Source: Escherichia coli | GTDB lineage: Bacteria; Pseudomonadota; Gammaproteobacteria; Enterobacterales; Enterobacteriaceae | Length of the DNA stretch: 64,000 nucleotides | Reading direction: 5' to 3' (one strand) | Assembly: GCF_003334785.1 (NCBI RefSeq) | Contig: NZ_QOWV01000008.1 | Part shown: piece after piece, positions 1-64,000 of the stretch | Position numbering within the stretch: the first letter of the stretch is position 1 | Layout: every line of letters begins with the position of its first letter | The notes under the pieces: model-generated | The model's input: the letters and a program-made list of their open reading frames with translations, nothing else | Told to the model about the DNA's origin: nothing | The model's database searches: none | Position numbers and translations under genes: made by a program

Positions 1-1
1 C

Positions 2-199
2 GGTTCGGTGATCTTTACTCTAAAAGCAACACGTACTGGTAACACGATTACTGTGATTGGTGCGGGCGAGGCGAGGAACTGGACACTGTGCTTGCGCAAT
101 GTTGTGAAAGTAAATGGTCTGCAAGGCGGTTCGCAGGCTGAAAGTGAGCAGGGGCTGGTGGTGAAGCCTCAAGGGAATGCGCTGACAATTACGTTGTAA
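2..199 (+). CDS. 3' end of a CDS that begins upstream of the window; probably alpha-xylosidase YicI by synteny
   Basis: Open frame from window start to stop at 197-199, convergent with yicH; identity inferred from K-12 gene order only. Confidence 0.4.
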   Translation, partial: GSVIFTLKATRTGNTITVIGAGEARNWTLCLRNVVKVNGLQGGSQAESEQGLVVKPQGNALTITL

Positions 200-214
200 T
201 CTATTGATGGAATG

Positions 215-239
215 CCGGGTACGTCTGAGTCGTACCCGA
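215..239. terminator. Hairpin between convergent yicI and yicH
   Basis: Inverted repeat ccgggtacg / cgtacccg in the 52-bp convergent gap. Confidence 0.35.
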
Positions 240-251
240 CGAGATTGATGT

Positions 252-1961
252 TTACTGCACCGGCTCCGTCGATGTAACTTCACCGCTGGAAACGACGCCC
301 GCATTCATGGTTTGAGTCACTTGCTGCTTTGCGGCGTTCACGGCATGCAATTGCCCGCTAACCGTAGGTTTCAGCGGGGCATTGGCCTGAATATCTCCAC
401 TGGCGGTAAGCTGAATATTGCCGTCGCCAGTCAACGGTAATTCAGGCCATCCCCATTGTTGCAAAATATTCACCGGCACACCGCGTCCATTCAGGCTGAT
501 ATGGGTCTGACGTTGTGGCGTTTGTGAAACACTGGCGGTGGCTTCCAGAATGCCTTTTTCAGTAAATGCACTCAGTTCGCTGATATTCACCGTGCTGCTG
601 TTGGCGGTCAGCGCCAGCGACGGGCGACGAACATCAACACGATTGAATGTCGCGGCGGCGGCATTCAGATTCGCCGAGCCACTCCAGACGCCCCATTTAT
701 GATCGGTAACCAGCGTCAGGTTGGCACCGTAACCATCGAGCGTGGTGAGCTGCCACGGGAAGTCAGGGTCGATATCAATGATCAGATTGCGGCTGGCGCT
801 AAATCTCTTCAGTTGCAGGCTGTTTAACCAACCGGGTGTCGTTTCCATCCACAACTGTTGCCAGTTTTTCGGCAAGGTATATTCCAGCCCGGCAATTGCC
901 GCATCATCAAGGATCAACGTTTTCCCGTCACGCAGCCAGTTCCCTGACGTTCTGACCATACCCCCTTCCCAGCGGCTGGTGAACTGGCGCAGCGCTACGC
1001 CCTGCGGGGAAAATTCCGCGTTTATAATCGGGTCAAATAAATGCAGCGAACCATAAATGAACTCGCTAGCGTTCATCGACAGTTTGCCTTCTTGTGTCTG
1101 CCAGTCATCTTTACTGAAGGTCATGTTGCGCAAGCTGAGATCGAGGTCGGTCACCGCCCAGTCCGGACCTTGCAAACGAGCATCGATCACTTCCAGGCGA
1201 CCAATCTGCAACGACGGGACAGAGCGTAATGGCGCAAAGAAGTCGGTTAGCGATTTTTCGCTTTGTAGACGGATATCCGCCATGCGCAGGTTTTCCACTT
1301 GCCAGCTGCCGTCGGCGTTACGCTGCGCGTTTCCGGTTAATGTCCCGCGCGCGATGTCGGCACCCAGGTTAGTCAGCGTAACGCGATCGTTATCAATACT
1401 GCCTTCAATCAGTACATTGGTGGCAGGAACATCATTGAGCGAAAGCGATCCGGCACTAAACTGAATCTGCGCCTTCGTACCCAGCACTTTACCGGCTTCT
1501 GGTGACCACGGAACCACGCCGCCATTTACCCGCTGCGCGCTCAGTTTCCATTCGCTATTCGGGCTATTAAACGCCATATCACGCAGTTGCAGACGATCGG
1601 CTTTGAACGGTAGCGGCGCGGTCTGGTCGGTGAGATTCAGCGTCCCGTTTTCCAGCAGGATGGTATCGACATGGCGTGGTTCGGTCAGTTGCCGACTACT
1701 TAGCGCAATGTCGACACTTTTGGCCACCAGGGTCGCGGGCTGGCCATCACGACCAAACGTGACATTCTCCAGCACGATATGAGATGGCGCGGAAAAACGG
1801 TGATCCATCGCCCCGAAGGCCAGATGATAGTCGCTATTCTCGGAAACCCATGCGCTGATATGTTCTGCTCCCCAGCGGGTTTGCAGAAGAAAATAGAGGC
1901 CAGCGATCACCACTAACAGAGCGATGAGAATGTAGAGAAGCAGCTTCCCAATAAATTTCAT
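252..1961 (-). CDS. yicH: AsmA-family membrane protein YicH
   Basis: ORF 252..1985; N-terminal signal/TM segment MKFIGKLLLYILIALLVV; start set at second Met to give 569 aa. Confidence 0.8.
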   Translation of the reverse strand: MKFIGKLLLYILIALLVVIAGLYFLLQTRWGAEHISAWVSENSDYHLAFGAMDHRFSAPSHIVLENVTFGRDGQPATLVAKSVDIALSSRQLTEPRHVDTILLENGTLNLTDQTAPLPFKADRLQLRDMAFNSPNSEWKLSAQRVNGGVVPWSPEAGKVLGTKAQIQFSAGSLSLNDVPATNVLIEGSIDNDRVTLTNLGADIARGTLTGNAQRNADGSWQVENLRMADIRLQSEKSLTDFFAPLRSVPSLQIGRLEVIDARLQGPDWAVTDLDLSLRNMTFSKDDWQTQEGKLSMNASEFIYGSLHLFDPIINAEFSPQGVALRQFTSRWEGGMVRTSGNWLRDGKTLILDDAAIAGLEYTLPKNWQQLWMETTPGWLNSLQLKRFSASRNLIIDIDPDFPWQLTTLDGYGANLTLVTDHKWGVWSGSANLNAAAATFNRVDVRRPSLALTANSSTVNISELSAFTEKGILEATASVSQTPQRQTHISLNGRGVPVNILQQWGWPELPLTGDGNIQLTASGDIQANAPLKPTVSGQLHAVNAAKQQVTQTMNAGVVSSGEVTSTEPVQ

Positions 1962-2081
1962 GGTCTTCCATCCCGTGAAATGCACATAAGGGAGTTATGC
2001 ACGATTTACGCGCAATCCTCAAGGCGGGAATGGTGAAAGAGGTGAGACTGCGGCGGTAATTATCTTACCGCCGCCAGTGAA

Positions 2082-3482
2082 TTACTGTTTTTCTGGTGGG
2101 AAAATCAGATTCAGCACGATGGCAGTAATACCGCCCGCGGCGATCCCGGAGGAGAGCAGGTTTTTCAGCCATTCAGGGGCAAACTGCAAAATCAGCGGCT
2201 GCTGAGACACGCCCAGACCAACCGCCAGCGACAGCGCGATAATCAGAATCGCCCGACGGTTCAGCGGCTCACGAGAAACGATACGCACACCGGAGGCGGC
2301 GATGGTGCCAAACATTACAAGCGTTGCGCCGCCCAGAACCGGTTCTGGAATGTGTTGTACAAAACCGCTCACTGCCGGGAACAGACCCAGCACGATCAAC
2401 ATCAGCGCGACGACAAAACCGACATAGCGGCTGGCAACACCAGTCAACTGGATCACTCCGTTGTTTTGCCCGAAGCAGGAGTTCGGGAAGGTGTTAAACA
2501 CCGCCGAAACAAACGAGTTCAGGCCGTTTGCCAGCACGCCACCTTTCAGGCGTTTCATGTACAGCGGACCGGACACTGGCTGTTCGGAAACGTCAGAGGT
2601 CGCCGTGATATCGCCAATGGTTTCCAGCGAAGTGATCATAAAGACCAGCATCAGCGGCAGCAGCAGACTCCATTCAATGCCAAGACCGTAATAGAGCGGC
2701 GTTGGCACCATAATCAGTTCTTGCGTCATCGGTTCGTTGCTTTCTGGCAACATGCCCATAAACCACGCCAGCGCATATCCGGCCGCCATCGCAATCACCA
2801 GTGAGGCCACGCGTAAGTAAGGGTTACGTTGACGGTTAAGCAGGATAATTAAGGCTAAGACCACGCCTGCCAGCAGCAGATTTTTCGGTGCGCCGAAGGT
2901 GTTATCGCTCATGGCTGCGTAACCGCCGCCAATGGACGTTAACCCAACCTGAATTAGCGACAGGCCGATAATCATCACCACAACGCCAGAAACCAGCGGC
3001 GTAATAATGCGGCGCGCCAGATGCAGAACGCGGGAGATCACCATCTCGGTGCAACTTGCCAGCATCAACGTGCCGAACAAAGCCGCCATCATGGTAGGAA
3101 CATCAGCACCACCGGTTTTCAGCGCGGTACCGCCCATAATCAGCGGGGCAACAAAGTTGAAGCTGGTGCCCTGAATAGACAACAGCCCGGAGCCAACCGG
3201 ACCCCAGGCCTTAATTTGAATAATCGATGCCACACCGGAGGCAAACAGCGACATACTAATAATGTGTTGCGTGTCTTGTGCCGGTAAACCCAGCGCCTGG
3301 CAGATTAATAGCGCTGGCGTGATCACCGCAACGAACATCGCCAGCAGATGCTGACAGGCGGCAAACAGGGTTTGAGGAAGCGGCGGACGATCTTCAAGAC
3401 GGTAAATCAGTTCGCTGTTTTGAGTCTGCGCAACCGGTTGCGCATTTTCTGACTCGAGGGTGGAAACAGACATCGAAAACAA
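2082..3482 (-). CDS. xanP: Xanthine permease (NCS2 family)
   Basis: 466-aa polytopic membrane protein, recognised as XanP/YicE. Confidence 0.9.
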
Positions 3483-3752
3483 TCCCGTGGTAGCAAAGCG
3501 GGCATTTTAGCTGACCGAAAGAGAAAAGCAAACGTTTGCCACATCCTCATCTAAATATTTAAATGAGATAAATGCACTTTTTTATATAACTTTTGGTATT
3601 TTTCTGCTTAAAATCCATGCCATTTGTTCATTAACAGCTGAGAATTTGACCCAGGAAAGCATAACTCGATACCCGTCATAGTTCATGAAGTTGCCACTGC
3701 GCGATGAAGTATGACGAGTATGAAAGAGTGATGCGGATACAAAGGAGTAACT

Positions 3753-4958
3753 ATGTTTCATCTCGATACTTTAGCAACGCTTGTTGCCGCAACGCTGACG
3801 TTGCTGCTCGGGCGTAAGTTGGTCCATTCCGTCTCCTTTTTGAAGAAATACACCATACCGGAACCTGTTGCGGGTGGTTTGTTGGTGGCGCTGGCGCTAC
3901 TAGTACTGAAAAAAAGCATGGGCTGGGAAGTCAACTTTGATATGTCCCTGCGCGATCCGTTAATGCTGGCTTTCTTCGCCACCATTGGCCTGAACGCCAA
4001 CATTGCCAGTTTGCGTGCCGGTGGGCGTGTGGTTGGCATCTTCTTGATTGTGGTTGTTGGTCTGTTGGTGATGCAAAATGCCATTGGCATTGGTATGGCT
4101 AGCCTGTTAGGGCTTGATCCGCTGATGGGGCTGTTGGCCGGTTCTATTACGCTTTCCGGCGGTCACGGTACGGGCGCTGCGTGGAGTAAATTGTTCATTG
4201 AACGTTATGGCTTCACCAATGCGACGGAAGTGGCGATGGCCTGTGCAACGTTCGGTCTGGTGCTGGGCGGCTTGATTGGCGGTCCGGTGGCGCGCTATCT
4301 GGTGAAACACTCCACCACGCCGAACGGTATTCCGGATGACCAGGAAGTCCCGACGGCGTTTGAAAAGCCGGATGTGGGCCGCATGATCACCTCGTTGGTG
4401 CTGATTGAAACTATCGCGCTGATTGCTATCTGCCTGACGGTGGGGAAAATTGTTGCGCAACTTTTGGCTGGCACTGCTTTTGAACTGCCGACCTTCGTCT
4501 GTGTACTGTTTGTTGGCGTGATTCTGAGCAACGGTCTGTCAATAATGGGCTTTTACCGCGTCTTTGAGCGTGCGGTATCCGTGCTGGGTAACGTAAGCTT
4601 GTCGTTGTTCCTGGCGATGGCGTTGATGGGGCTGAAACTGTGGGAGCTGGCTTCGCTGGCGCTGCCGATGCTGGCGATTCTGGTGGTACAGACCATCTTC
4701 ATGGCGTTGTATGCCATCTTCGTTACCTGGCGCATGATGGGCAAAAACTACGATGCGGCAGTGCTGGCTGCGGGTCACTGTGGTTTTGGCCTCGGTGCAA
4801 CGCCAACGGCAATCGCCAACATGCAGGCGATCACTGAACGCTTTGGCCCGTCGCACATGGCGTTTTTGGTGGTGCCGATGGTCGGTGCGTTCTTTATCGA
4901 TATCGTCAATGCGCTGGTAATTAAGTTGTATTTGATGTTGCCGATTTTTGCCGGTTAA
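3753..4958 (+). CDS. gltS: Sodium/glutamate symporter
   Basis: 401-aa membrane protein, MFHLDTLATLVAATLTLLLG..., divergent from xanP. Confidence 0.9.
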   Translation: MFHLDTLATLVAATLTLLLGRKLVHSVSFLKKYTIPEPVAGGLLVALALLVLKKSMGWEVNFDMSLRDPLMLAFFATIGLNANIASLRAGGRVVGIFLIVVVGLLVMQNAIGIGMASLLGLDPLMGLLAGSITLSGGHGTGAAWSKLFIERYGFTNATEVAMACATFGLVLGGLIGGPVARYLVKHSTTPNGIPDDQEVPTAFEKPDVGRMITSLVLIETIALIAICLTVGKIVAQLLAGTAFELPTFVCVLFVGVILSNGLSIMGFYRVFERAVSVLGNVSLSLFLAMALMGLKLWELASLALPMLAILVVQTIFMALYAIFVTWRMMGKNYDAAVLAAGHCGFGLGATPTAIANMQAITERFGPSHMAFLVVPMVGAFFIDIVNALVIKLYLMLPIFAG

Positions 4959-5123
4959 CCGATGAAGCGGCGGTAGAAGTGCCGCCGCAACAAAGACAAA
5001 TGCCTGATACGCTTCGCTTATCAAGCCTGCGTATTGATTCATAATTTATTGAATTTGTAGGGTGAATCGCATCCGGCAGGAAGGTAGGGTAACCTGAAAT
5101 GGCGGTCTTCTCACTGCCGCCTT

Positions 5124-7205
5124 TTACGCATTCGAGTAACGTTCTGTCTCCGGCATCCAGCGTTCTATCAAGGCTTTTGCCTGTTGTGGGTAACGTTCGT
5201 GAATATGTCGCGCCAGGCGCTGAACTTCCGGGATCATCGCCTGATCGCGCAGTAAATCCGCCACTTTAAATTCAGCATTACCCGTCTGACGCGTGCCTAA
5301 CAATTCGCCAGGGCCGCGAATCTCCAGATCTTTTTGCGCAATCACAAAACCGTCGTTACTGTCGCGCAGCACTTGCAGGCGAATTTGCGCCGTTTTAGAA
5401 AGCGGCGTTTTGTAGAGCAGCACGCAGTGAGAAGCCACCGCGCCACGACCTACGCGCCCGCGCAGCTGGTGTAACTGCGCCAGACCCAGACGCTCAGGGT
5501 TTTCGATAATCATCAGGCTGGCGTTAGGCACATCAACACCGACTTCAATAACGGTAGTGGCAACCAGCAGATGTAGCTCACCTTGTTTAAACGACGCCAT
5601 CACCGCCTGTTTCTCGGCTGGTTTCATCCGCCCGTGTACCAGGCCAACATTCAATTCTGGTAGCGCCAGTTTCAACTCTTCCCAGGTAGCTTCCGCCGCC
5701 TGCGCTTCCAGTAACTCTGACTCTTCAATCAACGTACAAACCCAGTACGCCTGACGACCTTCAGTTATGCAGGCGTGGCGCACGCGGTCAATGATGTCGG
5801 TACGGCGGGTATCAGGAATAGCGACCGTAGTCACTGGCGTGCGGCCTGGCGGCAGCTCATCTATCACCGAGGTATCGAGATCGGCATACGCCGTCATTGC
5901 CAGCGTGCGGGGGATCGGCGTGGCGGTCATGATCAACTGATGCGGATGGAAGCCCTGCTGCTGGCCTTTCTCCCACAATGCCAGACGCTGATGCACGCCA
6001 AAACGATGCTGTTCGTCGATAATCACCAGCGCCAGGCCGTTAAACTGCACCTGTTCCTGGAAGATGGCGTGTGTACCGACAATCATCTGCACCTGACCGC
6101 TGGCGATGGCTTCCTGCTGAGACAGTCGCGCTTTGCCTTTCTGCTTACCGGCGAGCCAGCCCACTTTGATACCGAGCGGTGCAAACCAGTTGCGGAAGTT
6201 ATTGGCGTGCTGCTCGGCGAGTAATTCGGTTGGTGCCATCAGTGCCACCTGTTTGCCGTGGGCAATCGCACGCAGCGCGGCGAGGGCGGCGACCAGCGTT
6301 TTACCGGAACCTACATCGCCCTGTACCAGGCGCATCATCGGCACATCCAGCGCCATATCATGCTCGATCTCCGCCACTACGCGTGCCTGTGCGCCCGTTG
6401 GCTTGAACGGTAAGGCGGCGAGGAGTTTATTTTTCAGCGTGTCATTGGCGCTCAGCGGCTGGGCATGAAAACGCTGTGCTCCGGCACGTAAGGCTAACAT
6501 GCTGAGGTTGTGCGCCAGCAGTTCTTCCAGAATCAGACGACGTTGCGCCGGATGCTGCCCGGTTTCCAGATCGCTAAGCTGTAGCGTCGGTGGCGGGCGG
6601 TGCAAAGTGCGCAACGCTTCCGGTAGCGTCATCATTCCTTGTGACAGTTCCGGCGGCAGGAGTTCTTCAATGGCGCAGGTGTCGAGCAGATCCAGCGCCT
6701 GGTCGGTTAATTTACGCAGCGTGGCCTGCTTTACGCCTTCCGTTGTTGGATAAACCGGCGTGAGCGTTTCCTGTAATTCTGGCGTGCTGAGATCGCCCTG
6801 CACGCGGTATTCCGGGTGGATCATCTCCGCACCATATTTACCGCGCTTTGCTTCGCCATAAGCCAGTACACGGCGGCCCGTCGCCAGGCTATTTTTCATT
6901 GCCGCGCTGAAATTGAAAAAGCGCATGGTGAGGATGCCGGAACCGTCGCTGATCTGGCAGGTCATCATCCGCCGACCGCCGAAGGAGATATTGCAGTTCA
7001 GCACTTCGCCTTCCACCGTGGCATAAACGCCCGGCAGTAGTTCTCCGATGGGGTAGAGATGGGTGCGATCTTCGTAGCGCAGGGGAAGGTGTAAGAGTAA
7101 ATCCTGCACGGTATGCAGGTTGATTTTCGCCAGTTTGTTACTAAGCGCTGCGCCAACGCCCGTTAGGGAACTGAGCGGGACAGTATCTAACAGGCGGCCT
7201 TTCAT
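5124..7205 (-). CDS. recG: ATP-dependent DNA helicase RecG
   Basis: Walker A GDVGSGKT and helicase motifs; start placed at MKGRLLD (693 aa) rather than the upstream in-frame Met. Confidence 0.95.
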   Translation of the reverse strand: MKGRLLDTVPLSSLTGVGAALSNKLAKINLHTVQDLLLHLPLRYEDRTHLYPIGELLPGVYATVEGEVLNCNISFGGRRMMTCQISDGSGILTMRFFNFSAAMKNSLATGRRVLAYGEAKRGKYGAEMIHPEYRVQGDLSTPELQETLTPVYPTTEGVKQATLRKLTDQALDLLDTCAIEELLPPELSQGMMTLPEALRTLHRPPPTLQLSDLETGQHPAQRRLILEELLAHNLSMLALRAGAQRFHAQPLSANDTLKNKLLAALPFKPTGAQARVVAEIEHDMALDVPMMRLVQGDVGSGKTLVAALAALRAIAHGKQVALMAPTELLAEQHANNFRNWFAPLGIKVGWLAGKQKGKARLSQQEAIASGQVQMIVGTHAIFQEQVQFNGLALVIIDEQHRFGVHQRLALWEKGQQQGFHPHQLIMTATPIPRTLAMTAYADLDTSVIDELPPGRTPVTTVAIPDTRRTDIIDRVRHACITEGRQAYWVCTLIEESELLEAQAAEATWEELKLALPELNVGLVHGRMKPAEKQAVMASFKQGELHLLVATTVIEVGVDVPNASLMIIENPERLGLAQLHQLRGRVGRGAVASHCVLLYKTPLSKTAQIRLQVLRDSNDGFVIAQKDLEIRGPGELLGTRQTGNAEFKVADLLRDQAMIPEVQRLARHIHERYPQQAKALIERWMPETERYSNA

Positions 7206-7210
7206 GGCGC

Positions 7211-7900
7211 TTACCCTGCGGCCTGCATGGTGGACCACCAGTCAGCATCAGCTTCGATCTCGCCTTGCTGATTGACGTGGGGGTAAGGCAGGCCTTTGCG
7301 TTTTGCGACTTTCGCCAGCACCGGATAGCCGCCTTCAAACAACAGGCGTTGTTGCTCTGCTTCCGGCAACATGCTGTTTTCACGCAGGTACATGCCTGCA
7401 TTTTGCCGCTGACGCTGGGCTTCGTAAAGAATGAGGGCTGAGGCAACGGAAACATTCAGCGACTGCACCATGCCGATCATCGGAATGATGATGTCCTGAT
7501 CCGCCAGGGCCAATGCTTCCTGCGTGATGCCCGTTTTCTCCTGTCCCATCAAAATGCAGGTCGGGCGAGTGTAATCAATTTCGCGGAAATCGACAGCATT
7601 ATCAGAAAGATGGGTTGCCAGAATCTGCATGCCCTGGCCTTTCAGATGAGCGACGGCATCGCCAATGGTGCGGTGTGTTTTCACCTGTACCCAGCTGTTA
7701 CTACCCGCCGCTGCCGAAGCCATGGTGCGCATCCGGCTACCAGGCCAGACGGCGTGAACTTCATGTACGCCAACGGCATCTGCGGTACGAATAATCGCAG
7801 AAACGTTATGAGGTTTGTGGACCTGCTCCATGCAGACGGTCAGGTCAGGCTGCCGCCTGGCGAGCATTTCGCAGATGCGTGCATAACGTGTTGGGTTCAT
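7211..7900 (-). CDS. trmH: tRNA (Gm18) 2'-O-methyltransferase
   Basis: 229 aa SpoU-family protein; 5-bp gap to recG. Confidence 0.9.
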   Translation of the reverse strand: MNPTRYARICEMLARRQPDLTVCMEQVHKPHNVSAIIRTADAVGVHEVHAVWPGSRMRTMASAAAGSNSWVQVKTHRTIGDAVAHLKGQGMQILATHLSDNAVDFREIDYTRPTCILMGQEKTGITQEALALADQDIIIPMIGMVQSLNVSVASALILYEAQRQRQNAGMYLRENSMLPEAEQQRLLFEGGYPVLAKVAKRKGLPYPHVNQQGEIEADADWWSTMQAAG

Positions 7901-7906
7901 AAAACA

Positions 7907-10015
7907 TTAATTTCGGTTTCGGGTGACTTTAATCACGTCTGGCATCACGCGGATTTTGCGCATGATATTCGCCAGATGCACACGGTCACGAGCGGTCAGA
8001 CGAATAAAGGCGCTGTAGACGCGACCATCTTTCTCTTCCGTATTCAAACTTTGAATATTCGAGGTCGTGGTGTTAATTGCCGCCGTCAGGTTTGCCAGCG
8101 CACCCTGATGATTGAACATCTCCACCTTGATTTCGGTGATGAATTCCTGCGCCGTCTCTTTATCCCATTCCACAGCCATAAACTTCTCTGGCTCTTTCTG
8201 GTAGCCACGGATGTTACGGCAGGATTCATGGTGGATCACCAGACCTTTACCGGGGCTGACGTGGGCGATAATCGGGTCGCCAGGAATAGGGCGGCAGCAT
8301 TTCGCAAAGGTGATCAGCACGCCATCGGCACCTTTAATTGGCAGATGTCCGTGACTTTGGGTTGCCGGTGGAATGGAGGCGTCCCCATGTTGTAGATTTT
8401 TCGCGACCACCACGCTCATTGCGTTACCAAGGCCGATTTCAGCCAGCAGATCGTCAAGCGTTGCCAGCTTCATGCGATCCAGCTCGCGCTGAATATTTTC
8501 CTGCGGGATTTCATTCAGCTTACGGCTACCACCCAAAGCATGGTTGAGCAGACGACGGCCCAGGCTTACAGAATCATCACGCTTGAGGTTTTTCAGCAAC
8601 TGACGAATTTTGGCGCGCGCTTTTGAGCTAACGACAAAGTTCAGCCACGCGGCATTCGGGCGAGCGCCCGGTGCGGTAATGATTTCAACGGTTTGACCGC
8701 TGGTAAGCGGCTGCGACAGCGGGTAAGGCTGGCGGTCAACGCGTGCGCCCACGCAGGCATGACCGATATCGGTATGCACTGCATAAGCGAAGTCGACGGG
8801 CGTTGCACCGGCAGGCAGCTCGACAATGCGCCCTTCCGGTGTGAAAACGTAAATCTCATCCGGGAAGAGATCGGATTTAACGCTCTCGATAAATTCAAAC
8901 GAACTACCGGCGCTCTGTTGCAGCTCCAGCAGGCTTTGCATCCAGCGCTGGGCGCGGATTTGTGCGGTAGTACTGGTTTCGCCGTGCTCTTTATAAGCCC
9001 AGTGCGCGGCAACACCCATCTCCGCCATCTGATCCATATCTTCGGTACGGATCTGGACCTCAACCGGCACGCCGTGCGGGCCAATCATCGAGGTGTGCAA
9101 AGACTGATAGCCGTTCGCTTTTGGAATGGCGATATAGTCTTTCACGCGGCCCGGACGCGGCTTGTACAGGCTGTGCATCTGGCCCAGCACGCGATAACAG
9201 GTGTCAGAATCATTGACGATCACGCGGAAAGCGTAGATGTCCATGATTGAGTGAAAACGCTGCTCTTTGAGCACCATTTTGCAGTAAATCGAATAAAGAT
9301 GCTTTTCGCGACCACTGACGCGGCACGGTATTCCCGCTTCCTGCAAACGCCCTTCGATTTCAGAAAGAATCTTCTGGATCATCTCTTTACGGTTGCCGCG
9401 CGCGGCTTTCACCACTTCTTTGATTACGCGATAACGGTTGGGATACAGCGCCTCAAAACCCAGCTCTTCGAGTTCGGTTTTAATGTGGTGGATACCTAAA
9501 CGGTGCGCCAGCGGGCTGTAAATTTCGAGAGTTTCACGGGCGATGCGGCGACGTTTGTCCGGGCGAAGTGAGCCCAGCGTGCGCATGTTGTGGGTACGGT
9601 CGGCAAGTTTGATGAGGATGACGCGGATATCCTGCACCATCGCCATAATCATCTTGCGAAAGTTTTCGGCCTGCGCCTCTTTCTTATCGCGGAACTTGAG
9701 TTTATCAAGTTTCGACACCCCCTCTACCAGCTCGGCGACGCTTTTACCAAAAAGCTGTTCCATATCCTGGTAGGTGGCGGGAGTATCTTCAATCACGTCA
9801 TGCAGCAGCGCCGCCATCAGCGTTTCATAGTCGAGTTTCATCTCGGCCAGAATGCAGGCAACCGCTACCGGGTGCGTGATATAGGGTTCACCGCTTGAAC
9901 GTGTTTGCCCCTCGTGAGCATCACGTGCAACGAGATACGCCTGCCGCAGACGCTTGATTTGGTCTTCCGGCAGGTAGGTTTGAATCAGTTGATTCAGGCT
10001 TTCAAACAGATACAA
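7907..10015 (-). CDS. spoT: Bifunctional (p)ppGpp synthetase/hydrolase SpoT
   Basis: 702 aa with HD domain; start codon is TTG (minus strand 10015..10013). Confidence 0.95.
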   Translation of the reverse strand: MYLFESLNQLIQTYLPEDQIKRLRQAYLVARDAHEGQTRSSGEPYITHPVAVACILAEMKLDYETLMAALLHDVIEDTPATYQDMEQLFGKSVAELVEGVSKLDKLKFRDKKEAQAENFRKMIMAMVQDIRVILIKLADRTHNMRTLGSLRPDKRRRIARETLEIYSPLAHRLGIHHIKTELEELGFEALYPNRYRVIKEVVKAARGNRKEMIQKILSEIEGRLQEAGIPCRVSGREKHLYSIYCKMVLKEQRFHSIMDIYAFRVIVNDSDTCYRVLGQMHSLYKPRPGRVKDYIAIPKANGYQSLHTSMIGPHGVPVEVQIRTEDMDQMAEMGVAAHWAYKEHGETSTTAQIRAQRWMQSLLELQQSAGSSFEFIESVKSDLFPDEIYVFTPEGRIVELPAGATPVDFAYAVHTDIGHACVGARVDRQPYPLSQPLTSGQTVEIITAPGARPNAAWLNFVVSSKARAKIRQLLKNLKRDDSVSLGRRLLNHALGGSRKLNEIPQENIQRELDRMKLATLDDLLAEIGLGNAMSVVVAKNLQHGDASIPPATQSHGHLPIKGADGVLITFAKCCRPIPGDPIIAHVSPGKGLVIHHESCRNIRGYQKEPEKFMAVEWDKETAQEFITEIKVEMFNHQGALANLTAAINTTTSNIQSLNTEEKDGRVYSAFIRLTARDRVHLANIMRKIRVMPDVIKVTRNRN

Positions 10016-10033
10016 GGGCGACCCGCTTTGTGA

Positions 10034-10309
10034 TTAACGACGACCTTCAGCAATAGCGGTAACGGCTTGTAATTCAGCGGCTTCCTGCTCTTGCTGTTCC
10101 TGGCGTTCGCGAACGTCGAGGATCTGGTTGTTGATCAGACCTTCTTCGATTTCGCGCAGCGCGATTACAGTGGTTTTATCGTTTTCTTCCGGTACCAGCG
10201 GATCCTTTCCGCCTACCTGCATCTGACGAGCGCGACGCGCGGCGACCAGTACCAGGTCAAAACGGTTACCAATTTTCTCTACAGCGTCCTGAACAGTTAC
10301 GCGTGCCAT
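10034..10309 (-). CDS. rpoZ: RNA polymerase omega subunit
   Basis: 91 aa [29 protein letters not shown]... Confidence 0.95.
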
Positions 10310-10363
10310 ACTTAAAAAGCTCCACAGGTGAAGAAATGACTGGGCATGATACTGAAATCAGGT

Positions 10364-13541
<3,178 letters not shown>

Positions 13542-13832
13542 GGTTCTCTCCCTAAAAATCTGTCTGGCAGGGTAGCGATTTGTGCGTATTGTCACGATTG
13601 AGATTTTTTAAGGTGAGAGGAAATTGATAACTTGTAGTTATGTGAAATCGCTATTTTCTGTAGCGTAGATGCATTCTTCTGACTTCTTGTCTGAGAAAAT
13701 GCATAAGAAAAAATAGGTTAAAATTGAGGGGTGGAAAAGAAAGGTGCAATGTTTAGCCATTGTGTTCACCGCACCTGGACTTTGGCTTACGCATCGGGTA
13801 TCTCAATCAACAAAAAGAGTTTTTAGTTTCTG

Positions 13833-14657
13833 CTATTTCTTCTCTGTAATTTTTACACTGTTTTCCAACTGCTTGATGCTGACCTGCGGGGTCGGCAACT
13901 CCTCAGGCATGGTTCCGCCAAGTTCCTGAATGGTTTGCATCACCTTGCTACCCACGTCAAAGTGTGTGGTATTAGCTTGCTGTTTTGAATTCACGCCATC
14001 CCGCTTGAGTTTTTCTTCTGTTTGGGTAGCTCGAAAGAGATTAGCCGCCAGTTCTGTTGAACCCATATGATCCAGGATCTTCTGATTCTTTTTCAGCCCC
14101 TTCCGCTGATGAATAGCTTTCTGATCTAATCCACCATACAGCCCCTGGTAACCATGATTCTGAAATATGGCGAAATCAGTAGCTGTCGCTACCCCAGCTT
14201 GCTGTGCTGCCTCAACCAATTGTTTGTTATGTTCTTTCAACTCATTTCTCAGAAACAGACGCTTTTCGTCTTCACGAAGTTGCTTAAATGCTTCATCGTC
14301 AGCAAGCTCCTGCCGTCGGGTCTGGATAGCAAAATAAGTCTGCCCTGCCGCAATGACCGGTTTCGCAGGGTCGCCGTTTTGTACTACCAGGTAACAGGCA
14401 TAGCGGGAGAGTACGATGTCTTTTAATGCTCTTTTGGCATTTGAGCCAATTTTGACCATATCGAGGATCTCCTCGAAATGGTCATCAATTGTGTGACCAC
14501 TGTTCTCACAGGCTTCTTTGGCGCGCGTTAATACAGGTATAAAGTGACGATACTCTGAATAACCCAGTAGTTTCCCAAGTTGTCTTGCTGACCATTGTTC
14601 TGCTCCGTTTGCATTAATCAGTTTTATCTCTTCAAAAGGTTGATGATGTTCGTTCAT
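13833..14657 (-). CDS. dinD: DNA damage-inducible protein D
   Basis: 274 aa from MNEHHQPFEEIK; LexA box immediately upstream. Confidence 0.85.
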   Translation of the reverse strand: MNEHHQPFEEIKLINANGAEQWSARQLGKLLGYSEYRHFIPVLTRAKEACENSGHTIDDHFEEILDMVKIGSNAKRALKDIVLSRYACYLVVQNGDPAKPVIAAGQTYFAIQTRRQELADDEAFKQLREDEKRLFLRNELKEHNKQLVEAAQQAGVATATDFAIFQNHGYQGLYGGLDQKAIHQRKGLKKNQKILDHMGSTELAANLFRATQTEEKLKRDGVNSKQQANTTHFDVGSKVMQTIQELGGTMPEELPTPQVSIKQLENSVKITEKK

Positions 14658-14703
14658 TGCCCACTCCATGTGATATCAATTGCAAAGAAAGTAAATCTGT
14701 AAC

Positions 14704-14719
14704 TGTATTTATATACAGT
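14704..14719. promoter_or_regulatory. LexA operator (SOS box) upstream of dinD
   Basis: CTGTATTTATATACAG fits CTGT-N8-ACAG, about 45 bp upstream of the dinD start. Confidence 0.7.
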
Positions 14720-14878
14720 TGTGAGTATCTCACGTTCTCAGTGTGCTGGGCAAAAAAACATCGCAAAATCTGGAGCAGGCACGAAAAACAGAATTGAAAG
14801 TTGCGGGGAAGAAAAATGCCGCTCTGTTTGAGTGGGCGGCATTTGTGAAGGCTGAAAAGTAAGAATTGGCGTTACGAG

Positions 14879-15742
14879 TTATTCAATATTCTGAATCTGC
14901 TCGCGCATCTGCTCAATCAACACTTTCAGCTCAATCGCGGAGTTTGTCACTTCGGCATTGATAGACTTCGACGCAAGAGTGTTCGACTCGCGGTTGAACT
15001 CCTGCATCATAAAGTCCAGACGACGACCAACGGCTTCTTTTTTCTTCAGAATGTTGTAGGTCTCTTTGACATGCGCTTCGAGGCGGTCCAGTTCTTCGGC
15101 AACGTCAATTCGTTGTGCCAGCAGAACCAACTCCTGCTCCAGACGGTTGTTTTCCAACTGAACCTGAGCATCTTCCAGCTTCGCGACCAAGCGTTCACGC
15201 TGCCATTGCAGGATTTCCGGCATATGGGAGCGGACTTTGACCACTTCGGCGGTGACGCCTTCCAGACGCTGCTCGATCAATGCTTTCAGTGCCTGACCTT
15301 CGGTTTCGCGCGCGACAATAAAGTCGTCCAGCGTACCATCCAGCGCCGCGAGAATTTCAGCGGCAATGGCGTCAAGATCCTGCTCCTGGGCTGCCATCAC
15401 GCCCGGCCAGCGTAGAATATCAACCGGGTTGATTTCCCCTTCGTCACTCTGCATTTTTACCCAGTTCGCGGCAGTTACCAGCTGTTTAGCCAGTTTTTCG
15501 TTGAGGATCAGCTCACCTTGCGCGCTAACATCTGGCTCATAGCGCAGGGTACATTCCACTTTACCGCGCGTCAGGCGAGAACGAATACGCTCGCGAACGA
15601 CAGGTTCAAGGCTACGGAACTGCTCCGGCAGACGAAAGTAAGTTTCCAGATAACGCTGGTTTACCGAGCGCATTTCCCAGGTTGCGCTCCCCCATTCACC
15701 CTTGATTTCACGCCGGGCGTAGGCGGTCATACTGCGGATCAT
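14879..15742 (-). CDS. yicC: UPF0701 protein YicC
   Basis: 287 aa MIRSMTAYARREIKGEWGSATWEMRSVNQRYLE... Confidence 0.9.
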   Translation of the reverse strand: MIRSMTAYARREIKGEWGSATWEMRSVNQRYLETYFRLPEQFRSLEPVVRERIRSRLTRGKVECTLRYEPDVSAQGELILNEKLAKQLVTAANWVKMQSDEGEINPVDILRWPGVMAAQEQDLDAIAAEILAALDGTLDDFIVARETEGQALKALIEQRLEGVTAEVVKVRSHMPEILQWQRERLVAKLEDAQVQLENNRLEQELVLLAQRIDVAEELDRLEAHVKETYNILKKKEAVGRRLDFMMQEFNRESNTLASKSINAEVTNSAIELKVLIEQMREQIQNIE

Positions 15743-15868
15743 AGACGTTCCTGTTTATAAAAGGAGAGGTGGAAGGATTATAGCCATCGATGCCTTGTCA
15801 GGATAGGAATAACCGCCGGAAGTCCGTATAATGCGCAGCCACATTTGTTTCAAGCCGGAGATTTCAAT

Positions 15869-16585
15869 ATGCGTCCAGCAGGCCGTAGCAATAATCAGGT
15901 GCGTCCCGTTACCCTGACTCGTAACTATACAAAACATGCAGAAGGCTCGGTGCTGGTCGAATTTGGCGATACCAAAGTGTTGTGTACCGCCTCTATTGAA
16001 GAAGGCGTGCCGCGCTTCCTGAAAGGTCAGGGCCAGGGCTGGATCACCGCAGAGTACGGCATGCTGCCACGTTCTACCCACACCCGTAACGCTCGTGAAG
16101 CGGCGAAAGGTAAGCAGGGTGGACGCACAATGGAAATCCAGCGTCTGATCGCCCGTGCGCTTCGCGCGGCAGTAGATTTGAAAGCGCTGGGTGAGTTCAC
16201 CATTACGCTGGACTGCGACGTGCTTCAGGCTGATGGTGGCACGCGTACCGCTTCGATTACGGGTGCCTGTGTGGCGCTGGCAGATGCGCTACAGAAGCTG
16301 GTGGAAAACGGCAAGCTGAAAACCAACCCGATGAAAGGGATGGTAGCCGCGGTTTCTGTCGGGATTGTGAACGGCGAAGCGGTTTGCGATCTGGAATACG
16401 TTGAAGACTCTGCCGCAGAGACCGACATGAACGTAGTGATGACCGAAGACGGGCGCATCATTGAAGTGCAGGGGACGGCAGAAGGCGAGCCGTTCACCCA
16501 TGAAGAGCTACTCACCTTGTTGGCGCTGGCCCGAGGGGGAATCGAATCCATTGTAGCGACGCAGAAGGCGGCGCTGGCAAACTGA
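15869..16585 (+). CDS. rph: Ribonuclease PH, full-length
   Basis: 238 aa from [14 protein letters not shown] ending ...ATQKAALAN; no frameshift near the 3' end. Confidence 0.9.
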
Positions 16586-16591
16586 TTTTTA

Positions 16592-16618
16592 AGGCGACTG
16601 ATGAGTCGCTTTTTTTTG
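16592..16618 (+). terminator. pyrE attenuator (intrinsic terminator in the rph-pyrE leader)
   Basis: Hairpin ggcgact-gatg-agtcgc followed by T8, 31 bp upstream of pyrE ATG. Confidence 0.8.
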
Positions 16619-16649
16619 TCTGTAGAAAAGTAAGATGAGGAGCGAAGGC

Positions 16650-17291
16650 ATGAAACCATATCAGCGCCAGTTTATTGAATTTGCGCTTAGCAAGCAGGTG
16701 TTAAAGTTTGGCGAGTTTACGCTGAAATCCGGGCGTAAAAGCCCCTATTTCTTCAACGCCGGGCTGTTTAATACCGGGCGCGACCTGGCACTGTTAGGCC
16801 GTTTTTACGCTGAAGCATTGGTGGACTCCGGCATTGAGTTCGATCTGCTGTTTGGCCCTGCTTACAAAGGGATCCCGATTGCCACCACAACCGCCGTGGC
16901 GTTGGCGGAGCATCATGACCTGGACCTGCCGTACTGCTTTAACCGCAAAGAGGCAAAAGACCACGGTGAAGGCGGCAATCTGGTTGGTAGCGCGTTACAA
17001 GGACGCGTAATGCTGGTAGATGATGTGATCACCGCCGGAACGGCGATTCGTGAGTCGATGGAAATTATTCAGGCCAATGGCGCGACGCTTGCTGGCGTGT
17101 TGATTTCGCTCGATCGTCAGGAACGGGGGCGCGGCGAGATTTCGGCGATTCAGGAAGTTGAGCGTGATTACAACTGCAAAGTGATCTCTATCATCACCCT
17201 GAAAGATCTGATTGCTTACCTGGAAGAGAAGCCGGAAATGGCGGAACATCTGGCGGCGGTTAAGGCCTATCGCGAAGAGTTTGGCGTTTAA
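16650..17291 (+). CDS. pyrE: Orotate phosphoribosyltransferase
   Basis: 213 aa from [13 protein letters not shown]. Confidence 0.95.
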
Positions 17292-17297
17292 AGAAAC

Positions 17298-17322
17298 TCG
17301 CCGGATGAAAATTCATCCGGCG
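17298..17322. terminator. Bidirectional hairpin between convergent pyrE and slmA
   Basis: gccggatgaa-aa-ttcatccggc perfect inverted repeat. Confidence 0.5.
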
Positions 17323-17327
17323 TCATA

Positions 17328-17924
17328 TTACTGCAACTGCGCGGCAATTAGCGGCCAGCGGGCGTCAAAATCATCCGTCGGGCGGTATTTAAATTCGCTG
17401 CGGACAAAACGTGACAGCATACCTTCACAGAAGGCCAGGATCTGGCTTGCCAGCAGGGTTTCATCGGTGGTGTAACCTTCACCCTCACGCATTCTCTTTT
17501 CACGCAATACCTGGCGCAGCTGCGCTTCAATACGCTCGAACAGCTGGTTGATGCGCCCTTGCAGGCGATCCTGTTCAAACATTAGCGCATGACCAGTGAG
17601 GATGCGGGTCAGGCCAGGATTACGCTCACCAAAACCGAGAAGCAGCAACACAATCAGACGCAGGCGCGCTGTGGTGTCTTTCTCATCTTTCAGAATCAGA
17701 TTGATGCGAGTAATCAGGCTATCTTCGATAAACTCAATCAGGCTATCGAACATGCGGGTCTTACTGGGGAAGTGGCGATACAGTGCCGCTTCGGAAACGC
17801 CGACAGAGGCGGCCAGTTTTGCCGTCGTGATACGTTGGCTTCCATCGCTGGATTCCAGCATCAGCGCCAGAGACTGAAGTATTTCCTCGCGACGGTTCCT
17901 TTTCGCAGTTTGTTTTTCTGCCAT
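17328..17924 (-). CDS. slmA: Nucleoid occlusion factor SlmA (TetR family)
   Basis: 198 aa from [16 protein letters not shown]; [20 protein letters not shown]. Confidence 0.9.
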
Positions 17925-18030
17925 GTTACAAAATACCCCTGAAAATAAGCACTTGCCAGGCGGCACCCACGCTATGACCGCAAACGAAATGTTTGCGGCT
18001 ATGTTATGACGTTATTCGGATGCGTATGTG

Positions 18031-18489
18031 TTACTGACGACCAGAGTGACCAAAGCCGCCTTCACCGCGGTCGGTGGCGTCGAAATCTTCCACCAGATTA
18101 AATTCAGCCTGTACTACCGGAACAAAAATCATCTGGGCGATGCGTTCGCCAGGTTGAATGGTGAAGCTGTCCTGACCACGGTTCCACACGGAAATCATCA
18201 ACTGGCCCTGATAGTCGGAATCGATCAATCCTACCAGGTTACCAAGCACGATACCGTGCTTATGTCCCAATCCGGAGCGCGGCAGCATCATTGCCGCCAG
18301 TGAAGGATCGGCAATATGAATCGCCAGCCCGGTCGGAACCAGCGTAGTGTCACCCGGAGCCAGTTCTACGGCGTCGTCGAGACAGGCACGCAGGTCAAGT
18401 CCGGCAGAGCCAGAGGTGGCATAAGTCGGGAGCGGAAATTCCTTCCCAACGCGCGGGTCCAGAATCTTAACGTCGATTTTTTTCATCAT
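18031..18489 (-). CDS. dut: dUTP pyrophosphatase
   Basis: 152 aa [15 protein letters not shown]... Confidence 0.9.
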
Positions 18490-19687
18490 AACGGGTCACG
18501 ATCTCGTCGAGTAATAATTGGCCAAGGAGCTCTTTGCGCTCAAGCGGTAAGACTTTATCTCCGTCCTGCCAGAAAAGGTGTAATGCGTTGTTGTCGCTGT
18601 TAAATCCTTGAGTTGGCTGGGAAACATCGTTCGCGCAGATCAGATCAAGGTTTTTACGGATACGTTTTTGCCGGGCGTATTCTTCCACATTATTTGTTTC
18701 GGCGGCAAATCCAACGACGTAGGGTCGATGGTCTTTTAGTGCGGCAACGCCTGCGACGATATCGGGGTTTTTAACCATTTTTATTGTTAATTCATCACCC
18801 TGCGTGGCCTGCTTTTTGATTTTTTCTGGGGCCACGGTAGCTGCGCGATAATCCGCCACGGCGGCGCAGCCGATAAAAATATTTTGCTGCTGTACAGAAG
18901 CATTCACGGCGGCTTCCATTTCCAGCGCGGTCATCACATCAACACGTTTAACAAACGGTGGCGTCGGTAGTGAAACCGGACCTGATACCAGCGTGACGTT
19001 CGCGCCACGACGGGCAGCGGCGGCGGCGATAGCAAAACCCATCTTGCCGGAGCTGTGATTAGAGATATAACGCACCGGATCGAGCGGTTCACGCGTCGGA
19101 CCGGCGGTAATCATAATGTTCAGATGTTTCAGGTCGTTGACGGGCGAAAAATGCGCCACCGCCATATCCACAATGGTTAACGGATCGAGCATTCGCCCAG
19201 GACCGATATCACCACAAGCCTGACTGCCACTGTCTGGCCCCCAGATGAGCAAACCACGGGAAGCAAGCACCTCTAAATTATGCTGCGTGGCAGCGGCACG
19301 GTACATCTGCTGGTTCATGGCGGGGAGCACGGCTACAGGCGCAGGTGTAGCCAGACAAATCGTCGATACCAGGTCATTCGCCATTCCGGCAGCAACACGG
19401 GCAATCAAATCTGCCGTGGCAGGGGCGAGAATCACTAAATCAGCCCATTTACCCAGCTCAATATGGCCCATAGCGGCTTCGGCTGCCGGGTCCAGCAAAC
19501 TGTCGGAAACGGGATAACCAGAAACCGCCTGCAAGCTAAGTGGGGTGATAAAGGCTTTTGCCGCTTCGGTCATGGCTACGCGGACGTCGGCCCCGCGATC
19601 GCGCAAACGACGCACCAGTTCAGGGGTTTTATAGGCAGCAATACCGCCGCTAACGCCGAGAACGATTTTTTTACCGGCCAGGCTCAT
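18467..19687 (-). CDS. coaBC: Bifunctional phosphopantothenoylcysteine decarboxylase / synthetase
   Basis: 406 aa from [20 protein letters not shown]; 3' end overlaps dut by 23 nt. Confidence 0.9.
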
Positions 19688-19858
19688 GATGATTTTTCCT
19701 GTTGGGTGACACCAGAAGTTGGCGATTTTATCACAATACTTTTGTTGTCGTGCCTTCACCTGAGAATCACTTTGCGAGGCGCTTTCCAGGATTGAAAACT
19801 GGCCGTCGATTTAACGGAACGGCTATGACAGGATGCGAGCACCACAAAGGAGGTGAAG

Positions 19859-20527
19859 GTGAAAAACAATTCACAGCTGTTGATGCCGCGCGAAAAAATG
19901 CTGAAGTTTGGTATTAGCGCCTTAACGGATGTCGAGCTGCTGGCGCTATTTCTGCGTACCGGAACGCGCGGTAAAGATGTATTAACCCTGGCAAAAGAGA
20001 TGCTGGAGAATTTCGGCTCTCTTTATGGCTTGTTAACCTCTGAATATGAACAATTTAGTGGCGTTCATGGAATTGGCGTGGCGAAATTTGCCCAGTTAAA
20101 GGGGATTGCTGAACTGGCGCGGCGTTACTACAACGTGCGGATGCGTGAAGAAAGCCCTTTACTCAGCCCGGAGATGACGCGGGAATTTTTACAAAGCCAG
20201 CTCACGGGTGAGGAGCGGGAGATCTTTATGGTGATCTTTCTCGACTCACAACACCGGGTTATAACGCATAGCCGTCTTTTTTCCGGCACGCTAAACCATG
20301 TTGAAGTCCATCCTCGGGAAATTATCCGCGAAGCGATAAAAATAAACGCCTCGGCGCTGATCCTTGCACATAATCACCCTTCGGGTTGTGCTGAACCCAG
20401 TAAAGCGGATAAACTCATTACTGAACGGATAATAAAGAGTTGTCAGTTCATGGATTTACGCGTGCTCGACCATATCGTGATTGGGCGTGGAGAGTATGTT
20501 TCTTTTGCCGAACGCGGTTGGATTTAA
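19859..20527 (+). CDS. radC: UPF0758 / RadC-family JAB-domain protein (YicR)
   Basis: GTG start 6 nt after aaggagg; HNHPSG JAMM motif. Confidence 0.8.
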
Positions 20528-20722
20528 CCCGCTATGCGCGATCCTTCGGGATCTTTGTCTGTTCGGGACTTGAGCACATCGCTGAGTCAGCGTATACTAC
20601 GCCACCTTTGAGAATCTCGGGTTTGGCATTTGGGCCTGGCAATCGAGAGTTCACATAGAACTGCGATGACCGGGCTGTAAAGCCTGACGAGGCGCCAATA
20701 CCCCATACGAAGCTCGAGCTAA

Positions 20723-20980
<258 letters not shown>

Positions 20981-20997
20981 GTACTTAGAGGAAATAA

Positions 20998-21168
<171 letters not shown>

Positions 21169-21186
21169 TTCTCGCTTTGATGTAAC

Positions 21187-21215
21187 AAAAAACCTCGCTC
21201 CGGCGGGGTTTTTTG
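21187..21215 (+). terminator. Intrinsic terminator/attenuator after rpmG, before mutM
   Basis: GC hairpin cctcgc-tccg-gcgggg followed by T6. Confidence 0.5.
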
Positions 21216-21265
21216 TTATCTGCTTGCCCCCATATTGACTGCATCTGTTCATTCCTGGAGATGCT

Positions 21266-22075
21266 ATGCCTGAATTACCCGAAGTTGAAACCAGCCGCCG
21301 CGGCATAGAACCGCATCTCGTTGGTGCAACCATTCTTCATGCAGTGGTGCGCAACGGACGCTTGCGCTGGCCGGTTTCAGAAGAGATCTACCGTTTAAGC
21401 GACCAACCAGTGCTTAGCGTGCAGCGGCGGGCTAAATATCTGCTGCTGGAGCTGCCTGAGGGCTGGATTATCATTCATTTAGGGATGTCTGGCAGCCTGC
21501 GCATCCTTCCAGAAGAACTTCCCCCTGAAAAGCATGACCATGTGGATTTGGTGATGAACAACGGCAAAGTGCTGCGCTACACCGATCCGCGCCGCTTTGG
21601 TGCCTGGCTGTGGACCAAAGAGCTGGAAGGGCATAATGTGCTGGCCCATCTTGGACCGGAGCCGCTTAGCGACGATTTCAATGGTGAGTATCTGCATCAG
21701 AAGTGCGCGAAGAAAAAAACGGCGATCAAACCGTGGCTGATGGATAACAAGCTGGTGGTAGGCGTAGGGAATATCTATGCCAGCGAATCTCTGTTTGCGG
21801 CGGGGATCCATCCGGATCGGCTGGCGTCATCACTGTCGCTGGCGGAGTGCGAATTGCTGGCTCGGGTGATTAAAGCGGTGTTGCTGCGTTCGATTGAGCA
21901 GGGCGGTACAACGCTAAAAGATTTTCTGCAAAGCGACGGTAAACCGGGCTATTTCGCGCAGGAATTGCAGGTTTACGGGCGAAAAGGTGAGCCGTGTCGG
22001 GTGTGCGGTACGCCGATTGTGGCGACTAAACATGCGCAGCGGGCAACGTTTTATTGTCGGCAGTGCCAGAAGTAA
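21266..22075 (+). CDS. mutM: Formamidopyrimidine-DNA glycosylase
   Basis: 269 aa with N-terminal MPELPEVE and C-terminal zinc finger CRVCGTPI...CRQC. Confidence 0.95.
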
Positions 22076-22113
22076 TTCATGCGCGCCGGATGGCATACCA
22101 TCCGGCATAAACG

Positions 22114-23878
<1,765 letters not shown>

Positions 23879-24225
23879 AATAAATAGCTGACTTATGGAT
23901 GTGCTGGGGATTCTATGTATTTAGCACCGGGTTTGCCATTACTTTTCCTTTTTTTGACTTAATTAGCCTCTGTTTGAGCTGATCTGCCGCTAGATCTTCA
24001 TTTTTTTTGTATTTTTATGCGATTCATTGAATTTCAGCCAGGATTGCAGCTTTACATCGACAATATCTGGATTCTCGAGTATGCAAAATTTTATCTCTAT
24101 GATTTTTATAATTAAAACATATTTTGTGTATAAAAATCATTCGGGTCGGATTGCTGCGAAAGAAATGATACACTAGCGCGTCAAAGTAAGTGCGTTATCA
24201 GTATTCGGGTAGCTGTTGAGCCTGG

Positions 24226-24237
24226 GGCGGTAGCGTG
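24226..24237 (+). promoter_or_regulatory. ops element (RfaH recruitment site) in JUMPstart leader of the waaQ operon
   Basis: Exact GGCGGTAGCGTG in the long leader, about 85 bp upstream of waaQ. Confidence 0.7.
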
Positions 24238-24320
24238 CTTTTTTCTGCTTAACTTAACCAGACAATCACACAAAAGAGTCGCTAGTGGAAAAGCCATTTC
24301 GAAAAATCCTGGTCATAAAG

Positions 24321-25355
24321 ATGCGATATCACGGAGATATGTTATTAACTACTCCTGTAATCAGTACACTCAAGCAGAATTATCCCGACGCAAAAATCGA
24401 TATGCTGCTTTACCAGGATACAATTCCGATTTTATCTGAAAACCCAGAAATTAATGCACTCTATGGTATAAGCAATAAAGGTACGGGAACATTCGATAAA
24501 ATTAAAAATGCACTTTCACTGATAAAAACTCTGCGTGCGAATAATTACGACCTGGTCATTAATCTTACGGATCAGTGGATGGTGGCCCTGCTGGTACGTT
24601 GTTTACCTGCTCGTATGAAAATATCGCAGCTTTATGGTCATCGGCAGCATGGCATTTGGAAAAAAAGCTTTACACACTTAGCGCCTATACACGGTACACA
24701 TATTGTTGAGCGTAATTTGTCGGTCCTTGAGCCATTAGGTATTACCGATTTTTATACTGAAACAACCATGAGTTACGCCGAGGATTGCTGGAAGAAAATG
24801 CGCCAGGAATTAGATGCACTGGGCGTGAAAGATCATTATGTCGTCATCCAGCCGACAGCCAGACAGATATTTAAGTGCTGGGACAACGATAAATTTTCTA
24901 TGGTTATCGATGCGTTGCAACATCGTGGTTATCAGGTTGTGCTGACTTGTGGCCCTTCGGCAGATGATCTCGCTTGCGTAGATGAAATTGCACGAGGCTG
25001 CCAAACAAAACCTATTACCGGCCTTGCCGGTAAAACACGTTTTCCTGAACTGGGCGCATTAATTGATCATGCAGTGCTCTTTATTGGTGTGGATTCTGCG
25101 CCGGGGCATATTGCAGCGGCTGTGAAGACGCCAGTTATTAGCCTGTTTGGGGCCACTGATCATGTATTCTGGCGTCCATGGACCGAGAATATTATTCAGT
25201 TCTGGGCGGGGAATTATCAAAAAATGCCTACCCGGCACGAACTTGACCGCAACAAAAAATATCTTTCTGTTATTCCAGCGGAAGATGTCATTGCCGCTAC
25301 GGAAAAGCTGTTGCCAGAAGATGCACCTTCAGCTGACAGGAATGCGCAATTATGA
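24321..25355 (+). CDS. waaQ: LPS core heptosyltransferase III
   Basis: GT9-like protein; start at MRYHGDML (344 aa); an upstream in-frame GTG at 24285 is possible. Confidence 0.8.
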   Translation: MRYHGDMLLTTPVISTLKQNYPDAKIDMLLYQDTIPILSENPEINALYGISNKGTGTFDKIKNALSLIKTLRANNYDLVINLTDQWMVALLVRCLPARMKISQLYGHRQHGIWKKSFTHLAPIHGTHIVERNLSVLEPLGITDFYTETTMSYAEDCWKKMRQELDALGVKDHYVVIQPTARQIFKCWDNDKFSMVIDALQHRGYQVVLTCGPSADDLACVDEIARGCQTKPITGLAGKTRFPELGALIDHAVLFIGVDSAPGHIAAAVKTPVISLFGATDHVFWRPWTENIIQFWAGNYQKMPTRHELDRNKKYLSVIPAEDVIAATEKLLPEDAPSADRNAQL

Positions 25356-26476
25356 TCGTGGCATTTTGCTTATATAAATATTTTCCATTTGGTGGGCTAC
25401 AGCGTGACTTTATGCGTATTGCCTCAACAGTTGCCGCACGGGGCCACCATGTTCGGGTATATACACAGTCGTGGGAAGGCGATTGCCCGGAAGCATTTGA
25501 GCTTATTCGCGTACCGGTTAAATCCCATACTAACCATGGACGTAATGCAGAATATTATGCCTGGGTTCAAAACCATCTGAAGGCACATCCCGCTGATCGC
25601 GTTGTTGGCTTTAATAAGATGCCTGGGCTGGATGTTTATTTTGCCGCCGATGTCTGTTATGCCGAGAAAGTGGCGCAAGAAAAGGGATTTTTCTATCGTT
25701 TAACATCGCGCTATCGCCATTATGCTGCATTCGAGCGAGCGACTTTCGAACATGGTAAATCGACGAAACTTATGATGTTGACCGATAAGCAAATCGCCGA
25801 TTTTCAGAAGCATTACCAAACTGAACCAGAACGTTTTCAAATTCTTCCCCCTGGTATCTATCCTGACAGAAAATACAACGCGCAAATCCCAAACAGTCGT
25901 GAAATTTATCGCCAGAAAAATGGCATCACTGAACAACAAAACTTATTGCTGCAGGTTGGTTCAGATTTTGGTCGTAAAGGTGTGGATCGCTCAATTGAAG
26001 CTTTGGCATCGTTACCAGAATCGTTACGCCATAATACGTTGTTGTTTGTTGTTGGCCAGGATAAACCGCGTAAATTTGAAGTGCTGGCAGAAAAACTCGG
26101 TGTGCGTAGTAAAGTGCATTTCTTTTCCGGGCGGAATGATGTGTCTGAATTAATGGCAGCCGCTGATTTATTAATGCATCCCGCTTATCAGGAGGCTGCA
26201 GGTATTGTTCTCCTTGAGGCAATTGCCGCGGGATTACCTGTGTTGACGACTGCGGTATGCGGATACGCACACTATATCACAGATGCTAATTGTGGAACGG
26301 TCATCGCTGAACCTTTCTCCCAGGAACAATTAAATGACGTTTTACGTAAAGCGTTAACTCAATCTCCATTGCGCATGGCCTGGGCGGAGAATGCTCGGTA
26401 TTACGCCGATACTCAGGATTTATACAGCCTGCCGGAGAAAGCGGCAGATATCATTACAGGTGGTTTAGATGGTTGA
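25352..26476 (+). CDS. waaG: LPS core glucosyltransferase I (GT4)
   Basis: 374 aa [20 protein letters not shown]...; ATGA overlap with waaQ stop. Confidence 0.9.
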
Positions 26477-27266
26477 ATTAGAAGAGCCACTTGCCACACT
26501 CTGGCGTGGTAAAGATGCCTTTGCAGAAGTTAAAAAACTGAATGGCGAGGTCTTCCGTGAACTGGAGACGCGTCGCACATTACGCTTTGAACTGGCCGGC
26601 AAAAGTTATTTCCTCAAATGGCACAAAGGGACGACCCTAAAGGAGATTATAAAAAATCTGCTCTCATTGCGGATGCCCGTTTTAGGTGCAGACAGAGAGT
26701 GGCACGCTATTCATCGACTGCATGATGTCGGTGTTGATACGATGCACGGAATAGGATTTGGTGAAAAAGGGTTAAATCCATTAACTCGCACATCATTTAT
26801 TATTACCGAAGATCTCACTCCCACAATTAGCCTTGAAGATTATTGTGCAGATTGGGCGGTCAACCCGCCTGATGTACATATTAAGCGTATGCTGATCGCG
26901 CGTGTGGCAACCATGGTGCGCAAAATGCATGCAGCAGGGATTAATCACCGTGATTGTTATATCTGCCACTTTTTACTCCATTTGCCATTTACTGGCCGGG
27001 AAGATGAATTAAAAATTTCGGTTATCGATCTGCACCGGGCACAGATACGTGCAAAAGTACCACGTCGTTGGCGGGATAAAGATTTGATTGGTTTATATTT
27101 CTCATCAATGAATATTGGTCTGACGCAGAGAGATATCTGGCGATTTATGAAGGTTTATTTTGGGATGCCTTTACGCGATATTTATAGACTTGAGATTGAT
27201 TTACTTAAAAAGGCAAGGATTAAAGCAGGAAAAATAGAAGCAAGAACAATAAGAAAAAACTTGTAA
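26469..27266 (+). CDS. waaP: LPS core heptose(I) kinase
   Basis: 265 aa; kinase-like [13 protein letters not shown]. Confidence 0.9.
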
Positions 27267-27298
27267 ATAGTATTTTATTACAAAAAGGGATTCTAAAA

Positions 27299-28279
27299 TT
27301 GTTGAAATATAGAAACTTCGTTGCTAAGAAGAAAAATTTATACCAAAACGAAGTGTCGTATGTTAAAAATTTACATATTGCACTATGCTTTGACCGTGAA
27401 TTCATAATGCCAGCGGGTGTTGCATTATATTCAATTATATCCAACAATAGACATATTAACCTTCATTTTCACCTTCTTATATCAGGCATAGAAGAAAAGG
27501 AGTGTTCAGCTTTTTACGAACTAGAAGGTCCTAATACATCAATATCTGTATATTATATAACTGATAAATTTGACATTAATCCGGATACATTAGTTCTTGG
27601 TATTCCTTTATCAACATGTTTACGTTTTTTAATCCCAGAAGTTATTGATGATAAAATAAATAAGATACTTTATCTTGACTGTGATGTCATATGTAATGGT
27701 CCTTTAGATGAACTGGTTGATTATAATTTAAATGCTGATATTGCATGTGTAATTCCAGATTCGCCAGAAATGCAAGAACGTGTAAAAAAATTAGACTATG
27801 GCATTGAGTTTATTAATTATTTTAATGCCGGGGTTATGTTTATTAATACCAGCGAATGGAAAAAAAATAATATAACACAAAAAGCGTTAGAAATGATCAA
27901 CAGTGGAAAAGTATATAGGTATGCAGATCAGGATGTGCTCAATATTTTACTTAATGGACGAGTGCATTACCTTGATAAGAAGTACAATAATAAGACAACA
28001 TTGTCAGTACGATGTGATGAAGAACAAAAAAACTTGCCCAACACAATTATAATGCATTATGTTACCCAGAATAAACCATGGTACAAAATATTTAGAGCAC
28101 AAAATTTTGATCATTATTTTTCAAATTCTCCTTGGAAGAACCATAAAAGAAATCTAGCTCCATCATCAAGTGAGATTAGGTTAAAGTCTAAAGTTTTTTG
28201 GCTAGAAGGAAAATATTGTAAAGCCATTTCTTATTATTATAAGTATTTACTTGTTAAATTATTTGGCTTAAAGATTTAG
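27299..28279 (+). CDS. GT8-family (retaining) glycosyltransferase at the waaS position of the core operon
   Basis: 326 aa; LDCDVICNG (DxD) and HYVTQNKPW motifs shared with waaO/waaJ paralogs; symbol left blank because only position, not sequence, suggests waaS. Confidence 0.55.
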   Translation: MLKYRNFVAKKKNLYQNEVSYVKNLHIALCFDREFIMPAGVALYSIISNNRHINLHFHLLISGIEEKECSAFYELEGPNTSISVYYITDKFDINPDTLVLGIPLSTCLRFLIPEVIDDKINKILYLDCDVICNGPLDELVDYNLNADIACVIPDSPEMQERVKKLDYGIEFINYFNAGVMFINTSEWKKNNITQKALEMINSGKVYRYADQDVLNILLNGRVHYLDKKYNNKTTLSVRCDEEQKNLPNTIIMHYVTQNKPWYKIFRAQNFDHYFSNSPWKNHKRNLAPSSSEIRLKSKVFWLEGKYCKAISYYYKYLLVKLFGLKI

Positions 28280-28292
28280 CTGGAATGAAATT

Positions 28293-29372
28293 ATGAAAAT
28301 AGCCTTTATTGGCGAAGCTGTTTCTGGATTTGGCGGCATGGAAACAGTCATTCGTGATGTTATTACTACCTTCAGGCAACAACATATCCAAAGTGAAATT
28401 TTTTTCTTTTGTCGTAATGACAAAATGGATAAGGGATGGCTGGAAGGTATTAAGTACTCGTGTTCATTTTCCAATATTCGCTTAGGTTTTTTGCGTCGCG
28501 CGAAACATATTCATGCTTTAAGCAAATGGCTTCATGATTATCAGCCAGATGTTGTTATTTGTATTGACGTGATCTCGTGTTTGTATGCGGCCAAAGCTCG
28601 TAAAAAATCGGGGATTGATGTACCTGTATTTTCATGGCCGCATTTTTCTTTAGATCATAAAAAACATGCCGAATATATCACCTGTGCCGACTATCATTTA
28701 GCCATCAGCTCTGGTATTAAACAGCAAATGATTAGCCGGGGTGTACCAGAATCGACAATAAACGTTATTTTTAATCCCGTTGAGGCGAAAAATTCAGTCA
28801 TTCCTGCACCCGGGGAAGGCGAAACGGCAACATTCATTTATGTTGGGCGCATGAAATTTGAAGGCCAAAAGCGCGTAAAAGATCTGCTTGATGGCTTATC
28901 ACAAGTGCAAGGTGACTGGAAACTTCATGTATTGGGAGATGGCTCCGATTTCGAAAAATGCCAGGCTTATGGTAGAGGATTAAATATTGATGATCGAATT
29001 GTCTGGTATGGTTGGCAACAACATCCCTGGAAATTAGTTCAGCAAGATATTAAAAAAGTGAGTGCATTATTACTCACGTCATCTTTTGAAGGTTTCCCAA
29101 TGACTCTACTTGAAGCCTTGTCGTGGGGGATCCCTTGTATCAGTGCAGATTGTGTCTCCGGGCCTGTTGATATCATTCAGCCTGATGTTAATGGTCATTT
29201 ATATCAACCGGGGGATATGACCGGTTTTGTTGCTCTTCTCAATAAATACATAGCCGGTGAAATTCACATCGCACATGAAAAAATTCCGGCGTCGATCGAT
29301 AAATTTTATCAACCGAAATATTACGACAGATTGCAAAAGATAATTATTTCTGTTATTTCCCGGAGGAAATAA
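28293..29372 (+). CDS. waaB: LPS core alpha-1,6-galactosyltransferase (GT4)
   Basis: 359 aa MKIAFIGEAVSGFGGMETVI...; E-x7-E motif. Confidence 0.85.
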   Translation: MKIAFIGEAVSGFGGMETVIRDVITTFRQQHIQSEIFFFCRNDKMDKGWLEGIKYSCSFSNIRLGFLRRAKHIHALSKWLHDYQPDVVICIDVISCLYAAKARKKSGIDVPVFSWPHFSLDHKKHAEYITCADYHLAISSGIKQQMISRGVPESTINVIFNPVEAKNSVIPAPGEGETATFIYVGRMKFEGQKRVKDLLDGLSQVQGDWKLHVLGDGSDFEKCQAYGRGLNIDDRIVWYGWQQHPWKLVQQDIKKVSALLLTSSFEGFPMTLLEALSWGIPCISADCVSGPVDIIQPDVNGHLYQPGDMTGFVALLNKYIAGEIHIAHEKIPASIDKFYQPKYYDRLQKIIISVISRRK

Positions 29373-30391
29373 TGCAGCAGGTTTTTTTCCAGGAGACTGA
29401 GTTTCTCAATTCGGTTATTGATTATAATCATAAAATAGAAGCAGAAAATCTTTGTCTGGATATTGCTTATGGGACTGACAAAAATTTTCTTTTTGGATGC
29501 GGAATATCGATTGCTTCAATATTAAAATATAATGAAGGAAATCAATTATGCTTTCATATTTTTACTGATTATTTCGGTGATGACGATCGCAAATATTTTG
29601 ATGCCCTGGCCAGGCAATATAAAACAAGAATTAAGATATATTTAATTAATGGTGATCGACTCCGTTCATTACCCTGCACCAAGAACTGGACTCATGCTAT
29701 TTATTTTCGTTTTGTTATCGCCGATTACTTTTTTAATAAAGCACCCAAAGTTCTTTATCTGGATGCAGATATTATTTGTCAGGGAACTATAGAACCACTT
29801 ATCAATTACACGTTTTCTGAACATACAGTCGCAATGGTTGTTACAGAAGGACAAAAAGACTGGTGGGCAAAACGTGCTCATTCGTTAGGTGTTGCTGGGA
29901 TTGCTAATGGTTACTTTAACTCCGGTTTTTTACTGATTAATACTAATCAATGGACGAATGAGCGGGTTTCTGCACGGGCCATTGCAATGTTAAGTGATCC
30001 AGAGATAGTCAAAAAAATAACACATCCTGATCAGGATGTATTAAATATGTTATTGGCAGACAAACTTGTTTATGCTGATATTAAATATAACACTCAGTTT
30101 AGTTTAAATTATCAACTAAAAGAAAGTTTTAAAAACCCAGTAACTAACGATACAGTTTTTATTCATTATATTGGTCCAACTAAACCCTGGCATGACTGGG
30201 CCTGGGATTATCCAATATCACAAGCTTTTATGGCGGCAAAAAATGCTTCACCATGGAAGGATACTGCGTTATTGAAACCGGTTAATAGTAATCAATTAAG
30301 ATACAGTGCTAAACATATGTTGAAAAAAAAGCAATATATCAAAGGATTTGGCAACTATCTTTTGTATTTTATAAAAAAGCTAAAGCATTAA
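29372..30391 (+). CDS. waaO: LPS core alpha-1,3-glucosyltransferase (GT8)
   Basis: 339 aa; LDADIICQG DxD and HYIGPTKPW motifs. Confidence 0.8.
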   Translation: MQQVFFQETEFLNSVIDYNHKIEAENLCLDIAYGTDKNFLFGCGISIASILKYNEGNQLCFHIFTDYFGDDDRKYFDALARQYKTRIKIYLINGDRLRSLPCTKNWTHAIYFRFVIADYFFNKAPKVLYLDADIICQGTIEPLINYTFSEHTVAMVVTEGQKDWWAKRAHSLGVAGIANGYFNSGFLLINTNQWTNERVSARAIAMLSDPEIVKKITHPDQDVLNMLLADKLVYADIKYNTQFSLNYQLKESFKNPVTNDTVFIHYIGPTKPWHDWAWDYPISQAFMAAKNASPWKDTALLKPVNSNQLRYSAKHMLKKKQYIKGFGNYLLYFIKKLKH

Positions 30392-30554
30392 TACTGATAA
30401 TCTATACTCTAAATAATTCGAGTTGCAGGACAAAAAGCCAGTGGCGTTTTGAGGAACGCTTGCGTTGGCCCTGAAATGCCGAGTAACTCGCCGATGCAGC
30501 ACATGCAACTTGAAGTATAACGAGTATATAAAGTAATGATATAAGGATAGCCTT

Positions 30555-31571
30555 GTGAACTCATTTCCTGCCATAGAGATAGATAAAGTTAAAGCCTGGG
30601 ATTTTAGGCTTATTGATGAAAATACTGCTGAAAGTTTAAATGTTGCCTATGGTGTCGATTCCAATTATCTTGATGGTGTAGGTGTTTCCATTACTTCAAT
30701 TGTCATTAATAATCGACATGTTAATCTTGATTTTTATATTATTGCTGATGTTTATAACGACGATTTCTTTCAAAAAGTTGAGAAACTTGCTGAGCAATAC
30801 CAATTAAGAATCACACTTTATAGAATAAATACTGATAATCTTCAGTGCCTGCCTTGTACACAAGTCTGGTCAAGAGCAATGTACTTCCGTTTATTTGCTT
30901 TTCAATTATTGGGAGTAACACTTAATCGTTTGCTTTATCTTGATGCCGATGTAGTTTGTAAGGGAAATATTAGTCAACTATTGCATTTAGAGTTTAATGG
31001 AGCGGTGGCTGCAGTAGTCAGGGATGTAGACCCAATGCAGGAAAAGGCGGTAGTCAGATTATCTGATCCTGAACTTCGGGGGCAGTATTTTAATTCTGGT
31101 GTCGTTTACTTAGACCTAAAAAAATGGACAGAAGCAAAACTAACCGAAAAAGCACTGTCTATTCTTATGAGTAAAGATAGTATTTATAAGTATCCTGACC
31201 AGGACGTTATGAATGTCCTACTAAAAGGGATGACAATATTCCTGCCACGTGAGTTCAATACTATATATACAATAAAAAGTGAGTTAAAAGATAAAACGCA
31301 TCAAAAATATAAAGAGTTGATAAAAGAGGATACTCTTCTTATTCATTATACTGGGGCCACCAAGCCGTGGCACAAATGGGCAATTTATCCATCGGTAAAA
31401 TACTATAAAATAGCTTTAGAAAGATCCCCCTGGAAAGATGACTCACCACGAGATGCAAAATCAATTATTGAATTCAAAAAAAGATATAAACATCTGTTAG
31501 TGCAACATCATTATATCTCAGGACTCATTGCAGGAGTGTGTTATCTTTGCCGAAAATATTACCGTAAATAA
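30555..31571 (+). CDS. waaJ: LPS core alpha-1,2-glucosyltransferase (GT8; WaaJ/WaaR)
   Basis: 338 aa; GTG start; LDADVVCKG and HYTGATKPW motifs. Confidence 0.8.
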   Translation: MNSFPAIEIDKVKAWDFRLIDENTAESLNVAYGVDSNYLDGVGVSITSIVINNRHVNLDFYIIADVYNDDFFQKVEKLAEQYQLRITLYRINTDNLQCLPCTQVWSRAMYFRLFAFQLLGVTLNRLLYLDADVVCKGNISQLLHLEFNGAVAAVVRDVDPMQEKAVVRLSDPELRGQYFNSGVVYLDLKKWTEAKLTEKALSILMSKDSIYKYPDQDVMNVLLKGMTIFLPREFNTIYTIKSELKDKTHQKYKELIKEDTLLIHYTGATKPWHKWAIYPSVKYYKIALERSPWKDDSPRDAKSIIEFKKRYKHLLVQHHYISGLIAGVCYLCRKYYRK

Positions 31572-31588
31572 CATTTAACTGGTTTAAC

Positions 31589-32287
31589 ATGATTCAGAAG
31601 AATAAAATCAAAGATTTAGTTGTTTTTACCGATGAAAATAACTCAAAGTATCTCAATGTATTAAATGACTTTCTTTCTTATGATATTAATATCATCAAAG
31701 TTTTTCGTTCTATAGATGATACAAAAGTCATGCTTATTGATACCGATTACGGTAAATTGATACTTAAAGTTTTTTCGCCTAAAGTAAAACGCAACGAACG
31801 TTTCTTTAAATCTCTTTTAAAGGGAGATTATTATGAACGCCTTTTTGAGCATACTCAAAAAGTGCGTAACGAGGGGCTACATTCTCTCAATGATTTTTAT
31901 TTGTTGGCAGAACGGAAAACATTACGTTTTGTCCATACTTATATCATGCTTATCGAATATATCGATGGCGTAGAGTTGTGTGATATCCCCGATATTGATG
32001 AAACTTTAAAAAATAAAATTCAACAATCAATTCGTTCATTACACGAACACGGTATGGTATCTGGTGATCCTCACCGCGGTAATTTTATTATTGAAAATGG
32101 TGAAGTACGCATTATTGATCTTTCAGGAAAACGGGCATCTGCACAACGTAAAGCGAAAGATCGTATTGATTTAGAGCGACATTATGGTATTAAGAATGAG
32201 GTTAAAGATCTCGGTTATTATCTTTTAGTTTATCGTAAAAAAATACGTAATCTTATGCGGCGTTTGAAAGGGAAGCCAGCACGATAA
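31589..32287 (+). CDS. waaY: LPS core heptose(II) kinase
   Basis: 232 aa MIQKNKIKDLVVFTDENNSKY... Confidence 0.85.
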   Translation: MIQKNKIKDLVVFTDENNSKYLNVLNDFLSYDINIIKVFRSIDDTKVMLIDTDYGKLILKVFSPKVKRNERFFKSLLKGDYYERLFEHTQKVRNEGLHSLNDFYLLAERKTLRFVHTYIMLIEYIDGVELCDIPDIDETLKNKIQQSIRSLHEHGMVSGDPHRGNFIIENGEVRIIDLSGKRASAQRKAKDRIDLERHYGIKNEVKDLGYYLLVYRKKIRNLMRRLKGKPAR

Positions 32288-32358
32288 AGTAAAAGTCTTA
32301 CATTTAAACGTCTTCGTCAGGACATTTCTATGCGGAGTTCTTATTTCACAGGTTTATC

Positions 32359-33168
32359 ATGAAGAATATTAGATACATTGACAAAAAAGATGTTGAAAAC
32401 CTGATAGAAAGTAAAACGTCTGATGATGTTATTATTTTTCTTTCCGGCCCCACATCGCAAAAAACACCATTGTCAGTGCTGCAGACAAGGGATGTTATTG
32501 CTGTCAATGGTTCTGCACAATATCTATTAAGTCATAATATTATTCCCTATATTTATGTACTTACCGATGTTCGCTTTTTACATCAACGGCGTGATGATTT
32601 TTATAAATTTAGCCAGAGAAGTCGTTATACCATCGTAAATGTTGACGTTTATGAACATGCTTCTGAAGAAGATAAGCGGTACATCCTTCAAAACTGCCTG
32701 GTACTACGTTCATTTTACCGCAGAGAAAAAGGTGGATTGATCAAGAAGATCAAGTTTAATATTTTGAGCCGAATTCATAAAGAGCTCCTGATCTCTGTAC
32801 CTTTTTCTAAAAAAGGTCGTCTGGTTGGCTTTTGCAAGGATATTAACCTCGGTTATTGTTCATGCCATACCGTTGCTTTTGCTGCAATCCAAATAGCCTA
32901 TTCGCTGAAGTATGCTCGTATTATCTGTTCAGGCCTTGATTTAACGGGTAGCTGTTCGCGTTTCTATGATGAAGATAAGAATCCTATGCCCTCAGAGTTG
33001 ATTCGGGATTTATTCAAAATTTTACCATTTTTCCGTTTTATGCGTGAAAATATAGAAGATATCAATATTTATAATTTATCCGACGATACTGCAATTCAAT
33101 ATGATATTATTCCCTATATGAAAATATCCGAAATTGAAGAGCCGTGTGTTTATGAAAAAATAAGCTAA
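32359..33168 (+). CDS. waaZ: LPS core biosynthesis protein WaaZ
   Basis: 269 aa maximum (in-frame stop at 32305 prevents a longer N-terminus). Confidence 0.75.
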   Translation: MKNIRYIDKKDVENLIESKTSDDVIIFLSGPTSQKTPLSVLQTRDVIAVNGSAQYLLSHNIIPYIYVLTDVRFLHQRRDDFYKFSQRSRYTIVNVDVYEHASEEDKRYILQNCLVLRSFYRREKGGLIKKIKFNILSRIHKELLISVPFSKKGRLVGFCKDINLGYCSCHTVAFAAIQIAYSLKYARIICSGLDLTGSCSRFYDEDKNPMPSELIRDLFKILPFFRFMRENIEDINIYNLSDDTAIQYDIIPYMKISEIEEPCVYEKIS

Positions 33169-33220
33169 TATTTTATATGTGTTTATTACGTGTTATAAAT
33201 TATATTGGAGTTGGCTAATA

Positions 33221-34363
33221 ATGATTAAAAAAATAATATTTACCGTCACACCAATATTTTCTATACCGCCAAAAGGAGCTGCAGCGGTTGAAACATGGAT
33301 TTATCAGGTCGCAAAAAGACTTTCGATTCCAGTAACTATCGCCTGTATTCGAAACGAAGGTTACCCAACCTACACAAAAGTAAATGATCACTGTGATATT
33401 CACTACATTGGTTTTAGTCGAGTCTATAAACGACTTTTCCAAAAGTGGACTCGACTTGATCCTGTGCCATATTCTCAGCGTATTTTAAATACCCAACCTA
33501 AAAACACTGATCCGAAAGACTCTGTTATTGTTATCCACAATAGCATGAAGCTGTATAAACAGATTCGTAGCAGAAGCCCTCACGCGCAGCTAGTTATGCA
33601 TCTTCATAATGCTTTCGAGCCAGGTGAGTTAGACAAAAATGCAAAGATAATTGTTCCTAGCCAGTTTCTTTTCGATTTCTATTCGGAAAAAATGCCTGAT
33701 GCAAATATTGCTATTGTGCCTAATGGTTTTTGTTCTGAATCGTATGAACAAAATAATACTGAAGATTTGAGGCAGAAACTGAACATTGATGCAAATGATA
33801 CCGTGTTATTATTTGCAGGAAGGATATCACCAGATAAAGGTTGCCTGATGCTTATGGAGGCTTTTAATCAGCTGAATAAGATACAAGATAACCTCAAACT
33901 GGTGATTGTCGGAGATCCTTTTGCCAGTAAAAAAGGCGAAAAAGCTGAATATCAGAAAAAAGTTCTGGATGCAGCGAAAGCTATTGGAGCGCAATGCATT
34001 ATGGCGGGTGGACAGCCTCCAGAGCAGATGCATAACTATTACCGTTTAGCAGATTTAGTTGTTGTTCCTTCTCAGGTAGAAGAAGCTTTTTGTATGGTAG
34101 CTGTTGAAGCGATGGCGGCAGGTAAACCAGTGCTTGCCAGTCAAAAAGGTGGAATTAGTGAGTTTGTTCTGGAAGGAATTACAGGCTATCACCTTGCAGA
34201 GCCTATGACATCTGAAAGTATTCTCGCGGATATTAAGCGCGTTTTGGCGGATGCTGACAGAGCTCAAATTGCTAAAAATGCCCGAAATTTTGTTTTCTCA
34301 AAATATAGCTGGGAACATGTTACTCAGCGTTTTGAAGCACAAATACAAGACTGGTTTGGTTAA
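33221..34363 (+). CDS. waaK: LPS outer-core GT4 glycosyltransferase, WaaK-like
   Basis: About 380 aa from MIKKIIFTVTP; E-x7-E motif; an upstream ATG at 33179 is possible. Confidence 0.7.
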   Translation: MIKKIIFTVTPIFSIPPKGAAAVETWIYQVAKRLSIPVTIACIRNEGYPTYTKVNDHCDIHYIGFSRVYKRLFQKWTRLDPVPYSQRILNTQPKNTDPKDSVIVIHNSMKLYKQIRSRSPHAQLVMHLHNAFEPGELDKNAKIIVPSQFLFDFYSEKMPDANIAIVPNGFCSESYEQNNTEDLRQKLNIDANDTVLLFAGRISPDKGCLMLMEAFNQLNKIQDNLKLVIVGDPFASKKGEKAEYQKKVLDAAKAIGAQCIMAGGQPPEQMHNYYRLADLVVVPSQVEEAFCMVAVEAMAAGKPVLASQKGGISEFVLEGITGYHLAEPMTSESILADIKRVLADADRAQIAKNARNFVFSKYSWEHVTQRFEAQIQDWFG

Positions 34364-34382
34364 AAATTATTGGATTTGAAGA

Positions 34383-34418
34383 GCCTGCCTGAACTTAATG
34401 TCAGGCAGGCTTTTTTTT
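34383..34418. terminator. Bidirectional terminator between convergent waaK and waaL
   Basis: 11-bp perfect stem gcctgcctga / tcaggcaggc followed by T8; waaL stop codon lies inside the T tract. Confidence 0.6.
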
Positions 34419-35634
34419 ATTTATTCCGCATTGCTAACAGTAAACCAACAATCAAGCCAATTGGTTTGAGATCAACTTCCTCGAAGTTACCTCGAATAAT
34501 ATAAAAGCTTACAAGCGTTAAAAATAGTAGTAATTGACCATTATAAGGAGTGACGACAACTGTTTTAAACGTTGCATTAGCTGTCTCTTTGATAATAGAG
34601 CCATACAGATAAAGTAAAGCGAGTAGTCCAGCCAAACCCGCTGCAAACCAAATTGACAAAACAACGTTGTGTGGCCCAATGGATTGCCTGAACTTCCATG
34701 ACGGAAAATCTACAACACGCTTATTATATATTGCATGGTAAATATCATCGCCGTAGCCATATCCCTTAAGAGGATTTTCCATAATTAATGTCCACGCCGT
34801 ACCTTGAGTACCATTGGTATAGCGATAAGAACTGTCGGTCTGTTGAAGTTTATAAATAAGCCTGTCTTTACCAGCATGATCACCTTTATAGGTAAATACA
34901 CCCACTGCGGCAACAGAAATAACGATGGAAGTCAGCATCAATAATTTCCACTGACGATTTAAGATTAACCATAGCAGAGTCACTATGAATACTGCCAGCC
35001 ATGCACCACGAGACAGCGTTCCTAATAGCAGAAATAAGAAAACTGCACTAAAAATTACGAATGCTATTTTATAAGAGGTTTTCTTGATAAGCCAAAGGTT
35101 TAATAATGCTGGAAACAGAAACACCATTGAATCGGAAATACTACGGTGTTCATAGGTGGAAAATGGCATTATTCCTTTATTATAATCCTGAATATAAAGA
35201 ATAAGTTCAACAAGACAACGTAAGCCAAGTCCGGTAACTAATGAGTATAGTACAATTTTACCAATGCTTTCATTATCTTCATCTTTTAATAATGCAGGTA
35301 TAAGTAAACTATAGGCCAAAAATCCTTTAAGTACCGTATTACTGAATTCTTTAAAACTGATTTTCAGATCAGGTGATATAAAAGTAGCATATAAAAGAAT
35401 GAGTGATAGTGCCAGGACACTATAAAAAAGATTATTTTTATAGAGTACTTTAAATGTTCCCGGAGCACGAGAAACTTGATAGATTACCGTAATAATCATT
35501 AGTATAGATATGATGTGTTTATAACGGGTTATACCATCAAGGAAAAAGGTTGCAATAAAGAGGAATACCAACGCTTTATTCCAGTACGGTTTCCACTTTT
35601 CTTTATTACGTAGCGCCAGCGAGGCTGTTAACAT
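34417..35634 (-). CDS. waaL: O-antigen ligase
   Basis: 405 aa polytopic membrane protein starting MLTASLALRNKEKWKPYWNKALVF. Confidence 0.85.
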   Translation of the reverse strand: MLTASLALRNKEKWKPYWNKALVFLFIATFFLDGITRYKHIISILMIITVIYQVSRAPGTFKVLYKNNLFYSVLALSLILLYATFISPDLKISFKEFSNTVLKGFLAYSLLIPALLKDEDNESIGKIVLYSLVTGLGLRCLVELILYIQDYNKGIMPFSTYEHRSISDSMVFLFPALLNLWLIKKTSYKIAFVIFSAVFLFLLLGTLSRGAWLAVFIVTLLWLILNRQWKLLMLTSIVISVAAVGVFTYKGDHAGKDRLIYKLQQTDSSYRYTNGTQGTAWTLIMENPLKGYGYGDDIYHAIYNKRVVDFPSWKFRQSIGPHNVVLSIWFAAGLAGLLALLYLYGSIIKETANATFKTVVVTPYNGQLLLFLTLVSFYIIRGNFEEVDLKPIGLIVGLLLAMRNK

Positions 35635-35672
35635 TGCTTCTCCACCATCTTAAATAATATATAACGTATTAA

Positions 35673-36629
35673 TCAGGAATTGATTTTATTAAATACCGTT
35701 TCTGCAGTCAGATGAGCAAGATCTTTATCTGGTGCCCTACAAACCACCTGATTCTTCCCATATCCGCCAATTAATCCCGGATCGGTTGGTCCATAAACCG
35801 TGATATTCGGTCGATCCAGTGCTGCAGTTAAATGACTTAACCCAGTGTCTACCGATACCACGAATTTCGCTCCGGCCAGCACACGGGCAACACCTTCCAG
35901 ACTCATCTTCGGCAATACTTCAACATAAGCAAATCCTTCCGCCAGTCGTTTCGCCCGTTTTTCCTCATGCGGCGCACCCCACGGAAGTTTAATGCGAATC
36001 CCTGAATCTGCCAGTAAACCAATCAATTCTCGCCAGTGTTCTTCCGGCCAGTGTTTATCATCACGGGTCGTCGCATGAAGAAATACGGCATATTCGCCAG
36101 CATCTGTAGGCAGGTTCGTCAGAAAATGCTGTGCGATAGCATAATCGCCCTGGGTTTGCGGTTTGCTATAGCCCAGACTTTTGGCAAAAAGTTCGCGGAT
36201 GCGTTCTACGGCGTGCTGCTGTTTTGCAATATGATGTTTACGATTGTAAAACAGGCTGGCTAAAGGTTCGCGAGCGGTTTGCCAGTCCATTCCATGCTTT
36301 ACGCCATGCGCCAGACGCGTCACCAGCGCCGCGCTTTTTACCAGCCCCTGAGCATCGATAACTGCGTCATAGTTCTCTGCTTGTAGCGCTTCACGAAACG
36401 CTTTGCGTTCAGCTTTTATGGGGGCCGAGAACCAGGCTTTACGCCAGCGACGTATTGCCACAGGAATAACTCGCTCAACGGCGGCGTGCCAGGAAGGAAT
36501 CTGTGCGAACCCTTCTTCCACCACCCAGTCAAACTTAATCCCTGGGATTGCCTGCTGGGCATCAGTGAGTGCGGGCAACGTATGGAGAACATCGCCCATC
36601 GACGATGTTTTAACGATCAAAACCCGCAT
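35673..36629 (-). CDS. waaC: LPS heptosyltransferase I
   Basis: 318 aa MRVLIVKTSSMGDVLHTLPALTDA... Confidence 0.9.
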   Translation of the reverse strand: MRVLIVKTSSMGDVLHTLPALTDAQQAIPGIKFDWVVEEGFAQIPSWHAAVERVIPVAIRRWRKAWFSAPIKAERKAFREALQAENYDAVIDAQGLVKSAALVTRLAHGVKHGMDWQTAREPLASLFYNRKHHIAKQQHAVERIRELFAKSLGYSKPQTQGDYAIAQHFLTNLPTDAGEYAVFLHATTRDDKHWPEEHWRELIGLLADSGIRIKLPWGAPHEEKRAKRLAEGFAYVEVLPKMSLEGVARVLAGAKFVVSVDTGLSHLTAALDRPNITVYGPTDPGLIGGYGKNQVVCRAPDKDLAHLTAETVFNKINS

Positions 36630-36632
36630 CCG

Positions 36633-37679
36633 TCAGGCTTCCTCTTGTAACAATAGAGAGTTGAGTTCTTCCAGCACGCGCTGGGGAGTAATGTCGATCA
36701 AGCTCTGGTGATAACCTTCTGCGGCGTCGCCTTTGCGTACTTTGTGATAGCCGGTAATCAGGCGGATCACGCGCGCTTTATGGGATAGCGGCGGTGTGAA
36801 GTCCGGGCTACTCGGACCATACAGGGCAACCAGCGGACGATTGAGCGCCGCCGCAACGTGCATCAGGCCAGAATCGTTAGTGACAATGGCTTTACAGGCT
36901 GCAATCAGGATAACCGCTTGATCAAGCTGTGTTTCCCCCGCCAGGTTCCGGCACCATGCCTGCTGCTCGGTATTTAAAGCGGCAAGAATCTCATTGCCCG
37001 CTTCATGATCTTTCGCCGAGCCAAACAGAACCACTTGATAACCTTCATCAATCAGTTGCTTTGCCAGTTCCGCATAGTGGTAGTGTGGCCAGCGTTTTGC
37101 CGGACCAAACTCCGCACCCGGGCAAAAACCAATCATTGGACGTTCTGATGAAAGCGAAAATTGATTACAGGTATATGATTTTTCACCTTCGCTCACCTGC
37201 AACTGCGGCCATAACAATGGCTGCGGCAGATCTTGTGCGGTACGCATAATACCTTTGTCATAGGCCAGCGCCACATAGCGTTCCACCATCAGCGGCCAGG
37301 CTTCTTTATCCAGCACACGCACATCGTTGAGTAAACCGTAGCGCATTTCGCCGCGCCAGCCGGTGCGATGAGGAATACCCGCGAAGAAAGGCACTAATGC
37401 GGATTTGAAGGAGTTGGGTAAAACGTAGGCGCGGTCGTAACGTTTTTCGCGCAGGCTATGACCCAGCTTGCGGCGTTCGCCAATTTCCAGCGCCCCGTGA
37501 CCAAGCGGCATAGGAATGGCTTCGTTAACTTCCGGCATCCGCGATAATAATGGACGGCACCATGCCGGTGCCATCACGTCGATTATCGCCTGGGGATAGC
37601 GCGCCTGGAGCGTGCGATAGAGACTTTGCGACATCATCATGTCGCCAACCCATGACGGGCCGATCACCAATATTTTCAT
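36633..37679 (-). CDS. waaF: LPS heptosyltransferase II
   Basis: 348 aa MKILVIGPSWVGDMMMSQSLYRTL... Confidence 0.9.
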   Translation of the reverse strand: MKILVIGPSWVGDMMMSQSLYRTLQARYPQAIIDVMAPAWCRPLLSRMPEVNEAIPMPLGHGALEIGERRKLGHSLREKRYDRAYVLPNSFKSALVPFFAGIPHRTGWRGEMRYGLLNDVRVLDKEAWPLMVERYVALAYDKGIMRTAQDLPQPLLWPQLQVSEGEKSYTCNQFSLSSERPMIGFCPGAEFGPAKRWPHYHYAELAKQLIDEGYQVVLFGSAKDHEAGNEILAALNTEQQAWCRNLAGETQLDQAVILIAACKAIVTNDSGLMHVAAALNRPLVALYGPSSPDFTPPLSHKARVIRLITGYHKVRKGDAAEGYHQSLIDITPQRVLEELNSLLLQEEA

Positions 37680-37687
37680 TCACTTCA

Positions 37688-37806
37688 TCCTTCAAGCTGT
37701 CTCTGCGGCGGCTGCCTGCGTTCACTCCGGTCACTTACTTTTGTAAGCTCCCGGAGATTCACTTAGTTGCTGCCTTGATACCGCTCGAATGATTTTGTGA
37801 ATTTAC
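37688..37806. repeat. ERIC/IRU-like intergenic repeat between hldD and waaF
   Basis: Core GTGAATCTCCGGGAGCTTACAAAAGTAAGTGACCGGAGTGAACG (minus strand, 37719-37762) closely resembles the ERIC central inverted repeat as I recall it. Confidence 0.55.
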
Positions 37807-38739
37807 GTTGATGTCGCGATTCAGCCAGGCCATGTATTCCGTTACGCCTTCGGCAACGGTTTTGAACGGTTTGTCATAACCCGCCGCGCGCAGATTCGTC
37901 AGATCTGCCTGCGTGAATGCCTGATAGCGGCCTTTCAGTTTATCCGGGAACGGAATGTATTCGATCTGGCCTTTCTTGTGATAAGCAAGCGTTGCATCGG
38001 CTACCGCCTGGAAGGATTCCGCACGACCAGTACCGAGGTTGAAGATGCCGGAAACGCCATTTTCCAGGAACCACAGGTTTACATCTGCCACGTCGCCAAC
38101 ATAGACGAAGTCGCGTTTAAAGTTCTCGCTACCTTCGAACAGCTTCGGTGATTCACCGTTATTAAGCTGGGTGTTGAGATGGAAAGCGACGCTCGCCATG
38201 CTGCCTTTATGGCCTTCACGCGGTCCATAAACGTTGAAATAACGGAAGCCAACAATCTGTGAGTTTGCTTCCGGCAGAATTTGACGAACATATTCATCAA
38301 ACAGGAATTTCGAGTAACCGTAGACGTTCAACGGTTTTTCGTACTCGCGGGATTCAATAAAGTCGGAAGTGCGACCGCCGTAAGTGGCTGCGGATGAAGC
38401 GTACAGGAACGGGATTTCACGCTCCAGGCAGTAGTGCAGCAGCTCCTTGGAGTATTGATAGTTGTTATCCATCATATACTTGCCGTCCCACTCGGTGGTG
38501 GAAGAGCACGCGCCTTCGTGGAAAATCGCTTCGACATCGCCGAACTCTTCGCCAGCCATAATCTGGATCAGGAAGTCTTCCTTATCCATATAGTCTGCGA
38601 TATTCAGGTCCACCAGGTTCACAAACTTGGTGCCGTCTTTCAGGTTGTCCACCACCAGAATATCGGTGATGCCTTTGTCATTCAGGGCTTTAACGATGTT
38701 GCTGCCGATAAAGCCCGCGCCGCCGGTAACGATGATCAT
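37759..38739 (-). CDS. hldD: ADP-L-glycero-D-manno-heptose-6-epimerase with variant C-terminus
   Basis: Rossmann GGAGFIGS; ORF is 326 aa and ends ...[23 protein letters not shown] instead of the ...AWLNRDA end I recall. Confidence 0.9.
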
Positions 38740-38952
38740 AACTGTAACCTTCGAATTGTGGAGTCAGAGACAATCTCAGACACGAATACTTCTATCATAT
38801 CACTACACGGCGCTGGCTACAGCCATTCACCGAAAGTGGTATGCCTGAGCGTGATTTATGCTTATTTTTTGACAAGTACAAATGCTTCATCTCGTATCAA
38901 CCTATGGCTTTCGGTAATATGTGCTGAAATTTGCCCAGTCTGGAGAATCGCG

Positions 38953-40149
38953 ATGCGTGGAGATTTTTATCAGCAGTTAGCCAACGATCTGGAAACCGCT
39001 CGTGCGGAAGGATTGTTTAAAGAAGAGCGCATTATCACATCCGCTCAACAAGCGGATATCACTGTGGCGGATGGTAGCCACGTCATTAACTTTTGTGCCA
39101 ATAACTACCTGGGGCTGGCGAACCACCCGGAACTGATTGCGGCAGCAAAAGCGGGAATGGATTCTCATGGTTTCGGCATGGCTTCGGTGCGTTTTATTTG
39201 TGGCACTCAGGACAGCCACAAAGAGCTTGAGCAGAAGCTGGCTGCATTCCTGGGGATGGAAGATGCGATTCTCTACTCTTCCTGCTTTGATGCTAACGGT
39301 GGCCTGTTTGAAACACTGCTGGGTGCGGAAGACGCCATTATCTCCGACGCACTGAACCACGCGTCTATTATTGATGGTGTGCGTCTGTGTAAAGCTAAAC
39401 GCTATCGCTATGCCAACAACGATATGCAGGAGCTTGAAGCTCGTCTGAAAGAAGCGCGTGAAGCCGGTGCGCGTCATGTGCTGATTGCCACCGATGGTGT
39501 GTTCTCGATGGACGGCGTGATTGCCAATCTGAAGGGCGTTTGCAATCTGGCAGATAAATACGATGCCCTGGTGATGGTAGACGACTCCCACGCGGTCGGT
39601 TTTGTCGGTGAAAACGGTCGTGGTTCCCATGAATACTGCGATGTGATGGGCCGGGTCGATATTATCACCGGTACGCTTGGTAAAGCGCTGGGCGGGGCTT
39701 CTGGTGGTTATACCGCGGCGCGCAAAGAAGTGGTTGAGTGGCTACGCCAGCGTTCTCGTCCGTACCTGTTCTCCAACTCGCTGGCACCAGCGATTGTCGC
39801 CGCTTCCATCAAAGTGCTGGAGATGGTTGAAGCGGGCAGCGAGCTACGTGACCGTTTGTGGGCGAACGCGCGTCAGTTCCGTGAGCAAATGTCGGCGGCG
39901 GGCTTTACCCTGGCGGGAGCCGATCACGCCATTATTCCGGTCATGCTTGGCGATGCGGTAGTGGCGCAGAAATTTGCTCGTGAGCTGCAAAAAGAGGGGA
40001 TTTACGTCACCGGTTTCTTCTATCCGGTCGTTCCGAAAGGTCAGGCGCGTATTCGTACCCAGATGTCTGCGGCGCATACCTCTGAGCAAATTACGCGCGC
40101 AGTAGAAGCATTCACGCGTATTGGTAAACAACTGGGCGTTATCGCCTGA
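38953..40149 (+). CDS. kbl: 2-amino-3-ketobutyrate CoA ligase
   Basis: 398 aa from [20 protein letters not shown]; the ORF-track 571-aa version is an upstream read-through. Confidence 0.9.
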
Positions 40150-40158
40150 GGATGTGAA

Positions 40159-41184
40159 ATGAAAGCGTTATCCAAACTGAAAGCGGAAGAAGGCATCTGG
40201 ATGACCGACGTTCCTGAGCCGGAACTGGGTCATAACGATCTGCTGATTAAAATCCGTAAAACAGCCATCTGCGGGACTGACGTTCACATCTATAACTGGG
40301 ATGAGTGGTCGCAAAAAACCATCCCGGTGCCGATGGTCGTGGGCCATGAATATGTCGGTGAAGTGGTAGGTATTGGTCAGGAAGTGAAAGGCTTCAAGAT
40401 TGGCGATCGCGTTTCTGGCGAAGGCCATATCACTTGCGGTCACTGTCGCAACTGTCGTGGCGGTCGTACCCATCTGTGCCGCAACACGATCGGCGTCGGC
40501 GTTAACCGCCCGGGCTGCTTCGCCGAATATCTGGTGATTCCGGCGTTCAACGCCTTCAAAATTCCCGACAATATCTCCGACGATCTGGCTTCCATTTTTG
40601 ATCCCTTCGGTAATGCCGTGCATACCGCGCTGTCGTTCGATCTGGTTGGCGAGGATGTGCTGGTCTCTGGTGCAGGTCCGATAGGTATTATGGCTGCGGC
40701 GGTGGCGAAACACGTTGGTGCACGCAATGTGGTGATCACGGATGTTAATGAATATCGTCTCGAACTGGCGCGCAAAATGGGTATCACCCGTGCGGTCAAC
40801 GTCGCTAAAGAAAACCTTAATGATGTGATGGCAGAACTGGGTATGACCGAAGGCTTTGATGTCGGTCTGGAAATGTCCGGTGCGCCGCCAGCGTTTCGTA
40901 CCATGCTCGACACCATGAACCACGGCGGTCGTATTGCGATGTTGGGTATTCCACCTTCTGACATGTCGATAGACTGGACAAAAGTGATCTTTAAGGGCTT
41001 GTTCATTAAAGGCATTTACGGTCGTGAGATGTTTGAAACCTGGTACAAGATGGCGGCGCTGATTCAGTCTGGCCTCGATCTCTCGCCGATCATTACCCAT
41101 CGTTTCTCTATCGATGATTTCCAGAAGGGCTTTGACGCTATGCGTTCGGGCCAGTCCGGGAAAGTTATTCTGAGCTGGGATTAA
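40159..41184 (+). CDS. tdh: L-threonine 3-dehydrogenase
   Basis: 341 aa zinc-type alcohol dehydrogenase [27 protein letters not shown]. Confidence 0.95.
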
Positions 41185-41191
41185 CACGAAC

Positions 41192-41217
41192 AAGGGCTGG
41201 TATTCCAGCCCTTTTAT
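41192..41217 (+). terminator. Intrinsic terminator of kbl-tdh
   Basis: gggctgg-tatt-ccagccc hairpin followed by TTTTAT. Confidence 0.55.
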
Positions 41218-41422
41218 CTGAGGATAATCTGTTAAATATGTAAAATCCTGTCAGTGTAATAAAGAGTTCGTAATTGTGCTGATCTCTTATATAGCTGCTC
41301 TCATTATCTCTCTACCCTGAAGTGACTCTCTCACCTGTAAAAATAATATCTCACAGGCTTAATAGTTTCTTAATACAAAGCCTGTAAAACGTCAGGATAA
41401 CTTCAGAGGTCGTCGGTAATTT

Positions 41423-42457
41423 ATGATGAACAGCACCAATAAACTTAGTGTTATTATTCCGTTATATAATGCGGGCGATGATTTCCGCACTTGTATGGAA
41501 TCTTTAATTACGCAAACCTGGACTGCTCTGGAAATCATTATTATTAACGATGGTTCAACGGATAATTCTGTTGAAATAGCAAAGCATTACGCAGAAAACT
41601 ATCCGCACGTTCGTTTGTTGCATCAGGCGAATGCTGGCGCATCGGTGGCGCGTAATCGTGGGATTGAAGTGGCAACGGGCAAATATGTCGCTTTTGTCGA
41701 TGCTGACGATGAAGTCTATCCCACCATGTACGAAACGCTGATGACCATGGCGTTAGAGGACGACCTCGACGTGGCGCAGTGCAACGCTGACTGGTGTTTT
41801 CGTGAAACGGGAGAAACCTGGCAATCCATCCCCACCGATCGCCTTCGCTCAACCGGCGTCTTAACCGGCCCGGACTGGCTGCGGATGGGGCTTTCTTCGC
41901 GCCGTTGGACTCACGTTGTCTGGATGGGGGTTTATCGCCGTGATGTTATTGTTAAAAATAACATTAAATTTATTGCCGGATTACATCATCAGGATATTGT
42001 CTGGACAACAGAATTCATGTTTAACGCGCTGCGTGCGCGATATACCGAGCAATCATTATATAAATATTATCTGCATAATACGTCAGTGAGTCGGTTGCAT
42101 AGACAAGGGAATAAAAACCTTAATTATCAACGTCACTATATTAAGATTACCCGCCTGCTGGAGAAATTAAATCGAAATTATGCCGACAAAATTATGATTT
42201 ATCCGGAATTTCATCAGCAAATAACTTACGAGGCATTGCGTGTTTGCCATGCGGTGCGCAAAGAGCCGGATATTCTTACCCGCCAACGGATGATTGCCGA
42301 GATATTTACTTCCGGTATGTATAAGCGCCTGATTACCAATGTGCGCAGCGTGAAGGTCGGTTACCAGGCGTTACTGTGGTCTTTCCGCTTATGGCAATGG
42401 CGCGACAAAACGCGGTCGCACCATCGCATTACGCGTAGCGCCTTTAATTTGCGCTAG
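41423..42457 (+). CDS. waaH: GT2-family glycosyltransferase WaaH (YibD)
   Basis: 344 aa; LSVIIPLYNA and INDGSTD GT2 motifs. Confidence 0.85.
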   Translation: MMNSTNKLSVIIPLYNAGDDFRTCMESLITQTWTALEIIIINDGSTDNSVEIAKHYAENYPHVRLLHQANAGASVARNRGIEVATGKYVAFVDADDEVYPTMYETLMTMALEDDLDVAQCNADWCFRETGETWQSIPTDRLRSTGVLTGPDWLRMGLSSRRWTHVVWMGVYRRDVIVKNNIKFIAGLHHQDIVWTTEFMFNALRARYTEQSLYKYYLHNTSVSRLHRQGNKNLNYQRHYIKITRLLEKLNRNYADKIMIYPEFHQQITYEALRVCHAVRKEPDILTRQRMIAEIFTSGMYKRLITNVRSVKVGYQALLWSFRLWQWRDKTRSHHRITRSAFNLR

Positions 42458-43403
42458 CGTTAAACTTCGCCGCTTCGGGCTGTTTGCCCCAGCCTTGCCA
42501 CTGATGCTGGAAGTAAACGATCAGCGTGCTCTGGCTGATGCTTTCGCTTAATACTTCAAAGAAGCGATTAGCATAAACAGGTTCTATCGGTTTCTTCGGT
42601 TTGCACAGCTTCACGCCACGGAACGGATTACGCGGTGCATCAGGCACAGCGTTTTTCGGCGGTGTAGAAGTATCAACCTGCGGTTCATTCAGCAAGCTGC
42701 TGGCTTTCACCAGCGTAATGTCTGGCGGCAGGTTATAAACCATCTGTTGTAGCACGCGTACCGTTGAAGGGTGAGGATGCCCAATGGCAATGGTTGAACC
42801 GTTGCGACGCGCCAGATCAATTGCGCGATTAAATTGCACACGGATGTCCGCTTCGTTCTGCGAATCGTCGAGGAACACCTTCCGTTTGATCACCTTCACG
42901 CCAGTACCTTGCGCGGCGCGCATCGCCTGGGTATTACCGATGGTTACGCTGTCGAGGAAGTAAAGATTGTAACGCTCCAGTGCCTGCATCACTTTCTGCA
43001 TACCAAACAGGTTAGAGGTCATCTTGCTACCCATGTGGTTGTTGATCCCCACGGCATAGGGCACGTTATTGACCGCACTACGAATAATGCGCTCAATTTC
43101 GTCGCTGCTCATCTCCGGGCGCAGCGTATTTTTCTCCAGCGGCTGTTTACTCAGTGGTGCCATCGGGAGATGAATCAACACTTCGTGCCCGCTGTTATGC
43201 GCTTTGGTCGCCATCTCTCTGGCGTGCGGTGAATCGGGTAATACAGCGACGGAGATAGCGGAGGGCATCGCCAGCACCTGGTTTTCGTTGTGCGGGCGAT
43301 ACCCAAAATCATCAATGACGATGGCAAGTTTGCCAGCAAGTACGGGGGAGGAGAGCGCCAACAGAGCGGCAAATGCAAGAACGTTACGACGAAATGGAAA
43401 CAA
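42444..43403 (-). CDS. yibQ: Divergent polysaccharide deacetylase family protein YibQ
   Basis: 319 aa with signal peptide MFPFRRNVLAFAALLALSSPVLAG. Confidence 0.85.
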   Translation of the reverse strand: MFPFRRNVLAFAALLALSSPVLAGKLAIVIDDFGYRPHNENQVLAMPSAISVAVLPDSPHAREMATKAHNSGHEVLIHLPMAPLSKQPLEKNTLRPEMSSDEIERIIRSAVNNVPYAVGINNHMGSKMTSNLFGMQKVMQALERYNLYFLDSVTIGNTQAMRAAQGTGVKVIKRKVFLDDSQNEADIRVQFNRAIDLARRNGSTIAIGHPHPSTVRVLQQMVYNLPPDITLVKASSLLNEPQVDTSTPPKNAVPDAPRNPFRGVKLCKPKKPIEPVYANRFFEVLSESISQSTLIVYFQHQWQGWGKQPEAAKFNASAN

Positions 43404-43406
43404 AAC

Positions 43407-44666
43407 TTATCTTCCCAACCACGGCTGTGGATTGACCGCCTGACCCTGGCGGCGAATTTCGAAATAGAGTGAAGGCCGACCCTGACCGCCACTGCTGCCC
43501 ACCAGTGCAATTGGCTGGCCCGCGCGAACCTGCGAACCAACGCTCACCAGTGCGCTCTGATTATAGCCGTAAAGACTCATGTCGCCTTTACCGTGCTCAA
43601 CCACCACCACCAGACCGTAACCTTGCAGCCAGTCAGCCAGAATCACCCGACCGTCGGCAATCGCTTTAACTTCAGTACCTTCAGAGGCACCGATAACCAT
43701 TCCTTTCCAGCGTAGTTCGCCCTGTAGCTGTTCACCATAGCGATGCAGCGTCGGCCCGCGAACCGGCCAGAATGCCTGACCACGCGGCGCACCCAGACCA
43801 CCGGTACGGGACATCAGCGATTTTTCGCTTTCAGTCGGTTTGTAGGTGGTGCCTTTACGCGTCGCTTCTTTCTGGCGGTCGCGAACCGCCTGGGCCTCAC
43901 GCGCTTCTCGTTCAGCACGCGCTTTCGCCGCGGCTTCCGCACGGGCAATGCTGTTACGCAGACGGGATTCGTTGGCACGCAGTTCACTTAGCTGCTGCTG
44001 ACCTTGCTGGATGGAAGATTCCAGCCCCGCCAGCGTCTTTTTACGCTCGTTCAGAGCCTGAGTCAGTTTCGCCTGTTGGGCGCGCTGTTCATATAACAGC
44101 GTTTGTTGCTCGCTTTGTTTCTCTTCCAGTTCAGCACGCTGCATGGCGACTTCTTCACGCGTTTGCTTCAACTGGGCAATGGTTTCTTGTCGCGCCTGGT
44201 TGAGATAGCCGAAATAAGCCTGTAAACGCTGTCCACGCTGGCTTTCTTCACCGCTGAGAATTAGCTGAATACCGGTATGCTCGCCCTGACGGAATGCGGC
44301 ATCCAGTTGTGCGGCGAGGCTGCGCTCCTGGGCGGCTTTTTGCTGCTCCAGTTTGGCAATCGACGCGTTCATCTCATCAATCTGTTTATTGAGTTGATTG
44401 AGCGTGTTTTGCGTTTCGCGCAGCTTACGGGTGGCTTCAGAGATCGCTTCTTCCTGCTTTTTCAATTGTGCGAGCAGGCTTGCGCGTTGTTGTTGCTTTT
44501 GGCGTACCGCGCGCTCTTTCGCGGCGATATCGGCCTGAATAGATTTGAGTTGGTCACGCTCATCCGCGTGGGCGGAAAAGGCGCACAACAATACGCCAGC
44601 GCTAAGAACGCTGGCGTAGATGATGGGCCTGATTGCAAACCTGCGCGGTTTCACGGCCCGTGTCAT
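43407..44666 (-). CDS. envC: Murein hydrolase activator EnvC
   Basis: 419 aa from MTRAVKPRRF; long coiled-coil plus C-terminal LytM-like domain. Confidence 0.9.
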   Translation of the reverse strand: MTRAVKPRRFAIRPIIYASVLSAGVLLCAFSAHADERDQLKSIQADIAAKERAVRQKQQQRASLLAQLKKQEEAISEATRKLRETQNTLNQLNKQIDEMNASIAKLEQQKAAQERSLAAQLDAAFRQGEHTGIQLILSGEESQRGQRLQAYFGYLNQARQETIAQLKQTREEVAMQRAELEEKQSEQQTLLYEQRAQQAKLTQALNERKKTLAGLESSIQQGQQQLSELRANESRLRNSIARAEAAAKARAEREAREAQAVRDRQKEATRKGTTYKPTESEKSLMSRTGGLGAPRGQAFWPVRGPTLHRYGEQLQGELRWKGMVIGASEGTEVKAIADGRVILADWLQGYGLVVVVEHGKGDMSLYGYNQSALVSVGSQVRAGQPIALVGSSGGQGRPSLYFEIRRQGQAVNPQPWLGR

Positions 44667-44699
44667 GGTATTAATCGCCTTTCCCCTCATGGGGAGGGA

Positions 44700-46244
44700 T
44701 TATTCCACGATGAACAGCGGCTTACCAGTCATCTCTTGCGGGATTTCCATACCCATCAGCGACAACATGGTCGGCGCGATGTCAGAAAGTTTGCCGCCTG
44801 CAACCGCTTTCACGTTCTTATCACCAACGTAAATCAGCGGAACTGGCAGGTTGGTGTGTGCCGTGTGTGCCTGACCCGTTGCCGGATCGCGCATCTGTTC
44901 AGCGTTACCGTGGTCAGCGGTGATCAGCAGTTGTCCACCCACGGACTCAACCGCTTTCGCGACTTCTTCCACGCAGTGATCCAGTGCTTCAACCGCTTTA
45001 ACCGCCGCTTCCATCACCCCGGTGTGACCTACCATGTCGCCGTTCGGATAGTTACAGATAATGGTGTCGTATTTGCCGCTCTTGATGGCCGCAACCAGTT
45101 TTTCGGTCAGCTCTGCGGAGCTCATTTCCGGTTGCAGATCGTAGGTAGCCACTTTCGGTGAGTTGATCAGAATGCGATCTTCGCCTTTGAACGACTCTTC
45201 TACGCCACCGTTGAAGAAGAAAGTAACGTGGGCATATTTTTCGGTTTCGGAAATACGCAACTGAGTTTTGTCGTTTTTCGCCATCCACTCGCCGAAGGTG
45301 TTAACCAGGGAAGCGGGTGGGTAAGCAACCGCAGTTTTGATGTCAGCGGCGTATTCGGTCAGCATCACGAAATCGACGTTAACCACTTTCTTACGCGCGA
45401 AGCCGTCGAAATCTGCGTTTACGAATGCACGAGTGATTTCGCGCGCGCGGTCAGCACGGAAGTTCATGAAAATCAGCGCATCGCCGTCTTCCATTGCCGC
45501 ATCTGGCTGACCTTCTGCACGAATAACGGTCGCTTTCACGAACTCGTCGTTTTCGTCGCGAGCATAAGCTGCCTGCAAACCAGCAACGGCAGTATCGGCC
45601 TGGAACTCACCCTGCGCCAGAGTCAGCAGGTCATAGGCTTTTTCAACGCGATCCCAACGGTTATCGCGGTCCATCGCGTAGTAACGACCAATGATGGACG
45701 CTACGCGGCCTTTACCCAGCGCAGCAAATTTCTCTTCAAATTTTTTCAGCGAGGATTCAGCACTGCGCGGCGGGGTGTCGCGACCGTCAAGGAATGCGTG
45801 CAGGTAGATTTTTTCTGCGCCGCGTTCAGCTGCCAGTTCTACCATCGCCATGATGTGATCTTCGTGGCTGTGTACGCCGCCTGCGGAGAGCAGACCCATA
45901 ATGTGTACTGCTTTACCTGCGTTTTTCGCTTTATCTACCGCGCCAGTCAGCACTGGATTAGCAAAGAAAGCGCGATCTTTGATTTCAACGTCCAGACGAG
46001 TCAGGTCCTGATACACGATGCGGCCGGCACCCAGGTTAACGTGGCCTACTTCGGAGTTACCCATCTGACGGTCAGGCAGACCGACTTCCAGACCGGAAGC
46101 GTCGATCAGGGTATGCGGACGATTGGCCCACAGTGCATCCATTACCGGGGTTTTAGCACTAAAAATGGCGTTATCCTGCTGTTCTTCACGATAGCCATAG
46201 CCATCCAGAATCACCAGTACCATAGGTTTTTTAGAAACCGACAT
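44700..46244 (-). CDS. gpmM: 2,3-bisphosphoglycerate-independent phosphoglycerate mutase
   Basis: 514 aa from [19 protein letters not shown]. Confidence 0.9.
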
Positions 46245-46488
46245 TGCGACAACCTCATACTCAAGAGTCAAAATTTGCGTAATTTTACTACAGCTGAATC
46301 GATAAAATAGCCTCTGAAGATCAAAATATACGACCGCTCGCGGCAAGCCGATGCCAGATTTGCGCTTTTTTTTCGTCGTGCCCCGCAAAATTGCATTCCA
46401 GTTAACGCGCTGGCTGTATTTGCCGCACCGCGCAGGTATACTCCTTTCCTGGTTTTTTTAATCACTACGTCGGGAGTTGTTACCCCCC

Positions 46489-46920
46489 ATGCAAGAAATT
46501 ATGCAATTTGTTGGCCGTCATCCCATACTGAGTATCGCCTGGATCGCGTTACTGGTGGCGGTTCTTGTGACTACGTTTAAGAGCCTGACCTCGAAAGTGA
46601 AGGTGATTACTCGTGGTGAAGCTACGCGTCTGATCAACAAAGAAGACGCTGTGGTTGTGGATTTACGTCAGCGTGATGACTTCCGTAAAGGCCATATCGC
46701 AGGTTCTATCAATCTGTTGCCGAGCGAAATCAAAGCCAACAATGTTGGTGAGCTTGAGAAGCACAAAGACAAACCGGTTATCGTGGTAGACGGTTCTGGC
46801 ATGCAGTGCCAGGAGCCTGCAAACGCGCTGACGAAAGCTGGTTTTGCGCAAGTATTCGTGCTGAAAGAGGGCGTTGCTGGCTGGGCTGGCGAAAACTTGC
46901 CTCTGGTGCGCGGCAAATAA
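46489..46920 (+). CDS. yibN: Rhodanese-domain inner membrane protein YibN
   Basis: 143 aa from [12 protein letters not shown]. Confidence 0.85.
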
Positions 46921-47061
46921 TTTACCTGTCGTCTTTCATGATGCAGGCCGTTAGCTGCAATTAGGCCCCCAGCGACTTATTGTTATAAGCTTCTGGGGAC
47001 ACTCCATTTTGCAGCCGCCCTGCAACATGAAATTTCAGGGTAAAAAAACAGGAGCTAAATT

Positions 47062-47313
47062 ATGGCCAATGTTGAAATCTATACCAAAGAAACCTGCCCG
47101 TATTGCCATCGTGCAAAAGCACTGCTGAGCAGCAAGGGCGTGAGTTTTCAGGAGTTGCCGATCGATGGCAATGCCGCCAAGCGTGAAGAGATGATCAAAC
47201 GCAGCGGTCGCACCACGGTTCCCCAGATTTTTATTGACGCACAGCACATTGGCGGCTGTGATGACTTGTATGCATTGGATGCACGTGGTGGACTGGATCC
47301 CCTGCTGAAATAA
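47062..47313 (+). CDS. grxC: Glutaredoxin 3
   Basis: 83 aa with CPYC active site. Confidence 0.95.
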
Positions 47314-47375
47314 CGTGTGAACGTTGGCATTACATTGCGCAGTATTTAAGGACAACACTTAAGGGTTTTCTACAC

Positions 47376-47843
47376 ATGTCAGAACAAAACAACACTGAAA
47401 TGACTTTCCAGATCCAACGTATTTATACCAAGGATATCTCTTTCGAAGCGCCGAACGCGCCGCACGTTTTCCAGAAAGATTGGCAACCAGAAGTTAAACT
47501 TGATCTGGATACGGCATCTTCCCAACTGGCAGATGACGTATACGAAGTGGTACTGCGTGTTACCGTAACGGCCTCCCTGGGCGAAGAAACCGCGTTCCTG
47601 TGTGAAGTTCAGCAGGGCGGTATTTTCTCCATCGCGGGTATCGAAGGCACCCAGATGGCACATTGCCTGGGCGCATACTGCCCGAACATTCTGTTCCCGT
47701 ATGCTCGTGAGTGCATCACCAGCATGGTATCCCGCGGTACATTCCCGCAACTGAACCTTGCGCCGGTTAACTTCGATGCGCTGTTCATGAACTATTTGCA
47801 GCAGCAGGCTGGCGAAGGTACTGAAGAACATCAGGATGCCTGA
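47376..47843 (+). CDS. secB: Protein-export chaperone SecB
   Basis: 155 aa [29 protein letters not shown]... Confidence 0.95.
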
Positions 47844-48862
47844 TGAACCAACGTAATGCTTCAATGACTGTGATCGGTGCCGGCTCGTACGGCACCGCTC
47901 TTGCCATTACCCTGGCAAGAAATGGCCACGAGGTTGTCCTCTGGGGCCATGACCCTGAACATATCGCAACGCTTGAACGCGACCGCTGTAACGCCGCGTT
48001 TCTCCCCGATGTGCCTTTTCCCGATACGCTCCATCTTGAAAGCGATCTCGCCACTGCGCTGGCAGCCAGCCGTAATATTCTCGTCGTCGTACCCAGCCAT
48101 GTCTTTGGTGAAGTGCTGCGCCAGATTAAACCGCTGATGCGTCCTGATGCGCGTCTGGTGTGGGCGACCAAAGGGCTGGAAGCGGAAACCGGGCGTCTGT
48201 TACAGGACGTGGCCCGCGAGGCGTTAGGCGATCAAATTCCGCTGGCGGTTATCTCTGGCCCAACGTTTGCGAAAGAACTGGCGGCAGGTTTACCGACAGC
48301 TATTTCGCTGGCCTCGACCGATCAGACCTTTGCTGATGATCTTCAGCAGCTGCTGCACTGCGGCAAAAGTTTCCGCGTTTACAGTAACCCGGATTTCATT
48401 GGCGTGCAGCTTGGCGGCGCGGTGAAAAACGTCATTGCCATTGGTGCGGGGATGTCCGACGGTATCGGTTTTGGTGCGAATGCGCGTACGGCGCTGATCA
48501 CCCGTGGGCTGGCTGAAATGTCGCGTCTTGGCGCGGCGCTGGGTGCCGATCCTGCCACCTTTATGGGCATGGCGGGGCTGGGGGATCTGGTGCTTACCTG
48601 TACCGACAACCAGTCGCGTAACCGCCGTTTTGGCATGATGCTCGGTCAGGGCATGGATGTACAAAGCGCGCAGGAGAAGATTGGTCAGGTGGTGGAAGGC
48701 TACCGCAATACGAAAGAAGTCCGCGAACTGGCGCATCGCTTCGGCGTTGAAATGCCAATAACCGAGGAAATTTATCAAGTATTATATTGCGGAAAAAACG
48801 CGCGCGAGGCAGCATTGACGTTATTAGGTCGTGCACGCAAGGACGAGCGCAGCAGCCACTAA
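47843..48862 (+). CDS. gpsA: Glycerol-3-phosphate dehydrogenase [NAD(P)+]
   Basis: 339 aa; Rossmann [12 protein letters not shown]; ATGA overlap with secB stop. Confidence 0.95.
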
Positions 48863-48941
48863 CCTCAGGGAACCTTTGTTACCGCTATGACCCGGCCCGC
48901 GCAGAACGGGCCGGTCATTATCTCATCGTGTGGAGTAAGCA

Positions 48942-49763
48942 ATGTCGTGTGAAGAACTGGAAATTGTCTGGAACAATATTAAAGCCGAAGCCAGAACGCT
49001 GGCGGACTGTGAGCCAATGCTGGCCAGTTTTTACCACGCGACGCTACTCAAACACGAAAACCTTGGCAGTGCACTGAGCTACATGCTGGCGAACAAGCTG
49101 TCATCGCCAATTATGCCTGCTATTGCTATCCGTGAAGTGGTGGAAGAAGCCTACGCCGCTGACCCGGAAATGATCGCCTCTGCGGCCTGTGATATTCAGG
49201 CGGTGCGTACCCGCGACCCGGCAGTCGATAAATACTCAACCCCGTTGTTATACCTGAAGGGTTTTCATGCCTTGCAGGCCTATCGCATCGGTCACTGGTT
49301 GTGGAATCAGGGGCGTCGCGCACTGGCAATCTTTCTGCAAAACCAGGTTTCTGTGACGTTCCAGGTCGATATTCACCCGGCAGCAAAAATTGGTCGCGGT
49401 ATCATGCTTGACCACGCGACAGGCATCGTCGTTGGTGAAACGGCGGTGATTGAAAACGACGTATCGATTCTGCAATCTGTGACGCTTGGCGGTACGGGTA
49501 AATCTGGTGGTGACCGTCACCCGAAAATTCGTGAAGGTGTGATGATTGGCGCGGGCGCGAAAATCCTCGGCAATATTGAAGTTGGGCGCGGCGCGAAGAT
49601 TGGCGCAGGTTCCGTGGTGCTGCAACCGGTGCCGCCGCATACCACCGCCGCTGGCGTTCCGGCTCGTATTGTCGGTAAACCAGACAGCGATAAGCCATCA
49701 ATGGATATGGACCAGCATTTCAACGGTATTAACCATACATTTGAGTATGGGGATGGGATCTAA
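48942..49763 (+). CDS. cysE: Serine O-acetyltransferase
   Basis: 273 aa with hexapeptide repeats. Confidence 0.95.
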   Translation: MSCEELEIVWNNIKAEARTLADCEPMLASFYHATLLKHENLGSALSYMLANKLSSPIMPAIAIREVVEEAYAADPEMIASAACDIQAVRTRDPAVDKYSTPLLYLKGFHALQAYRIGHWLWNQGRRALAIFLQNQVSVTFQVDIHPAAKIGRGIMLDHATGIVVGETAVIENDVSILQSVTLGGTGKSGGDRHPKIREGVMIGAGAKILGNIEVGRGAKIGAGSVVLQPVPPHTTAAGVPARIVGKPDSDKPSMDMDQHFNGINHTFEYGDGI

Positions 49764-49815
49764 TGTCCTGTGATCGTGCCGGATGCGATGTAATCATCTA
49801 TCCGGCCTACAGTAA

Positions 49816-50289
49816 CTAATCTCTCAATACCGCTCCCGGATACCCCAACTGCCGCCAGGCTTCATACACCACTACCGACACCGCATTGGACAGATTCATG
49901 CTGCGGCTGTCCGGCACCATCGGAATGCGAATTTTTTGTTCAGCGGGCAGGGCATCAAGAATGCTCGCTGGCAGGCCGCGTGTTTCCGGGCCGAACATCA
50001 GATAATCGCCATCCTGATAGCTTACGGCGCTGTGAGCAGGTGTACCTTTCGTGGTGAGGGCGAACAGGCGCTGGGGATTTTCTGCTTCGAGGAACGCGCG
50101 ATAGTCATGATGACGCGTAACGGCGGTAAACTCGTGATAGTCCAGCCCCGCGCGGCGCAGGCGCTTATCGTCCCAGGCAAATCCCATCGGTTCGATGATA
50201 TGCAGACGAAAGCCGGTATTAGCGCAAAGACGGATGATGTTGCCAGTATTTGGCGGAATTTCTGGTTCGTAAAGTACGATGTTTAGCAT
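49816..50289 (-). CDS. trmL: tRNA (cytidine/uridine-2'-O)-methyltransferase TrmL
   Basis: 157 aa SPOUT-family [24 protein letters not shown]. Confidence 0.9.
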
Positions 50290-50486
50290 ACTGCCCCCTT
50301 AGTGCGGGGGCAGGATAGCAGAAAATTGGTGAGCAGTGCGGCCTTTTCCCCTCACCCCGGCCCTCTCCCCGGAGGGGCGAGGGAGAAAAAAAGAGTGCGG
50401 TGTCGTTTCAGAGTGAGGGAGTACATACAGCGCCGAACGGTCCCCTCTCCCTGAGGGAGAGGGTTAGGGTGAGGGGGCGCAAACGA
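50290..50486. repeat. GC-rich nested palindromic repeat cluster in the lldD-trmL intergenic region
   Basis: 8-bp perfect hairpin ctgccccc/gggggcag; nested inverted modules CCCTCACCC, CCCTCTCCCC, GGGAGAGGG and GGGTGAGGG over about 140 bp. Confidence 0.5.
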
Positions 50487-51677
50487 CTATGCCGCATTCC
50501 CTTTCGCCATGGGAGCCAGTGCCGCAGGCAACTCTTTACCCAGCCCCTGCACCAGCGAATCTTGCGTAATTTCGCTGATCGATTTCGCGCCAGTCAGCGT
50601 CATCGCCACTTTCATCTCTTTTTCGATCAGATTTAGCAGGTTAGCTACACCCGCCTGGCCCGCTGTTGCCAGCGCATACAAGAAAGCACGACCCAGCAGT
50701 ACGGTGTCGGCACCGAGCGCAATCATACGCACGACATCAAGCCCGTTACGAATTCCGCTATCCGCCAGAATGGCTATATCACCTTTCACCGCATCTGCAA
50801 TAGCAGGCAGTGCACGGGCGGAAGAGAGTACACCGTCCAGCTGGCGGCCACCGTGGTTAGAAACCACAATTCCATCAGCACCAAAACGTACTGCATCGCG
50901 CGCATCTTCCGGATCGAGGATCCCTTTGATCACCATCGGGCCATCCCAGAAATCGCGGATCCATTCAAGGTCTTTCCATGAGATGGACGGATCGAAGTTA
51001 TTCCCCAGCCAGCCGATGTAATCTTCCAGTCCGGTCGGTTTGCCGAGATAAGCTGAGATATTACCTAAATCATGTGGACGACCGTTCAGGCCCACATCCC
51101 ACGCCCATTGCGGATGTGTCACCGCTTGCAAGTAGCGGCGCATTGCCGCGTTCGGGCCGCTCATACCTGAATGCGCATCACGGTAGCGTGCGCCCGGTGT
51201 CGGCATATCCACGGTGAAAACCAGCGTCGAACAACCCGCTGCTTTTGCTCGCTCCAGCGCGTTACGCATAAAGCCGCGATCGCGCAGTACATAAAGCTGG
51301 AACCACATTGGGCGCTTGATGGCTGGCGCGACTTCTTCAATCGGGCAAACGGAAACCGTCGAGAGAGTAAACGGAATACCATGCGCGTCCGCCGCTTTGG
51401 CTGCCTGAACTTCGCCACGACGCGCATACATGCCACACAAACCCACCGGAGCCAGTGCCACCGGCATCGACAATTTCTCATTAAACAGCGTCGTTTCCAG
51501 GCTTAAGTCGGACATGTTTTTCAGAATACGCTGGCGCAGCGCCACTTCTGACAAATCTTCCACGTTGCGGCGCAGCGTGTATTCAGAATATGCACCACCA
51601 TCCATATAGTGGAACAGGAACGGCGGCAGAATGCGTTGCGCTGCGGCGCGATAATCGCTGGCTGCGGAAATAATCAT
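50487..51677 (-). CDS. lldD: L-lactate dehydrogenase (FMN-dependent)
   Basis: 396 aa [29 protein letters not shown]... Confidence 0.95.
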
Positions 51678-52450
51678 GCGTTTTTCTCCCTCGAATGCTC
51701 ATTATGCTCACCGGGCAGGCGGGTAATCCGTGCGTGGCGAGCCTGATCTTCATCGAATCGTTTCATGGTGGTGTGAACAAAACTAAGGTGCGCCATCATT
51801 GCTTTACGCGCCCCGTCAGCATCACCGGCAAAAATGGCGTCAATGACAGCCTGATGTTGTTCGGTCAGTTGTGAAAAAACCGGTGGCACCAGATACATCC
51901 GCTGACGGCTATGCTTCACTGAGGATTGCAGGACATCGAAGAAACCGCGCATGGTTTGCAGCAGCACGATGTTATGTGAGGCTTCGGCAATCGCCAGATG
52001 AAAACGAACGTCCGCTTGTGAGGCGATATCCGGGTCTTCACTTAGCGTTGCTTCAAAGCAAAGCTGAATCTTTTCTTTGTCGCCAGGTGTGGCGCGCATT
52101 GCCGCATGCCATGCGGTGCTGGCTTCAATGGCGTAGCGGGCTTCCAGAATATCGAAACTGTAATCCGGATCATCGGCCATCAGTGTTTTTAGCGGCTGGA
52201 CGATGTTTTGCTCCGACCATGTGTCATGACGCCAGCGAATAAACGTCCCGCCGCCGCGTCGACTGAGCAGCACGCCTTCACTCACCAGTTTTGCCAGCGC
52301 CTCGCGCAGTGAATTACGTGATACGCCGAGTTGCATCGCCAGTTGGCGCTCAGCGGGCAACTTCATGCCCGCTTCCAGGTTTTTTTCATCAATCAGCGCC
52401 CGCACACGATCGGCAACCTCGTCTGACAGGCGTCTGGGTAAAACAATCAT
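51674..52450 (-). CDS. lldR: GntR-family regulator LldR
   Basis: 258 aa from [15 protein letters not shown]; start overlaps lldP stop (TAATG). Confidence 0.9.
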
Positions 52451-54105
52451 TAAGGAATCATCCACGTTAAGACATAAGCCTGAAGCGTGGTGATCACGCC
52501 CACTATACAGGTGAAGATCAGGCTGTGTTTGACAGTAAAGCGGAACAAATCAGACTCTTTGCCCACCAGGCCTACCGCCGCACAGGCGATAGCGATAGAT
52601 TGCGGGGAGATCATCTTACCGGTGACGCCACCGGTGGTATTGGCGGCAACCAGCAACAGATCAGAGACGCCAATTTGTTGTGCTGCGGTGGCTTGCAGCG
52701 CGGCGAACAGGGCGTTAGATGAGGTATCCGACCCGGTCAGGAATACCCCCAGCCAGCCGAGGAACGGCGAGAAGAAGGTGAATGCATGACCGGTGTGCGC
52801 CAGTGCCAGCGCCAGTGTTGATGACAGTCCGGAATAGTTCGAAATAAAGGCGAATGCCAGCACCATACCGATGGAGTAGATGGGCAGAGCCAGTTCTTTC
52901 AGCGTGCTGCCGAAGGTGCTGATAGCGTCAGACGGTTTCATCTTCAGCCAGACAATCGAGAGCAGTGCAGCAAACAGAATGGCGGTGCCGGTGGCAGAGA
53001 ACCAGTCAAACTTAAACACGGCGGCATAGGCTGTAGCCTCGCTGACCACTGGCGGCATACGGGCAACCAGTTTATCGAGGTACGGCACCGGAATATTGAT
53101 CACCCACTCATACAGCGCGCCACCCGATGCGAACAGGGCTTTAAACGGCGGGATACTCCACAGTGTTACGGTAGCTGTCAGGAACAGGAACGGTGTCCAG
53201 GCACGTAACACCTGACCCGCAGTGTAACCGGTGTGGGCCAGCGTCATATCAACCTGTGACGCCCCCAAATCACCAAAACGGAATACACGCACTGGCTGCC
53301 AGCGTTTGAGGAACAGCGTCAGGCAGAGCAGTGATACCAGCGAAGAGATAATGTCCGGCAGCTCCGGCCCAATGAAGTTAGAGCTAAGGTACTGAGCGAT
53401 GGCAAACGAGCCGCCCGCAACCACGACCGCAGGCCACGTCTCTTTGATACCGCGCCAGCCGTCCATAATCGCCATGATCCAGAACAGCACGATAATGGTC
53501 ATAAACGGTAGCTGCCGCCCCACCATCTGACCAATCTCAAAGCTGTCGATACCTGTTACCTGTCCGGCAACCAGGATTGGAATGCCCATCGCACCAAATG
53601 CCACTGGCGCGGTGTTAACAATCAGGCACAGCCCGGCGGCGTACAGCGGTTTAAAACCCAGGCCGACCAGCAATGCGGCGGTAATTGCTACCGGTGCGCC
53701 AAAGCCTGCGGCTCCTTCAAGGAACGCGCCGAAACAGAAACCGACGATCAGCATTTGCAGACGCTGGTCAGGGGTTATCGAAAGAATAGACGAGCGAATG
53801 ATGTCAAACTGCCCGGTTTTGACCGAGATCTTATAGACGAACACCGCTGCAATAATGATCCACGCGATGGGCCACAACCCGTAGAAGAAACCATAAACCA
53901 CCGAGGCCAGCGCGTTAGCGACCGGCATTTTATAGAACAGCAAAGCCACGGCAAGGGCGATTGCCACCGTCCACGAGGCGGCGACGTATCCTTTCAGTTT
54001 GAGCTTAATCAGCGCAAAGAAGAAAAACAGGATGGGAAGCGATGCTATCAGACTGGAAAGCCAGATATTCCCGGCGGGATCGTAGTTTTGTTGCCAGAGA
54101 TTCAT
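52450..54105 (-). CDS. lldP: L-lactate permease
   Basis: 551 aa from [13 protein letters not shown]; polytopic membrane protein. Confidence 0.9.
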
Positions 54106-54177
54106 TGCAGGTCTCCTGGAGTCCACGCACATCGTGTAATGAGTCTGTTGCTCATCTCCTTGTCACACGTTGTGTAA

Positions 54178-54194
54178 AAGTGGCACTGCCAATT
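54178..54194. promoter_or_regulatory. Candidate LldR operator O2
   Basis: AAGTGG-cactg-CCAATT, one mismatch from the O1 palindrome. Confidence 0.45.
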
Positions 54195-54303
54195 GTGTTG
54201 TGTAGGGATAATGACAATGAATGGTTAACTAAATGTTATGTATTGGCAACATTGATGTGAGTTTTAATTGGGAAATTGTGAACCAGAGGTCAGATAAGCG
54301 AAG

Positions 54304-54320
54304 AATTGGTAGGGCCAATT
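54304..54320. promoter_or_regulatory. Candidate LldR operator O1
   Basis: Perfect palindrome AATTGG-taggg-CCAATT, about 126 bp upstream of O2. Confidence 0.55.
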
Positions 54321-54335
54321 CTTGTGGGGGGAGAT

Positions 54336-54378
54336 GTCTGGTAAAGAAAAGGGCAATCCTCATCAGAGAATTGCCCTT
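54336..54378 (-). terminator. Intrinsic terminator of yibL
   Basis: aagggcaat / attgccctt stem followed on the minus strand by a T-rich run. Confidence 0.5.
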
Positions 54379-54397
54379 AGGTTGTTGATCCAGAGCG

Positions 54398-54441
54398 CCT
54401 TATCTTGCCGGATGCGGCGTGAACACCTTACTCGGCCTATA
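54398..54441. repeat. REP (repetitive extragenic palindrome)
   Basis: GCCGGATGCGGCGTGAACACCTTACTCGGCCTA matches the REP family. Confidence 0.65.
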
Positions 54442-54476
54442 GGAATGTGCAGAATCACCCTGTAGATACTGTGTTC

Positions 54477-54839
54477 TTAAAACGCGGTCTTTGAAAACCC
54501 AGTCATCTCCTGCAGGCCCATTTCGCGGCCCAGTGCGGTCATTGGGTGCACAACGACCAGTCCGCAAACACTTTTCTTCAGCTTGCCCATATCAGCCTGC
54601 TCTTTTTTGGTAATTGCGCGCTGGAATGGCATCTTCATCAGCTTCTGTGCTTCTTTACTCAGTTTTTGGCTATGAACTTCACGCAGGCGAGCAATTTCTG
54701 CTTCCAGCGTGGCTTTCTCTTTTTCCAGCTCGGCATATTTGTCTGCGGCTTCAACCAGCGAAAGATCGGCCTGCTGGTGGCGGATGGCGTCCAGGCGATC
54801 GCTGAGACGTTTGATTTCGTTTTTTTCGACTTCTTTCAT
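54477..54839 (-). CDS. yibL: Uncharacterised protein YibL
   Basis: 120 aa [35 protein letters not shown]... Confidence 0.8.
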
Positions 54840-55123
54840 GTGATGGCTTCTGATAAAGATAAATTTATAGCCCCTAGTATGCGCGACCAGGTGCTTTGTT
54901 CACAACTAATGACATTGTAATAGTTCTGTAACGTAATCATTAACATGCTCAAAAACTACGCAATTCGTTGATTAATTAAGAAATCTATAGAAAAAAGATA
55001 ATAAACAGCAGCGGATGATTATTGAGGATTCAGCACGTTTTCCTTAATGTCATCTTTACCGGGAACCTAAACTAAAATTGGCGGCCGCGCATTCCCGGCG
55101 CGGGGTAATACGGAGATATCATC

Positions 55124-55333
55124 ATGGGCAAATTAGGTGAAAACGTTCCGCTTCTTATCGATAAAGCCGTAGATTTCATGGCATCAAGCCAGGCGTTCCG
55201 GGAGTATCTGAAAAAACTTCCTCCCCGTAACGCGATTCCGTCCGGAATACCCGATGAAAGCGTGCCGTTATATCTACAACGTCTGGAGTATTATCGTCGG
55301 CTTTATCGGCCGAAGCAGGTAGAGGGGCAGTAA
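55124..55333 (+). CDS. yibT: Small protein YibT
   Basis: 69-aa ORF at the K-12 yibT position between yibL and mtlR. Confidence 0.65.
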
Positions 55334-55344
55334 GCAGACGTTGC

Positions 55345-55932
55345 TTACTTTTGAAAGGCTTTTTTTAAGCTGATTTTGGAAATCAGCTCAGTCAGTGAAA
55401 GGACCATTGTTGATCGCACAGCCTGTTGATAGCGCTGAATTTGCATTGCATACAAACTGGAGTCTGCTGGTTCAAACTGTGGCGGCGGTGGTAACGCCGC
55501 CACGCAGTGCAGTTCACCAAAGGGTCCAAGGATTTCGTCGTCGGTAAAGGCGTACTCGTTGCCGTCGTGATTTAGCTCTTCACGCAATGCCATCAGCAGT
55601 TCCGCATCTTCGTATTCCTGGCGGTTAATGACGCCCAACCCGTAAATGAGTTTTAAACGCACAGAAAGATCGCCCAGCGGACCATCGCCGTCGAGTAACG
55701 GTTCTACAGCATACTTCACCGCGTAATCGTCTTTGCGGAATACCTGAAGCACCAGAAGATTTACCGCCTCGGTCAGGAGCTCGACGGCGGTGATCAGAAA
55801 GCTTCGCACGGTTTTGCCAGCATTCAGACGCTCAAGCACACGGTTTTCAAAGGCCTGGGTTTGTTCCATTGTTGCCTGCATATCTGACAATCTGTTATTC
55901 GGGCGCAGGGTGTCCTGCGCCTGGTCCACCAT
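55345..55932 (-). CDS. mtlR: Mannitol operon repressor
   Basis: 195 aa [25 protein letters not shown]... Confidence 0.9.
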   Translation of the reverse strand: MVDQAQDTLRPNNRLSDMQATMEQTQAFENRVLERLNAGKTVRSFLITAVELLTEAVNLLVLQVFRKDDYAVKYAVEPLLDGDGPLGDLSVRLKLIYGLGVINRQEYEDAELLMALREELNHDGNEYAFTDDEILGPFGELHCVAALPPPPQFEPADSSLYAMQIQRYQQAVRSTMVLSLTELISKISLKKAFQK

Positions 55933-57080
55933 TATTGCATTGCTTTATAAGCGGTTACCGCCTCGGATACAACCTCGCTGTTGGCATCAAGACCGGAAAT
56001 CTGTGCCAGCGCCGCCTGCGGACCTTTGTCAGCGATCAGTGCTGCCAGTTCCTGAGCCTGCGGATCATCTTCACTGCGGAAGTGCATTGCAGCGGCAATA
56101 CCTTCAATCAGGTTTTTATGTGGCAGACCATATTCCAGCGTACCGAGCAGTGGCTTGATCAGACGGTCGCCAGCACTCAGTTTACGCAGTGGCTGACGGC
56201 CTACGCGCTCTACATCATCTTTCAGATACGGGTTCTCAAAACGGCCGAGAATTTTCTGGATGTACGCCGCATGCTTGTCAGCGTCAAAGCCGTAGCGCTT
56301 GATCAATACTGCACCACTTTCTTCCATCGCACCTTTTACCACCGCGCGGATTTTCTCGTCGAGAATCGCGTCACGAATGGTCTGATGACCGGCCAGTTTT
56401 CCGAGGTACGCGGTTATAGCATGACCCGTGTTCAGGGTGAAGAGTTTACGTTCGACAAATGCCATCAGGTTGTCGGTTAACTCCATGCCTGGGATGTTCG
56501 ACAGTGCGCCTTTGAACTGCGTTTTATCGACAATCCATTCGCTGAAGGTTTCTACCGTCACTTCCAGCGGATCGTTAGTTGCCGAAGCCGAAGGCGGTAC
56601 GATGCGGTCAACGGCGGAATCGACAAAGCCAACGTGTTCTTCTACCCACGCTTTGGCGTCTTCCGGCAGGGCGTTCATCACATGGCCTTTCAGCTGCGTG
56701 GTACCGCGTACCATGTTTTCACAGGCGATGATGTTCAGCGGGGATTCATTACCTTGTTCTTTACGTTTCACCAGCCCTTTGGCGATTGCCGGAGCAATAC
56801 GTTCCAGCACAACCGGGCCAACGGCGGTAGTGACTAAATCAACCTGAGCAATCAGATCAACGACATCATCACCAATGCTGCTGACAGCATTGACGCCGGA
56901 AACGGTATCTACCTGCTCGGTTTCACCAACCACATGTACCTGATAGCTATGACGGGCATTCAGGGCATCAAGTACCACCTGATTGACATCGGCAAACGTC
57001 AGTTGGATACCCGCGTCTGCCAGCAGTTTACCGATAAAGCCACGACCGATATTACCTGCGCCAAAATGTAATGCTTTCAT
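55932..57080 (-). CDS. mtlD: Mannitol-1-phosphate 5-dehydrogenase
   Basis: 382 aa from [15 protein letters not shown]; the 488-aa track ORF reads through the upstream repeat region. Confidence 0.95.
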
Positions 57081-57084
57081 AGTA

Positions 57085-57309
57085 TTAACCTTCATCAATG
57101 TTTTTACCCGAGAGGGCTGGGGTGAGGCTTTTCCCTCACCCAAACCCTCTCCGTGAGGAGAGGGGCAGCGCCGGATGCGGCGTAAGCGCCTTATCCGGCC
57201 TACAAGAACGTGCAAATTCAACAAATTGTGATGCATCCTGTAGGCCTGATAAGCGTAGCGCATCAGGCAATTAACCCCACCTTCTCCATGTGGAGAGGGT
57301 GGGATTGGA
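57085..57309. repeat. BIME-type repeat cluster between mtlA and mtlD
   Basis: Two opposed REP units (GCCGGATGCGGCGTAAGCGCCTTATCCGGCCTAC and TGTAGGCCTGATAAGCGTAGCGCATCAGGC) flanked by GGGTGAGG/CCCTCACCC and CCCTCTCC/GGAGAGGG hairpin modules. Confidence 0.75.
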
Positions 57310-59223
57310 TTACTTACGACCTGCCAGCAGTTCCAGCACTTCATCCACGCTGGTGGTGTGTGCCAGACGCTCGATGACGGACTCATCATCCAGTGCATTG
57401 GTCAGGCTGGTGATAACCTGAATGTGCTCGTTGTTACGGGCAGCAATACCAATCACCAGACGGGCAATGTCATCTTCTTCTTCACCGAAGCGCACGCCTT
57501 CCGGGTACTGGCAGAACACGACGCCCGTTTTCAGTACGCGATCTTTCGCTTCAACCGTACCGTGTGGCACCGCGATAGACTCACCCAGATAAGTCGGGGT
57601 CAGTTTTTCACGATCCAGCATCGCCTGAACGTATTCCGGCTCAACGTAACCGCCTTTCACCAGCTGCTCGCCAGCAAAACGAATCGCTTCTTCTTTGGTT
57701 GCCGCTTTGCGACCGAGGAAGATGTTCTCCGCGCCTAGCTTGAACAGGTTAGCACTGGAATCGTCAAAGCTGTCTTTCAGGCTGTCTTTTACTTTCTCTT
57801 CGTTTGCCGTGTGGCGTTGGGCAGCAACCAGACGTTCGGTCAGGCTGGTGTACAGGCCGCTGTCGAGGAAGTTGGTCAGCGAAATATGCTGTGCCTGCGG
57901 AACCTGGCGCATAGCGCGTTCGGTCAGGTCACGGTGAGTGATGACGAGGTCCACATCTGGCGGCAGGTTGTTGATCGCGCTGTTAGTAACAGAAATCTGC
58001 GACAGACCTGCATCCTGAATTTTCTTACGCAGAACGCCTGCGCCCATCGCACTGGAACCCATACCGGCGTCACAGGCAACGATGATTTTACGTACGTGGC
58101 TCAGGTCGTTAGTCACATCGCCAGCAGACAGCGGAGATGCGCCTTTAGACTCAGCTTTCATGTCCTGCATACGACGAGTTGCTGCTTCAATATCATCTTC
58201 TTCTTTCACTTTGCTGGTTTTCAGCAAAATAGCAGAGACAACGAAGGAGACAGCCATCGCCGCACACACACCCGCGATGTTAGCGAAGTAAGCACCTTTT
58301 GGTGTCATCGCCAGTACAGCAAGGATAGAACCCGGAGATGCCGGAGAAACCAGACCACCGCCCAGGATAGTCAGCGTGAACACGCCAGTCATACCGCCGA
58401 GGATGACTGCGAGGATCAGACGCGGATTCATCAGCACATACGGGAAGTAGATTTCGTGGATACCCCCCAGGAAGTGGATGATTGCCGCACCGCCCGCAGA
58501 CTGTTTAGCGCTACCACGACCAAAGAACATGTACGCCAGCAGCACGCCCATACCTGGACCTGGGTTAGCTTCAATCAGGAAGAAGATTGATTTACCCAGT
58601 TCATGGGACTGCTGAATACCCAGCGGCGAGAAGATACCGTGGTTAATGGCGTTGTTGAGGAACAGGATTTTCGCCGGTTCAACAAAGATAGACGCCAGCG
58701 GCAGCATGTCATGGACAACCATGAAGTTAACGCCCGCAGCCAGCATTTTGGACAGGGCTTCAACAATCGGGCCAATGCCGAGGAATGCCAGAATAGCGAG
58801 GATCATCCCGATGATGCCTGCGGAGAAGTTATTCACCAGCATCTCAAAACCGGATTTGATCTTACCGTCTACCCAGCGGTCGAAGTGCTTAATGCACCAG
58901 CCGCCCAGCGGACCTGCAATCATAGAACCGAGGAACATCGGCATGTCTGCGCCGACGATAACGCCCATGGTGGTGATGGCACCGACTACGCCGCCACGTT
59001 CGCCGCCTACCAGCTTACCACCGGTATAACCGATCAGCAGCGGCAGGAGATAAGTGATCATCGGCCCGACCAGCTTCGCCAGCGTCTCGTTCGGTAACCA
59101 CCCTGTTGGAATAAATAACGCGGTGATGATACCCCACGCGATAAACGCGCCGATATTTGGCATCACCATGTTGCTGAGGAAACGACCAAAGCTTTGCACT
59201 TTGATCTTAATATCGGATGACAT
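57310..59223 (-). CDS. mtlA: PTS mannitol-specific EIICBA
   Basis: 637 aa [32 protein letters not shown]... Confidence 0.95.
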
Positions 59224-59363
59224 AAAAACACCCCTTCTTATGTTTGCTGTCGCGCAGGCTGGAAGCCCGAGGTTTTTTGTTAATGTGGCGGCAGAGGTAG
59301 CCGGACCTTGTAGATACTGCGAAATCTGGCACTGAATCGGTTAACTGTCCAGTCGACGGCCTT

Positions 59364-59546
59364 TTGTGTGATATCAATCACATAAATATAGGGGGTAGAG
59401 AGGTAATTGACGTGACGTTCATCACAAAACGCTTGTGTAAAAAAGCAACAAGGCGGCGATTTTCGCTAAAAATGGCATTTAAATGTGAGTAGTGTCACAT
59501 TTTTGTTTTGATGGTTTGTTGAATCTTTGTGATCTGAATCACAAGA
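59364..59546. promoter_or_regulatory. Array of CRP binding sites in the mtlA promoter
   Basis: Three perfect TGTGA-N6-TCACA sites at 59367-59382, 59484-59499 and 59528-59543, plus near-perfect CGTGA-N6-TCACA at 59411-59426. Confidence 0.65.
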
Positions 59547-59759
59547 TATTTTCTTACGGCGTTCACCTGATGTGATCTACAGCATGTTATGCCTTCGTCA
59601 TACAATCGTTATGTAACTAAGCAACTCATCACCTCTAAAAATTATTCTTTGGTGTTATGGCGAGAATCGCGAACCCGGATTATTGTCAAAATATCAGCCT
59701 GACTCCCTTCTGGCTGCCAGCCCAAAAACAACACTGATAAACGTGAATCCGAGGCAGAT

Positions 59760-60122
59760 ATGTTTCTAAACTATTTCGCGTTGGGAGTGCTGATCTTCGT
59801 CTTTCTGGTGATTTTTTATGGAATCATCGCGATACATGACATCCCTTATCTGATTGCCAAAAAGCGCAACCATCCCCATGCCGACGCTATTCATACGGCG
59901 GGCTGGGTGAGCCTGTTTACTCTGCATGTTATCTGGCCGTTTCTGTGGATCTGGGCGACGCTCTATCAACCGGAGCGTGGCTGGGGTATGCAGTCACATG
60001 TTGCGTCGCAGGAGAAAGCGACTGACCCGGAAATCGCCGCACTTTCTGACCGAATTTCCCGGCTGGAGCATCAACTCGCCGCCGAGAAAAAGACTGACTA
60101 TTCCACGTTCCCGGAGATCTAA
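59760..60122 (+). CDS. yibI: Inner membrane protein YibI
   Basis: 120 aa [29 protein letters not shown]... Confidence 0.8.
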
Positions 60123-60124
60123 TT

Positions 60125-61261
60125 ATGGATCTATTGATTGTTTTAACTTACGTGGCGCTGGCGTGGGCGGTCTTTAAAATCTTCCGCATTCCGGTAAATC
60201 AGTGGACGCTGGCGACGGCGGCGCTGGGAGGCGTGTTTCTGGTGAGTGGTTTGATTTTGTTGATGAACTACAACCACCCTTACACTTTTACCGCGCAAAA
60301 GGCAGTGATAGCGATCCCTATCACGCCACAGGTGACGGGAATTGTTACTGAAGTCACTGACAAGAATAATCAGCTTATTCAAAAGGGCGAGGTGCTTTTT
60401 AAGCTCGACCCGGTTCGTTACCAGGCGCGAGTTGACAGACTTCAGGCTGACCTGATGACGGCGACGCATAATATAAAGACGCTGCGTGCGCAGCTCACTG
60501 AAGCGCAGGCCAACACCACCCAGGTTTCAGCGGAGCGCGACCGTCTGTTTAAAAATTATCAACGTTACTTGAAAGGCAGCCAGGCGGCGGTGAATCCGTT
60601 CTCGGAACGTGACATCGACGATGCGCGGCAAAATTTCCTCGCGCAGGATGCGCTGGTGAAAGGCTCGGTGGCGGAGCAGGCGCAGATCCAGAGCCAGCTC
60701 GACAGTATGGTTAACGGCGAGCAATCGCAGATTGTGAGCTTAAGAGCGCAACTTACTGAAGCAAAATATAACCTTGAGCAGACTGTCATTCGCGCGCCGA
60801 GCAATGGCTACGTTACTCAGGTACTGATCCGCCCAGGTACATACGCAGCTGCCTTGCCGCTGCGTCCGGTGATGGTCTTCATCCCCGAGCAAAAACGGCA
60901 AATTGTCGCCCAATTTCGGCAAAACTCGCTGTTACGTCTGAAACCCGGCGATGATGCGGAAGTGGTGTTTAACGCGCTACCTGGGCAGGTGTTTCACGGC
61001 AAACTGACTAGTATTTTACCTGTCGTGCCAGGCGGTTCTTATCAGGCGCAGGGGGTATTGCAATCATTAACGGTCGTGCCCGGCACGGACGGTGTGCTGG
61101 GAACCATTGAACTGGACCCTAACGATGATATCGATGCCTTACCCGACGGCATCTACGCCCAGGTGGCGGTTTACTCCGACCATTTCAGCCATGTTTCGGT
61201 GATGCGGAAAGTGCTGCTAAGAATGACCAGCTGGATGCATTATCTTTATTTGGATCATTGA
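60125..61261 (+). CDS. yibH: HlyD-family membrane fusion-type protein YibH
   Basis: 378 aa with N-terminal TM and coiled-coil region; 2-bp gap after yibI. Confidence 0.85.
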
Positions 61262-61823
61262 GGGGGAGGGGGGAGATTATGGAACTTTGCTCCTTGTAAG
61301 GACTAATTATTTTTGCATATTACTTCATTAGCTGCGATGATTTTTCTTTAATATTCATTATGTTAATAAGTTCTGGATGAGTGTGCTCTCATTGGATTTT
61401 TTATCCGTCTTGTTCTGCCGCAGGATGAGACTATACATCGTCGAGATCGCAATGATGATATGAGTTGTTCCTCCTGCGACGGCTCTAATCAAAAAAGAGC
61501 AGGAGTGCTTTTCCATCTATTGCGATGATGGCTTTATTATCTGAAGGATGACAGTCACATTTAAAAAATATTTAATCTATAGATCACAATGTAGGGTCAT
61601 GGAATATATGTATACAACTATTTTCTTCTTCACTTTTAATTATCGTATTCATTATAAAACTAAGTTAAAAAAACTCCTGGAGAGTGAGTTATTAATATAT
61701 TTTTAAATAAAATTAAGTTATCATTCATCGATGCACTTTATAGAATCATCAATGGCCATAATAGTACTATTAACTCTCAATTTTATATTTTTATCATCAC
61801 TACAAATATTAACTGAATTTATA

Positions 61824-62242
61824 TCAATGATTTTTTTTATTCTTATCTTTTATTTTATTTACTGTTTCAATGCAATCAGCGGCAAGTTGGAGTGGATTTA
61901 GATTTTTCAGATATGGTCTTATGATCTTTCCCTTACTTAATAAATAGCATGTATAGGATTCGGAAAGTCCAGCATCTATTTTGTACCTCCTTATATTAGA
62001 TAAGGATGTGAGAAATTCCTTGTTATCATTCGCAGCCATATATGCCAGTCCGAGTTCAGCCTCTGCGGCCTTACAGGCAAAATAGCTTAGTGAACACGCT
62101 TTTCGTCCCTCTTTAGTACTGGCTGATATTAGTGCCCATAATATTGCTTTGTCTGCCAAATCTAACTCTCTCTGAAATTGTCTTGCAGTAACTGCACTCG
62201 CAGAAATAGAGAAAAAAATACAATTGTTAATAACCTTGCCAT
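61824..62242 (-). pseudogene. Secreted Sel1-like repeat protein (putative Rhs immunity-type), apparently frameshifted in a homopolymer
   Basis: ATG at 62242 opens MARLLTIVFF then stops after 26 codons; the 111-aa Sel1-like body (61824-62159) is in the frame 2 downstream; one extra A in the A7 run at 62212-62218 would restore a signal peptide plus body. Confidence 0.5.
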
Positions 62243-62541
62243 ATTTTTTAGTCCGTAACTGTTAATGTGCTATCTGGCTCTGAAAATATTAACTCATTTA
62301 ATTTTTGCATGTCATTAGATAAACCAGTTATACAACCCTCGGAACAGAATCGAGGTCCTAAAGACGGACCAAAAGCGTTTAAACAACTATGTATTGAAAA
62401 TCCATTGCGATTATAAGTTCCTGTATTAACTGACGGTACTAATCGTATGCCGTCAGGTTTTCTATTGCTTGCTCCCGGGTCATTAACATTCCAACTCCAT
62501 AGGCCTTGAGGTATTGGCCATCTATTTATAAATGTGTACAA

Positions 62542-62860
62542 CGGGGATTATTTTTACATTGCATATTATTACCAGAAGCGACTGGAATACTAAGCACATC
62601 ATAAAAATTATCATCACATGGTATATCTGAAACACACGAAAGCATACCTAAAGTTATGCTGTATAAACAGGTGGCTAATCCCAAGGGGATCGATTCCAGA
62701 AATCGGGTTCAACGGATACTGATAAAAATTCCACCTACCTTCCAGCCCAATCGGAGCCTGAGTGTTATACCGCCCCTGCTGCGGTTAATGTTACCGATAA
62801 TAGTTATAGTACAGCCCTGATTCATCATCATACTACTGCTGCGGCAGTCTGATGAACTAT
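62542..62860 (-). pseudogene. Degenerate Rhs core-end remnant with short tip
   Basis: Minus-strand translation gives [43 protein letters not shown], a stop-riddled copy of the Rhs core C-terminus. Confidence 0.5.
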
Positions 62861-62865
62861 TGCTT

Positions 62866-63327
62866 TTACGGATTCTCCTTATTCTTCCTTCTATCCATTC
62901 GCTTTAGCTTTTTGAGCTCTTGAAGTTTGCTCTTTGCATCAATATTACCGTTATTTACAGCGAATTCCATCCAATAAATAGCTCTATTCAAATTATAATA
63001 TTCTGATAATGTTGGATTTGTATCTGATAAAAAGACCCCATAATTAAACTGCGCTGTAACATTCCCCTGAGATGCTGATCTTTCCAAGAATCGCAATTGT
63101 TTGTAAATGTTATTTTTAGTAAAGCAGTAATATTGATATAGTCGAAATGATGCCTCTGAATCACCATGTTGTGATTTATACTTCAGTTTCATCAACTTTT
63201 CTTCACTTAAATCATAGGTCATTGCTGTAGACCCCATCATACTTTCGTTTTGTTTTATTTTCACATCAGCACCATGCAATTGACAAATAAAAGAGAAATA
63301 AAAAAATAGTAACAAGCATGCTTTCAT
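62866..63327 (-). CDS. yibG: Sel1-like repeat protein with signal peptide, YibG-like; putative immunity partner of the upstream Rhs tip
   Basis: 153 aa; N-terminal MKACLLLFFYFSFICQLHGA; starts 11 bp after the Rhs tip stop. Confidence 0.6.
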   Translation of the reverse strand: MKACLLLFFYFSFICQLHGADVKIKQNESMMGSTAMTYDLSEEKLMKLKYKSQHGDSEASFRLYQYYCFTKNNIYKQLRFLERSASQGNVTAQFNYGVFLSDTNPTLSEYYNLNRAIYWMEFAVNNGNIDAKSKLQELKKLKRMDRRKNKENP

Positions 63328-63338
63328 ACATCTACAAC

Positions 63339-64000
63339 CTATCTTATATCACTGGGTTTTTCTGGCGTACCTTGCATATTAGAAATGGGGTGCCCAGATG
63401 GCCCATATGTTATCCAATTACCAAGGTCTTTTGTTGTTATAGCCATTAGATCCTTATTTGAATTAAGGTTCGTTGGTGCTGTTAGCACTGTATCCATTTT
63501 TAACTTACCATTAGTTCCTCGCCCCCACCACGTCCATAGCGTGTCAGGTCCTATTACATTTGTATGTAACTCTTTAGCTAATTGGCTAGCAAATGAATTT
63601 TGTCCTTTACCTGTATTACAAGAAAATAACCAAACTGTCATCCCATCTTTATAATTCCCATCAAATTTAATTAGATATGCTAGATCTTTAGCTGTCATGA
63701 TACTGCGCGTTGCGGATTCAATAGATGTGGGGGTACCATGCCCCCCGATTGTGAAAACGCCTGGGATATTAATCTCATCAGCTACAGAATGGATAAGATC
63801 ACTTTCGGGGTATAAATTTATATCAACCAAACCTTGCGGATCTACATTTATGACCGGATTCAACGGATACTGATAAAAATTCCATCCCCCCTTCAGCCCA
63901 ATCGGATCCTGAGTGATATACCGCCCCTGCAGCGGGTCATAATAGCGGTGGCGGTTGTAATACAGGCCGGACTCCTCATCATACTGCTGCCCCGGCAGGC
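63339..64000 (-). CDS. Rhs-family protein C-terminal region (core end plus variable toxin tip), 5' end beyond the window; YibJ-like orphan
   Basis: Minus-strand translation of 63864-64000 gives ...[48 protein letters not shown] in frame with the 174-aa tip. Confidence 0.7.

Follow-up and report, generated by a model that had tools for sequence, protein, structure and literature searches.

Upstream of the L-lactate permease gene lldP, the window (the whole 64-kb stretch of Escherichia coli DNA analysed here) carries a pair of inverted repeats. The locus raises the question of which regulator these repeats serve, and of whether they act together through a DNA loop or independently of one another. 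The combined evidence makes it very probable that LldR dimers bind them as operators O1 and O2 of the lldPRD promoter in E. coli, with a looping mechanism attached as a proposal. The identification of O1 and O2 as LldR operators, taken on its own, is near certain; the pair has been described and studied in detail before, and its identification here adds nothing new.

Gene names follow the RefSeq annotation of the E. coli strain H3 locus, which is 100% identical to the window, together with the list of open reading frames. The features of the region are as follows:

51674-52450, minus strand: lldR, the 258-aa GntR/FadR-family regulator binding O1 and O2 (annotation and translation)
52450-54105, minus strand: lldP, L-lactate permease, first gene of the operon (RefSeq annotation and open reading frame list)
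54113-54117, minus strand: lldP Shine-Dalgarno sequence AGGAG, 7 nt 5' of the ATG at 54105 (GGAGA invariant in an alignment of 19 genera)
54178-54194, minus strand: O2, proximal LldR operator within the transcribed leader (one-mismatch palindrome)
54221-54249, minus strand: probable lldPRD core promoter (TTGCCA at 54249-54244, 17-nt spacer, AACCAT at 54226-54221)
54224-54238, plus strand: ArcA-box-like direct repeat GTTAACTAAATGTTA, overlapping the -10 element, site of anaerobic repression (sequence and conservation)
54304-54320, minus strand: O1, distal LldR operator upstream of the promoter (perfect palindrome)
54341-54378, minus strand: intrinsic terminator of the upstream unit, here yibL but ehaG in the majority of E. 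coli strains (stem-loop at 54378-54349 and T-rich tail)
54407-54440, plus strand: REP unit GCCGGATGCGGCGTGAACACCTTACTCGGCCTAT, between the yibL stop codon and the terminator (exact core and naRNA4 match)
54477-54839, minus strand: yibL, upstream neighbour on the same strand as lldP (annotation and open reading frame list)

Read along the lldP strand, the order is therefore yibL stop codon, REP unit, terminator, O1, a conserved promoter block, O2, Shine-Dalgarno sequence and lldP ATG. The operon also contains lldD on the minus strand, and lldR is encoded within the very operon that LldR controls.

The palindromes upstream of lldP match the published LldR operators

The plus strand of O1 reads AATTGGTAGGGCCAATT (AATTGG-TAGGG-CCAATT, without mismatches), which corresponds to AATTGGCCCTACCAATT on the lldP strand. 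O2 reads AAGTGGCACTGCCAATT on the plus strand (AAGTGG-CACTG-CCAATT), with a single mismatch that changes the third base from T to G, and AATTGGCAGTGCCACTT on the lldP strand. Whether measured between starts or between centres (54186 and 54312), O1 and O2 are separated by 126 bp, with a 109-bp spacer in between, and their centres lie 207 bp (O1) and 81 bp (O2) 5' of the lldP ATG. A preliminary description of this DNA had reported a perfect and a one-mismatch AATTGG-N5-CCAATT palindrome about 126 bp apart upstream of lldP. The figure proved exact, positions 54178 and 54320 being the outer edges of the two repeats, and both repeats fall within the yibL-lldP intergenic region, ahead of the minus-strand genes lldP-lldR-lldD.

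At no more than one mismatch, O1 and O2 are the only instances of the motif in the 64-kb window, for an expectation of 0.33, and two sites at this stringency were reached in 3 of 100 shuffles. Given a first site, the probability of a second one within 150 bp on either side is approximately 0.0015 (300 x 0.33/64000, at the shuffle rate). When two mismatches were allowed, the window contained five sites for 4.9 expected, which is no excess over chance, indicating that the signal resides in the quality and position of the O1 and O2 copies. Both sequences conform to the 17-bp palindrome of the LldR box, AAnTGGTCnGACCAnTT, represented in E. coli by AATTGGCCCTACCAATT and AAGTGGCACTGCCAATT, and both are located in the regulatory region directly 5' of lldP, the operon of which also comprises lldR and lldD.

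In the genomic SELEX study of Anzai et al. 2023, the two LldR boxes assigned to lldP are AAtTGGcCctACCAaTT and AAgTGGcactgCCAaTT (Table 1 of PMC10272880). The first is the reverse complement of O1 in the window and the second is O2, letter for letter. In that study, lldP yielded the highest genomic SELEX peak (62.9, versus at most 13.8 for seven others), gel shifts were obtained with LldR on the lldP region, and LldR boxes were listed at glcC/glcD as well; the same paper states that its two lldP boxes match both sites of Aguilera et al. 2008 (PMC10272880). The paper on the Laconic sensor likewise cites the O1 17-mer from Aguilera et al. as the sequence needed by LldR (PMC3582500). The two sites have been described as flanking the transcription start (PMC3424551). 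Without L-lactate, repression of lldPRD requires both O1 and O2, and activation requires the upstream site, at which the LldR-lactate complex activates (PMC3424551, and the summary of the LldR/L-lactate model in PMC5412874).

Through these papers quoting Aguilera et al. 2008, both 17-mers match LldR boxes (PMC10272880, and PMC3582500 for O1), as anticipated when the repeats were first assigned to LldR, and no published coordinates contradict the placement of O1 and O2. Compared with the lldPRD operators of E. coli K-12 (Aguilera et al. 2008, J Bacteriol 190:2997), the 17-mers are identical, the neighbours are the same (yibL on one side and lldP-lldR-lldD on the other), the spacing is 126 bp and an ArcA operator lies in between. 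No functional difference separates the two loci, which carry the same element in different strains and both lack ehaG.

Organization of the lldPRD promoter region

The probable core promoter was placed by conservation, using an alignment of 19 enterobacterial genera in which the TTGC and AAC.AT columns of its hexamers are invariant or nearly so. These conserved -35-like and -10-like hexamers sit between O1 and O2, the side of the transcription start being taken from the literature (PMC8689689, PMC3424551). A generic sigma-70 scan detected no promoter between O1 and O2, a result that fits a weak, activator-dependent promoter. On sequence grounds, an alternative pair of hexamers, CTCACA and TAACAT with a 17-nt spacer, might conceivably serve in place of the pair chosen here.

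In the published numbering of the lldPRD region, O1 reportedly extends from -105 to -89 and O2 from +22 to +38. Such numbering gives 126 bp between the operator centres and predicts a transcription start near G 54215, with a leader of about 110 nt. Combined with the sequence, the predicted start would leave O1 about 97 bp 5' and O2 about 30 bp 3' of the probable start. The position of 54215 fits the published account of a stretch "-80 to +1" between the operators, holding the ArcA operator and the -35 and -10 elements (PMC8689689).

Outside the promoter hexamers, the blocks that are invariant or nearly so in the 19-genus alignment are the TGG/CCA cores of O1 and O2 (invariant in all 19 genera), TAACATTTAGTTAACCATT, the start region and the ribosome-binding site. 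Within TAACATTTAGTTAACCATT lie the ArcA-box-like direct repeat and the -10-like AACCAT, 17 nt past the -35. The ArcA-box repeat is conserved across the Enterobacteriaceae in this alignment. When four divergent E. coli alleles were checked for its pattern, only that of strain A22 gave no match. The repeat GTTAACTAAATGTTA agrees at 14 of 15 positions with GTTAATTAAATGTTA, which we take to be the ArcA consensus. Direct repression of lldPRD by ArcA has been reported, and the ArcA box has been defined as repeats with an 11-bp centre-to-centre distance (PMC3798270); the sequence in the window presents two TGTTA-like direct repeats 11 bp apart in this ArcA-repressed promoter.

Two further conserved elements were observed in the region. 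Directly 3' of O2 and outside the 17-bp box, all 19 genera share a conserved TTTACA flank (54173-54178; lldP strand CCACTTTTACA), which may represent an extended LldR contact or some other leader signal. Between O1 and the -35, two TCACA blocks (CTCACA and TTCACA on the lldP strand, at 54256-54260 and 54277-54281) are invariant in the 19 genera. They read TGTGA on the plus strand and roughly keep to the 11-bp register set by the ArcA-box repeats (54223 and 54234). These blocks could be extra ArcA repeats, a CRP half-site or an alternative -35; a complete CRP site was considered and rejected, given that its left half-site is poor and not conserved.

Terminator, REP unit and upstream breakpoint

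Beyond O1, the strand transcribed from yibL can form a hairpin of 13 pairs (6 of them G-C) with a 4-nt loop, followed by the tail TTCTTTACCA. This combination of stem-loop and T tract on the transcribed strand, located 99 nt after the yibL stop codon, is that of an intrinsic terminator. The hairpin begins 29 bp past O1, in agreement with the earlier placement of a yibL terminator just beyond this operator. It is identical in O157:H7, where the gene upstream is ehaG.

The REP unit that follows contains an exact copy of the 18-nt REP core, GCCGGATGCGGCGTGAAC, at 54407-54424. The REP-derived Rfam family naRNA4 matches positions 54397-54437 with its stem paired; at 27.3 bits (E = 0.004), this match does not reach the gathering score of the family. 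As in REP elements generally, the unit is an extragenic, imperfect palindrome of about 35 bp that is repeated, with a copy of the core also present at 57170. It differs at four positions from what we take to be the 34-nt REP consensus, and a scan of this consensus at up to three mismatches missed the unit at 54407-54440. The REP unit had been described as sitting immediately beyond O1; it does lie past O1, but with a gap of 87 bp "immediately" applies only loosely. A second and better preserved REP unit, GCCGGATGCGGCGTAAGCGCCTTATCCGGCCTAC, was observed at 57170-57203 on the plus strand, in the mtlA-mtlD intergenic region.

The segment from lldP to yibL is colinear in only 1263 of 5426 E. coli genomes. 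O157:H7 strain FRIK804 carries ehaG, encoding a trimeric autotransporter adhesin, upstream of lldP, and in another strain a YadA-like gene occupies this position. The homology of FRIK804 to the window stops inside the REP unit (at about 54420-54470 of the window), which suggests that ehaG is subject to a presence/absence polymorphism with its breakpoint at this element. With ehaG upstream of lldP in most strains, the "yibL terminator" would in those strains be the ehaG terminator.

Conservation of the operator pair and of its spacing

Of 5426 complete E. coli genomes, 5421 carry the 171-bp operator region once, on the chromosome, and even the most divergent E. coli alleles sampled keep both boxes and the 126-bp spacing. 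The comparative analysis was extended to 80 lldP loci of Proteobacteria beyond E. coli, drawn from assemblies representing one genome per species. The box pair was identified 5' of lldP in 79 of these 80 loci, and every one of the 78 loci that extend far enough has a homolog of lldR directly 3' of lldP.

The spacing between the boxes is specific to clades: 123-126 bp in the Enterobacterales, 103-106 bp in Acinetobacter, 97-98 bp in Stenotrophomonas, 95-97 bp in Comamonas and 120 bp in Thauera. A distance of 125 or 126 bp was observed in 44 of the 79 pairs, and one locus (L015) presented boxes at -204 and -80, 124 bp apart. The loci of Acinetobacter, Stenotrophomonas, Comamonas and Thauera resemble that of E. 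coli in having paired LldR-type boxes 5' of lldP and, in all cases, lldR immediately 3' of it. They differ in their shorter, clade-specific spacing and in boxes that are nearer to the TGGT-N3-ACCA consensus than those of E. coli.

Over the 50 Enterobacterales loci the spacing varies by only 1-2 bp, despite the divergence of the spacers. The spacers of Serratia, Pantoea, Erwinia and Buttiauxella align to that of E. coli with identities of 0.54-0.63, no higher than shuffled spacers (0.59 on average); nevertheless, the boxes in these genera are still 124-126 bp apart. The preservation of spacing between operators whose spacer has reached background identity indicates that the distance itself is under constraint, and not just the sequence. 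In Dryocola, Buttiauxella, Serratia and their relatives, the annotated lldP start follows the centre of O2 by only about 50 bp, compared to about 81 bp here. With O1 and O2 still 125 bp apart, it is the length of the leader that varies in these genomes, and not the operator spacing.

We tentatively consider that the paired boxes may form part of an ancient lldP-lldR module, shared by the Gamma-, Beta- and some Alphaproteobacteria, whose spacing classes (approximately 125-126, 103-106 and 95-98 bp) have been selected independently of the spacer sequence; we regard this as possible, but on balance doubtful. The searches also returned an lldP locus with identical operators and 100% protein-level identity to E. 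coli in contig CALXDF010000207.1, from a metagenome-assembled genome labelled "uncultured Oscillospiraceae bacterium". This locus is most likely the result of E. coli contamination or mis-binning.

Looping or independent action of the two operators

Looping between the two sites has been put forward in the literature only as a proposal (PMC8689689, PMC7804116). In the proposed mechanism, the two bound LldR dimers would touch, looping out the 109-bp spacer and excluding RNA polymerase. Binding of L-lactate would then release the O2 contact, leaving O1-bound LldR in place as an activator. Further repression would be added by phosphorylated ArcA under anaerobiosis and by PdhR via the shared O1 site.

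The arrangement at lldPRD is reminiscent of the GalR (OE/OI), LacI (O1/O3) and AraC (O2/I1) systems, in which two palindromic operators bracket the promoter at a distance of about 9-12 turns and both are needed (PMC7804116). As in gal, expression of lldP is affected by HU, a loop-assisting protein, which represses lldP aerobically. Several differences should be noted: LldR belongs to the GntR/FadR family, whereas the other three regulators are members of the LacI/GalR or AraC families; looping by LldR is inferred, and none was seen in a lacUV5 library; and O1 doubles as an activator site once LldR has bound lactate.

The main rival to looping accepts O1 and O2 as real LldR operators and has each of them act by itself, with no loop between them. 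At about +30, O2 would serve as a roadblock or steric hindrance to RNA polymerase, and O1, at about -97, purely as an activator site. The conserved spacing could in this case be the sum of two constraints, one on the distance from O1 to the promoter, for activation, and another on the distance from the promoter to O2, for blocking.

The experimental data bear on both possibilities. A reporter library with LldR sites placed on the lacUV5 promoter revealed no looping-type synergy between distal and proximal sites (PMC7804116), as expected from operators that act independently; this library made use of a foreign promoter and genomic levels of LldR, which weakens its bearing on the native locus. 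Removal of 10 bp between O2 and the -10 abolished induction, which speaks for a loop, as does the repression by HU; removal of 10 bp between O1 and the -35 left sensing unaffected, which speaks against one (PMC8689689). The contrast between the two deletions, tolerated on the O1 side and not on the O2 side, is again in favour of independent action. Conversely, the requirement of both sites for repression (PMC3424551) is left unexplained by a simple roadblock at O2, and the constancy of the spacing to within 1-2 bp in 50 Enterobacterales loci with diverged spacers also argues against operators acting separately.

Helical phasing was considered as well. At 10.5 bp per turn, the 126 bp of E. coli correspond to 12.0 turns, in favour of a loop, but the spacings in other clades amount to 9.2-9.3 turns (97-98 bp), 10.4 turns (109 bp) and 11.4 turns (120 bp). 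These non-whole-turn spacings, found in Stenotrophomonas, Thauera and Azoarcus, do not support a universal same-face rule and are in line with independent action. Across the comparative set, the distance deviates from a multiple of 10.5 bp by no more than 1 bp in 60 of 79 loci, and in only about 5 of 9 when counted per clade; once relatedness is considered, the helical-phase test across clades is not convincing.

Given these results, we regard the independent action of the two operators as a substantial possibility, if one that falls somewhat short of probable, and place the looping out of the lldPRD promoter by LldR dimers at roughly even chances. The preliminary description had presented the pair as consistent with the looping model. 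The conserved 126-bp spacing is indeed compatible with a loop, and looping itself remains a published proposal.

Alternative identities of the palindromes

The overlap of O1 with a site for the pyruvate sensor PdhR raises the prospect that O1 and O2 are primarily PdhR operators, and not those of LldR. A PdhR genomic SELEX peak has been mapped at yibL/lldP, the O1 17-mer has been reported as a PdhR box (13 of 14 positions), and lldPRD mRNA increases 3.3-fold in a pdhR mutant (PMC7660256). PdhR boxes and the operators of the GlcC/LldR type in the FadR subfamily (ATTGGT-N3-ACCAAT) have a palindromic core in common, TGG(T)...(A)CCA, and PdhR does bind O1. PdhR binding is recorded at O1 only, however, and the centre of this operator in E. 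coli is GGCCCTACC, versus GGTCnGACC in the consensus. Furthermore, lldP gives by far the strongest LldR genomic SELEX signal (PMC10272880), and lldR, itself in the operon, accompanies the box pair in each of 78 loci. A primary role as PdhR operators is hence very improbable; PdhR and LldR are paralogs with overlapping specificity, which points to cross-regulation instead of an alternative identity.

It has similarly little probability that the O1 palindrome is the hairpin of a plus-strand small RNA, STnc380, and not a DNA operator. The Rfam model RF02055 (STnc380) matches positions 54279-54387 on the plus strand over its full length, with 36.4 bits and an E-value of about 1e-5, and its consensus was seen to include the LldR O1 palindrome, with the arms paired as a stem, as well as the yibL terminator hairpin. 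The score is, however, well under the gathering threshold of 60 bits for this family. No covariation was detected in the arms of O1 and O2 in the 19-genus alignment, where the score equalled that of the shuffled control. Departures from the palindrome break the pairing without compensation, and one position of O2 is unpaired in 16 of 19 sequences. The lack of covariation and the broken pairs are the signature of a protein-binding palindrome, and not of an RNA helix. In addition, the match terminates 3' in a hairpin that, on the plus strand, leads into AGGTTGTTG and not into a U tract, whereas the minus strand forms a proper terminator, and no RF02055 match was obtained in the Salmonella diarizonae locus. 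A search of the available literature for STnc380 returned no paper describing it, and only STnc3800 was found. On the sub-threshold score, the absence of covariation, of a U tract and of a Salmonella diarizonae match, the small RNA was rejected; the STnc380 family seems to describe this intergenic DNA, on the strand opposite lldP.

Finally, the notion that O1 and O2 are chance matches in AT-rich intergenic DNA, to which the motif count at two mismatches in the window (no higher than chance) lends itself, can be set aside as negligible in view of two sites for 0.33 expected at up to one mismatch, both within a single 143-bp stretch, and was already refuted by the conservation of the pair in 79 of 80 orthologous loci and by the published LldR binding data (PMC10272880).

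Implications for lactate regulation

The LldR operator pair represents textbook-level regulation of lactate use, and forms the core of widely used lactate biosensors. For the annotation of this intergenic region, an RNA family that models a DNA operator and a terminator, as STnc380 appears to do, calls for caution with automated RNA assignments. The survey of spacings reported here sets bounds on the operator distance for biosensor design and offers a natural series on looping. If the spacing classes reflect loop geometry, and not promoter layout, the natural variants would constitute a spacing series with which LldR looping can be tested, and clades with spacings that depart from whole turns would then need another loop topology.

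Follow-up and report, generated by a model that had tools for sequence, protein, structure and literature searches.

A dense array of CRP sites upstream of mtlA in Escherichia coli corresponds to the known mtl operator and keeps its spacing across Enterobacterales

What purpose is served by four perfect or near-perfect CRP sites that are packed closely together in front of one operon, and is it the density of these sites or their arrangement that matters for regulation? The locus that raises this question lies in a 64-kb stretch of Escherichia coli DNA (64,000 nucleotides of contig NZ_QOWV01000008.1, assembly GCF_003334785.1), in the following called the window. A first-pass annotation made from the letters of the window had described a dense array of CRP sites upstream of mtlA. 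This location was confirmed by the mtlA open reading frame (57310-59223, minus strand), with which the RefSeq annotation agrees, and the sites are found between 151 and 312 bp upstream of the start codon of mtlA. Open reading frames and RefSeq annotation likewise confirm the operon mtlA-mtlD-mtlR downstream of the array, and in RefSeq the intergenic region (59224-59759, 536 bp) is bordered by mtlA, mtlD and mtlR in one direction and by yibI and yibH in the other (Table 1). An RNA element at the position of the array was considered and rejected, as the region matches neither an RNA family nor a tRNA: Rfam gave no match in the region, either at the gathering threshold on the whole window or at E-values up to 1 on 59150-59800, and a tRNA scan found none in the region. 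The only gathering-level Rfam match of the window is a JUMPstart RNA element (RF01707, 53.1 bits) at 24199-24237 on the plus strand. Within the operon, the spacer between mtlA and mtlD (57081-57309, 229 bp) contains REP-type palindromes (GCCGGATAAGGCG...GCATCCGGC), as in K-12; at the corresponding locus of an O157:H7 strain (L001) the gap between both genes comprises only 94 bp.

The number of sites was determined by counting mismatches against the 10-base core and comparing the counts with shuffled and Markov-simulated sequences, which was preferred because a matrix made from these very sites would be circular. An exact pattern search revealed three TGTGA-N6-TCACA cores in the 64-kb window, located at 59367-59382 (TGTGATATCAATCACA), 59484-59499 (TGTGAGTAGTGTCACA) and 59528-59543 (TGTGATCTGAATCACA), while 0.08 are expected from shuffles of the window and none of 100 shuffles reached three or more. 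A search allowing mismatches added the sole one-mismatch core of the window at 59411-59426 (CGTGACGTTCATCACA), and all four cores with at most one mismatch are packed into 177 bp. First-order Markov simulations of the window (n=200) yielded a mean of 1.8 such sites per 64 kb, and the biggest cluster within 200 bp consisted of two sites and occurred once only. Hence, two properties reported by the first-pass annotation, i.e., three perfect sites and one near-perfect site within about 180 bp and an unusually high density of these sites, were both borne out by the counts. At the level of two mismatches, 18 cores were found across the window vs. 25.5 expected; since two-mismatch sites are not enriched over the whole window, the CRP-core signal is specific for this locus.

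The mtl control region has been reported to contain five CRP sites, according to the footprinting study of Ramseier and Saier (1995; Microbiology 141:1901) in the form in which this study is cited in PMC13421365 (Lee et al. 2026; Nucleic Acids Res) and PMC5320558. The centres of CRP1 to CRP5, given relative to a start mapped by S1 analysis (Table 1), result in published spacings of 43, 44, 73, and 44 bp (PMC13421365). In the window, the centres are located at 59374.5, 59418.5, 59491.5, 59535.5, and 59578.5, corresponding to spacings of 44, 73, 44, and 43 bp, which are the published ones read from CRP5 to CRP1. As the spacings 44/73/44 equal those published, the four sites of the window are CRP5, CRP4, CRP3, and CRP2. 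Spacings of 43–46 bp are thereby found for three pairs, CRP4-CRP5 and CRP2-CRP3 at 44 bp and CRP1-CRP2 at 43 bp. The published core scores, 7/10 for CRP1 and 10/10 for both CRP2 and CRP3 (PMC13421365), agree as well, so that the proposed match with the multi-CRP architecture of the mtl promoter stands up to comparison with the mapped sites. The same is true for the placement of the sites within the promoter: the start had already been S1-mapped, and the distal sites CRP2 and CRP4 are reported to be essential. The interval originally given for the array (59364-59546) covers CRP2 to CRP5 correctly but omits the fifth published site, CRP1. While the spacings were measured in the window, the absolute numbering of the sites depends on the published start (PMC13421365).

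Table 1. Features of the mtl control region and of the adjacent genes in the window. Positions are those of the window; centres are published distances from the S1-mapped start (PMC13421365); core scores refer to the palindromic core within the 22-bp site.
Feature	Position	Strand	Centre	Core score	Description
CRP5	59367..59382	-	-58.5	10/10	Perfect core (TGTGATTGATATCACA on gene strand); promoter-proximal, class-I-like
CRP4	59411..59426	-	-102.5	9/10	TGTGATGAACGTCACG on gene strand; 44 bp from CRP5
CRP3	59484..59499	-	-175.5	10/10	Perfect core; 73 bp from CRP4, 44 bp from CRP2
CRP2	59528..59543	-	-219.5	10/10	Perfect core
CRP1	59571..59586	-	-262.5	7/10	Weak core, TGTGATCTACAGCATG (CATGCTGTAGATCACA on gene strand); 43 bp from CRP2
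ACAAA block	59515..59519	-			8 nt after CRP2 core, in CRP2-CRP3 spacer
Implied transcription start	59316	-			Published S1 start transferred via site numbering; uncertain by 1-2 nt
Inferred -35, TGGACA	59346..59351	-			From implied start, 17-nt spacer; moderately conserved in Enterobacterales
Inferred -10, CAGATT	59323..59328	-			3/6 matches to TATAAT; conserved as 'ccagatt'
Cra (FruR)-like operator, TGAATCGGTTAA	59333..59344	+			Between inferred -35 and -10; moderately conserved
mtlA	57310..59223	-			Mannitol PTS permease EIICBA, 637 aa; first gene of the operon; ORF and RefSeq annotation of identical locus
mtlD	55932..57080	-			Mannitol-1-phosphate 5-dehydrogenase, 382 aa; translation inside listed ORF and annotation
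mtlR	55345..55932	-			Repressor without DNA-binding domain, 195 aa; ORF
yibI	59760-60122	+			Divergent gene across intergenic region; starts 181 bp beyond CRP1 centre

The intergenic region is 100% identical to that of many E. coli chromosomes and was found in 5403 of 5426 complete E. coli genomes, and the segment 59124-59859 is identical to K-12 MG1655. The region thus consists of the same DNA as the K-12 mtlADR operator, with identical spacings (43/44/73/44), core scores and flanking genes. Judged by its sequence, the array is, base for base, the known mtl operator that has already been described. It therefore represents the rediscovery of a regulatory region of textbook level, which teaches nothing new on E. 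coli, and its value is that of a useful positive control, as reading of the sequence alone had found the only real multi-CRP architecture in 64 kb.

Variation within E. coli spares the half-sites. An alignment of seven diverse E. coli sequences contains 23 SNPs and no indels in the region, and none of the SNPs affects the 50 half-site bases. Eight of the 23 SNPs affect the N6 centres, which comprise 30 bases and for which about 1.3 would be expected, a difference that is only suggestive given this small sample of related sequences; the N6 centres in question are 59372-59377, 59416-59421, 59489-59494, and 59576-59581. In E. coli GPEC1054 (NZ_CM142793.1, locus L008), an IS21-family element (istA/istB, ISSso4-like) is inserted after the position that corresponds to 59559 of the window, i.e., between CRP2 and CRP1, by which CRP1 and yibI are cut off and CRP2 to CRP5 stay intact beside mtlA. 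An insertion sparing CRP2 to CRP5 fits the reported dispensability of CRP1.

Counted from the implied transcription start, the mtlA leader would comprise 93 nt (59316 to 59224), and from the same start the elements listed in Table 1 can be assigned as the putative -35 and -10 of the mtlA promoter. The weak -10 would fit an activator-dependent promoter. It also accounts for the result of a combined scan of 59100-59900 for consensus sigma-70 promoters and terminators, which did not detect the mtlA promoter, as is expected when a promoter depends on an activator; the output consisted of one plus-strand match at chance level and of a hairpin that overlaps the -35. A classical activating position is held by CRP5 alone; its centre deviates by about 3 bp from -61.5, the canonical position of class I. 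The motif TGAATCGGTTAA at 59333-59344 resembles TGAAWCGWTTCA, the consensus of Cra. A Cra site is described to exist in the mtl promoter (PMC13421365), and the Cra-like motif is probably this site. A second promoter under the control of CRP3 or CRP2 was also considered and rejected: inspection by eye revealed as the only -10-like hexamer GAAAAT at 59460-59465, which is placed 38.5 bp from the CRP3 centre in an unconserved region.

How these sites act was studied experimentally by others. A crp mutant shows no mtlA expression and no growth on mannitol, and chromosomal replacement of CRP2, CRP4 or CRP5 abolishes mtl expression, while replacement of CRP3 causes a slight drop and CRP1 is dispensable and poorly occupied (PMC13421365). 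CRP binding was analyzed in electrophoretic mobility shift assays (EMSA) with a fragment from -287 to -33 and with sub-fragments thereof (PMC13421365). MtlR does not possess a DNA-binding domain, and it causes a supershift only if two CRP dimers are bound 43–46 bp apart, with an optimum of 44–45 bp (PMC13421365). It binds neither the CRP3-CRP4 pair with its spacing of 73 bp nor the malK array, and respacing of either to 44 bp creates binding; moreover, an arbitrary sequence in the spacer between the CRP sites supports MtlR binding (PMC13421365). The residues R167 and L178 of MtlR are the reported CRP contacts, and the variants R167E and L178A lose binding as well as repression and are derepressed in vivo; the MtlR-CRP-DNA complex is represented by an AlphaFold3 model and not by a solved structure (PMC13421365). 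The translation of mtlR in the window was checked and contains both residues, R167 and L178. Derepression is achieved by dephosphorylated EII-Mtl, which traps MtlR on the membrane, and for activation from distant upstream positions (to -219.5) phase-dependent looping or anti-silencing were put forward by the authors as hypotheses only (PMC13421365).

Transferred to the window, these data suggest the following sequence of events. At high cAMP, CRP dimers would occupy CRP5, CRP4, CRP3, and CRP2, leaving the weak CRP1 mostly empty. For CRP5 at -58.5, a direct recruitment of RNA polymerase is probable, and the upstream sites, of which CRP2 and CRP4 are required and CRP3 contributes, probably act via the architecture of the DNA. 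The sites form two 44-bp pairs, CRP2-CRP3 and CRP4-CRP5, separated by 73 bp or about seven helical turns, for which we infer a role in phasing. In the absence of mannitol, an MtlR dimer would bridge two CRP dimers positioned 43–46 bp apart and thereby cover those CRP surfaces that contact the polymerase, so that the same sites would serve both activation and repression. With mannitol, MtlR would be kept at the membrane by dephosphorylated EII-Mtl and the operon would be switched on; with glucose, dephosphorylated HPr would release MtlR from EII-Mtl and repression would return. Based on sites, spacing, operator identity and cross-species constraint, all of which were computed, and on CRP binding, MtlR bridging and mutant phenotypes taken from the literature, the region is almost certainly the mtlADR operator-promoter, which belongs to the CRP-dependent promoters of class III and has five CRP sites, on pairs of which MtlR docks. 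The density of the sites, which the first-pass annotation had singled out, is a feature of a real array, but the decisive functional property is the 44-bp spacing. In this way, a repressor lacking a DNA-binding domain can find a single genomic target via the spacing of the sites of an activator.

To analyze how widely this arrangement is conserved, we searched 100,044 species, each represented by one genome, for pairs of perfect cores with a spacing of 43–46 bp; the matches listed are a sample. The comparison of the operator is thereby widened from the four other species of the published work to about 60 with paired sites beside mtlA among the matches listed. Of 120 listed loci, 70 are upstream regions of mtlA: in 63 a mtlA homologue starts within about 450 bp, and seven further loci, cut at the edge of the locus, are similar to mtl upstream regions in blastn. 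Of the 63 listed mtlA loci, 60 have a pair spaced by 44 bp and three a pair spaced by 43 bp, while the other 50 listed loci, nearly all from phyla without mtl system apart from a few unclassified gammaproteobacterial metagenome bins, show spacings spread over 43–46 bp. In three Tannerella metagenome bins (L053, L054, L055), the pattern recurs every 23 bp; these loci consist of a short tandem repeat in which TGTGA...TCACA occurs by coincidence, unrelated to CRP or mtl.

The Enterobacterales among the matches listed amount to 47 sequences including the window, with the genera Escherichia, Enterobacter, Klebsiella, Pantoea, Pectobacterium, Brenneria, Samsonia, Serratia, Budvicia, and others. Their layout is 44/73/44, with a middle gap of 73 bp in 45 sequences, 72 bp in one and 74 bp in one, and CRP5 is located 144 to 272 bp from the start codon in this set. 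Because the search required only one pair, the conservation of the second pair and of the 73-bp gap is an unselected result. Selection by the search pattern does contribute to CRP2 and CRP3 being perfect in different species, and the finding that CRP2 is perfect in 47 of 47 of the listed Enterobacterales sequences is partly such an effect; CRP5 carries at most one mismatch in 46 of the 47. For the 39 non-redundant Enterobacterales sequences among the matches listed, the information content per position is 1.88 bits in the half-sites compared to 0.49 bits in the N6 centres, 0.61 bits in the spacers and 0.38 bits in the core of CRP1. The half-sites and their spacing thus appear to be under strong constraint across species. 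CRP1 does not show this constraint on its half-sites (0.38 bits), and at least six mismatches are present at its position in 21 of the 46 scorable sequences among the matches listed.

Outside the Enterobacterales, the listed matches contain simpler arrangements. In Pasteurellaceae, the region upstream of mtlA mostly carries three perfect cores near the start codon with spacings of 40 and 44 bp, or of 41 and 43 bp in one case (three-core loci L022, L057, L075, L076, L103, L104, L114, L119), and L077, L116, and L120 possess one pair only, spaced by 43 or 44 bp. The 40-bp spacing is outside the range of 43–46 bp reported to recruit MtlR. Among the listed Orbaceae, i.e., Gilliamella and relatives (L011, L041, L045, L056, L072, L106), a single perfect pair at 44 bp is found. 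Furthermore, Enterobacter and close relatives among the matches listed (L013, L020, L027, L028, L059, L068, L070, L107, L111, L113) possess an extra CRP-like site with two mismatches, with its centre 49 bp downstream of CRP5, in the region of the inferred -10; this site, which E. coli lacks, may be due to chance.

These comparisons allow to judge other explanations for the array. That the cluster is a product of chance or consists of non-functional palindromes such as remnants of repeats has a probability close to nil. It could draw on the general frequency of weak CRP-like matches, and even these, the 18 cores with at most two mismatches, are below the 25.5 expected; against it stand the three exact cores where 0.08 are expected, a packing of four cores, none with more than one mismatch, into 200 bp that the simulations never approached, half-sites that are near invariant across the families of the Enterobacterales while the surrounding sequence diverges, a region in which neither an Rfam family nor a tRNA was found, and the binding data that have been published. 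If the sites are functional, they might mainly serve the divergent yibIH, encoding a DUF3302 protein and an HlyD-family protein, with the link to mtlA being secondary. The gene yibI does start at 59760 on the opposite strand of the same intergenic region, 181 bp past the CRP1 centre, and a sharing of CRP sites between divergent promoters is known from malEp-malKp. However, of the 49 species loci that include 1200 bp or more upstream of mtlA, only 11 contain a yibI homologue there, yet the CRP sites are kept beside mtlA in all 49. Moreover, the site nearest to yibI, CRP1, is the weakest and least conserved, the IS21 insertion in GPEC1054 parts yibI from CRP2 to CRP5, which stay with mtlA, and mutation of sites in the chromosome abolishes mtl expression (PMC13421365). 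The array follows mtlA and not yibI; yibI as the main target was rejected on synteny, and we regard this explanation as very improbable.

A different objection accepts the sites and their link to mtlA and concerns MtlR. According to the view held before 2026, the array only activates, in the additive or synergistic manner of class III promoters, and the 44-bp spacing is irrelevant to MtlR, which acts via a separate DNA-binding partner. A study from 2017 observed no interaction of MtlR and CRP in the absence of DNA and proposed such a DNA-binding partner, and the structural model of MtlR, CRP, and DNA is a prediction only. Nevertheless, the supershift in EMSA is seen only at 43–46 bp and can be conferred on the malK pair by respacing it to 44 bp, and the loss of binding by R167E or L178A matches the derepression in vivo (PMC13421365). 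In addition, the 44-bp spacing is kept at perfect pairs beside mtlA in Enterobacterales, Pasteurellaceae, and Orbaceae among the matches listed. Given these data, an array restricted to activation is hardly to be expected, and docking of MtlR on pairs of CRP dimers is preferred.

Docking of a repressor on CRP has a counterpart in CytR. The CRP sites of deoP2 have a spacing of about 53 bp compared to 44 bp at mtl. Both CytR, e.g., at deoP2, and MtlR dock as repressors on tandem CRP dimers and exert anti-activation, as compared in PMC13421365. They differ in that CytR, which is sandwiched by two CRP dimers on the DNA, is a member of the LacI family and binds its own operator between the CRP sites, whereas MtlR without DNA-binding domain is guided by the CRP spacing only. 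Similarities also exist to malEp-malKp, where, as at mtl, CRP sites are densely arrayed between divergent genes and activation is of the class III type; the mal region contains three to four adjacent CRP sites. In contrast to the mtl pairs, neighbouring mal sites have a distance of 34 bp, MtlR being recruited to them only after respacing to 44 bp (PMC13421365), and the mal array works together with MalT for both divergent promoters while the mtl array follows mtlA only. For the essential CRP2 at -219.5, a precedent named by the authors is pap, where activation from about -215 depends on the helical phase (PMC13421365). However, pap uses a single remote CRP site together with Lrp, PapI, and H-NS, and mtl is not known to use such partners.

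Two conserved features go beyond the current model, the ACAAA block in the spacer of CRP2 and CRP3 and the phasing over 73 bp. ACAAA is present at the identical position in 46 of the 47 Enterobacterales sequences among the matches listed, the exception being ATAAA, while the rest of the 28-nt spacer is unconserved; it is absent from the spacers of Pasteurellaceae and Orbaceae among the matches listed. The gap between the centres of CRP4 and CRP3 (59419-59491) is kept within 1 bp in 47 of 47 of these Enterobacterales sequences while the length of the leader varies by more than 120 bp, indicating that indels are tolerated outside the array and not inside. In the published EMSAs, MtlR bound without requiring ACAAA or the 73-bp gap (PMC13421365), and since an arbitrary spacer sequence supports this binding, ACAAA is outside the published model. 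Compared by eye with consensus sequences, ACAAA did not fit convincingly as a site for Cra, Fis or IHF, a ToxR-like direct repeat, a docking site for the alpha-CTD or a divergent -35. We tentatively consider that both features mark an additional partner or a fixed higher-order structure of CRP and DNA, i.e., a loop or a wrap, an idea that we rate as possible though rather doubtful. If true, such a partner or fixed geometry would be of moderate interest, and it would explain activation by the essential site at -219.5, which is left open by PMC13421365.

Further conserved blocks are located outside the cores. The motif AAAATAT.T directly upstream of CRP2 (59544-59552) is one of them, and another is formed upstream of CRP4 by a T-run followed by ACAC at about 59427-59440. 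Finally, a C5/G5 block at 59390-59396, 7–13 nt upstream of CRP5, has the sequence ACCCCCT in Enterobacteriaceae and reads as the complement, AGGGGT/TAGGGT, in Serratia, Pectobacterium, and Brenneria.

Follow-up and report, generated by a model that had tools for sequence, protein, structure and literature searches.

An Imm57-family immunity pseudogene with two homopolymer frameshifts, in what is very probably the last orphan toxin–immunity cassette of the Escherichia coli rhsA locus

The stretch of Escherichia coli DNA analysed here (the window; 64,000 nt) carries on its minus strand, from 62242 to 61721, an Imm57-family immunity gene that is interrupted by two single-base frameshifts, one in a T run and one in an A run. 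The region is very probably the last orphan toxin–immunity cassette of the E. coli rhsA locus, at an advanced stage of decay. The gene itself is already known: it is annotated in RefSeq, is the same gene as K-12 yibV, and its state is one of ordinary gene decay. The features considered below are listed here in window coordinates.

61721–62242, minus strand: Imm57-family immunity gene in its full extent, a pseudogene (522 nt; 173-aa precursor if T7 is restored to T8 and A8 to A7; from PGAP, alignments to intact alleles, and Pfam)
62184–62242, minus strand: segment coding for the signal peptide, interrupted by frameshift 1 (MAR / LLTIVFFFSISASAV / TA, then RQ, in intact alleles)
62162–62242, minus strand: leader ORF of 26 codons resulting from frameshift 1 (10 initial signal-peptide codons, then out-of-frame codons)
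62212–62218, minus strand: frameshift 1, T7 on the coding strand (A7 on the plus strand), in place of T8 in intact alleles and GCTTTTTTT in the divergent one
61831–61838, minus strand: frameshift 2, A8 on the coding strand (T8 on the plus strand); intact alleles have A7
61824–62159, minus strand: 111-aa ORF, the extent of K-12 yibV (b4615, UniProt YIBV_ECOLI); central fragment of the pseudogene with the whole Imm57 domain inside
62248–62541, minus strand: remnant of the putative cognate toxin, a Tlde1 / L,D-transpeptidase-like C-terminal tip of an orphan Rhs fragment; H...SEGC motif kept, severed from its N-terminal part
62614–62832, minus strand: Rhs core-end fragment (PxxxxDPxGL region), head of the orphan toxin cassette, a pseudogene with an internal stop (PGAP feature, converted from extracted locus 2869–3087)

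The minus-strand ATG at 62242 opens a frame of 26 codons, MARLLTIVFFSLFLRVQLLQDNFRES, which stops at 62162–62164. The 111-aa ORF lies in a different frame, which is open upstream to 62261. This arrangement had been described in the first-pass annotation, which proposed that a single extra base in the A7 run of the plus strand (62212–62218) would fuse the leader to the body, and the minus-strand reading and the ORF list agree with that description. One T added to the T7 run gives the fused N-terminus MARLLTIVFFFSISASAVTARQFQRELDLADKAIL... (MARLLTIVFFFSISASAVTARQFQ...), and T8 alleles that are intact and have the same N-terminus occur in O121 RM8352, ETEC O6:H16, T2, NCTC9064, SCZE5 and other strains. 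Since these intact alleles encode the same N-terminus, the fused reading represents a natural allele rather than a chance product. A comparison of run length at homologous loci, which the annotation had recommended, thus placed T8 in the intact alleles against T7 in the window, in support of the view that the loss of one base from a homopolymer cuts a Sec-type signal peptide, as judged by sequence, from the protein body.

The same annotation proposed a single frameshift and overlooked a second one. Where intact alleles have A7, the window has A8; the extra base brings in a TGA at 61824–61826, which cuts off the last 37 codons of the 173-aa protein. The lost C-terminus is IIDINSVNICSDDKNIKLRVNSTIMAIDDSIKCIDE, with one altered residue before it. 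Given this second frameshift, the gene spans 61721–62242 (522 nt, 173 codons plus the stop), so that the interval 61824–62242 previously taken as its extent has to be replaced, while the position assigned to the first frameshift stands. The −1 and +1 shifts cancel each other; the ATG is therefore in the frame of the terminal stop at 61721, and PGAP accordingly draws a 522-nt pseudogene. Indeed, the PGAP label for this interval in K-12 (62242–61721 in window coordinates, 522 nt) is 'Imm57 family immunity protein, frameshifted'; PGAP also marks the gene as frameshifted in ATCC 8739 and annotates intact 522-nt CDSs in other strains. In alignments to these alleles, one indel falls exactly within the T run and the other exactly within the A run.

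We assigned the protein to a family by examining its repaired 173-aa form. It matched Pfam Imm57 (PF15596) with an E-value of 1.5e-46 and a score of 157, residues 30–127 aligning with positions 2–100 of the 100-position model; Imm57 was its sole Pfam match at E ≤ 10, and database homologs carry a precomputed PF15596 match. By inspection, the D...SE...C signature appears as KIDAGLSESYTC in the window ORF and as KIDAGLSEFYTC in a 52%-identical homolog (P0110). The body had earlier been called Sel1-like. Membership in the Sel1 repeat family (PF08238) was rejected, as the Pfam scan gave zero Sel1 matches, and the word 'Sel1' in the title of the first-pass annotation is wrong because that label belongs to the neighbour, YibG. 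NCBIfam gave no family for the repaired protein, the 111-aa ORF or the toxin remnants, PADLOC returned no defence-system match for the immunity protein or the toxin, and a PDB sequence search found no solved Imm57 relative. The large protein search reached almost exclusively Escherichia and Shigella, plus the one 52% homolog.

The leader of the intact alleles consists of MAR and LLTIVFFFSISASAV, followed by V-T-A before RQ or by A-S-A before VT, either of which would place small residues at −3 and −1 of the cleavage site. Residues 4–18 have a mean Kyte–Doolittle hydropathy of 2.26 and form a 15-residue hydrophobic core; the signal peptide was called by inspection and hydropathy alone. It is conserved in a 91%-identical E. 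coli allele and in the 52%-identical homolog, also of 173 aa, which starts with the hydrophobic MKLIITILLSILPQMICLA. Orthologs devoid of a signal peptide had been named as a finding that would speak against the fused reading; instead, the leader is present in two E. coli allele classes and in this distant homolog. A leader of this Sec type would probably export the Imm57 protein to the periplasm, and the mature part of the protein contains six cysteines. The dN/dS ratio between the intact allele classes is about 0.33–0.36, a value that would fit a gene now or formerly under purifying selection.

We then placed the gene in its genomic setting. By megablast, a 1201-nt region has matches in 3717 of 5426 complete E. 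coli genomes, always on the chromosome, and is 100% identical to strain JKHS016 over 1201 nt and 99.9% identical to K-12. The order of genes in K-12 is rhsA, yibA, an Rhs core fragment, yibG, a second Rhs core fragment with an internal stop, the frameshifted Imm57 CDS, yibH, yibI and mtlA; in the window, yibH is the adjoining plus-strand ORF at 60125–61261. The locus thus has the layout of orphan Rhs toxin–immunity cassettes: rhsA and yibA, then a core fragment with yibG, then a core fragment with the Tlde1 remnant and Imm57, then yibH. DPIGL and DPLGL motifs are present in the corresponding frame of strain ST648, and the peptide matches the C-terminal end of Rhs cores of known structure. The GC content of the cassette is 26–40%, in comparison with 50–56% for yibH, and such AT-richness is expected of a horizontally acquired Rhs tip. 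The spacer between the Imm57 stop and yibH (61262–61720; 460 bp, 26–33% GC) has no RefSeq annotation. This yibV/yibH spacer has been listed as an H-NS-bound 'promoter island' (PMC3661553), and is described as containing a constitutive promoter that precedes yibU, a K-12 pseudogene (PMC3946193).

The preceding cassette lies on the same strand. Its immunity gene, yibG (62866–63327, minus strand), which bears the Sel1 name, is intact in the window and in K-12; a match of YibG to the NCBIfam family MerG was sub-threshold and was discarded as spurious. Its orphan Rhs tip (63339–63863, minus strand; the K-12 yibJ region) has a 160-residue toxin domain with no NCBIfam match. In ETEC O6:H16, 99-3165 and E66, yibG is split into ORFs of 126 nt and 327 nt (extracted loci 1429–1890 and 129–590), and Imm57 is intact there. 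Decay in the array affects different cassettes in different lineages.

Imm57 proteins have been paired with Tox-LD-peptidase (or caspase) toxins with RHS repeats and described as having a conserved 'D, SE, C' pattern (Zhang et al. 2012, PMC3482391), and the link to these toxins has been repeated in the Tlde1 preprint (bioRxiv 10.1101/2020.02.18.954545). We found such a toxin immediately upstream of the gene. The Imm57 ATG of ST648 and XH990 is preceded, at a distance of no more than 5 nt, by the end of an open Rhs-tip frame that encodes a Tlde1 domain; the N-terminal part of this frame matches the end of solved Rhs cores, and the tip that follows has about 145 residues and ends in ...HSCLNAFGPSLGPRFCSEGCITG...TVTD before its stop. 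The intact ST648 tip matched Pfam Tlde1_dom at E 5.3e-07 and is named 'tlde1 domain-containing protein' by PGAP. The toxin peptide matched PDB entries via the Rhs core-end segment only. In the window, what precedes Imm57 is a decayed remnant: its 97-aa ORF (62248–62541) gave weak matches to Tlde1_dom (0.0083) and YkuD (0.038), and alignment with the open ST648 frame revealed indels of +1, −9 and −1 as well as stop codons. In XH990, the open Tlde1-type Rhs tip is accompanied by an intact T8/A7 Imm57 gene. Two rearrangements were also observed at these loci. In XH990 (extracted locus 1–2513), a truncated rhsB and yhhH adjoin yibA, an arrangement that suggests recombination between the rhsA and rhsB loci. 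In ST648 (extracted locus 1479–2898), the rhsA orphan array has insertions of an ISAs1-family transposase and of a transposase fragment, which immediately precede the live Tlde1/Imm57 cassette.

Effectors of the Tlde1 type have L,D-carboxypeptidase/transpeptidase activity and, once directed to the periplasm, damage peptidoglycan (PMC9638812). A toxin acting in the periplasm would explain the Sec-type leader on the immunity protein, and the six cysteines of its mature part also fit. The Imm57 protein presumably confers immunity to the Tlde1-type toxin. We propose that the ancestral gene encoded a 173-aa, Sec-exported Imm57 protein that would have neutralised the Tlde1-type peptidoglycan toxin of the Rhs tip just upstream. 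A change from T8 to T7 would then have separated the start codon, along with the first half of the signal peptide, from the rest of the gene, and a later change from A7 to A8 would have truncated the C-terminus. Indels and stop codons interrupt the upstream toxin tip as well, and all that would remain is the 111-aa yibV, which has no canonical start in the leader frame. The gene has presumably lost its function in the strain of the window.

We next asked how the two runs vary in the population, using queries of 80–81 nt centred on each run, for which a single difference drops the match below 99% identity. Among complete E. coli genomes, exact copies of the T7 80-mer were found in 3207 and of the T8 81-mer in 38; a tract of T8 length combined with one SNP was present in at least 22 others. 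The T7 80-mer is identical in 3207 of the 3363 complete genomes that carry this allele, K-12 included (about 95%). For the A run, exact A7 copies were found in 2141 genomes and A8 copies in 999. About 335 further genomes carry the allele of about 91% identity, which was intact in both of those examined (ST648 and ST38). Intact alleles of more than 99% identity were those of O121 RM8352, ETEC O6:H16, XH990, 99-3165, SCZE5, T2, NCTC9064 and E66. In a larger protein collection, 580 contigs had the intact 173-aa protein of K-12 type, while YibV (111 aa) and the T7/A7 product (145 aa) each occurred on at least 1000.

The window has the K-12-type lesions, T7 and A8. Intermediate states are provided by ATCC 8739, which is T7/A7 (521 nt, one frameshift), and by CFSAN004176 (extracted locus 1214–1734), which is T8/A6, a different single frameshift in which A6 is either real or a long-read assembly error; the A run thus occurs in E. 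coli as A6, A7 or A8, with A6 in one genome examined. A base substitution was also noted at 61988–61990 (minus strand), where the window has AGG and K-12 and all other alleles examined have ATG, changing NIMRYK to NIRRYK. Since the NIRRYK variant of the 111-aa protein was found on 785 contigs, it marks a common sub-lineage.

In a table of 1.8-kb haplotypes, T8 occurs in several SNP-distinct haplotypes, whereas T7 forms a tight derived group with A8 nested inside. O121, NCTC9064 and CFSAN004176 have an A at window position 61736, a state common to the divergent outgroup allele, and the retention of such outgroup states in some T8 haplotypes would fit T8 as the ancestral length. The simplest history would be T8/A7 to T7/A7 to T7/A8, that is, progressive pseudogenisation at mutation-prone homopolymers. 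The polarity from T8 to T7 depends on few SNPs in a recombining locus, and T8 alleles such as that of strain T2, which are near T7, could be revertants.

Length polymorphism of both runs across E. coli (T7/T8 and A6/A7/A8), together with the presence of T8 in several SNP-distinct haplotypes, might also be expected if the gene were a contingency locus, in which slipped-strand mispairing at the T and A runs flips immunity ON and OFF at high frequency. The distribution of the alleles makes phase variation of this kind quite improbable. T7 predominates in genomes with this allele at the frequency given above, and T8 is confined to particular lineages, where it is consistent and co-varies with the SNP haplotypes: it recurs in a number of O121/O121:H19 genomes assembled independently, in ETEC O6:H16 and the two strains with its allele (99-3165 and E66), and in a group that has it at the same genome coordinate. 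Such lineage-consistent T8 points to stable inheritance. Moreover, 7–8 A or T make a short run for an efficient switch, the T8 strains have a dead partner toxin too, and the allele of the window would require two simultaneous corrections for full restoration. Of the three explanations offered in the first-pass annotation, namely a pseudogene, a slippage-prone tract and a sequencing error, the second, taken as a switch, is thus disfavoured, tract length being stable within each lineage, and it is the pseudogene that we retain.

The pseudogene reading also has to be set against the possibility that yibV is an independent functional gene, producing a cytoplasmic protein of 111 aa from the TTG at 62159 or of 135 aa from the ATT at 62231. 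An exact-sequence look-up identified the 111-aa ORF as 'Protein YibV' (YIBV_ECOLI), from which the window differs by one M-to-R change; a protein is annotated in K-12 and in UniProt, and the body frame is open from 62261. On T7/A7 alleles, PGAP sometimes calls a 169-aa product, and some NCBI annotations (P0052, P0053, P0062 and P0064) start this product, MNNCIFFSISAS..., at the ATT at 62229–62231 (minus strand). These ATT-start calls (MNNCIFF...) are an annotation device and do not constitute evidence of expression. Against an independent gene, no ATG, GTG or TTG occurs in frame from the upstream stop at 62264 down to the TTG at 62159, which is the only canonical start. Promoter-like sites in 61300–63000 numbered 7, as compared with 8.0 ± 3.0 in shuffled sequence, and a scan of the same interval found no terminators. 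A promoter serving the 111-aa ORF by itself had been named as another finding that would contradict the fused reading, but the promoter-like sites were at chance level and lend no support to an independent yibV transcription unit. Furthermore, without the leader the protein would be unable to reach the compartment in which Tlde1-type toxins act, and current RefSeq marks the gene as a pseudogene. A survey of the y-ome describes yibV as 'surrounded by pseudogenes' (PMC11551758). We consider an independent yibV very improbable. Residual expression of YibV may nevertheless occur, as the 111-aa ORF keeps the complete Imm57 domain and is listed in UniProt.

Recoding would offer another way of keeping the product. 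A −1 ribosomal slip on A-UUU-UUU, or transcriptional slippage on T7, would yield a low level of a signal-peptide-bearing protein, of 137 aa in the window, with the full Imm57 domain. The sequence is compatible with this to the extent that after a −1 slip on GUA UUU UUU U one U is read twice and the N-terminus is identical to the intact one, MARLLTIVFFFSISAS, with IVFFFSISASAVTAR as the junction peptide, and that the Imm57 domain (residues 30–127) lies wholly upstream of the second frameshift. Seven U residues are, however, below the length for efficient transcriptional slippage in bacteria, no stimulatory element was identified, and the decayed variants (A8 and A6) argue against selection on the product, which leaves recoding with very little probability. 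The same slight chance attaches to the more specific proposal that T7 is leaky, a −1 slip or the insertion of one U by RNA polymerase rebuilding the signal peptide so that K-12-type strains export a trace of the 137-aa protein. If this were true, the trace could partly protect against the Tlde1-type Rhs toxins of strains with a live cassette, such as those like XH990.

Finally, a sequencing or assembly error that hides a true T8 and an intact gene has next to no probability: homopolymers are typical error sites in long-read assemblies and tract length does differ in a minority of assemblies, but the T7 80-mer is identical in the 3207 independent complete genomes, which include K-12 MG1655 derivatives, the window is fully identical to JKHS016 over the 1201 nt, the independent second frameshift in the same gene is common to the 999 A8 genomes, and the exact 111-aa product is called on its at least 1000 contigs. 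These population counts identify T7 as a fixed inherited allele. As a whole, the first-pass annotation was right about the homopolymer frameshift and the pseudogene and wrong about Sel1, and it lacked both the second frameshift and the orphan Rhs toxin–immunity context.

On these results, the best reading of yibV, an uncharacterised 'y-ome' gene, is as the central piece of an Imm57 pseudogene with two frameshifts. Because its Tlde1-type Rhs toxin partner is also dead, yibV ought not to be regarded as an orphan protein whose function is unknown. Across thousands of genomes, the alleles T8/A7, T7/A7, T7/A8 and T8/A6 neatly illustrate how orphan immunity genes decay step by step at homopolymers; they do not represent a new mechanism, and the significance of the finding beyond annotation is small.

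The closest known counterpart is K-12 yibV (b4615), the frameshifted Imm57 pseudogene of RefSeq, which is the same gene with the same T7 and A8 lesions at 99.9% identity over 1201 nt; the window differs from it only by the private SNP that changes ATG to AGG ('NIRRYK'). With the Imm57 immunity proteins of polymorphic toxin systems (PF15596), the gene shares a full-length HMM match, a position after an Rhs LD-peptidase tip and the D...SE...C signature, but unlike them it carries two inactivating frameshifts and has a degraded toxin partner. The Salmonella Tlde1a–Tldi1a pair of the T6SS (PMC9638812; Sibinelli-Sousa et al. 2020) has a toxin of the same domain family (Tlde1_dom / YkuD-like, H...S-x-G-C). 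Tlde1a is a stand-alone effector, whereas the E. coli toxin is fused to an Rhs core tip, and the cassette of the window is presumably non-functional. Orphan Rhs/CDI toxin–immunity modules are reportedly found downstream of a main rhs gene (Poole et al. 2011; Koskiniemi et al. 2014). The array after rhsA-yibA in the window likewise consists of a core-end fragment, a toxin tip and a small immunity gene, first as yibJ-yibG and then as the cassette described here, and is AT-rich; the latter cassette is more decayed than most such modules.

Follow-up and report, generated by a model that had tools for sequence, protein, structure and literature searches.

Introduction

Incoming C-terminal tips of rhs genes displace the incumbent tip and produce arrays of dissociated tips, which have no start codons and carry frameshifts and premature stops (Jackson 2009, BMC Genomics 10:584, PMC2935791). 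Orphan rhs-CT/immunity modules were described in equivalent terms by Poole et al. (2011, PLoS Genet 7:e1002217, PMC3150448). In E. coli, clade I rhs loci are generally free of dissociated tips, and the arrays belong mainly to clades II-V (Jackson 2009, PMC2935791). For one class of toxin tip an immunity partner is known: Imm57 is listed as a partner of the Tox-LD-peptidase, and RHS repeats are among the architectures of that toxin (Zhang et al. 2012, Biol Direct 7:18, PMC3482391).

In this study, we analysed a stretch of 64,000 nt of E. coli DNA (contig NZ_QOWV01000008.1; hereafter the window), whose last 4.7 kb, on the minus strand, hold part of the Rhs element between yibF and yibH. The locus shares many traits with the published orphan tips: a partial core that keeps the full conserved core end, an AT-rich tip and an immunity gene, co-oriented downstream; no start codon; stops and frameshifts; and a shared tip that appears to have been displaced independently across strains. 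The interval yibF-yibH is position 10 of Jackson's survey and forms an exception to the clade I generalisation. Two differences from Jackson's arrays were seen: the core piece here is unusually short (~195 nt), and the window core is 23-29% diverged, whereas the core repeats in those arrays are near-identical.

The characterised Tlde1 of Salmonella is a stand-alone effector and is not known as an Rhs tip. The intact allele of the tip studied here matches the Tlde1_dom profile (PF10908, formerly DUF2778) across the His and Ser-x-Gly-Cys region and, like the Tox-LD-peptidase/Imm57 pairs, is fused to RHS sequence and followed by Imm57 (1.9e-47). Unlike the Tlde1 effectors of type VI secretion systems (T6SS), the window copy is a pseudogene, and its family is predicted from a modest Pfam match.

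Results

Annotation of the locus

Positions 59300-64000 of the window are colinear with K-12 MG1655; the two differ by 7 SNPs over 4701 nt, and the interval 62248-62865 has no SNP. The K-12 order is rhsA, yibA, yibJ (pseudogene), yibG, yibS (pseudogene), yibW (pseudogene), yibV (b4615), yibU (pseudogene), yibH, with gene names taken from the RefSeq record; of this array, the two distal modules are visible within the window. The features discussed below are as follows, with curated K-12 coordinates mapped onto the window for yibG, yibS, yibW, yibV and yibU.

63339..64000, minus strand: intact Rhs core end with a YibJ-type tip, running out of the window (context only)
62866..63327, minus strand: yibG, a Sel1/TPR-like ORF annotated as 'sel1 repeat family protein' (context only)
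62866..62868, minus strand: TAA stop codon of yibG, which is a His-to-stop change in the ancestral frame of the fossil
62690..62884, minus strand: fossil Rhs core end, terminal ~65 codons, found by blastn and making up most of K-12 yibS
62614-62865, minus strand: yibS (b4650), K-12 pseudogene
62248-62612, minus strand: yibW (b4651), K-12 pseudogene
62248..62689, minus strand: remnant of a Tlde1-like tip (L,D-transpeptidase fold), comprising the 3' end of yibS and yibW, aligned to intact alleles
61721..62242, minus strand: Imm57 immunity gene with frameshifts, the partner of the dead toxin (PGAP, 'Imm57 family immunity protein, frameshifted')
61824-62159, minus strand: yibV, the largest surviving ORF of the Imm57 remnant, 111 aa, 'PF15596 family protein' in K-12
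61358..61556, minus strand: yibU, frameshifted remnant of an ISAs1-family (ISEc1) transposase, residues ~96-159 (context only)

PGAP also marks a pseudogene at 62614-62832 ('RHS repeat-associated core domain-containing protein; internal stop; missing N-terminus'). The K-12 genes yibS, yibW and yibV are identical in sequence to the window feature, and the K-12 record treats the first two as separate pseudogenes and gives no product name. A literature search on yibS and yibW found no E. coli paper naming either. The relic itself is thus already known: K-12 has it annotated as two pseudogenes, and relics of this type were explained in 2009. What we show here is that yibS and yibW together represent one decayed Rhs core end with a Tlde1-like tip, and that yibV is the remnant of its Imm57 partner.

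The core-end fossil

We compared the fossil with the rest of the window and with K-12 rhsA by blastn. The core end at 63855-63998 matched at 80.6% identity along 144 nt (E 3e-34) and rhsA nt 3531-3713 at 76.5% along 183 nt (E 2e-35); within the window there was no further match with E < 0.4. The alignment to the intact core end was ungapped across the core end, with a mean column identity of 81% over the whole alignment. Translated from 62865 on the minus strand, the fossil is clearly a homologue of the intact core end at 63864-64000, and it finishes in a PxxxxDPxGL-type boundary, which matches the 3' end of the Rhs core (TIGR03696). The intact core end at the window edge scored 3.7e-31 (107.9 bits) with NCBIfam RHS_core, 6.1e-21 with Rhs_assc_core and 74.7 bits with TIGR03696 against a cut-off of 32.5; its module at 63339..64000 is either a core fragment, as in K-12 yibJ, or, as in JKHS016, the 3'-terminal part of a full-length rhs.

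A codon table of the ancestral frame revealed five stops, at 62866-62868, 62857-62859, 62833-62835, 62791-62793 and 62785-62787, together with one in-frame 3-nt deletion. The initial annotation had described a decayed Rhs core end on the minus strand with at least three stops and had proposed aligning 62690-62860 to 63864-64000 and to Rhs core ends; both the decay and a significant nucleotide similarity are borne out by these comparisons. No continuous ORF connects the fossil to a YD-repeat shell, given the five stops and the abrupt start of homology at 62884. The fossil is a pseudogene fragment, not a functional member of the Rhs family.

The GC content was 44.6% in the fossil core and 56.2% in the intact core end. 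Identity to the resident core ends was 71% in 62770-62884 and 82-88% in 62697-62769, so the fossil is not a near-identical repeat of the core of the upstream main gene. We read this low identity as a sign of age or of foreign origin of the piece, which leaves the structural diagnosis unaffected. A search of Rfam over 61000-64000, with E values up to 1, returned no match, so no known RNA family explains the region.

The junction with yibG

Homology to rhsA begins at 62884, within the last six codons of yibG. Between 62863 and 62884, 16 of 22 bases match in register, a level that was reached at 4 of 127,956 window positions (3e-5 per position), and the C-terminal NKENP of YibG aligns in frame to NEENP(H) of the core. 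The last six codons of yibG and its TAA stop thus appear to be encoded by the fossil, in the ancestral frame of the fossil. From its position, yibG is presumed to be the immunity gene of the module that displaced the fossil.

The Tlde1-like toxin remnant

We aligned the tip to the intact alleles of BroCaecum-55 and THO-010 and mapped its lesions codon by codon against an intact allele. The results showed that the tip is a full Tlde1-like toxin domain of ~150 codons, which two frameshifts have divided between reading frames. Immediately behind DPLG, at 62689/62690, one nucleotide is inserted (+1); a 9-nt deletion after 62575 took away one of the copies of a GGTAATAAT repeat; the loss of one nucleotide after 62529 (-1) restored the original frame; and a Gly-to-Trp change at 62518-62520 lies in the NRGPIP motif, where Gly is kept in 10 of 10 intact homologues aligned there. 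Programmed frameshifting or readthrough was considered and rejected in view of the five stops, two frameshifts in opposite directions, the deletion and the substitution in a conserved motif.

The 52-aa ORF ending at 62526 is therefore merely the middle of the toxin, and the 97-aa ORF at 62248-62541 is the remainder, in which the codons of the His and Ser-x-Gly-Cys motifs typical of L,D-transpeptidase folds survive. The initial annotation had spoken of a short tip and had placed the feature at 62542-62860, which is essentially all of yibS plus the first 70 nt of yibW. Neither description holds: the domain runs on to 62248 across two frameshifts, and the 5' start lies ~24 nt further upstream, at 62884.

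The intact THO-010 orphan matched Pfam Tlde1_dom at 1.8e-6, and the window sequence, once its frame was corrected, matched it at 3.4e-3 and YkuD weakly (0.14); an NCBIfam scan of the frame-joined toxin gave no match, and the assignment came from Pfam. The Tlde1 profile, the His and the Ser-x-Gly-Cys motif were all present, and His153 and Cys172 were invariant among 12 homologues. The ancestry of the tip is accordingly described as Tlde1-like, that is, a predicted peptidoglycan L,D-transpeptidase toxin, and the Pfam match behind this prediction is modest. A protein search returned fusions of Rhs to Tlde1, 45-60% identical, from Paraburkholderia, Ralstonia and Acidobacteria. No intact ancestor of the window's own tip allele was found among 5.8 billion proteins, the best full-length match being 82% identical.

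One window-type allele of 131 aa from a Logan assembly, 98% identical, reads NNPRCTFINRWPIPQG in one open frame across the site of the -1 deletion. Because this allele is open there, at least one variant appears to have lesions around 62529 that differ from those of the window.

The Imm57 remnant and the distal edge

The remnant downstream of the toxin has its frame broken twice, by the loss of one nucleotide (-1) after 62219 and by a +1 insertion within a run of A after 61839. Its intact counterpart in THO-010 matched Pfam PF15596 over the full model length (1.9e-47), and in intact alleles the gene starts a few nucleotides past the toxin stop, so that profile and position agree on Imm57. The initial annotation had placed the fossil between two Sel1-like genes. 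This stands for the upstream neighbour, yibG; the downstream one is the frameshifted Imm57 gene, and a Pfam scan of the intact downstream protein found Imm57 and a weak DUF7922 match and no Sel1/TPR match. An NCBIfam scan of the 111-aa yibV ORF gave no match.

Next to it, yibU was recovered by tblastn with the ISEc1 transposase of BroCaecum-55 (E 2.5e-12, in two pieces); it forms the distal edge of the Rhs element, adjoining yibH. Within and just beyond yibU, the minus strand at 61323-61442 has 14 mismatches in 120 nt relative to THO-010, and its flanks are ~1% diverged.

Strain states at yibF-yibH

The locus was then read in other strains, which carry it in the following states.

State 0, PE164 (E105 and F2_81 are annotated alike): one full-length 1392-aa Rhs with the Tlde1 tip, Imm57, then yibH; no orphans
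State 1, JKHS016 and O157:H7: full-length Rhs with a YibJ-type tip, yibG, the fossil, dead Tlde1 and dead Imm57
State 2, K-12: rhsA-yibA added in front, yibJ left as a second orphan
Separate route, THO-010: Tlde1 tip attached straight to a yibA-associated core fragment, the YibJ/yibG layer being absent

In PE164, the tip of the full-length Rhs (locus 3282-7460) is 100% identical to the THO-010 allele, which in turn is ~89% identical to that of the window. The tip that is an orphan in the window thus sits on a full-length rhs in another strain. A partial core with tip and immunity gene, co-oriented downstream of a main rhs with another tip, was found in K-12, JKHS016 and THO-010. The THO-010 orphan is an open ORF of 301 codons, in which a core fragment (Pfam RHS 4.8e-15) is joined at DPLG to Tlde1, followed by an intact Imm57. 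Since the core fragment joined to the Tlde1 tip there is yibA-associated and lacks the YibJ/yibG layer, the same ancestral tip appears to have been displaced independently in THO-010. The initial annotation had seen in the region a footprint of tip displacement that left stacked orphan modules, and had suggested comparing orphan arrays across strains. The core of that reading holds up: the states in PE164, JKHS016, O157:H7, K-12 and THO-010 support displacement, as does the published account of such arrays (PMC2935791).

Two further observations were made in these strains. BroCaecum-55 has intact genes annotated by PGAP as 'tlde1 domain-containing protein' and 'Imm57 family immunity protein', and at locus 7852-8988 ISEc1 is inserted in the core piece of its Tlde1 orphan, which is cut at CTGCAGGGGCGG with most of the core piece cut off. 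At PE164 locus 7466-7986, Imm57 is annotated as frameshifted despite the full-length Rhs with a Tlde1 tip; if this is no sequencing error, it would be an armed toxin without an immunity gene, which is odd.

Prevalence of the fossil

Of 5426 complete E. coli genomes, 3486 carry the 211-nt fossil at 99% identity or higher, and only three have it at lower identity. Among the matches listed, it adjoins yibG in every record that carries it whole. Because the sequence is this common at this identity with essentially no intermediates, the fossil is an old, fixed relic and no assembly error; an assembly or sequencing artefact was rejected on the ground that 3486 genomes carry the same sequence.

A fossil-specific 31-mer was absent across 100,044 species-representative genomes, the E. 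coli representative evidently being without the fossil. A 29-mer of the tip hit only two contigs, both of 258-330 nt in Amycolatopsis orientalis drafts. These contigs (NZ_ASJB01000019.1, 330 nt; NZ_ASXG01000044.1, 258 nt) share ~99% identity with window 62139-62454 (yibW/yibV), and their likeliest source is E. coli DNA contaminating the drafts.

Mosaic divergence of the relic

We measured divergence from the intact THO-010 sequence along the relic. It was 31% in 62785-62884, 13.8% in 62393-62784 and 1.6% below 62392 through the Imm57 remnant, and it stayed low from there through yibH, except for a local rise at ~61323-61442. In a change-point test, which was post hoc, the first change point gained 51.5 log-likelihood units and the second a further 7.3. 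The dN/dS ratios (Nei-Gojobori) were 0.10 for the 5' core, 0.24 for the 3' core, 0.23 for the tip and 0.35 for Imm57, and the corresponding dS values were ~1.6, ~0.38, ~0.28 and ~0.03. Changes private to the window occupied 4 of 486 sites (0.8%) in Imm57 versus 39 of 432 (9%) in the toxin.

Non-uniform divergence together with dN/dS of 0.1-0.35 means that simple decay in place is insufficient, and mosaic ancestry or later recombination is needed. It looks as if the toxin is not a simple decayed copy of the sampled intact allele and as if much of its divergence accrued under selection, as a distinct allele. The drop at ~62392 points to a recombination breakpoint inside the C-terminal third of the toxin; either the relic or the intact THO-010 allele would then be a recombinant mosaic. 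The low private divergence of Imm57 is compatible both with longer retention as orphan immunity and with recent recombination.

The extra divergence of the first ~100 nt, and the stops there, could be accounted for in two ways, by arrival with the YibJ/yibG module or by faster AT-biased decay. According to the first, the core at 62785-62884 was never resident but came with the YibJ-tip/yibG module, with a crossover near 62784 that made the fossil a chimaera; this would refine the displacement account. The step from 31% to 13.8% at ~62784, where the second change point falls, agrees with it, as do the location of all five stops 5' of that point and a synonymous divergence near saturation in 62785-62884 (pS 0.67, vs 0.30 and 0.23 further 3'). 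A single crossover with a circular intermediate predicts exactly such a chimaera in the published model (PMC2935791), and the constant company of yibG in the whole-fossil records among the matches listed fits as well. However, the segment is only ~100 nt long and was delimited by that post hoc test; the changes private to the window in the 5' core run 22:4 in favour of GC-to-AT, which also fits a GC-rich stretch that decayed faster because mutation is AT-biased; and no copy of yibG with its core piece was found outside the present context. In E. coli, the fossil, yibG and the YibJ-type tip are nearly always found together. We therefore regard a donor origin of this segment as a tentative refinement that has perhaps a third of the weight.

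Discussion

Taken as a whole, the feature is best explained as the oldest, most distal and dead module of the yibF-yibH Rhs element, stranded by displacement of C-terminal tips, a reading to which we assign a probability of roughly 0.88. The ancestral rhs at yibF-yibH would have ended in a Tlde1-like L,D-transpeptidase toxin followed by Imm57. An incoming module, consisting of a short core 3' end, a YibJ-type tip and yibG, would then have recombined into the conserved core end, so that the main gene gained a new tip and the old one was pushed downstream, keeping ~195 nt of core but neither a start codon nor a delivery domain. A further module (the RhsA tip and yibA) may later have displaced the YibJ tip likewise in K-12-like strains. 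Once stranded, the module would have decayed: its core collected five stops, its toxin lost 9 nt and was frameshifted twice, and the immunity gene was also frameshifted at two places. What we observed directly are the homology, the lesions, the intact alleles and the states of the strains, and the order of events and the recombination mechanism are what we infer.

The older annotation view, in which a second complete rhs once stood downstream and lost its 5' part by deletion without any displacement, is improbable. Deletion relics of rhs genes do exist in E. coli (PMC2935791), and the ISAs1-family remnant and the IS insertions show that the array is prone to rearrangement. Against this, the core piece begins precisely where the preceding immunity-like gene ends and is co-oriented with it; all other modules of the array are built alike, yibJ' for example starting ~30 nt after yibA; the single rhs of PE164 at this locus carries the Tlde1 tip; and no other rhs 5' sequence lies between yibG and yibH.

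The best-supported reading is that the region would make no Rhs protein and is inert DNA, because it has no start and no delivery domain, contains five stops and two frameshifts, has lost a conserved residue, and adjoins an immunity gene broken at both ends; we infer that any residual function has been lost. That the module is still active, with the 111-aa YibV protecting against Tlde1-type toxins of competitors or the tip recombining back onto the main rhs as orphans of Salmonella have been shown to do, is very improbable: private changes are far fewer in the immunity region than in the toxin, K-12 curators keep yibV as a CDS, and orphan modules are functional elsewhere (PMC3150448; PMC7043789), but YibV lacks the hydrophobic N-terminal segment and ~38 C-terminal residues of intact Imm57, a toxin with two frameshifts, a 9-nt deletion and a Gly-to-Trp change would not regain activity by recombination, and the core homology is merely ~195 nt at 77-81% identity.

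A weaker form of lasting relevance is also unlikely, though slightly less so: Imm57 may have been kept as orphan immunity, with YibV partly protective, or selection on yibG may hold part of the fossil. The fossil supplies the last six codons and the stop of yibG, so that this part would be held by selection on yibG; and if the former were true, truncated YibV might partly protect against Tlde1-type attack long after the death of the toxin.

Beyond correct annotation, the value of these findings is small. The three divergence classes within one relic are a caution against dating such fossils by overall identity. For the displacement of Rhs tips, the locus offers a clean, species-wide case in the bacterial genome that has been studied best, and the earlier stages still live on in other strains.

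Follow-up and report, generated by a model that had tools for sequence, protein, structure and literature searches.

Escherichia coli yibJ/yibG: a predicted clan CD cysteine peptidase at the C-terminus of an Rhs protein and its Sel1-like partner with a predicted export signal

The toxin tip and small downstream gene of the Escherichia coli rhsA region form a pair that has already been catalogued and discussed in silico: the locus is annotated in K-12 and EHEC, and the toxin class was catalogued in 2012. In EHEC EDL933 the equivalents are the RhsA C-terminus (z5017 / EDL933_4854) and 'RhsAI' (z5018) (PMC7216683). An in-silico study of EHEC proposed RhsA/RhsAI as an effector/immunity pair and described Sel1/TPR repeats in RhsAI. 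The tip was modelled there on C. difficile toxin A, and the model was read as GTPase inhibition, not as the cysteine protease domain (PMC7216683). A second EHEC pair consists of z0268, with an Rhs tip resembling the RtxA CPD, and z0269, with seven Sel1 repeats (PMC7216683). No experimental data on toxicity, rescue, substrate or immunity were found in the literature for yibJ or yibG.

Several other described systems are relevant to this pair. Zhang et al. (2012) defined 'Tox-Caspase' as a C-terminal toxin on RHS proteins with a conserved H and C, linked to T6SS and present in actinobacterial repeat arrays (PMC3482391). Tce1 (PA0256) and Tce2 (PA2372) of P. aeruginosa are DUF4347 effectors loaded by Hcp3 and secreted by H3-T6SS (PDB 9qpe; PMC13323088). 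The C80 domains of V. cholerae MARTX and of C. difficile TcdA/TcdB are internal, InsP6-activated and self-processing, and belong to host-directed toxins. On the immunity side, PA5086, PA5087 and PA5088 are exported proteins of small size that are built of Sel1 repeats, and their genes adjoin that of a T6SS effector, as yibG adjoins the tip (PMC7216683).

The window analysed here is the whole stretch of 64,000 nt from contig NZ_QOWV01000008.1 of E. coli (GCF_003334785.1), with positions counted from the first letter. Between 55 and 64 kb it carries mtlR-mtlD-mtlA, yibI and yibH, and then AT-rich Rhs remnants, which is the E. coli rhsA neighbourhood. Positions 59001–64000 align with K-12 MG1655 over 5 kb, gap-free, at 99.86% identity with seven differences, and the 662-nt stretch 63339–64000 is 99.4% identical to the K-12 yibJ region. 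Judged by this comparison, the pair in the window is K-12 yibJ/yibG and EHEC RhsA/'RhsAI'; the first-pass annotation had already suggested the K-12 match. The features of the locus are the following:

63828..64000, minus strand: 3' end of the Rhs core, running off the window; it ends in DPIG-(18 residues)-DPQGL, the aspartyl autoprotease/demarcation motif.
63342..63827, minus strand: C-terminal toxin domain (tip), 162 residues, VDINLY...PSDIR; predicted clan CD (caspase/CPD-like) cysteine peptidase.
63738..63740, minus strand: codon of the predicted catalytic His (GGHG), tip residue 30 and residue 87 of the window translation; an invariant column, following strand VFTIG in the model.
63618..63620, minus strand: codon of the predicted catalytic Cys (LFSCNTG), tip residue 70 and residue 127 of the window translation; an invariant column, following strand TVWLF in the model.
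63582..63584, minus strand: CAA (Gln) codon, which is TAA in K-12 MG1655, by base-by-base comparison with NC_000913.3 (difference at 63584).
63339..63341, minus strand: TAG stop of the Rhs ORF, read directly from the sequence; it overlaps a possible AGG ribosome-binding site of yibG.
63271..63327, minus strand: predicted Sec signal peptide of YibG, about residues 1–19, MKACLLLFFYFSFICQLHG; hydropathy peaks at residues 3–15, and the cleavage site is inferred.
62866..63327, minus strand: yibG, 153 aa, a Sel1-like repeat protein with a predicted export signal and predicted cognate immunity protein, 11 nt after the stop of the tip.

Translated on the minus strand, 63339–63998 reads uninterrupted through 219 codons to a terminal stop, and the product contains WLFSCNTG. 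Residues 1–57 alone match NCBIfam RHS_core (E 3.7e-31, the last 57 positions of the profile) and Rhs_assc_core (E 6.1e-21; 74.7 bits against a cut-off of 32.5 in the TIGR03696 / NF041261 test). The end of the core is placed at ...VINVDPQGL because both matches stop at residue 57, and solved Rhs core structures in the PDB terminate at the same DPxG(L) motif. The core end has a GC content of 0.53, the tip one of 0.39, and yibG is lower still at 0.32. The ORF therefore has the characters of an Rhs polymorphic toxin, namely the core end, DPxG-(18 residues)-DPxG(L), a shift in base composition and an adjoining small gene downstream. The first-pass annotation had described a core-end demarcation, a variable tip of roughly 165 aa and a 153-aa Sel1-like neighbour with an N-terminal export signal; all three are borne out, the tip measuring 162 residues and the ORF at 62866–63327 having a hydrophobic N-terminus. 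The tip is found at ≥99% identity in about 3,490 of 5,426 complete E. coli genomes, and by a second count in 3,358 of them (about 62%), O157:H7 included. It is not a chance ORF, since it recurs at ≥99% identity across these thousands of genomes.

Beyond the Rhs core, searches of Pfam, NCBIfam, PADLOC and the PDB, with the single sequence and with a profile, gave no match to the tip. A word-indexed protein search returned E. coli-like sequences and one 48% relative, and nothing else; an exhaustive HMMER profile search returned 698 homologues at E≤1e-3. With few exceptions these carry the domain no further than about 60 residues from the C-terminus, usually directly after DPxGL. Giant actinobacterial proteins also contain it, as three to five internal repeats, of which some no longer have the key residues. 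Several genomes carry the tip ORF in RefSeq as 'DUF8616 domain-containing protein'; DUF8616 is absent from the Pfam and NCBIfam scan results for the tip, so this assignment rests on the RefSeq annotation.

When 61 and when 34 family members were aligned, one His and one Cys were the sole invariant residues, with the Gly after the His invariant as well in the 34-sequence alignment. The His belongs to GGHGTP and the Cys to WLFSCNTG, and both had been singled out by the first-pass annotation as possible catalytic residues. The His-Gly pair comes first (VFTIGGHG), and the Ser-Cys pair follows 40 residues on (TVWLFSC). In the AlphaFold model of the tip (pLDDT 82, pTM 0.81), strands at model residues 33–37 and 73–77 directly precede the His and the Cys, respectively. 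Placement of His and Cys each immediately after a hydrophobic strand is the classic clan CD arrangement. The best structural neighbours of the model are P. aeruginosa Tce1 (DUF4347), the cysteine protease domains of MARTX and TcdA, gingipain and legumain; the similarity to clan CD is remote, with Foldseek E-values of 0.01–0.04 and TM-scores of 0.3–0.4. The tip thus shows the order His-then-Cys after hydrophobic strands and, in the model, an alpha/beta fold of caspase type, and it is predicted to be a clan CD (caspase/legumain/CPD-like) cysteine peptidase with a His-Cys dyad.

Peptidase C80 (PF11713) did not match the window tip even at E≤10, and matched one of the 61 homologues at E≤1e-3. DUF4347 (PF14252) gave no match to the window tip, and five of the 61 homologues reached E≤0.1 (best 6.3e-3). 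A bridge to Peptidase_C80 was sought through an actinobacterial repeat array, where the scan gave DUF4347 alone (E 0.041). The Stv domain (PF21527), a separate family of similar description, had no profile match in the tip or in the 61 homologues. Two other folds were considered and set aside: papain-like Cpe1 (PMC12136450) has a different fold and a triad in which Cys precedes His, and the nitrilase/amidase folds found among the lower structural matches use a Glu-Lys-Cys triad that has no counterpart among the conserved columns.

Compared with described toxins, the tip fits the 'Tox-Caspase' class when matched to the published description alone: both have a caspase-like fold, the H and C, the most C-terminal position on RHS proteins, and actinobacterial arrays in which some copies lack the catalytic residues (PMC3482391). 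Together with this class, the clan CD fold model, the RefSeq DUF8616 name and the earlier toxin A model (PMC7216683) speak against the initial view that the tip is of unknown toxin family. Tce1 and Tce2 are its nearest solved relatives, Tce1 being the best fold neighbour, and the sequence similarity is marginal. The two P. aeruginosa proteins differ in being cargo of the Hcp lumen, in lacking an immunity gene and in being non-toxic in E. coli, with Tce2 toxic in yeast (PMC13323088). The tip is also unlike the C80 domains, being terminal and shorter, devoid of conserved basic residues, accompanied by an immunity-like partner and below the Pfam C80 threshold.

These neighbours bear on whether the tip might act on a host, either as an anti-eukaryotic effector or as an InsP6-activated self-processing domain of the MARTX/TcdA/TcdB type, with YibG serving as adaptor or chaperone. 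The closest folds are indeed InsP6-activated CPDs and the H3-T6SS effectors Tce1/Tce2, with toxicity of Tce2 seen in yeast but not in E. coli, and a host-directed role was proposed in the EHEC paper (PMC7216683). However, no Lys or Arg column is invariant or 90% conserved in the tip-family alignments, so that, judged from alignment, the family shows no sign of a conserved basic pocket for InsP6. Being terminal, the domain has nothing C-terminal to release. Moreover, the co-diverging small gene found downstream in all ten loci surveyed (see below), mostly with a predicted export signal, is a signature of antibacterial immunity, which Tce1/Tce2 lack. A host-directed function is accordingly judged very unlikely, and the antibacterial reading of the pair is preferred.

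YibG is named 'sel1 repeat family protein' in RefSeq, and its Pfam matches are weak (TPR_27, E 8.3e-4; Sel1, E 1.2). Its AF2 model (pLDDT 85) begins with a hydrophobic N-terminal helix, which a disordered linker joins to helical repeats (residues 42–151); this last region is all-helical with pLDDT >93. The best 12 PDB fold matches are all Sel1 proteins (probability 1.0, E 2.7e-3 to 2.6e-2), and by this modelling YibG has Sel1/TPR-type helical repeats. PA5087 and PA5086, both immunity proteins of T6SS effectors, appear among the fold matches. The likeness of YibG to PA5087 (5jkp; Foldseek E 0.026) and PA5086 (6lch; E 0.37) is one of repeat fold alone. PA5086/PA5087/PA5088 counter the phospholipase D effector PldB, whereas the predicted target of YibG is a cysteine peptidase. 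EHEC RhsAI is annotated with 132 aa (PMC7216683) as against 153 aa for YibG here and in RefSeq; the shorter form lacks the signal peptide, because its start would lie 21 codons later.

The partner survey covered ten loci, that is, nine tip homologues looked up in their contigs and yibG of the window. A YibG-family gene lies directly downstream of the tip homologue in 10/10, and four partners that had been left out of the building of the YibG HMM score 37–86 bits. Tip and YibG diverge in parallel, at about 50% and 46% identity. The EHEC pair z0268/z0269 fits the same rule of a tip paired with a Sel1 protein. In this respect the present family departs from the catalogue of 2012, where Imm36/Imm57 are listed as the immunity proteins of Tox-Caspase (PMC3482391) and not a YibG-type Sel1-like protein. 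In two of the homologous loci (L008 and L009) the genes upstream are vgrG-PAAR or vgrG-DUF2169, as expected of a type VI secretion locus. In another (L011, 9940–10886), a YibG-family gene follows a 2449-aa non-T6SS Rhs protein; it was missed by the gene caller and found by six-frame translation.

At L006/L007 (4001–6925), a caspase-like tip with 50% identity and a YibG homologue lie in an orphan array, with an Ntox34 fragment and then a YibA-like HEAT-repeat gene behind them. The presence of the HEAT-repeat gene beside the caspase-like/YibG pair resembles K-12, where yibA is followed by yibJ-yibG, in reversed order. The YibG homologue of this array has apparently lost its signal or lipoprotein leader through a frameshift.

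The hydrophobic N-terminus is kept in YibG and in all enterobacterial homologues, and some distant homologues have lipoboxes. Judged from the N-termini, 7/10 partners have a signal peptide or lipobox, all enterobacterial ones included; the partners at L010 and L014 have no export signal, and that at L006 is ambiguous. The regular pairing in 10/10 and the export signals in 7/10 support a toxin/immunity pair that would act mainly in the envelope. With two partners lacking an export signal and one ambiguous, periplasmic action is not uniform across the tip family. The periplasmic protection that had been proposed from the signal peptide of YibG is thus plausible for most partners, and fails as a general rule for the two or three of ten without a recognisable signal.

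Immediately beyond yibG, on its downstream side, is another Rhs cassette in a decayed state (62248–62831, minus strand), which corresponds to K-12 yibS/yibW. It contains a core-end fragment with internal stops and a 97-aa tip ORF with SIHSC...SEGCITG, which has weak Pfam matches to Tlde1_dom (E 0.0083) and YkuD (E 0.038). By sequence it looks like the remnant of a peptidoglycan toxin of L,D-peptidase type. The ORF at 61824–62159 (minus strand; 111 aa) corresponds to K-12 yibV (PF15596) and is carried in RefSeq as a longer 'Imm57 family immunity protein, frameshifted'. Imm57 was linked to Tox-LD-peptidase and to Tox-Caspase in gamma-proteobacteria (Zhang et al., 2012; PMC3482391). The link to Tox-Caspase may reflect the position of this gene two genes after a yibJ-type tip at the present locus.

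The compartment and chemistry of the tip could also be other than proposed, the domain being an active antibacterial toxin that works in the cytoplasm, or that carries out transamidation, peptide ligation or hydrolysis of non-protein amides. Most characterised Rhs tips act in the cytoplasm, clan CD transamidases/ligases (GPI transamidase, asparaginyl ligases) are among the fold matches of the tip, and the two partners without export signal would suit a cytoplasmic target. This is considered improbable in view of the seven of ten partners that are predicted to be exported or lipidated, with every enterobacterial one among them, and of the probably periplasm-acting L,D-peptidase-like cassette next door. 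That cassette indicates that envelope-directed tips do occur at the rhsA locus. Peptidase action in the envelope remains the preferred reading for the tip of the window.

The allele of the yibJ/rhsA tip in the window is intact. K-12 yibJ (b3595) is annotated as a pseudogene of 233 codons, which has a premature stop after ...SFAS and ends 254 nt before yibG (b3596); it is a pseudogene because TAA replaces the CAA of the window. The K-12 tip follows rhsA and yibA as an orphan. The yibA-tip orphan junction is present in 2,943 complete E. coli genomes, so the orphan form is commoner than the main-core form, and in the majority of E. coli the tip is an orphan that has no promoter. The window stops within the core and does not itself show whether its tip is an orphan or part of the main gene. 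The three SNPs in the last 145 nt were tried as markers of the two forms and rejected, as an orphan-type genome (L012) is only one base off the window; these positions fail to separate the two forms because cores exchange sequence.

The relatives of the window are more informative. Two genomes, JKHS016 and LR-64-2, match the last 25 kb of the window without a difference, and both are without yibA. In JKHS016 the tip terminates a full-length 1409-aa 'RHS element core protein', in which RHS_core spans residues 1–1247 and DUF6531 is present, and the PAAR motif reaches E 0.18 at most. In LR-64-2 the tip sits on a remnant of the main rhsA, whose 5' part is deleted. Among the best 15 matches to the last 2.7 kb of the window, the tip is on the main rhsA core in 15/15. 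Five genomes share the first 25 kb of the window at full identity, and three of them, AST198, NCTC9087 and SHP24, belong to these 15; their tip is annotated as 'RHS element core protein'. The nearest relatives of the window thus all lack yibA and have the tip joined to the main core, most with the full-length 1409-aa Rhs protein. By this comparison the tip is most likely part of the main rhsA in the window's strain, and the term 'orphan' used in the first-pass annotation is probably wrong for it.

The same data were weighed for a relic, that is, a passive passenger of a recombination hotspot that the window's strain would neither express nor use. Decay is frequent around this tip: K-12 yibJ is a pseudogene through its premature stop, approximately 2,943 of some 3,358 tip-bearing genomes have the orphan form behind yibA, frameshifted or truncated tip variants are common in the protein database, the next cassette downstream of yibG is clearly decayed, and LR-64-2 lacks the 5' part of rhsA despite its identity to the last 25 kb of the window. 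The window ORF, however, is intact over 219 codons, and so is yibG; the tip is ≥99% identical across about 3,490 genomes, and most of the nearest relatives carry it on the full-length 1409-aa Rhs protein. The same fusion of the tip to the main RhsA was confirmed by PCR in EHEC EDL933 (PMC7216683). An inert passenger is therefore unlikely in the window's strain; for K-12 the description holds.

The reading preferred here, held with moderate confidence, is that the tip is an Rhs-delivered clan CD His-Cys peptidase that acts in the envelope or periplasm and is neutralised by exported YibG. Sequence and model show the end of the Rhs core, the fold, the two invariant residues, the steady gene pairing and the N-terminal export signals; the steps below are proposed on that basis. 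The aspartyl protease of the Rhs shell would cut at DPIG-(18 residues)-DPQGL, so that the 162-residue domain is freed and yet held in the shell. Contact-dependent delivery would then release the domain into a neighbouring cell, and for homologues adjoining vgrG/PAAR genes type VI secretion may be the delivery route. In the envelope or periplasm of the target the His-Cys dyad would cleave a protein or peptide substrate. In sibling cells exported YibG would bind the tip in the periplasm and block the toxin. A tentative extension is that the family represents a widespread class of Rhs-delivered, caspase-fold antibacterial peptidases with periplasmic or envelope action and a dedicated exported Sel1-repeat immunity protein, ranging from Enterobacteria to non-proteobacterial lineages.

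The additions made here to the earlier catalogues are modest and consist of a fold assignment based on family alignments, the recognition of a YibG-type Sel1 protein as the constant partner, and the finding that most partners carry a predicted export signal. Should the tip be an envelope-directed protease of caspase fold, it would represent a new protease class and a new target among interbacterial toxins. Constant pairing with YibG-type proteins would also mean that yibG, and with it many 'sel1 repeat family proteins', could be assigned a function. In O157:H7 the tip cassette sits on a full-length Rhs protein.

Some further observations concern the relatives of the tip and the rest of the window. 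Proteins P0025, P0026, P0029, P0040 and others (3,000–6,800 aa) have three to five internal His-Cys domains and WXG100-like N-termini, and some of their domains have lost the His or the Cys. A preprint on Stv describes repeated 'Peptidase C80/Stv' pairs, possibly in the same giant proteins. Two E. coli protein clusters (P0018 and P0017) represent a tip allele that is frameshifted just before the catalytic His, which is a second, independent inactivation besides the nonsense codon of K-12. At ~57080–57400, the longest mtlD ORF extends upstream into the mtlA-mtlD intergenic region and includes a duplicated 'SPHGEG' peptide, which suggests repeated palindromic (REP-like) elements.
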